Both the position numbers and the translations under genes were made by a program. Positions 1 to 36,062 of a stretch of 36,062 nt of DNA are shown here, piece by piece (within the stretch, counting starts at the first letter, position 1; every line of letters begins with the position of its first letter). Under the pieces are notes generated by a model, which ran no database searches, had not been told where the DNA came from, and was given only the letters and a program-made list of their open reading frames with translations. This DNA comes from Octopus sinensis (lineage: Eukaryota): NCBI RefSeq assembly GCF_006345805.1, contig NW_021824698.1, positions 1 through 36,062 on the forward strand, given 5' to 3'.

Positions 1-298
1 CCTCATCATGCTCGGGTTCCACTTGCCTTCGCAGTTGCTCTCCATCTTAGTGATATCTTGGTGGAACCTTTCTCCATGCTCATCACTCACTGCTCCGAGC
101 TCCAGAGGGAAGGAGTTGAGGTGGGAGTGGAGAAAGTGAATTTTGAGTGACATTCGTCATCCCATGTCTTCATAAGATTGTAACAACTTCTCGATACACT
201 CTTGGTAATCTAGTACCCGTGCGTTACCAAAGAAGCCATGGCAGACTGACTTAAATGTTTCCTATGCTCTCAGTTCCTTTAAGGTAAGAAGCTTCCTG
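1..298 (-). pseudogene. Decayed DNA transposase C-terminal fragment, probably CMC-Chapaev(-3) type (Transib/RAG1-related); runs off the window edge
   Basis: Minus-strand translation RKLLTLKELRA*ETFKSVCHGFFGNARVLDYQECIEKLLQSYEDMG*RMSLKIHFLHSHLNSFPLELGAVSDEHGERFHQDITKMESNCEGKWNPSMMR contains the MSLKIHFLHSHL...AVSDEHGERFHQDI motif; two in-frame stops. Superfamily assignment is from memory of the family. Confidence 0.8.
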
Positions 299-458
299 TA
301 TATATACATATATGTATATAAGTAGGTGAATGAATTATCCTAGTATTGATAATTCAGTTAACCGATACCTGGGTAGCAAATTCACGTCAGAAAACACGGT
401 TGAAGCTACATGCCAAGGTAGAAACTCCGTGTTTTGTGTGGTAATTTGTGTAATATTT

Positions 459-540
459 AAATGAATAAAAGAATGGAGTCGAACGAGGTTTAAAGGAATT
501 GTGTTAAAATCCTCGTTCGACTCCATTCTCTTATTCATTT
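459..540. repeat. 30-bp inverted repeat (hairpin) at the end of a short element flanked by (TA)n
   Basis: aaatgaataaaagaatggagtcgaacgagg (459-488) vs cctcgttcgactccattctcttattcattt (511-540), 1 mismatch. Confidence 0.85.
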
Positions 541-588
541 TACATATATGTATAATATATATGTATTATATACATAAATATACTATAC

Positions 589-631
<43 letters not shown>

Positions 632-967
632 CATACATACCTACATATAATATATATATATATAATATATATATATAGATAGAGATATGGAAGAGAGAGA
701 GAGAGAAGAGAGAGGGGAAAGAAAGAAAGAACGATAGGGAAGAGGGGAAGGGAGAGGGAGATAAAGACACAGAGACAAAGAAGAGAAGGAATGATCAGAA
801 CAATTTACCGGCTCAGTCATTGGAGTGCGGGCCTGCTGGGGCAACGCCTTCAGAGTAATTGTTTCAATTCAGGTTCATATTTTATCAATTTCTATTTTTG
901 AATCGGTATAATAATATTGGACAGAGACGAACACAACATAAGTAATAAGACATGTTTTAAGAGATAC

Positions 968-1106
<139 letters not shown>

Positions 1107-1656
1107 ATTATATATATATTACATTGTATCCGGATGAAAAATCATATAGTTTGCCTTTTCAGGATGTATCTGCATTAAGTATGTTACACAGAGGCTATTT
1201 TTTTTATCTAATTCTGCTTTTGTTGCACAAAACAGATTTGAATTCAGCCAAGTGACTAATTGCAACACCAGTGACTTTTCCGTCACTATTTTCCTATACA
1301 AGTGGCGACGGATTTCATCTTATCATGCAGTCATGTTGTTGCCATAGGGCTCATGCTACTGACGAAGCACAATAAGACAGAAATGCGCCACTTGCAGCCT
1401 CATCTGCCACTGCTGGAGCATTTACAGCTGCTGCTGATATATTTCTATTTTAAAACACAGAATATCCATAATATATGTTTGTGCGTGTGTGTGTGTGTAT
1501 GCGCATACACACACGCGCGCGCACACACATACACACACACACACACATATAGTATATAGTAATAGTATAATATATATATTCTATTATATATGTGTGCGTG
1601 TGTGTGTATGTTAAATAAAATAAGACAAGAAACCAAGGCTGTGTGGAATTTATAGG

Positions 1657-1949
1657 ACATTTCTAGAGAGAAAGGTAGTCTTGCAGCTGTTTACACTATC
1701 CAGTTAGGATAACAAACTTTGAACTCCTATCGGAATCTACATGCTTCTACAAGAAGCATTTCTACCATTTCGACACTATTTTTCTCTTATTTCCCTTTAT
1801 ACTTTCTATATCCATCCTCTTCCAAAATAACTCCTTATATTGAACTCTTACTGTTTCCCTCTAGTTAACTCTCTCATATCGTCTCTGATGAAGGGTTATC
1901 CCTAATATCCCAGAAACAGCTGTAAGATTAACTTTCCCTTTATAAATGT
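1657..1949 (+). mobile_element. Penelope-like pseudo-LTR / retrozyme-like fragment with a partial inverted copy
   Basis: 1657-1692 is the reverse complement of 1914-1949 (6 mismatches in 36 bp); the right copy overlaps a hammerhead motif; lies between (TG)/(TA) microsatellites. Confidence 0.6.
1881..1928 (+). ncRNA. Type I minimal hammerhead ribozyme motif
   Basis: GUCU-CUGAUGA-A-GGGUUAU cccua AUAUCCC-A-GAAA-CAGCUG-UA-AGAU: both core boxes, stem II, palindromic stem III (CAGCUG), GUA triplet, short stem I; A.A mismatch at 10.1/11.1. Confidence 0.7.
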
Positions 1950-1958
1950 ATGTATATA

Positions 1959-2013
<55 letters not shown>

Positions 2014-2039
2014 ATATATTTATAAGTACTGGTTTGAAT

Positions 2040-2147
2040 CGAGGTTAGAATGGGAGGCAGCTTCCCGAGATGCTGTGCCATGGAATCAAACCCGGACCCA
2101 CAGATTTGTGAAGGGAATTTCTTAACCCCGCAGCAAAGCTCACGCCT
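2040..2147 (-). mobile_element. Degenerate tRNA-derived SINE 5' head
   Basis: Reverse complement aggcgtgagctttgctgcggggttaagaaattccc...gggtttgattccatggcacagcatctcgggaag has A/B box-like motifs and resembles the head of the SINE at 10712-11121. Confidence 0.6.
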
Positions 2148-2170
2148 GTATTTGATGTACGCACAATTTC

Positions 2171-2201
<31 letters not shown>

Positions 2202-2560
2202 TGTGGAAATAGAGTCGTATGTCCGTGGCAATCAACGGTGACCACTCGACCAACCAGCGCCATTAGACAATTGTAGGGAACGGAAGGTTTATCGTCTGAT
2301 TTAATCATTTTTCTAGTTTTCCTGTTACGTCGTATTGATGTCATAGTTGTTTTCCTAATGGTTGTTTTTTGTCTGGTCGTGTGTCCGGCAAAATATCATA
2401 TTCTTTTCTTTTCTTCTTTTGCATATTTGTTCCGGCTGTTTACGTTCTGCGTTCAAACCCCACAAAAGTCAACTTTGTCTTTCATTCTTTCGTGGTCGAT
2501 AAAATGATGTACAACTCAATTACTGGAGTCGTTGGTCTCTCTTTCTCAATTACTGGAGTC

Positions 2561-2723
2561 TCTTTCTCTCTCTCTTATATTTTTCTAACCATATTGGCAT
2601 CCTGAGTGCAGCTGGTTTCAATAACAGAACGCATCTTTTCCTTGTGGTCCCACACAATGATATCTGGCCGGTTGTGCTTTAACTTTGTGACTGTTTTAAT
2701 TCTAAATTCCGCCAGTATTCTTT
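2561..2723 (-). pseudogene. Restriction-like endonuclease (RLE) domain, N-terminal half, of an R4/Dong-like non-LTR retrotransposon
   Basis: KEYWRN/RIKTVTKLKHNRPDIIVWDHKEKMRSVIETSCTQDANMVRKI*ERE: HNRPD...(D/E) PD-(D/E)xK signature, with a frameshift and a stop. Confidence 0.75.
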
Positions 2724-2936
2724 TAACCTATCGGTCTCGATGGGGTCGGGAATTCGTCTGGAAGTTCATTCCTGGAGATTTATTTCAGTTCTTCTCGAGA
2801 GAGTTCAAGCAGGTCGCTAACAAAGCGACAAGGAACACAGAGTTCTCGGTATTTGTGAATGTGTGGCTGAGTTGGTATGTTGCGTGGATTGACGATGAAT
2901 ACACCCAAGTCTGTGCCTCTATTCGTCTAAAGAATC

Positions 2937-3147
2937 TCAGATGGAGAATCTTCGAGATGTCTGACAAATCTTCACTGTGCCACAAATAGTTTGGATTTGA
3001 AAAATCCCCGTCGGTTTCTTTTGCTCTTTCTTCGAAAAAGCGAGTATTTCTGGGTAAATTTGCTGGTACTTAACTTAATGCAACTCAGATAATGGCTGCA
3101 AATGAGAATTCATAGTCAGGGCAAGTTTCGCATAAATTCACCATAAC
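2937..3147 (-). pseudogene. RLE domain, C-terminal half and ORF end, of an R4/Dong-like element
   Basis: YGEFMRNL/PDYEFSFAAII*VAL...FQIQTICGTVKICQTSRRFSI* resembles the Y..L.RNLQ.LYP.Y.F.PIIIGALG...GTVKICKTF terminus of RLE-clade ORFs. Confidence 0.65.
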
Positions 3148-3420
3148 GTATGTATGTATGTATGTATCTATGTATGTATGTGTGTGTGGTATTATGTATG
3201 TATGTATGTATGTATGTATGTATGTATGTATGTATGTATGTATGTGCGTGTGTATGTATGTATGTATGTATGTGTGTGTATGTATGTATGTATGTATGTA
3301 TGTATGTATGTTATGTATGTATGTATGTATGTTTTGCGTGTGTATGTTTGTATGTATGTATGTATGTATGTATGTATGTATGTATGTATGTATGTATGTG
3401 GTTATGTATGTGTGTGTATG

Positions 3421-3452
<32 letters not shown>

Positions 3453-4412
3453 TATGTGTGTGTATGTATGTATGTATGTATGTGTGTGTATGTATGTATG
3501 TATGTATGTATTTATTGTGTAATGTAATGTATGTAGTGTGTTGTATGTTTGTATGTATGTATATATGTATGTATGTATGTATGTATGGTTGTATGTATGT
3601 ATGTTTGTGTGTATGTATGTATGTATGTATGTATGTGGTGTGTATGTATGTATGTATGTATGTATGTGCGTGTGTATGTATGTATGTATGTATGTATGTA
3701 TGTATGTATGTATGTATGTGTGTGTATGTATGTATGTATGTATGTGTGTGTATGTATGTATGTTATGTTGTGTGTTGTATGTATGTATGTATGTATGTGT
3801 GGTGTGTATGTATGTATGTATGTATGTATGTATGTATGTATGTATGTATGTATGTGTGTGTATGTATGTATGTATGTATGTGTATGTATGTATGTATGTA
3901 TGTATGTATGTATGTATGTATGTATGTGGTATGTATGTATGTATGTGCGTGTGTATGTTGTTGTATGTATATATGTAGGTATCTATGTATGTATGTATGT
4001 ATGTATGTATGTATTATGTATGTGTGTGGTGTATGTATGTATGTAATGTATGTATGTGTGTGTGTATGTATGTATGTATGTATGTATGTATGTGCGTGTG
4101 TATGTATGTATGTGTGTGTATGTATGTATGTATGTATGTATGTGCGTGTGTATGTATGTATGTATGTATGTATGTATGTATGTATGTATGTGTGTATGTA
4201 TGTATGTGTGTGTATGTATGTATGTATGTATGTATGTATGTATGTATGTATGTATGTATGTATGTATGTGTGTATGTATGTATGTATGGGTGTGTATGTA
4301 TGTATGTATGTGTGTGTGTATGTATGTATGTGTGTGTATGTATGTATGTATGTATGTATGTATGTGTGTATGTATGTATGTATGTGTGTGTGTGTGTATG
4401 TTTGTATGTATG

Positions 4413-4446
<34 letters not shown>

Positions 4447-4534
4447 TGTATGTATGTGTGTGTATGTATGTATGTATGTATGTATGTATGTGTGTATGTA
4501 TGTATGTATGTGCGTGTGTATGTTTGTATGTATG

Positions 4535-4568
<34 letters not shown>

Positions 4569-4664
4569 TGTATGTATGTATGTATGTGTGTGTATGTATG
4601 TATGTATGTATGTATGTATGTGTGTATGTATGTATGTATGTGTGTGTGTATGTTTGTATGTATG

Positions 4665-4698
<34 letters not shown>

Positions 4699-5172
4699 TG
4701 TATGTATGTATGTATGTATGTGTGTGTGTATGTATGTATGTATGTATGTGTGTGTGTATGTATGTATGTATATATGTATGTGCGTGTGTATGTATGTATG
4801 TGTGTGTATGTATGTATGTATGTATGTGCGTGTGTATGTATGTATGTATGTATGTATGTATGTATGTATGTATGTGTGTGTGTATGTATGTAATGGTGTG
4901 TATGTATGTATGTATGTATGTATGTATGTGTGTATGTATGTATGTATGTATGTGTGTATGTATGTATGTATGTGTGTGTATGTATGTATGTATGTATGTA
5001 TGTGTGTGTGTATGTATGTATGTATGTATGTGTGTGTGTATGTATGTATGTGGTGATGTATGTATGTATGTATGTATGTATGTATGTGTGTATGTATGTA
5101 TGTATGTATGTATGTATGTGTGAGTGTATGTATGTATGTATGTATGTATGTATGTATGTATGTATGTATGTA

Positions 5173-5205
<33 letters not shown>

Positions 5206-6750
5206 GTGTGTATGTATGTATGTATGTATGTGTGTGTGTATGTATGTATGTGTGTGTATGTATGTATGTATGTATGTATGTATGTATGTATGTATGTATG
5301 TATGCATGTATGTATGTATGTGTGTGTGTATGTATGTATGTGTGTGTATGTATGTTTGTATGTATGTATGTATGTATGTATTGTGTATGTATGTATGTAT
5401 GTATGTTTGAGTGTATGTATGTATGTATGTATGTATGTGTGTGTATGTATGTATGTATGTATGTATGTGTGAGTGTATTATGTATGTATGTATGTAGTGT
5501 ATGTATGTGTATGTATGTATGTGTGTGTAGTATGTATGTATGTATGTTATGTATGTATGTATGTATGTGCGTGTGTATGTTTGTATGTATGTATGTATGT
5601 TGTGTATGTATGTATGTATGTATGTATGTGTGGTGGAGTGTATGTATGTATGTTATGTGTATGTATGTATGTATGTATGTATGTATGTATGTATGTATTG
5701 GGTATGTATGTATGTATGTATGTATGTATGGTATGTGTGAGTGTATGTATGTATGTATGTATGTATGTTGTGTATGTATGTATGTATGTATGTGTGTATG
5801 TATGTATGTATGTATGTATGTGTGGTGTATGTATGTATGTATGTATGTATGTATGTATTATGTATGTGCGTGTGTATGTTTGTATGTATGTATGTATGTG
5901 TGTATGTATGTGGTATGTATGTATGTATTATTGTATGTATGTATGTATGTATGTATGTGTGTATGTATGTATGTATGTATGTATGTATGTGTGTATGTAT
6001 GTATGTATGTATGTATGTGTGAGTGTATGTATGTATGTATGTATGTATGTGTATGTATGTATGTATGTGTGTGTATGTATGTATGTATGTATGTATGTGC
6101 GTGTGTATGTTTGTATGTATGTATGTATGTGTGTATGTATGTATGTATGTATGTATGTGTGAGTGTATGTATGTATGTATGTATGTGTGTATGTATGTAT
6201 GTATGTATGTATGTATGTATGTGTGTATGTATGTATGTATGTATGTATGTATGTGTGAGTGTATGTATGTATGTATGTATGTATGTGTGTATGTATGTAT
6301 GTATGTATGTATGTATGTATGTGTGTATGTATGTATGTATGTATGTATGTTTGAGTGTATGTATGTATGTATGTATGTATGTATGTGTGTATGTATGTAT
6401 GTATGTGTGTGTATGTATGTATGTATGTATGTATGTATGTGCGTGTATGTTTGTATGTATGTATGTATGTATGTATGCATGTATGTATGCATGTATGTAT
6501 GTATGTATGTATGTATGTATGATGTAATGTATGTATGTGTGTGTATGTTTTTATGTATGTATATATGTATGTTTGTATGTATGTATGTATATATGTATGT
6601 ATGTATGTTTATATGTATGTATGTATATATGTATGTATGTATGTATGTACGTATGTATGCATGCATGTATGTATGTATGTATGTATGTATGTATGTATGT
6701 ATGTATGTATGTATGTATGTGCGTGTGTGTGTATGTGTGTGTGTGCGTAT
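3148..6750. repeat. About 3.6 kb compound (TATG)n microsatellite with TG, TGCG, TTTG and TGAG variant units
   Basis: Directly visible; source of the spurious MYVC/HTYI ORFs up to 632 aa. Confidence 0.98.
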
Positions 6751-7073
6751 ACACATACTCTATGTGTCTGAAGTGTGTATAATATTGTTCTGTGTGCAGA
6801 TGTATAATTGTTAATGTTAGATCTAATTCCCTTTTTATTGCAAGGTCCTTTGCCACAAATTCATGACTGCACCCTAGGAATTTGATGTAGAGTCGTTTAT
6901 TTGATCGATATCGGTTGGTGTCCCGGGTCTGTTCGCAGAATTTCACGCTGGTTCCTTCTGAGATAATTCCAAACAAAAGAATTTCGGTGTTTCTTCATCG
7001 ACAACCATTGCCCCTCACCAGATGACGATGGACACGTCTACCAGCTCCCAATTTCACTAAATGGATTAAACAT

Positions 7074-7086
7074 TGCACACACACAC

Positions 7087-7172
<86 letters not shown>

Positions 7173-7173
7173 A
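7074..7173. repeat. (CA)n microsatellite
   Basis: Directly visible. Confidence 0.95.
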
Positions 7174-7742
7174 CTTGCTAGTTTCTAGCTTTCTTTTCCG
7201 GAATCAGATTGGTTCCGTCAAATCTGAAAATCCATTTTTTTTTGCGTCGAAAGAAATATCGGACATGACAACAACATACAATAAACCATTTGTCCTTAAA
7301 ACTGTTTTGCTTCTCCCAAAATTTCCAACAAAGCAATGACCGTTTGAGAATGGTGAACGAAGGTCATTCAAGGGATGAACCTTGCAAACCCGGACATATT
7401 TAACATAAAATAAAAATCTCGAATATTTTGTTTGTCTGTAATAATTTCTCAGCTCTTACGGATGTATGTATGTGTGTATGTGTGTATGTATGTATGTGTG
7501 TAGTTGTGTGTATGTATGTGTGCGTATGTATGTATGTATGTGTGCGTATGTATGTATGTATGCATGCATGTATGTATGTATTATGTATGTATTATGTATG
7601 TATTATGTATGTATGTATGTGTGTATGTGTGCATGTATGTCTGTGTTCATATGTGTGTATGTATGTATGGATGTATGTGTGTGTATGTGTGTGTTTGTAA
7701 ATATGCATGTATATATATATAATGCAAACACACACACATATC

Positions 7743-7785
<43 letters not shown>

Positions 7786-8004
7786 GAATGATTGATAAAT
7801 GTGTGTATAAAAAGTATTTATATACACATGTGTGTGAGCGCGTGATATCTATTATATGATATATAATATAGAATTGTACACTGAAATTAATCGAAATTTT
7901 GTTTTATCCAATAGAACATGTGAAAATAAGTCAAGTGAAGCTAAAATCCGAACCGCCACCCGTCCAAGCAGCCCAATTGGTTTCCCCAGATCTTGTTTCC
8001 CCAG

Positions 8005-8375
8005 ATCTGTCCTTTCCTCATCATGTAAAACGCCTATCGAGTGTTTCCGTGCTCCATACATTGAGTTACATGTTGTCTTCGTGCCGCCCACCCCACCTTT
8101 GCGGGGAGGTGAGGGGGCCCCTATTGGGCTCCTGGGGTTGTCTTTGATCAAGTGTACTCACTGAGAACGTTCTAATGCTGATGGCATTTCTTTTTCTTGG
8201 CGACAGATGACACGTCCTCAACAATGGCCTCCAGCTCCTTCCCTAACTTGAAAACGAAGGACCTGGTCACTTTCAAGAAGGCGAGGATCTCTGCGTGTAG
8301 GGGGGGGGGGTCAAAGACTCGAGCCACGACTGTGGAGTGTCTCGCTATTTTTTTGACCTGGTTCCTGTCCACCAT
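8005..8375 (-). pseudogene. Degenerate Tc1/mariner-superfamily transposase N-terminal (HTH) fragment
   Basis: EILAFLKVTRSFVFKLGKELEAIVEDVSSVAKKKK, then IKDNPRSPI and RFYMMRKGQ in shifted frames; matches the recalled pattern EIA.FL.V.RSFV.KVRKEL...I.E.P.KS.R...SYVMR.GQ; stops and frameshifts present. Confidence 0.65.
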
Positions 8376-8705
8376 CTTAGTGCTGCAGAAACCACTGAAA
8401 GGCAAAAGACAGATGCGATTTACTTTTACAAGGAAATGGTTGAAGTTTTAGTTTGGATATTTTAGTCAGTGGGAAAATTCGAAGTCACTATCAAATTCTT
8501 CCTTGTAAAAATTAAAGCTTTTAAGTGATCCCACACACACACGCACACACACACACACATATATATACAAATATACACATATATATGTATGCATATATAT
8601 ATATATAGTATATATACATATATATATATGCATATATATGTGTATATTTGTATATATATGTGTTTGTTTGTAATTATATGTGTGGGTGTGTGTGTGTGTG
8701 TGTTG

Positions 8706-8767
8706 TAATTTTTCCCTGTAAGTTTGGATTTACTCCTTAACATTATTATTATATATACATATTATAT

Positions 8768-8823
<56 letters not shown>

Positions 8824-8847
8824 TATAGATATATATATATATATATG

Positions 8848-8878
<31 letters not shown>

Positions 8879-8919
8879 ATAATATTAGGGAGTAAATCCA
8901 AACTTACAGGGAAAAATTA
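8706..8919. repeat. 43-bp inverted repeat enclosing a (TA)n spacer
   Basis: taatttttccctgtaagtttggatttactccttaacattatta (8706-8748) vs its reverse complement at 8877-8919, 2 mismatches. Confidence 0.9.
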
Positions 8920-9011
8920 GATTTAGGATTAAATCTAATTTTCAGTATAAATATATATATTAAATTAGAGATTTGATTTGCCTAATAGTAGTTTTATCTC
9001 TAATTTAATAA

Positions 9012-9081
<70 letters not shown>

Positions 9082-9333
9082 GTATGTATAATGTATGTAT
9101 ATAAACCAAATAAACTTGCAAGACACCGCACGAATAAAAATATATAGAAAAGAGCGTTTGAAATGCAGAGGTCTTTCGATAATCTTTTTTTAAAAAAAGG
9201 GAAACCGGTCAAGTCAATAAGCATCCTTAAAAGACTTCTGCATTTCCTTCTTTCCTATATATAATATATATATATATATAATATATATATATATAATATA
9301 TATATATATATATTATATATATATATATAATAC

Positions 9334-9398
<65 letters not shown>

Positions 9399-9489
9399 TA
9401 TATGTATGTATATCTATCTATCAATCTATACATTCATACATACAAACATACAACACAACAGGAAGCTGGAAATTTTTTTGGTATTCTTT

Positions 9490-9740
9490 ATTTAAAACAA
9501 AACTGAAAGATTTTCCAACTTCCTGTTTCGATATAAAATTACTTTGCAAACAATATTTCCAGAATCTTCCCCTCTTACGTTTACCCTCACATCAATACAA
9601 CAACAACAACAACAAAAACAACAACAACAGCAGCAGCAACAGCAGCAACAGCAGCATCGGCATGCTGGATTGCAATACTGGAATAATCAGATGTGCTTCA
9701 AGAGGACACAGCTTGGATTTTACCCTACCTACATTATATA
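9490..9740 (+). repeat. Unclassified dispersed repeat (copy 1) with internal CAA/CAG expansion; inverted copy at 17560-17740
   Basis: aatactggaataatcagatgtgcttcaagaggacacagcttggattttaccctacctacattata matches the reverse complement of about 17561-17630. Confidence 0.8.
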
Positions 9741-10500
9741 TATATATGTGTGTGTGTGTGTGTTGTGTGTGGGTGTATGTATGTGTGTGTGTGTATGTAT
9801 GTACGTGTGTGTATGTGTGTATGTATGTATGCGTGTGTGTATGTATGTATGTATGTATGTGTGTGTGTATGTGTGCATGTGTGTATGTATGTATAATTGT
9901 ATGTATGTGTGTGTGTATGTGTGTATGTATGTATGTGTGCATGTATGTATACGTGTATGTGTGTATGTATGTCTATATTATATGTATGTGTGTGTATGTG
10001 TGTATGTGTATGCATGTATGCATGTATGTGTGTGTATGTATGTGCTGCTGCTGATGTTTTGCTAGTGGTGGTGGTAGTGAAGGAGGCGGTGGCGCCGGTG
10101 GTGGGTTCCGAGAGTCGATCTAGGAGATAACAAGGGAAAGCGGAAACGTCGAGAGGAAGAGAGGCAGAGAGGGAGAAAGAGAGAAAGAGAGATAGAGAGA
10201 GAAAGAGACATAGAAAATGAAGGAGAGAGAGAGAGAGACTGAGTGAAGTGAACAGAGAGAGACTGAGAGGCAGAGAGAGAGAGAGGGAGTTCCTGGGATG
10301 GATAGAGTGAGACAAGAAGGGAGAGAGTTAGGGAGAGGGAGAAAATGGGGAAAGGAGGAGGAGAGAGAAACGACGGGAGGGGAATGGGGAGAGGAATAGA
10401 GAAGTGAGGAGAGACGAAGAGAGGGAGAGTGTGTGTGCGTATGTAGGTATATAATTGTTGTGGAGATGGGGGAGGGGACCGTATGTAACAGTGTGTATCC

Positions 10501-10531
<31 letters not shown>

Positions 10532-10659
10532 AGGGAGTTAGAAATAGGATAAAATGGTGGATGTTGAGACGGAGATGATAGAGAAATTGTAGGCAGAGAC
10601 TATGGACAGCTAGGTCGGTCTATCTATCTGTGTGTGTATGTATGTATATATATGTGTGT

Positions 10660-10691
<32 letters not shown>

Positions 10692-10711
10692 CTATTCTTA
10701 TATTATTTTAT

Positions 10712-11121
10712 TCTTTTATTTGTTTCAGTCATTTGACTGCGGCCATGCTAGAGCAGCGCCTTTAGTTGAACAAATCGACCCCAGGACTTATTTTTTGTAA
10801 GCCTAGTACTTATTCTATCAATCTCTTTTACGGAACCGCTAAGTTACGGGGACGTAAACACATCAACATCGGTTGTCAAGGGATGATGGGGTGGGGTGGG
10901 ACAAACACAGACACAAACATATACAAACACACACACACATTTATGTATACATACATATAAACGACGGGCTTCTTTTAGTTTCCGTCTACCAAATCCACTC
11001 ACAAGGCTTTGGTCGGCCCGAGGTAATAATAGAAGACACTTGCCCAAGGTGCCACGCAGTAGGACTGAACCCAGGGCCATGTGTTGGTAAGCAAGCTACT
11101 TGCCACCAGCCACTCCTGCGC
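10712..11121 (-). mobile_element. Near full-length tRNA-derived SINE of cephalopod type
   Basis: Minus strand: gcaggagtggctggtggcaagtagcttgcttaccaa...gggttcagtcc head, ttgggcaagtgtcttct...gacggaaact core, internal (TG)n, 3' end gcagtcaaatgactgaaac plus A-rich tail; a 3' fragment recurs at about 810-855. Confidence 0.85.
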
Positions 11122-11609
11122 ATATATTATATATATATATATATATATATAATATTTAGAGAATTATATTGTATATATATATATAATATATAGATATAAT
11201 GATATATATATATATATATATAGACATGTATGTATGGAAATGCATATACATACACACACACAGCTGCTGCAACAATGACGCCAACATTAAGACCGAGCAA
11301 AACAACAGCCCTCACACCGCCACCGCCACCACATCCCTCCTACAAACGTCGTTGCAACCCCCTCCCTTCATACCTCTCTCCTATTACGTCACTGACTCTG
11401 TTACGATAAGAACAACGTCAAGAACACAGACGATGGTGTTTCTAGCGATAAGGCCATTTCCATGCGCGTGTCTGTCTGTGTGTACATAGACACATACATA
11501 TGCACACACACATACGTGCACATATACAAACACTCACACATGCATACATACATACATACATACATACATACATACATACATACATGCACACACACACACA
11601 AAGATTGGC

Positions 11610-12690
11610 CCAGGTCATGCCTAACTTAATAGCACCACCTAATAGGATCTGTAAAGTCATTCTTAAGAGAGGTTTTGTGGTATCATGGCCCCTTCATGTA
11701 GGGAGTTGATGTCGACTGAGATGTATCCAGGTATAGGGGGCTTAGCTGGTATGCCTTGAAGAATTTTGTTCAGGTTTCATTTGAAAGCGATGGGATCTTT
11801 TTCTTCTTTGGTTTGTTTTGAGATAATGTTAACATGAGCAGGATCTGCTGAAGAAAAGAAATTCTGTTGGAGAGAATTTATGTTATATGCCAGAATTGTG
11901 TCGGGGGCGTATGGCACGTGGCGCCGGCTTTGCATGAATTCAGAATCTAATGCTGACGTCGTCTGGCTAATACTGTTGATGTATTCTCTATATTGTATAA
12001 ATGATGAACCGCTCACGGTGACGCTGGAAAGAATAAAAATGCAATGTTTTTAGGCGGTCCCGATAATCAAGATCAGTCACGCCCTTTAATTTTTAGCGAA
12101 TGCTTTCTGGGGTGACTCAATTCTCGTAATGTTTTACTTTGTGTGGGGAGACTACAGGGGTCAACAGTGTAGTACAAAAGAAGAGAAGAGAGGAATTACA
12201 GCATCTTGCACTCTGAACTGGAATGTTTTGAGGATCCAGGAACTCATCCTGCGAACCATATCGACTTTATTGTTGATGTGGGTACTCCAGCTTGGATTGG
12301 TGTCAGCAATCACTCTGAAGTCCCATCTAGTATTGGGTGCTATGGATACTTCCCCTTAACGAAGAGAATAGCGTTGAATTCAAATTTCCCCTCATTTGAC
12401 CGCATTTTGTTTTGTGTCCGCCCGTTATCTTAAAACATGCAGATCAAACTGGAGTTCAGTTCGGTCTTCTCCGCTGATAATTTTCTGGAGTTTGGAGTCA
12501 TCGGCGAATATTTTGATGACGCTTGAAATGTCGTTCATAAAGACTATAAAGAGAAGTGGGCCCAAGGCAGACCCCTATTTCGCCGGGATTGACTGGATTT
12601 CACCGATCACAAGTTGTGCTTTGTTGACCAGGAAACACTTCATCCAGCGTAACAGTTTCCCACGGATTCCACTTATAGACAATTTTGACA
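11610..12690 (-). pseudogene. 5'-truncated CR1-like LINE, RT domain to ORF2 C-terminus, decayed
   Basis: GIRGKLLRWMKCFLVNKAQLV...GSALGPLLFIVFMNDISSVIKIFADDSKL (RT motifs B and C) and C-terminal NFFSSADPAHVNIISKQTKEEKDPIAFK*NLNKILQGIPAKPPIPGY; many stops and frameshifts. Confidence 0.85.
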
Positions 12691-12698
12691 GGAAGATA

Positions 12699-12907
<209 letters not shown>

Positions 12908-13250
12908 TTCTCTCTCTCCCCCTACCCCCCTTTATAATTTTCTTACGAAAGATAGCGTAGACGTGTTCGAGTCGCACCTGAGATGCTAGATAAGTATAGT
13001 GAATAGAATGGAAAATGTTCAAATCAGGCAGACTACGATTAACACATACATATAGGATTTAGTTAAGACAAAATAAGGATTGATCGAACTGAAACATATA
13101 TTGATATATTAGAGATATATAAATATATAGAAGTATATAAATATATGAATACGAAACTCATACATGGACATATAGTTATATAGATATATATAAACATACT
13201 AATAATAGAATATATATATATATAAAAATATTATAATATATATATATATA

Positions 13251-13291
<41 letters not shown>

Positions 13292-13349
13292 TAGCAGAAT
13301 TGCCCGGCGTTGCTCGGGGCTGAATTGCTTGAAAGTACTGTTAATGATT

Positions 13350-13888
13350 GCACTGAATTATGATGATTATTCAGGCAATATTGATATAAGCTTACGGTGG
13401 GAGATAAGGACTTAACGATCAAACGTGTGCCATTGCATTGTTTTGGGGGAACCAAATTTCTGATGAGCATTATGGGGCACCAACTTTAAGTTTGAGAAAG
13501 TGTGGTGGTAGTCCGGGGTGCTCAAGGAATTGAGTACCTCTATTGGACAGTTGATGACGTCCTCTGGGTCAGGAGTTGTATCGATAGACTGATATACATA
13601 GACTTCCCCAGGAATGAGTTTTAGCATTTCATCATTAATATGGTGAACAGTTTTATTCCTCGGGGCGGCAGTATAGCCTTTTTGCCAATCCAATCCATAT
13701 TCTGTGATAATTAGCTTGTAGATCTGGGAACACTGCATCTCTGAGATCAGAAGGCGTCTTAACAATGGTACAAATGGAATCGATGGCAATATTACCATTT
13801 TCATCCCCTGGTATTTTGCCTTCGCCAAGTGCAAGGAGGGTGTGAGGAAAGCTGCTGATGTGATATTACGTCGCATATGAGCAACCAT
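13350..13888 (-). pseudogene. Helitron RepHel PIF1-like helicase fragment
   Basis: APRNKTVHHINDEMLKLIPGEVYVYQSIDTTPDPEDVINCPIEVLNSL, then after frameshifts GLPPHFLKLKVGAP.MLIRNLVPPKQCNGTRLIVK (PIF1 2B-domain motif). Confidence 0.9.
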
Positions 13889-14230
13889 ATTGGTGTGAAG
13901 TTTGAGAGTTACTTCCGTTTATTTATAAAAAATATGCATTAAAATGGAAAAAAATGATGGTAAATTATTTGTAAAATCATAGACTCATCAATGTATTTAT
14001 ATATTCATCTATACACACATGTATGTATAATGTGCGTGTATATATTTCCATAGAGGTAACCATTCAATCCATACAAAGTTTTTTAGGACGAAAATATTTA
14101 TATATAAAAGAAAGGTTGTGTGTCTGTCTATTCCGATTTAGATTCCTAACTACTCCCACATTTTGCGATGCAGTTTAACCAAAACCGGGTATCTTATAGT
14201 CGTGATTCATATCGAGCCCTTCTGGGTATT

Positions 14231-14645
14231 ATACATACATGTGTGTATAGATGAATATATAAATACATTTAAATATCTATATACAGTTTTGGGCGATCTT
14301 TCTGTTTCTTAGAGATAACTTTAGATCTTATTTTCGTGCTAAAAAACTTTGTATGGAGTGAATGGTTACCTCTATGGAAATATATACACACACGTTATAC
14401 ATACATGTGTGCATAGATGAATATATAAATACATTTATATATCTATATACACTTTTGGGCGATCTCTGTGCTACTTAGAGATAACTTTAGATCTTATTTT
14501 CGTCCTAAAAAACTTTGTGCGGAGTGAATGGTTACGTGTATGGAAATATATACACACACATTATACATACATCTGTGTATAGATGAATATATAAATACAT
14601 TTAAATATCTATATACACTTTTGGGCGATCTTTCTGCTACTTGGA
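14231..14645. repeat. Tandem repeat, about 166-bp unit x2.5, inside Helitron A; inverted partial unit at 13990-14095
   Basis: Unit catacat..gtatagatgaatatataaatacattt...ttttgggcgatct...aaaaaactttgt.ggagtgaatggttac recurs at about 14231, 14398 and 14563. Confidence 0.9.
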
Positions 14646-15601
14646 TATAGGGGATGTTTCGCTTGTCGTAGCACACGTTTCCGTCGATTTCCGTAAAAAA
14701 TGTAACACTGAATCGGCCATACATACATACATACATACACACACACATACATACACCACACACACGTACATGCATACATACGTATACACATAAACCGAGT
14801 AAAAAATTTCAGTTACCTTTCTCTTTCACACATTACTCTCTCTGTCTCTTCACACACACTAACAGAAGCACTTCACTTACACAACATACTGTCCCTGTCT
14901 CCCACACTCCATCAAACACACACACACCACATTTACATCAATGCGTCCCATGCACGGTAACTTCAAAAGAACTTCCCTCGTCATACAATCGCTTTCTCTT
15001 AGTCTCTTTCGCTCTCATTACTTATGTAAAAAAATAAAAGTTTTTTACGGAAATCGACGGAAACCTGTGCTACGACAAGCGAAACATCGCCGATATAGGT
15101 CTTATATTCGTCCTAAAATACTTTCCTGTCACACACTCACGCACACGCACGCACACACACACACACACCACGCACCCCCACACACCCCACGCACACACAC
15201 ACTCACACACACGCACGTTAGCTTACAATTTTATTTATATATTTGCGTGTCTATGTGTGTAAAGAGGAAGTGGCAGACTGAAAGAGTCACTCACTACAAA
15301 AGGTGAATTACTTTCATTTTATTCGTTGCACACTGTGTGTGTGCGTGTGCGTGTGGTGTAAAACACATTAAGAAAAGCATTTGACATACACACCAGAATG
15401 TGAGTTTTCTGTAAATTTTGCTTAATTGGAGTTTAAAGTTTAAAAAGTGGACCTGGCAAAACCCGATGCATTCTACTCTTAAAAATGCTAAGTAAATTGT
15501 AATTGAAGAAATCCTATATTGTAGATTTCTATAACTGACAAAGGGAGGCAGATAAAATCTGCCTTTTATAATAAGATTATAATAAGATATATATATATAT
15601 A

Positions 15602-17039
15602 TCTCTTATTATAAAAGGCAGATTTTATCTGCCTCCCTTTGGGAGTTATAGAAATCTACAATATAGGATTTCTTCAATTACAATTTACCTAGCATTTTTA
15701 AGAGTAGAATGCATCGGCCATGCCAGGTCCAGTTTTTAAAATTTAAACTCCAATTAAGCGAAATTACAGAAAACTCACATTCTGGTGTGTATGTCAAATG
15801 CTTTTCTTAGTCTGGTTTACAGCACACGCAAACGCACACACACAGTGTGCAACGAATAAAATGAAAGTAAATAGCGACAGAGTGATTTGAGGAAGACTAA
15901 ACTGAAAGTATTTAAACCACTACTCAAAAAATAAAAAAACACGGCAAACAGAAACAAATAAATACATAACCATTTACTCCTCACACAATTTCTTCAATTA
16001 GAATTTACCTAAGATTTTTCAAAGTACTCCATTCGCTCATGCCATAATATATTTCTTTCAATTTCACCCCCTATTAAGACAAAATTCGAGAAAACTCAAT
16101 ATTTTAACATTTCACTCCGAAAGCATTGATGTACATGTGTGCGTGAGTGTGTGTGTGTGTGTGTATGTGTGTGTGTTTGATGGGTTGTGCGACACAGAAA
16201 GTGTGGTGTGTAACTGAAGTGCTTTTGTTAGTGTGTGTAAAGAGACAGACAGAGTGAAAGACAGAAATAACTGAAGTTTTCACTATGATATCATCACGTG
16301 CGAAAAAATTCGAAGGGTTTTGAACAATTGAGATACAGATGTCACGCCTGTATTGAAACCATTGCTAGCTGCGTAATTGCTTAATTAAGACTTTGTTTAA
16401 ATTGAAAGGGGCAAATATGTGACGAGGTTTGAAAAAAAATACCCCAGAAAAAAAATGTACTGCTGGTATTTATATAATTCACTACTATTTTGCTACAATG
16501 TCATGAAAAAGAAAAAATTTAGGTATGTAAATCGAATTCGCCACCCCCTTTTCCCCGTTCGCGTTTGTGTAAAAAAATTATTATATTAAGTTTTAAAAAT
16601 TATTTACTTTTTCAAAAAATATTAATATTAATTAATTTTCAAGAATTATTTAATTTTATTCTGTAAAATAGTAATTAATTCATTTATCCGTAAATCCACG
16701 AGGTTGTTACTCAGCACTAGAATGGTAACCTTCAACTAACACTATCTCCTCCGAGACCCTGCGGCGCAAGTTGACCAAAATTGAGAGTATGGTAGAAGAA
16801 GGGTTGCTCTTCCTTCCGTAGAACTAAAATTCAATCGGACCATGTTAACACCAAAAATTATTTACATCAAAAAGATGCTTTTTTCTATGAAAATCCCTAT
16901 TTTTTACGATTTTTTCACTGCTGTGTCGCCACTTTTCGGTGTATTTCGACCAGAAAAATGTTCACAAAATTTTTACTTTTCAAAATTACAATTCCAGCGG
17001 GTCGAAACAAACCCGAGCAACGCCGGGCGATACTGCTAG
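15602..17039 (+). mobile_element. Non-autonomous Helitron (copy B)
   Basis: Starts TCTCTTATTATAAAAGG after an A; ends cccgagcaacgccggg-cgatactg-CTAG followed by T; first 270 bp are an inverted copy of the Helitron A 5' end. Confidence 0.85.
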
Positions 17040-17040
17040 T

Positions 17041-17434
17041 ATATATATAAAGCTGAAGTTGTCTGTGTATGGCGGGTTTGGTAGCCTTCAACTAACACTA
17101 TCTCCTCCGAGACCCTGCGGCGCAAGTTGACCAAAATGGAGAGTATGATAGAAGAAGGCTTGCTCTTCCTTCTGTAGGAGAAAAAATTCAAATCGGACTA
17201 CGTTAACACCAAAAATTATTTACATCAAAAAGGTGCTTTTTTTCTATGAAAATCCCTATTTTTTACGATTTTTTTGTCTGCTGTGTCGTCATTTTTCGGT
17301 GTATTTCAACAAGAAAAATGTTCACTTAAAGAGAATAACAAGCTACATAATGCAAAATTATTACTTTTCAAAAATTCCAATCCTAAAGGGTCGAAAAGAA
17401 AACAAGCCCGAGCAACGCTGGGCTATACTGCTAG
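17041..17434 (+). mobile_element. Short non-autonomous Helitron (copy C), tandem to copy B
   Basis: Ends cccgagcaacgctggg-ctatactg-CTAG-T; 17085-17434 is a diverged direct repeat of 16729-17039. Confidence 0.85.
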
Positions 17435-17559
17435 TATAGATAAAAATGATAGTGGAATATAGATAAAAAAAAACGTTTTTAAAAAAGTTTAAGAAATGGC
17501 TTAACAACTTTTTATATACATACATACATACATCTATACATACATGTATACACACACAC

Positions 17560-17740
17560 ATATAATGTAGGTAAGGTAAAATCCAAGCCATGTCCTCTTG
17601 AAGCACATCTGATTAATCCAGTATTACAATCCGGTATGTAGTTGCATGTATGTGAGGTAGATATTAAAGTTGAAGATTCTGGACGTTTGCAGAGTTATTA
17701 TATAAGAAAACAGGAAGATGAGAAGTTTTCCGTTGTTATT
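17560..17740 (-). repeat. Unclassified dispersed repeat (copy 2, inverted relative to 9490-9740)
   Basis: tataatgtaggtaaggtaaaatccaagccatgtcctcttgaagcacatctgatt is the reverse complement of the 9685-9740 region. Confidence 0.8.
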
Positions 17741-18049
17741 TATTCACCATTACACGTGTTGCATTTGCGAATAGGAATTTCAGAGTTGGATAAACATGTA
17801 AGAAATTTCCTATAAGAATTTCTTCAGGCAGGGGAATCAAATATGTATGTATGTATGTATGTATGTGTGTGTGCATGTATGTATGTATGTGTGTATATAT
17901 GTATGTATGTATGTGTGTATGTATATATGTATGTATATATGTATGTATATATGTATGTATATATGTATGTATATATGTGTGTATGTATGTATATATGTGT
18001 GTATGTATGTATGTATGTATGTATGTATGTATGTATGTATGTGTGTGTG

Positions 18050-18080
<31 letters not shown>

Positions 18081-18319
18081 TATGTTAGTATGTGTGTGTG
18101 TATATATGTATGTATGTATGTGTGTATGTATGTATAATGGAACAAAAACACAATAGAGGACAATAAAACATCCGGACAGATAGACGATATAAAAGCGGAC
18201 AGGAAAACAAGAGTCGTACAAAATTTATATATATAGAGAATAACATACTATTATATATATATATATATATATTATATATATTATATATTATATATATATT
18301 ATATATATATATATATATA

Positions 18320-18576
18320 GAATAAATAAATGGAGTTTAACGCAGGTGTAATCAAATATTTTTACTTTCGACACATTGTTTCGAAAATTCCACTGATACT
18401 ATTCAAAAGAAATAAATGGTATAAACAATGCAATCTTCTCCTCAGGAAAGTGAAAAGAACGAAACTCGTCAATAAGACATTTTAGCAAAAATTCTTTTGA
18501 ATAGTATCAGTGGAATTTTCGAAACATGTGTAAAAATATTTGATTTACACCTGCGTTAAACTCCATTTATTTATTC
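18320..18576. mobile_element. Foldback element (about 88-bp arms), Penelope-like pseudo-LTR / retrozyme-like
   Basis: 18320-18411 vs 18492-18576 are near-perfect reverse complements; left arm plus spacer encodes a hammerhead on the minus strand followed by a T-rich terminus. Confidence 0.75.
18364..18451 (-). ncRNA. Type I hammerhead ribozyme with canonical core
   Basis: ACUUUC-CUGAGGA-GAAGAUU[about 42-nt loop]AAUUUUC-GAAA-CA AUG UG-UC-GAAAGU: 6-bp perfect stem I, 7-bp stem II starting G-C, short stem III, GUC triplet; predicted cut between 18370 and 18369. Confidence 0.85.
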
Positions 18577-18834
18577 ATATATTATTCAAAATATTCAACG
18601 TAAACACGAAGTTTCTACCTTTATAAACAAGGAGTTACAACACCTTTACTTGTGAGATTTTTGCTGCCCTGGTAACTATTTATTTATTTTTTCCGTGTTA
18701 ATTGTTAACAAGGTAAAAATACACTCATCTATATATATATATATATACTTACATATAAGAGACAAAGTGTACGTACGCCGCCATATGTATATAAAAAGGA
18801 ATCCAACAAAAAATACGACTCTCTTATTCTTTCG

Positions 18835-18881
18835 TTAGGATCGTGAGTCGAACAGCCCCAACCACTAAGCCACGCGCCTCC
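18835..18881 (-). mobile_element. tRNA-derived SINE head fragment
   Basis: ggaggcgcgTGGCTTAGTGGttggggctgttcgactcacgatc contains a perfect A box. Confidence 0.6.
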
Positions 18882-18904
18882 ATGATAGAGTCGTAAAGTT
18901 CCCG

Positions 18905-19083
18905 GCTCAAAATGCTTTACAGCATTTCGTCCGCCTTTATGTTCTGTATTCAAATACCACCGAGCTCGACTTTGCCTTCCAACCGTACGGAATCGATAAA
19001 ATATGTACCAGTTGAGTACTGGGGTTCAACGAGATCGACTTATCCCCTCTCCCGAAATTGCTGGCCTTCTGCCAACGTTTGAA
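18905..19083 (+). mobile_element. SINE copy (gagttcaaattccgccgaggtcgactttgcc family), degenerate
   Basis: Aligns by eye to 25349-25575 and 29062-29277. Confidence 0.75.
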
Positions 19084-19597
19084 GTCAATATTCCGTAAGG
19101 TGGATAGAAAAACGTGTTTTTGGAAGTGTGGAATGGCTAATCTGCAGCGTATGATAGGTTGTGATGTGTCGAATAATGGATCGCTGAAATAAATAAACAT
19201 AGGAGGGATCTGGAGATTTTTATGGGAAAACAACGGTTTCTACTTGAAAGAGGAGAACGAAGTGTTGTGAAATGAGAACGAATGGCTGAGTGAAACTGCT
19301 GGATTATCTCTTCTGTACCGAAATAACCTTCGTCATTAGCGTCATACAATGTTTATTAACGGGTTGTAAAATCAGAGAAGTCCTTACCTTTGGAGAGGAT
19401 CTCGTAAACCTAGCAGCCATTGATATGGTCTCTATCGCATGTAGAGAGGTGATGTTGCTGTATGTTGGTTAAATAATATGGACCATAACCGCTTTGATGA
19501 TATTTCGAAAGCTTTTTAGGAAGGAACGATTGATTTCGGCAATAAATCGAGTATTTAGTATTGTGTAAGGTTTAGTGTAGCGAAAACAAATAAAGCG

Positions 19598-19790
19598 TCG
19601 AACGGGCAGAATCGTTAGAGTCTCATACAAAATGTTTAGCGGCATTTCTTCTGGCTCTGTATTTTCTGAGTTCAAATTCCGCTGGGGGTTAACTTTGCCT
19701 TTCATCACTTAGGGGTCGGCAAAATAAATTACCAGTCAAATACTGAGGTCAATGTAACTGTCTTGCCCTTCCCCTCAAAATGCTGTCCTT
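19598..19790 (+). mobile_element. SINE copy, same family
   Basis: ggcagaatcgttag...ctgagttcaaattccgctggggttaactttgcctttcatc. Confidence 0.8.
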
Positions 19791-20371
19791 AAAACCTGCA
19801 AATGAGGGGCGTCCCGTTCGGAGGAGGGAATGTTGCGATTTCAGTTAATTATACGCTGTGGAAACTGAGTGAAGCCCCGGAGAGTGTTTAGTATTCAGAT
19901 GAATCGATTGATGAGTAAATATGTCCGATGTATGTTTCTGTTGTGATGCCACACAGGAGAAACGCATGCAAAAGGACATTTTATTCTACAAACAATTTTT
20001 TTTTACTTTACTGGAAAGAATATTTTTGAAATGGTTGTTCCATTTTAATAGAGGAATCTTAAGCCGGAAGGAATGTTTCGACATTATGCCCTGACAGTGC
20101 ACCATCAATTCTCAAGGCTTTTGCAGAAAAGGAAAAAAAAATGATCTTCGTGTTATAGATCTCCACAGTTCTTGCATTGAGAAAAATCTTGCAAAAGCTT
20201 CATAAACTCCCAAATGTATCTCTATAACAGAATTGTTAGTGACTTTTACTCTTCGAGCGGATCTGAATATGAAAATGAAAGGAATGAGAGGGTTGTCTCC
20301 TGAAAAGGTTCCGTAGCAAGCTAGGTCTGTTATGGTGTTTAACAGAATAATTTTTTATCTCACTAAATATT

Positions 20372-20525
20372 TATTTCTTTATTGCCCTCGGGAAGCTAGA
20401 CATAGAGGGGACAAACAAAGGGATTAAGTCGATTACATCGATCCTAGTGCGTAACTGGTACTTATTTAATCGACCCTGAAAGGCAAAGTCGACCTCGGCA
20501 GAATTTGAACTCAGAACGTAACGGC
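20372..20525 (-). mobile_element. SINE copy, same family, 5'-truncated next to the (AAT)n element
   Basis: aaaggcaaagtcgacctcggcagaatttgaactcagaacgta is the reverse complement of the family core. Confidence 0.8.
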
Positions 20526-20555
20526 AATTATCATTGTTGTTATTATTATTATTAT

Positions 20556-21113
20556 TGAGTGAGAGAGCAGTGCATGCCATCAAAGTGACACTGGGGTAAA
20601 ATATACAAAGCCCAATATACCCATCATGACTACCCGTCTGATAAAGGTACACCAGGCACATGCATCACAACCATATGTGCGCGATATGGTGATCTCATAT
20701 CAAGATAAACAGCACATGACCTTGCAGGTGGGGCCCAGTTAGAATTTTCTTCAGGTTGAGTAGCCCATCCCGCTCAAAAGGTCCCTGAAAAAGGGTTGTT
20801 TAAGGATGTTGAAAGAACCACCCATGTTTCCAGAGGTGAATTATTCAAACCCCAAAGAATCCCTCTCAACACATGGCTATGATGCTCCCCCACTACTTCT
20901 GCTCGTGATCAGAGATGCACATATCGTCAGCCACTAAGGGACATGCTCAACTGGTTCAAGTCAAACAACTGACAAGCAAATCTGTGGTATTGAGCAGAAT
21001 ATTTTCTGTAGCCCATCTTTTATACCAAGACAAAACAATGTACATGATAACACTTCCAATCAGTTAAGATCAGAAGCCATGAGAGCCACTGCCTGGTACT
21101 GCATCAGGGCATT
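20556..21113 (-). mobile_element. About 560-bp non-coding interspersed element bounded on both sides by (AAT)n
   Basis: Complex ORF-less sequence with sharp borders into (TTA)n at 20555 and 21113; on the minus strand it ends ...ctgctctctcactc-aataataat; recalled as a common Octopus repeat. Confidence 0.6.
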
Positions 21114-21310
<197 letters not shown>

Positions 21311-21486
21311 GACATTCACTAGTACAACACCAAAAAACCCCCAAATATATGGCACACTAGGCATAACAACAACGTGAACTTCCAACCTGTTGTCTCTTGA
21401 GATCTCTGGGTGAGACTTGGAGCCAACTTGTACAGACATAAAGCAAAAGTCAAATATAGAATAATAATAATAATAATAATAATAAT

Positions 21487-21702
21487 GGTTTCAAATCTAT
21501 GGCACATGGCCAGTAATTTCAGGGGAGGAGGAGAAAAGTCAATTACATCAACCCCAGTACTTTACTGGTACTTATTTTATCGACCTCAAAAGGATGAAAG
21601 GTAAAGTCGACCTTAGCAGAATTTGAACTTAGAACATAAAAACGGACAAAATATCACGAAACATTTTCCCCAGCATGCTAACCACTCTGCCAGCTGGCCG
21701 CC
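21487..21702 (-). mobile_element. SINE copy, same family, with (ATT)n tail
   Basis: Reverse complement aggcggccagctggcagagtggttagcatgc...aagttcaaattctgctaaggtcgacttt. Confidence 0.8.
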
Positions 21703-21703
21703 T

Positions 21704-21756
<53 letters not shown>

Positions 21757-22923
21757 TAGTAGTAGTAACAATAATAAGGAATCATTCTTAACGACCACAA
21801 GGTCCAGTTCTTGTTGCAGTGTAGTGTCTTGAATGTCTCAAAAACCTTCAAAATTAAGCCAGCAGGAGACAAATTCCCAATAGGGCCTTTTGTGCTGGAC
21901 CCCGATACCCAAAATAAAAAAAAGGTAGTTTGCGTAAGTCAGCAACCCCCACCTAGAAAAATAAAAATCAAAGTTATAGAAGGAGCGACGTCAATTCAGA
22001 ACCAACAAAGGCCGGGAAAGAAGGGCCTGCCCTCGGGGGAAATCATGTGATGCGGTGCAGCAAAATCCGGAAGGAAGCTACCAGAAAAAAAAGAAAAAAA
22101 CGAACCGAAGAGAAACAAACCCCCAACCATGCCAAAAAAAAAAACCCCCGCTTCTAATCGAGAAGATTCATCGATGGCTTTTGCTGCATAATGAGCGAAG
22201 AGTGTTAAGTAAGTAAAAACATGGTTTCTTAGATTCCGTGTAGATTTCTCATTTAGCTTAGATTTGCGATTTGTTTTTTCTGTTTTCTAAAATTGAATAA
22301 CTGAAGTATTTCTTTGCGCGGTTTCAATGCAATACTCATTGGTTCAGTAATGGAAAGAATAATTATGTTCAGAGAAAATCTCAAATTAAGAGAAATAAAT
22401 TGGAGCAAGGAAAAAAAAAAAGACTGCATTTTTTGCAGCGTTTAGTTTACTGGAATAAGATTACAATAATAATTTTTAATAACGTACAGAAATATTATGG
22501 CGGAACTATCCAGCAAAATTAATAAGAGAATTAATGAGGATTTTGTCAACATTAATAAATTTCAAGAACGCTTTATGAAAATTCAGAATGATATGACAAT
22601 TATAATTTCAATAAAAATTGTGGATCTCTTTGTGTGTTGTGGCTGAGTGTTAGGAAGTGTTTTTGTGTGCTTGGGGGTGTGGGGGGGGTGAGGGAAACAA
22701 TTATTGGCAACAAAATAACGCAGGAGGAGCTTGTTCCTTTGGCTGCAACACATCTGTGCGAAACGGTGTCTCCGATCGGAATTTCCAACGGAGTTCTCGA
22801 TCATCTTTTCATCGGGGTTTTCAAGCAGACAAATATAAAATCTATGCTAAGAAATCGATTGTAACCTGGCGAGGAGTTGCAGCTGATCAAAGAAATTTTT
22901 ATGTGGAAGACATTCCTAACCTT

Positions 22924-23102
22924 ACTGTTCTATATTTGAGAGATGAGGAATTATGTCCATTATTTACATTCGACGGATATTTGTCCTCATCTTGTTTGTT
23001 GTTAACACAACGTTTCGGCTGATATACCCTCCAAGCCTTCATCAGGTGTCTTGGGGAAATTTCGAACCTGGGTTCTCATTCCTAAGGTATTTTTCGATCT
23101 GG

Positions 23103-23140
<38 letters not shown>

Positions 23141-23214
23141 CAGATCACTGCCTGGAATCGAACTCGGTATTTTGGAGTTAGTAGCCCGCACTCTTAATCA
23201 CTATGCCATATGCC
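22924..23214 (-). mobile_element. Composite SINE: tRNA-like Pol III head + (AAC)n linker + hammerhead-containing 3' module
   Basis: Head ggcataTGGCATAGTGAttaagagtgcgggctactaactcc...cGAGTTCGATTCCaggc (23214-23146; A and B boxes), (AAC)n at 23140-23102, hammerhead at 23050-23004 on the same strand. Confidence 0.75.
23004..23050 (-). ncRNA. Type I minimal hammerhead ribozyme motif
   Basis: GACAC-CUGAUGA-A-GGCU uggaggguauauc AGCC-GAAA-CG-UU-GUGUU: 5-bp stem I, 4-bp stem II, loopless palindromic stem III (AACGUU), GUU triplet; one extra A after A9. Confidence 0.7.
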
Positions 23215-23893
23215 TTGTTCTAAGTGAGGCCAAGTGATACGTTATATGTGTGTATGTAAATATATATATATATTATATATATATATATCAAGATATGGGG
23301 AGAGGGAGGGCGAGAGATAGAGAAGAAATATGTTGTGTGAGGTGGAAGTCAGTGAGAATAATTAGAAGACAGTGTGTGGAGATATGAAAATATAAACAAA
23401 TAACTGAAGGAAGACAGGATAAAGAAGAACAAAATGGAGCAAGGTTGAAGCAAAATTGTCGACGGAAATAAACCCCGTCATTTTCGATCGGTCCATAGTA
23501 GTTGTTATATGACATTACAAAATCCGGGAGGCTTTACGCGATATTGAGCATAATTTTATTGTAACGTGAAGCTATTAAACGACAACCGATAGGCCATGTT
23601 ACAATTATGTGTACAAGGCCTGAACAATTTTCCTGGGGTTTATCAATATCTATTTTTAAAAAAGAAATATCTTCAAAACATAAATCGAGTACATCGCCAT
23701 CATTGTAAAATTAATTGGCCATTCACAATTGCAGATTCTGTTTCTAAGCAATCAAATACATTTTCAATATTTTCGCAGAGTTACGGCGAAATCGTTGGCC
23801 ATTTTCCTGCTTTACGGCATTGAATCAGTTTTCTTTCTTCATTAAATATTAAATTATTTCTCACTATATTTACCCTTATATTAATATACCACC

Positions 23894-23925
<32 letters not shown>

Positions 23926-24333
23926 CAACAACAATAACATCCATCTATTGAAAATGAAAACAATTTATATTTTTTCGCGAGAAATATAAAACATATTATA
24001 TTTCATTTTTTGGTCGCCATCTTAAAAATCAAACAAATAGATTAAGACCCACTGACACGTGTATGTGTGTGTGTGCGTGTGTGCGCGTTGGACAAATAAA
24101 AGTATAGTCTGTCAATATGTTTTATAATTATTTATTCAATTAACCTTTCCTCGTAATAAACATCAAAATTTTCCCCAAAACATTCAAATTTAATTTTCTT
24201 TGAAATGAATTCTCAATTGGCTGCATTCGGTTATATCCCTTAGCTCACTCTTTTGGTGTGCGTAGCTACGTATATTATATATTAATAATATCATATATTA
24301 TGTACGTATATTACATATATCATATTATGTACG

Positions 24334-24365
<32 letters not shown>

Positions 24366-24497
24366 TTTATATATATATATATATATTCCCTCCTTCCCTT
24401 CTTTCCTGAGCGTCAATAATACTTAATTGTTCCACGTCCTGCGTTGCTGTGTTTTTTTCTTTTTTTCCCCTTTTTTTCTGTGTTTTCTTGTTTGGAT

Positions 24498-24535
<38 letters not shown>

Positions 24536-24923
24536 TTTACATATATGTATATCTATCTACCTATCTGTCTGTCTATCTCTCTCCAAACACACACACGCGC
24601 GCACACACATACTAGAGTCATACTAATGTGCGTGACTGTGCTCCATGTCTGTGTGCTTGTGGGAATAAGTATGCGGGTGCGTCCATGTTCATAGCACGGG
24701 TGTTGTGTGTTTGCAAAGAGACACATTTTGCACGCATGATGATTGCCTCCTCAGCCTTGTCAGATGACAGCCGTCTCACATTCAGAAATGAAGTGAAATG
24801 ATAGAGACACATGTGTGCCATTGGATTGAAATAACGAAAATTTGTACAATCTTTGGCCTCTCGCTCGGTCGCCAAAGCATTGGAAGATAACTGGCACTCT
24901 TTTACCTCAGATTGTGTGTGTGT

Positions 24924-24969
<46 letters not shown>

Positions 24970-25348
24970 TATATATATATATATTATATATATATATATA
25001 CGTATATCTGTCTGTCGTCTTTAATACACAACTACTGCATTTGTTTCAATGTCACACACCAATGTATATACATATGTGTATGCGTGTACACACACACACA
25101 CACACACACATGTATATATATATATATATACACATATATATTTTATCGGATGAATGTATGTTCATTCTTTAATTGGAATTCTTTCCCTTAGATTTCTAAT
25201 GTGTTTTCTTCAATCTTTACTTTTAGAAATAATCAGTAAATGAGTTCAACAATTTCATTCACATGGATTTGAGTCTTTACATTCATATTCCTCTAAGGTC
25301 TTTTAGAAAGAAGCAAAGAGGCATCACATGTCCTTCGTTGCTCACTGA

Positions 25349-25575
25349 AGGCGGCGAACTGGCAGAATCGTTAGCAAGCCGGGTGAAATGCGTAGCCGTA
25401 TTTCGTCTGGCGCTACGTTCTGAGTTCAAATTCCGCCGAGGTCGACTTTGCCTTTCATCCTTTCGGGGTCGATAAATTAAGTAACAGTTTCGCGCTGGGG
25501 TCGATGTAATCGACTTAATCCCTTTCTCTGTCCTTGTCTGTCCCCTCTATGTTTAGCCCCTTGTGGGTAATAAAA
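25349..25575 (+). mobile_element. Full-length young tRNA-related SINE
   Basis: aggcggcgaactggcagaatcgttagc...GAGTTCAAATTCCgccgaggtcgactttgcc...agccccttgtgggtaataaaaa. Confidence 0.9.
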
Positions 25576-25918
25576 AAATATATATTGAGCACACATGCAC
25601 ACACATATAAGCGTATTAGGAAATTAAATAAATGACAAAAGAACATGAAATTATCCAATGGACTTCATCAGCTTACATCTGTTTCTGCTACAAGGTGCAA
25701 TGCACCCTGAGTCGATTGTTCATGTATAGACTCCTCGGAGCTTCAGTTTATTTCACTTCATGTTCTCATCTCTACTCAACTAACGTTTAATTCTGAAGCT
25801 TATGTATATTGAGCTCTAACCCAAGACTTTTAGTATCGCTATACCTGGGCGAAATATCCTCCTCCTCCTCCTCCTCATCATCATCATCATCATTATTATA
25901 TTATTATTATTATTATTT

Positions 25919-26103
25919 GGGCGGCCAGCTGGCAGAAACGTTAGCACGCTGGGCGAAATGCTTAGCGGTATTTCGTCTGCCGTTCCGTTTCAAGTTCAAA
26001 TTCCACCGAGATCGACTTTGCCTTTCATCCTCTTGGGTCACTAGGGTCGATGTAATCGACACAACCCCTTCCCCAAAATAGGTGCCATTGTGGAAAAATT
26101 TGA

Positions 26104-26104
<1 letters not shown>
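25919..26104 (+). mobile_element. SINE copy with internal deletion and (AAT)n tail
   Basis: Same head and core as 25349. Confidence 0.85.
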
Positions 26105-26142
<38 letters not shown>

Positions 26143-26418
26143 TATTATTATTATTATTATTATTATTATTGTTGTTGCTGTTGTTGTTGTTGTCGTCATT
26201 TAAAGAAGCCTGCGAAACTTTGAGTCGCGTGAAGCCGAATCAAACGGTTTTAGATAATACTATATCTGGGAGTCTACTAAATGTGTTGAGTGCCTTCAAT
26301 CGTTTATCCACTCATTCATACATACCTACATACATACACACATACATACATACATACATACATGCGTATGCGTGAGTGTGTGTGTATACCCATATATATC
26401 TACGTATCTATATATCTA

Positions 26419-26472
<54 letters not shown>

Positions 26473-26522
26473 CATATATATATTATATATATATATACTA
26501 TATATATTATATATATATATAT

Positions 26523-26554
<32 letters not shown>

Positions 26555-26875
26555 ATACACATACATACATACACACACACTTTCTCCTCATTCATCACCC
26601 TCTTGTACTATCTTATATCCCTCTCCACCACTACACACTTAATAACACTATAAAATGGTCAAATTTTCCCCAAGAACTTAGTTCAATTGGAAAACTCCAC
26701 CAGAATGGACGAAAGCGCTATTATATATATATGATGTATGATATATGATGTATAAGAACATGTAATATACAAATAAATATCTGTAAATATAAAACCATCC
26801 GAATTTCTGATTACCTCATTTCTTCTAATATAAAATACCTGCACATCATCTCCAAACCTTCTAATATATATATAT

Positions 26876-26908
<33 letters not shown>

Positions 26909-26909
<1 letters not shown>

Positions 26910-27457
26910 TTGTAAAAAAGAAGTTTGAAAATGCCACTATATTAGATAAATTTTAATTTTACATGTTTCGGTTCTTGAAATAACGAACCTTATCAAAAAA
27001 AATTTTTTATAATAAAGAGTATAATGGAATAGTTCATAATTGTTACATACATTCAATAGAGTCCATGCTATATACATTCAATAGAATCCATGTTCCAATG
27101 GGAGCAACAGTAGTGATTCTTGGTCGTCGTCTGTTGGCGTAATTACGCCAGACGACGACCAAGAATCACTACTGTTGCTCCCATTGGAACACAAGGTAAA
27201 GTCTATAATGAACTCCTGCACTACACTCGACAAAACAGTAAGGAACGACTATGGATTTTTTCTATTATACACCTTATAATATATTTTTCGCCTTTTCAAG
27301 AACATGGATTCTGTGGAATGTATATAGCATGGACTCTATTGAATGTATGTAACAATTATGAACTGTTCCATTATAAGGTTCGTTATTTCAAGAACCGAAA
27401 CATGTAAAATTAAAATTTATCTAATATAGTGGCATTTTCAAACTTCTTTTTTACAAA
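26909..27457. mobile_element. Nested foldback element in (TA)n: about 160-185-bp outer arms plus 100-bp inner palindrome; Penelope-like
   Basis: 26909-27095 vs 27300-27457 are reverse complements apart from a 30-bp indel; 27091-27133 vs 27149-27191 are perfect reverse complements. Confidence 0.85.
26955..27004 (-). ncRNA. Type I minimal hammerhead motif with U3-A8 core variant
   Basis: AAUUUUUU-UUGAUAA-GGUUC guuauuucaa GAACC-GAAA-CAUG-UA-AAAUU: perfect 5-bp stem II, palindromic stem III (ACAUGU), GUA triplet, weak AU stem I. Confidence 0.55.
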
Positions 27458-27472
27458 TATATATATATATAT

Positions 27473-27530
<58 letters not shown>

Positions 27531-27562
27531 TCAGAAATAACTCATTTTACATACCGGATGCA

Positions 27563-27604
<42 letters not shown>

Positions 27605-27789
27605 CTATATGAATATCATACTTTAGTACAGCATCAATGTATGGAGCAGACTATCAGATGGTGTTATACATATATGTAATTACTATGTAGGTTACTACAA
27701 AAAGGGATGACCATCCCTTTTGTAGGTAAAGGGGCCTACACTTGGAGCTGAAGCTTCCATTCTTCAGTTCCTTCAGCCTTATTTTAAGA

Positions 27790-28070
27790 TTGTTCATTTG
27801 TTGATTGAGGAAGGAGAGCTTTTTCCAATATCTAGACCTCGCTGTCGATCGTCGAAGATTTGTAAAGCGTTTCATTTAGTTGCTAAGATTGAAATATTGT
27901 CAGGAGATTCTCCAATCGTTCATCACTTCAGAATCAAACAATGACAAAAACATCCTCGTTTTGAATGACGCAGGCTCCGCAGCAGTTACCAAGCTTCACC
28001 GCTGTGTTCTTCGTTGTACGTACTCGTCTATGCCTCTGCTATTTTATATATCTTTTTGCACCAATTTACT
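27790..28070 (-). pseudogene. Possible highly decayed hAT-type transposase fragment
   Basis: Frame-hopping translation CKKIYKIAEA.DE...ASFKTRMFLSLFDSEVM...TIFQS*QLN loosely resembles the hAT F.F...L..L..TN.LS..LQS..LD segment; weak. Confidence 0.3.
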
Positions 28071-28807
28071 TTAATTTCCATTAAATAGCGTGCCTAGAAT
28101 GCTAACAGAATGACAACTTGTTAGTGGAAAACCGAAAGGAGACATATCCAACTCGGTGCACGAAAAATATAGACTTACATGTGAGAATTTTAAATGGATT
28201 AATAAAGATCAAACAGACGTTGCTTCGTTATTAATTTGTATTTGTTAAAATTAAACACAATTTCCTTCTTCCACTCTACTTTTCTTTATTTTATATTTTA
28301 AAACAGTGCCATACCTTAAAGGAGCGAGAATTCCATGAAGACAACGCTAGACGTATGAAGATTGTATCGTTAATGACGATCGCGAAATAAAGAAGTTAAA
28401 TGGTTCTTATCTTCACTCATCATTTTCCTATCTCATTTAGCTTCTTTTTTTTTTTAAATTTTAACTGAACTTAAAGCGTAATTGAAAAACAAAGTAAGAA
28501 AGAAAATATAAAATCTAAGAAGAATTTACCAAAGACGGCCGAAGTTCACCTTCCATTTTGTTTTGCTTTTTGCAGTGTTTCCGTTTATTGTTTTCTTGTC
28601 ATTAATTATTAAAAGAAACGACGTTAAATGAGGATTGCTTGTATGAATGTATGTATGTATGTATGTATGTGTGTATGTTTGTATGTATGTTTGTATGTAT
28701 GTATGTATGTATGTATGTATGTATGTATGTATGTATGTATGTATGCATGTATGTATGTATGTATGTATGTATGTATGCATGTTTACGTATATATATATAT
28801 ATATATA

Positions 28808-28848
<41 letters not shown>

Positions 28849-29061
28849 GGTGAGAAAGAGAGAATGACAGACGGAGGATAAGAGCGACATAGAGAGACAA
28901 AGAGAGACAAGGCAGAGAGTGAGACGTAATCACTCGGTTTCCATATATGCATAACTCAGCTGAGAGATGGAGCTGGATAGAACTACTGGTTTGTTAACAG
29001 AGTGAAGTTATTGAGGGGACAGACCGACTAGTTTCTCCTTCTAATATTCTCTGAGCAGCAG

Positions 29062-29277
29062 AGGCGGCGACCTGGCAGAAACGTTAGCAGGCCGGGCGAA
29101 ATGCTTAGTGGTATTTCGTCTCTTTACTACATTCCGAGTTCAAATTCCGCCGAGGTCGACTTTGCTTTTCATCCTTTCGGGGTCGATAAATTAAGTACCA
29201 GTTACGCACTGGGGTTGATATAATCGACTGCCCCCTCCTTCCAAAATTTCGGGCCTTGTGCCTAGAGTAGAAAAGAA
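29062..29277 (+). mobile_element. Full-length young tRNA-related SINE
   Basis: aggcggcgacctggcagaaacgttagc...gagttcaaattccgccgaggtcgactttgc...gtgcctagagtagaaaaga. Confidence 0.9.
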
Positions 29278-29319
29278 TATTGTCCGAGCAATACGATGTG
29301 TTAGTCAAAAGTCATCTTG

Positions 29320-30105
29320 GCCTGGCACCGTGAAAGCATTGTGGCAAATGGTCTTATTGAATGGCAGACAGTTCTGTACTGCCCAAAGTCTGCTGAAGTA
29401 GTCTTTGTCAGTCTAACTCTCTCATCAACGCATGCAATATTCTCGCCATTTCTAAGATTTTGCAGCATTTTTCATTGGAGACAGCGGAGAAGAGATAGAT
29501 AGACCATTAATATCTATATTCTCCATCTAATCAACGCCCTTTCCTTGTTTGAGTACCAAATAGGAATTGTTTTTCTTACCAAACTTAATTTCTCTGCCTC
29601 GTGAGAATGTTGAGACCAGTTCTAATTACTTCTCAGCGTTTCGTTAATACTACTTGAATACAGTTTAAGGTCATCGGCAATAAAAGGCGTGGGTGGCATT
29701 AATTTTTCTCTCTTTTGCATATTCCACCATCTAACCTTGGCATTTCCTTAACAAGGCTGACAACGGAGTTCACGGCTCAGAACGGAAACAAGTTGTCGAC
29801 CGGGAATACTCCTGTCGATAACCTAATTCTGTGAATGACTGCAGTGGTAGCTTCGATTCTTATCTCTTGCTCTGTGGACCACGTTGTTGTCCTTTACTGA
29901 TGGAGACTACAGCAGTTCGATCTTAGCAAAACGAAGGAACAAAATTAAAAAGTCTTCTTAGAACCTTTCTGTATAATTCGTAAACTTTGACAGTGTTACT
30001 TCACTTCCTTAAAGATATCTTCCTTAAAGATGAAGATCTGTTCAGCACAGCTCCAGACCCCTTTCCATCGTCGCCTGCTAACCAGCTACCCCATTGTTAA
30101 CTTTT
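29320..30105 (-). pseudogene. Decayed reverse transcriptase of an RLE-clade (R4/Dong-like) non-LTR retrotransposon
   Basis: KGVWSCAEQIFI.K.IFKEVK, IRLSTGVFPVDNLFP (GIFQGDSLSP-like), ADDLKLYSSSI, ENIACVDERVR...YFSRLWAVQN...NAFTVP; multiple frameshifts. Confidence 0.7.
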
Positions 30106-30149
30106 TAGTGACCCCAGGGGAATACATCCAAACAATCTGTGTACGAAGC

Positions 30150-30412
30150 TCGTTTTGCAGCCACGTGGTTCGTGTTCAATCTTCTACTATAACCCTGGGC
30201 CGACTAATATCTTGTCAGTGAATTTAGTACACGGAAACTGTGTGGAAGCCTGTCGAATATGTGTGTGTGTGTGTGTGAGTGTGGGTGTATGTGTGTGTGT
30301 GCATTCTTGTGCCTGTGTCTGTTGGCCACCACCGCTTGATAAACGGTGCTGGTGTTTTCAGGTGCTTGTAACTTAGCGGTTTGGCAAAAGGCTCAAATTG
30401 AATAAGTAGCAG
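30150..30412 (+). mobile_element. Degenerate SINE related to 10712-11121
   Basis: tcttctactataaccctgggccgact...acggaaactgtgtggaagcctgtcg-(TG)n-gtaacttagcggtttggcaaaag. Confidence 0.75.
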
Positions 30413-30590
30413 ACATTAGAACAATGAGCATTGGGGTCTAGTCAGCATGGCCACAAGTGAAAGGTAAACGTAAGAACTAAGACTAGGAAAACACACCACT
30501 CCACTGCAGCCCACCCCATCAGCGAGAACCTCACAGACGCTCCAAATGCTGGATCGTACTGTCACCGACGCTCTCTTTCTTCCTTCCTTC

Positions 30591-30637
<47 letters not shown>

Positions 30638-30672
30638 TCGTTTTTTCATTCATTCTTTCTTTCATTCTCTCT

Positions 30673-30709
<37 letters not shown>

Positions 30710-31158
30710 GCCTCTCTGTCTCTGTCTGTCTGTCTGTTTGTCTGTCTCCACCCTCTCTCTCTCTTTCTCTCCCCCTCCTCCCCCCTCTCTCTCAATACAT
30801 CTTTAACATAGAGCTGCCTCTAAACCAGTCCTACTCAAAGTGGTGGTCCCTCAGCTTCCGGTACACAGCAAGTTTCCAGAAAAGAAAGAAACATTATAAA
30901 ATGCTTATGTAATATTGCATTATTTGTTTACAACTAAATATAAGATTAAAACGAAATTGTCCACTTTTATTATATTCATTATATATTGTTTCTGGTATAA
31001 ATTAATATTACTAAGAAATATTACTGGTTCCTGGCACACAAAGAAACTGCAGATAGTTTCAGAAGTATCGCTCCAAACGACTGGTGTCTTTTCTTCATGG
31101 TCAGAAGATATTTTAGAGTTCAACAGTTACAGACATTTTATAAGGCTCATACTTCCGG

Positions 31159-31322
31159 TTGTGCCGTAGCTAGAGATGGGAGTCAATGTAGAGGAGCTCC
31201 GCGAGCCCCGGGTGGCACTTTTTGCTTTTATTGTTTATGTCAGTATAGAGGATTAGTAGTGAAGAGTTGGGAGGCGAATTCTGAGGGTAGCCCGGGCGGC
31301 ACATTCTCTAGCTATGCCAATG
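31159..31322. mobile_element. hAT-like MITE remnant
   Basis: Imperfect TIRs gtgccgtagctagaga / tctctagctatgccaatg and internal direct repeats gccccgggtggcac / gcccgggcggcac; no clear target-site duplication. Confidence 0.55.
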
Positions 31323-32053
31323 TATGTAATCTAATTAGCTGTAACCTTCTAATTAACTGTCTTAATCAGGTTTTGTGAAGTCCAGCGTCTCAAGACTGGG
31401 TCTGAGATCGTTATGGAGCGAAGGGCTGCGAGAATTTCCCCCATCTAGACATACATACGTAGATACATGCATACATACACATACACACATAAACATACAT
31501 ACATACACATACATACATGCACACATACATGCATACATACATACATGCACGCATGCATGCATGCTTACATACATACATACATACATACATACATGCATAC
31601 ACACATACATACATACATACATGCATACACACACATACATGCTTGCGTACAAAAACACTCACACACAGGCAAAACCTGTAGAAATAGAAGTGAAATATGG
31701 ATGCACAGATTAAACGAGATAAAATCCTTCTCTGTTCTGAAGAATGTGTGTGTGTGTGTGTGTGTGTGTACATGCGCGTTTGCGTATATCTCTATTATAC
31801 ATGTCTACTTATATGTACATATGTATCTACACACACACATATATACATATGAATATATATATATATATATGTGTGTGTGTATGTATGTATGTATATATGT
31901 ATATACGTGTACATATATATGTATATGTGTGTATATATCTATATCTATATGTATGTATGTAAGTATGTATATATATATATATGTATGTATGTATGTATAT
32001 ATATATATGTATGTATATAATATATATATATATATGTAGTTATATAGATATTA

Positions 32054-32093
<40 letters not shown>

Positions 32094-33399
32094 TATATAG
32101 ATATGTATAATATATAATATATATGTATATGTGTGTATATATCTATATCTATATGTATGTATGTATGTATGTATGTATATATATATATGTATGTATATAA
32201 TTATATATATATATATATATATGTATGTATAATATATATATACATATATATATGTGTATATGTAGTATGCACAGGTTGAGACTATATTTAGTCGAATGTT
32301 TTGGTGCATGACATCTGAAATTTTAGTTTGTTATGTCCATGTGTGTGTGTGTGTGTGCGAGAGAGAGAGAGAGAGTGTGTGTGTGTGTGTGTGTATTTCT
32401 CTGTGTATGTGTATGCGTGTGTTGCATCAAGAACGATATAGCGTGGGAGTTATACATTATTATTATTGTTAGTAGTAGTGGTGGTGGTGGTGGTGGTGGT
32501 GGTGGCGGCGACGTTACTAGTGATAGGAAGGAAGAGGAGGCGGAGGAGTGTGGGGTGGATTGATGAGGTGGAATGCAGGCAGAGGAGGCGGGGTGTGTGG
32601 TGGAAGTGGTGGTGGAGGTTGCGGTCATGTATCGGTAACAGTTTGTTGCTTAAGAAGGCGACGGTGACGCAGGAGGGAGAAGGAGGGTGAGGGAGGAGGA
32701 GGAGGAGGAGGAGGAGGGAGGAAGCTATTTCTTTCCCGACACCACCACCACACACAATCCTTAGAACAAACGCTTTCCCATTGGAAACTCTCCACCGCCG
32801 CCACCGCCACCACCACCACCGCCGCCGCCACCGCCACCACCACCACCACCATCATAATCATCATCATAACAGTCACCACTATTAACACCAATAAGAGATT
32901 AGTCAACGAGGGATCTTCTCGGTTGTGGTCCAGTCTGCTAGAAACAACAGCTAAATGCTCCTCATCTCCCTCCCTCGCATCTTAAGTAATCGAAAGACTT
33001 GACGTGATATATAAGACCTTAATTGTAAGTAAAAACAGAGAGAGGGGGGAAGGTCATGCTTGGGGTGGGTTTGGATCATTGGCGCATAAGGTCTGGCGAG
33101 GAGAGTATTTCTTTTGTCCTGCGGCTAAACAATTACATTCCGAAGAAGTCTCTCACAGATTGCTAGAAATAGCAGGCAAAATTGCCCCAATCACACTCCC
33201 ATACATAGGACAATGTGGTCCTATGATTTGTGCTGAAAAGAGATGGGATGGCCATGGTTGGAATGTTTATAGGCCTATGCTCAAACAACACCAGTAACAA
33301 ACAAGGGTAAAGAAGGCGTTTTCATATGGACACCTGATATGCTAGAAATAACAGCTATCATTTTCAGAAAGGAAATTATCTAAGTCCTAGAGTGTAAGT

Positions 33400-33425
33400 G
33401 CATGTACGTGTATACGCATATAATG

Positions 33426-33460
<35 letters not shown>

Positions 33461-33463
33461 GTG

Positions 33464-33561
<98 letters not shown>

Positions 33562-33594
33562 CATGTATGTATAAGTATTATATGTATATATATG

Positions 33595-33626
<32 letters not shown>

Positions 33627-33696
33627 ATATATATGTATTATATATATATATATATATGTATATATATGTTATATATATATATGTATATATAATATA

Positions 33697-33742
<46 letters not shown>

Positions 33743-34067
33743 GCATACACACACATATATATATATATACATGCATACATAATATATATATATATATATA
33801 TACACCACACGTATAAGCATACCCCATGTATATATGCATATATATGATGTATATGTGTATGTATGTACACATGCGCACACACATGTAATATATATATAAA
33901 TGTGTATGCTTATATGGTTGCTGTGGTTGTTATAGTCAACGTGTTCATACGTATATAAATAGCGTATATATTTATACCATACATACATACATACCTACCT
34001 ACATACATACATGTATATATAAGTATTTATATATATATGTATTAATATAAATATATAATATATATAT

Positions 34068-34111
<44 letters not shown>

Positions 34112-34125
34112 ATGAATTAGACATT

Positions 34126-34167
<42 letters not shown>

Positions 34168-34244
34168 CTTGTTTTATTTATATTTCCTGAGCGCCATACT
34201 AATACAATTGTTCGTTTGTTTTCCACCTGCCTTCGTCTTTTGTT

Positions 34245-34298
<54 letters not shown>

Positions 34299-34419
34299 GT
34301 ATATATATATATATGTGTGGGTGTGTGTGTGTGTGTGCTGTGTCCACATATGCATATGTATATACGTATACATGTGTGTACATATACGTATGTATATATG
34401 CATATATATATACATATAT

Positions 34420-34515
<96 letters not shown>

Positions 34516-34520
34516 AGAAA
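33400..34520. repeat. Degenerate (TA)n-rich field ending in (GA)n
   Basis: Directly visible. Confidence 0.9.
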
Positions 34521-34980
34521 GAGAAGAGAGATAGGATGGCTCAGCTGAGCGAAACTTCGAAGTCCCTGTCAATAGTATTCATGTTTTAGAATAATGAATT
34601 TGTCCGCTACAAAAGGATTAACCCATCGGATTAATGTAAAACTGTCTTTTATTATATTAACCGAACAGAAAAACAAACTTTAATATAGGATTGACATGTA
34701 GATATAAAAATACACGGGATGGTCATGGCTAGTGGAGTGTCTCTGATCATAAAGTCTGCTGGACGGGAGCCGGCCTGGGGCTAACCACCACCACCACCAC
34801 CACTACTACTACTATTAACACACCCACTTCTGCTAACACGTGCTCAATCGACCTGTTGTAAGAGATAACAGCCAAATATCCCTCAAATCAGACAGCCGGT
34901 TTTAAAATTTTTTGGTGGGGCGGGGTTTAGAAAAAATCACTTTGAATAATGTATTCCAAGATGAACTATGTATTATTATT

Positions 34981-35069
<89 letters not shown>

Positions 35070-35274
35070 GAAGAAGAAGAAGAAGTAGAAAGAAGACAAG
35101 TGTTGGCCATGGGGCTAGAATGTTTTTGATTAGAAAGTCTACTCGATCAGGCTTTGACCTTGGGCTAAAAAATAACAATTCTGTATAAAACACCTTTACA
35201 CCCCTCCCCATTCCCTTGCAAAACCGCCACCAACATAAGTACTAAAATATACTCACTCCCACCAGTAACCCCCC

Positions 35275-35314
<40 letters not shown>

Positions 35315-35562
35315 TACTGTGTAGGTAACCGTTTTATGACAGTGGTGGTGATGGGGTTAGCGTGTGCGCGTGCGATTGTTGCGTTTTTCCTCAGGTCACT
35401 TTTAAGAACTAGTCATCAAAGGTACTCCAGCCGTGACTAACTAGTTTATTTTTCGTTTTACATATATAAAGGATATTAAACCTTTTAAGATTAGTGTGTG
35501 ATCGTATAATGTTGATGATTATCGTGTGTATATGCTTGTAGAATGTGTAGAACATGTCTGGA

Positions 35563-35740
<178 letters not shown>

Positions 35741-36062
35741 ATACATATGTGTGTGTGTGTGTGTGTGTATGAATGCATGTATGTATACTGGCATGCAGAT
35801 ATACATACATATGTTTATGTGTAGACATGCTCTGAGCTCAACCGGTGTTATGGACCTTGAGTATTTGTCGGCCATCTGTCTTTGAAAAAGAAGACTGCCA
35901 CAGACCCTTAAATTTTGAGATGATAACCCGAATCCCAAGGCCCCGGAGGCTTCATGTGCTGTTGCAGGGGGCGGGAATCGTTTGCGCGTCGAGAAGTGCA
36001 CAGATACGCATGAGATTCCAGAGTGAAAAGGTCTGAGTTTGTAATCCAAATATATTCTTCTT

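What the first reader, a model, noticed from the sequence alone, without database searches (positions are those of the whole stretch)
18320..18576. Canonical hammerhead hidden in a foldback whose second arm lacks the cleavage site
Seen: minus-strand ACUUUC-CUGAGGA-GAAGAUU...AAUUUUC-GAAA-CAAUGUG-UC-GAAAGU has an intact core, perfect 6-bp stem I, 7-bp stem II with an unusually long (about 42 nt) loop and a GUC site. The inverted arm (18492-18576) copies only the 3' half and reads gaaacatgtgtaaaaata, so it has lost about 7 nt spanning the scissile bond and stem I. Established: Penelope-like insertions often carry a partial inverted pLTR. Inference: best candidate for a currently active ribozyme here; a read-through transcript could alternatively fold into a long hairpin that sequesters it.
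Basis: partly seen in the sequence, partly recalled or inferred. Interest (0 to 1): 0.75.

Follow-up and report, generated by a model that had tools for sequence, protein, structure and literature searches.

The report
Long-armed hammerhead in inverted Penelope end
This is the mirror-image leftover end of a Penelope-like jumping gene carrying an intact hammerhead (self-cutting RNA) motif with an unusually long arm; this copy is likely silent, and the family's likely younger members changed a catalytic-core letter yet kept multiplying, so efficient self-cutting is likely not needed for the element to spread.

Summary
The type I hammerhead is there as described (minus strand 18451-18364). It is the end-repeat (pLTR) ribozyme of a young Hydra-clade Penelope-like retrotransposon with about 1,000 copies; sister copies carry the reverse transcriptase-endonuclease ORF upstream. 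The foldback is the family's usual head-to-head insertion in (TA)n: one arm stops at a short 3' end, the other carries a ~150-nt tail (32 of 34 classifiable inverted loci). The '42-nt loop' is predicted to be a paired 56-nt helix II, kept in an older sister family. The second arm lacks the CUGANGA half anyway; its 7-nt deletion is unique in the genome. 'Best active candidate' is not supported: helix III is a dimer-type palindrome weakened here by a private +A, the copy belongs to an older subfamily, read-through RNA is predicted to unfold it, and copy 5' ends do not pile up at the cut. More interesting: the likely younger subfamilies carry a U4C core change (402 vs 328 exact matches) while the ORF stayed under purifying selection. 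The scan noted long-armed Hydra hammerheads before, elsewhere in this genome.

The parts
18320..18491 (-). Arm 1: 172-nt 5'-truncated pLTR copy of a Hydra-clade Penelope-like element, ending at the family's short 3' end
   Evidence: 96-98% identical to the 39 best other matches; maps to 2490-2657 of the L097 element coordinates
18364..18451 (-). Type I hammerhead motif (helix I 6 bp, core CUGAGGA and GAAA, GUC triplet, predicted cut 18370/18369)
18383..18438 (-). Extended helix II, 56 nt, predicted 21 bp in four segments
   Evidence: fold; basal two segments 97.6-98.8% paired across 34 sequences including the older sister family
18371..18379 (-). Helix III / loop III ACAAUGUGU; family form ACAUGUGU or ACAUAUGU is self-complementary, this copy has a private extra A
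18491..18732 (+). Arm 2: inverted, 5'-truncated pLTR copy starting inside helix II (no CUGANGA half) and running to the family's long 3' end
   Evidence: maps to 2567-2808 of the L097 element coordinates, 1-nt overlap with arm 1
18531..18532 (+). Site of the private 7-nt deletion (C17 and the 3' strand of helix I)
   Evidence: alignment to two sister copies; 1 exact hit in the genome
18581..18732 (+). About 150-nt 'tail' present on one arm only; in full-length copies it is the 5' untranslated stretch ending about 55 nt before the ORF start
18226..18319 (.). (TA)n target, left
18730..18747 (.). (TA)n target, right

Best explanation
The locus is a short head-to-head insertion of a Hydra-clade Penelope-like retrotransposon in a TA repeat, one arm of which carries the element's intact type I hammerhead motif with a long predicted helix II; the family's ribozyme is predicted to cut only weakly and as a pair, and this copy is likely a silent passenger. 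Shown: family membership, ORF upstream in sister copies, two fixed 3' ends, one short plus one long end per inverted pair, (TA)n target, private indels. Inferred: the element protein nicks both target strands and primes two cDNAs at two internal sites of mostly uncut RNA; the two truncated cDNAs are joined at their 5' ends, which makes the foldback a by-product of insertion and not a regulatory antisense arm. Inferred: in a pLTR-ORF-pLTR precursor two hammerheads pair through self-complementary loop III and cut at low efficiency, possibly protein-assisted. Inferred: efficient cleavage is not needed for copying, since the likely younger subfamilies carry U4C.
For: Copies: 2159 candidates, 40 scored; 1033 exact hits of a 21-mer just 3' of the cut, 0 for the reversed control. 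ORF: 775 aa with RW, DKT, YRDD, GIY-YIG-like SIY..FYIG and CxxC-E-N-CxH, the features listed for Hydra in PMC8557442 section 11, and collinear by eye with Hydra-1_Obim in its supplement. 3' ends: 64 short, 35 long, 1 other of 100 copies taken in chromosome order; inverted pairs long+short in 32 of 34 classifiable loci, 2 long+long, 0 short+short (p 2e-9 against independent ends). Two internal priming sites, extension of both strands and no need for ribozyme cleavage were shown in vitro for an anole element (PMC11167929). 5' ends: 1 of 100 begins exactly at the cut, 3 within 4 nt before it, at the background density of about 0.4-0.5 per base. Structure: one compensatory pair in helix I (U-A to C-G) and G-U/G-C, U-G/U-A exchanges in helix II between this family and an older sister family; 96.6% of 612 cells paired against 31-52% for slid controls. 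Loop III stays self-complementary in all subfamilies. Order of subfamilies: sister family matches the U4 type at 23 of 30 informative sites; median distance to own majority 1.8% (U4), 1.3%, 0.6%, 0.6% (U4C types). ORF changes between the extremes: 24 synonymous, 10 nonsynonymous over 652 codons.
Against: No cleavage, transcript or read-end data. The covariation is essentially one event between two families and only 1 of 18 pairs changes on both sides (475 of 500 shuffles reach that count); the apical helix II segments were not counted because they were misaligned. The linker CxCX5C motif of Hydra is not visible in this ORF, and Pfam found nothing in the full ORF (RVT_1 only at E 0.0046 in a fragment). 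The two trees disagree on the root: open within the U4 group, near the U4C end (poor outgroup rows); 7 of 30 sites favour the other polarity. A lack of 5' ends at the cut is also expected if cut RNA is religated or is not a template. The private +A and the deletion could be assembly errors in a small unplaced contig.
Confidence: 0.82

Rival explanations
1. This copy is an active monomeric ribozyme whose long helix II supplies tertiary contacts that make up for the weak helix III, and the second arm is an antisense switch.
For: Core and helix I are perfect; the isolated 92-nt family motif forms helices I and II with probability 0.8-0.99; the extra A turns loop III into 3 nt closing a possible third pair; the long arm is kept in a sister family about 34% diverged.
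Against: Helix III pairing probability is 0.09 or less in every fold; with 35-45 nt of natural flanks the hammerhead fold lies 5.1 kcal/mol above the minimum; the arm-2 deletion is unique and inverted arms of every length are routine in the family.
Confidence: 0.07
2. All subfamilies, U4C included, keep a working dimeric or protein-assisted ribozyme that is required in vivo; U4C only tunes it down.
For: A natural U4C variant lowers activity in vitro yet permits viroid infectivity (PMC3088659 passage). The later changes are compatible with the fold: perfect loop III palindrome (self-duplex -8.4 kcal/mol), GUA triplet, G-U at 10.1/11.1, an inserted A that extends the apical helix. C3, G5, A6, G8, A9 and GAAA stay unchanged in the majority of every subfamily.
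Against: The motif took 7 substitutions in 91 nt against 12 in 392 nt of flanking non-coding pLTR (p 0.065), including loss of outer helix I pairs; copies cross the cut site intact. This rival concerns the family's need for cleavage and is compatible with the rest of the best explanation.
Confidence: 0.4
3. The repeat is a non-autonomous retrozyme or a foldback DNA transposon (MITE) whose terminal inverted repeats happen to include a hammerhead.
For: Short, non-coding, high copy number, inverted ends.
Against: Copies are nested 5' truncations of a 2.8-kb ORF-bearing element with scattered 5' and fixed 3' ends; arms are unequal and joined at variable points; no fixed-length tandem monomers were seen among the loci examined.
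Confidence: 0.03

Closest known systems
Hydra clade of Penelope-like elements and their hammerheads, including Hydra-1_Obim (Craig et al. 2021, PMC8557442; seen: abstract, passages, section 11, supplement part 2 and passages)
   Same: C-terminal endonuclease, RW/DKT/CxxC-E-N-CxH motifs, under 3 kb, (TA)n target, canonical type I hammerhead near the 3' end, inverted 5'-truncated copies, tail at one end
   Different: Helix II region of 56 nt against about 25 nt at most in the Hydra rows of File S2 (my count); no visible CxCX5C linker; tail about 150 nt against the 30-40 nt described; a different family from Hydra-1_Obim (different hammerhead sequence); U4C core in over half of the copies
Minimal and palindromic-helix-III hammerheads of metazoan PLEs (Cervera and de la Pena 2014, PMC4209133; seen: parts 1-2 of 4)
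   Same: Type I, in the pLTR, 7-bp basal helix II, short self-complementary helix III implying dimers, low activity expected; opposite-strand pairs 100-700 bp apart are mentioned there
   Different: Much longer, segmented helix II; 6-bp helix I; no unpaired base between positions 9 and 10.1
Poseidon element of the green anole, PAc (Frangieh et al. 2024, PMC11167929; seen: parts 1-2 of 4)
   Same: Two fixed 3' ends bounding a tail, AT-rich target, no ends at the hammerhead cut, cleavage dispensable for insertion in vitro
   Different: Other clade; PAc priming sites lie inside the ORF, here both ends lie upstream of the start codon; the strict one-short-one-long rule for inverted pairs is not stated in the parts read
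Natural U4C hammerhead variant of a viroid (as cited in Perreault et al. 2011, PMC3088659; seen: passages)
   Same: Same core change
   Different: There a rare viroid variant; here fixed in hundreds of genomic copies of an expanding retrotransposon lineage

Membership tests
Type I hammerhead ribozyme | Core CUGANGA, GAAA, NUH triplet in type I order | tested here: met
Type I hammerhead ribozyme | Helices I and II around the core, G10.1-C11.1 | tested here: met
Type I hammerhead ribozyme | Stable helix III in the monomer | tested here: not met
   2-3 bp, pairing probability 0.09 or less; typical of dimer-type metazoan motifs
Type I hammerhead ribozyme | Covariation in the helices | tested here: inconclusive
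   1 of 18 pairs compensatory, 7 more vary on one side; essentially one family-to-family comparison
Type I hammerhead ribozyme | Score above an Rfam hammerhead model | tested here: not met
   none among 12 matches; the long helix II likely defeats the models (inference)
Type I hammerhead ribozyme | Site-specific self-cleavage | not testable with these tools
   needs a bench assay; genomic 5' ends show no pile-up at the cut
Penelope-like element | Single ORF with reverse transcriptase and GIY-YIG endonuclease between pLTRs | tested here: met
   775-aa ORF flanked by pLTRs in L097; motifs read by eye, Pfam silent
Penelope-like element | 5' truncation, inverted partial pLTR, tail at one end | tested here: met
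Hydra clade | RWK-like and DKT motifs, CxxC and CxH around E and N, no CCHH | tested here: met
   RIRWL, SDKTG, CLLCNSE..N..CKH against section 11 of PMC8557442
Hydra clade | CxCX5C linker before the endonuclease | tested here: not met
   no such cysteines in the linker of the L097 ORF
Hydra clade | (TA)n insertion preference, length under 3 kb | tested here: met
   TA-rich flanks in nearly all of 100 copies; 2,808 nt from start codon to tail end
Hydra clade | Groups with Hydra reverse transcriptases in a tree | not tested
   compared by eye only with Hydra-1_Obim
Non-LTR retrozyme | Non-coding fixed-length tandem monomers, each with a hammerhead | tested here: not met
   copies are truncations of an ORF-bearing element

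The most novel reading that the evidence does not exclude
An autonomous Penelope-like lineage is caught losing its ribozyme while staying active: a core change (U4C), then further changes at the cut site and helix ends, were fixed step by step in the lineage that holds the intact ORFs, so self-cleavage is dispensable in vivo and the long helix II is kept for another job, such as protein binding or setting the two priming sites; and every foldback arises from paired priming at one short and one long site.
Probability: 0.3. Interest if true: 0.6.

Novelty: new variant of a known kind. Interest (0 to 1): 0.36.

Why it matters
The locus itself is an ordinary truncated transposon end. The family is more useful: the role of hammerheads in endonuclease-bearing Penelope-like elements is called unclear in PMC8557442, and here a series of natural subfamilies differing at U4, C17 and C11.1, all of which amplified, gives a direct test of whether cleavage matters. 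The one-short-one-long rule in inverted pairs is a genomic footprint that fits the two internal priming sites found in vitro and would explain how these foldbacks form. The long helix II explains why standard descriptors miss such motifs.

Tried and rejected
Rfam scans gave no hammerhead match. A family of cut-site-less arms: rejected, the deleted form occurs once. An upstream anti-core switch (GAGUUUCG pairing with CGAAAC), written into my notebook: not supported, core GAAA paired upstream with probability 0.30 or less in 14 of 14 sequences, although the isolated duplex beat 95% or more of shuffles in 7 of 14. Cleavage-defined 5' ends: no pile-up. A cap-copy G at junctions near the 2490 cluster: none seen in the window junction or the flanks printed. 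Expression: no RNA holder listed; not evidence either way. Locus-specific check of the junction, the +A and the deletion in public contigs: no listed piece bridges them, 32 of 292 pieces shown; a hole proves nothing. PDB search of the ORF gave only chance hits. No other part of this element lies in the window. A second assembled copy of the right flank was not found. Paper searches: hammerhead+U4C found only PMC3088659 with that label; Penelope+inverted+tail+twin priming, hammerhead+octopus+Penelope, long stem II (0 occurrences in the 20 of 123 listed) and dispensable showed no description of these features in the listings; subscription papers and Repbase were not searchable, and bioRxiv supplements were not seen.

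Full report
Observation. It is the only hit of a loose descriptor in the window and 0 of 100 shuffles gave one. The 42-nt 'loop' is predicted to be paired, giving a 56-nt helix II of about 21 bp. Helix III has only 2-3 bp. Rfam lists no hammerhead here.

What it belongs to. The window is a whole 36-kb contig of a 2.7-Gb, microsatellite-rich animal genome. Arm 1 has 2159 candidate matches, the 39 best others 96-98% identical; a 21-mer just past the cut has 1033 exact hits. Longer copies continue upstream into an ORF; full-length copies have pLTR-ORF-pLTR structure and a 775-aa protein with RW, DKT, YRDD and CxxC-E-N-CxH motifs. These are the features given for the Hydra clade of Penelope-like elements (PMC8557442 section 11), and the protein is collinear by eye with Hydra-1_Obim, though the CxCX5C linker is missing and no tree with published sequences was made. 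The host is likely a cephalopod on that likeness and on earlier scan notes; I did not test it.

The foldback. Family copies end at one of two places, 52 nt past the cut (short) or 147 nt further (long): 64, 35 and 1 other among the first 100 of the 1033 hits in chromosome order, all fetched (with L096 and L097). Head-to-head junctions were seen in 40 rows from 80 stretches; after dropping 4 rows with an unclassified end and 2 repeat rows, 32 of 34 loci join one short and one long end, 2 are long+long and none short+short (p 2e-9). An earlier, partly overlapping and biased set gave 24 of 24 classifiable rows of 34. The window copy follows the rule: arm 1 (18320-18491) is short, arm 2 (18491-18732) is long, flanked by (TA)n. 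This fits the two internal priming sites and extension of both target strands shown in vitro for an anole element (PMC11167929). The inference is two cDNAs primed on opposite strands and joined at their truncated ends. Arm 2 starts inside helix II and lacks CUGANGA, so its 7-nt deletion removes nothing functional; the deleted form occurs once in the genome.

Is the structure real? An older sister family (20 loci found with a motif) has a canonical CUGAUGA core, the same long arm and loop III ACAUAUGU. On 34 of 62 distinct motifs, 96.6% of cells pair, against 31-52% for slid controls; helix I shows one compensatory change and helix II two consistent one-sided exchanges. This is modest support, being one comparison between two families, and the apical segments were left out of the count. 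Loop III is self-complementary in the majority form of every subfamily, the mark of dimer-type motifs, for which low in vitro activity was reported (PMC4209133).

Is this copy active? Likely not. It alone has an extra A in loop III, which weakens the predicted self-duplex to -3.0 from -6.2 kcal/mol; it has no same-strand partner; with natural flanks the hammerhead fold is 5.1 kcal/mol above the minimum, as it is 3.5-4.2 above for two sister copies; and read-through from arm 2 abolishes helices I and II in the prediction. The private indels may be assembly errors; public contigs could not settle this. Across the family, 1 of 100 copies starts exactly at the cut and 3 more within 4 nt, which is background, so templates were mostly uncut at that site or religated.

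What the family adds. Exact 27-mer counts give 328 copies with the canonical U4 and 402 with U4C; 37 of 64 sampled copies that cover the position have C, and U4C makes up 41-75% of depth in 4 public runs. Subfamilies form a ladder: U4; U4C; plus GUA and perfect loop III palindrome; plus C11.1U (222 exact hits) and loss of outer helix I pairs. The sister family matches the U4 type at 23 of 30 informative sites, and spread within groups falls from 1.8% (34 copies) to 0.6% (21 copies); the trees leave the root unsettled. Full 775-aa ORFs were found in 2 of 23 long copies, both of the last type, 0 of 9 U4 copies; I picked 20 of these from 30 loci favouring long ORFs. Between the ends of the ladder the ORF has 24 synonymous and 10 nonsynonymous changes (dN/dS about 0.10-0.15), while the hammerhead changed at least as fast as flanking non-coding DNA (7 of 91 against 12 of 392, p 0.065). 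U4C is reported to lower activity considerably in vitro yet to be tolerated by a viroid (PMC3088659 passage), and catalytic mutants did not affect insertion in vitro for the anole element. So efficient cleavage is likely dispensable, but a weak working ribozyme is not excluded, since the other changes keep the fold.

Comparison and verdict. It works like, and is, the pLTR hammerhead of a Penelope-like element, most likely Hydra clade. Differences from the published Hydra motifs (File S2) are the 56-nt helix II, the 150-nt tail and the U4C lineage; my searches did not find these described. Earlier notes of this scan report long-armed Hydra hammerheads and inverted ends elsewhere in this genome; no note matched this sequence. 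The locus is ordinary; the family offers a natural test of what these ribozymes are for. Interest 0.36.

Noticed in passing
family copies, element positions 2485-2499 (window 18491 is 2490): 5' ends cluster here: 8 of 79 (6 independent insertions) against about 1.4 expected from the flanks; two loci (L159, L199) have both arms starting there. Possibly a transcription start inside the pLTR, which would make arm 1 a run-off copy. Weak after multiple testing.
   Followed up: partly
family copies, element positions 2596-2601 and 2534-2543: 5' ends also cluster at the two bases of the long helix II (7 and 10 copies), as if reverse transcription stalls at the hairpin; junction microhomology may explain part of it.
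   Followed up: no
L116-L135: Older sister family (about 10% spread, about 34% from this family) with canonical core, 60-nt helix II and the same tail architecture.
   Followed up: partly
L103 (G000:C5:75143000-75148500): One element has U4 in its 5' pLTR and U4C in its 3' pLTR.
   Followed up: no
L098 / L055 (G000:C20 near 16.427 Mb): Element ORF is open in frame with an unrelated upstream stretch that reads like part of another protein; chimeric 5' end.
   Followed up: no
window 1880-1940 (+) and 22990-23050 (-): Two further hammerhead-like cores (CUGAUGA...GAAAC with palindrome-like loop III) with short or broken helices; neither folds better than shuffles. Likely decayed ends of other Penelope-like families.
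   Followed up: partly
window 15490-15700: About 210-nt imperfect palindrome centred on a (TA)n run, unrelated to this family.
   Followed up: no
window 18908-19092: Abundant ~185-nt interspersed repeat (8516 candidates, about 80% identity) with several more copies in the window.
   Followed up: no
window 3148-6744: 3.6-kb (GTAT)n array with extreme GC skew.
   Followed up: no
window 13415-13918 (-): 168-codon open frame resembling a PIF1/Helitron-type helicase fragment (recalled resemblance, not tested).
   Followed up: no
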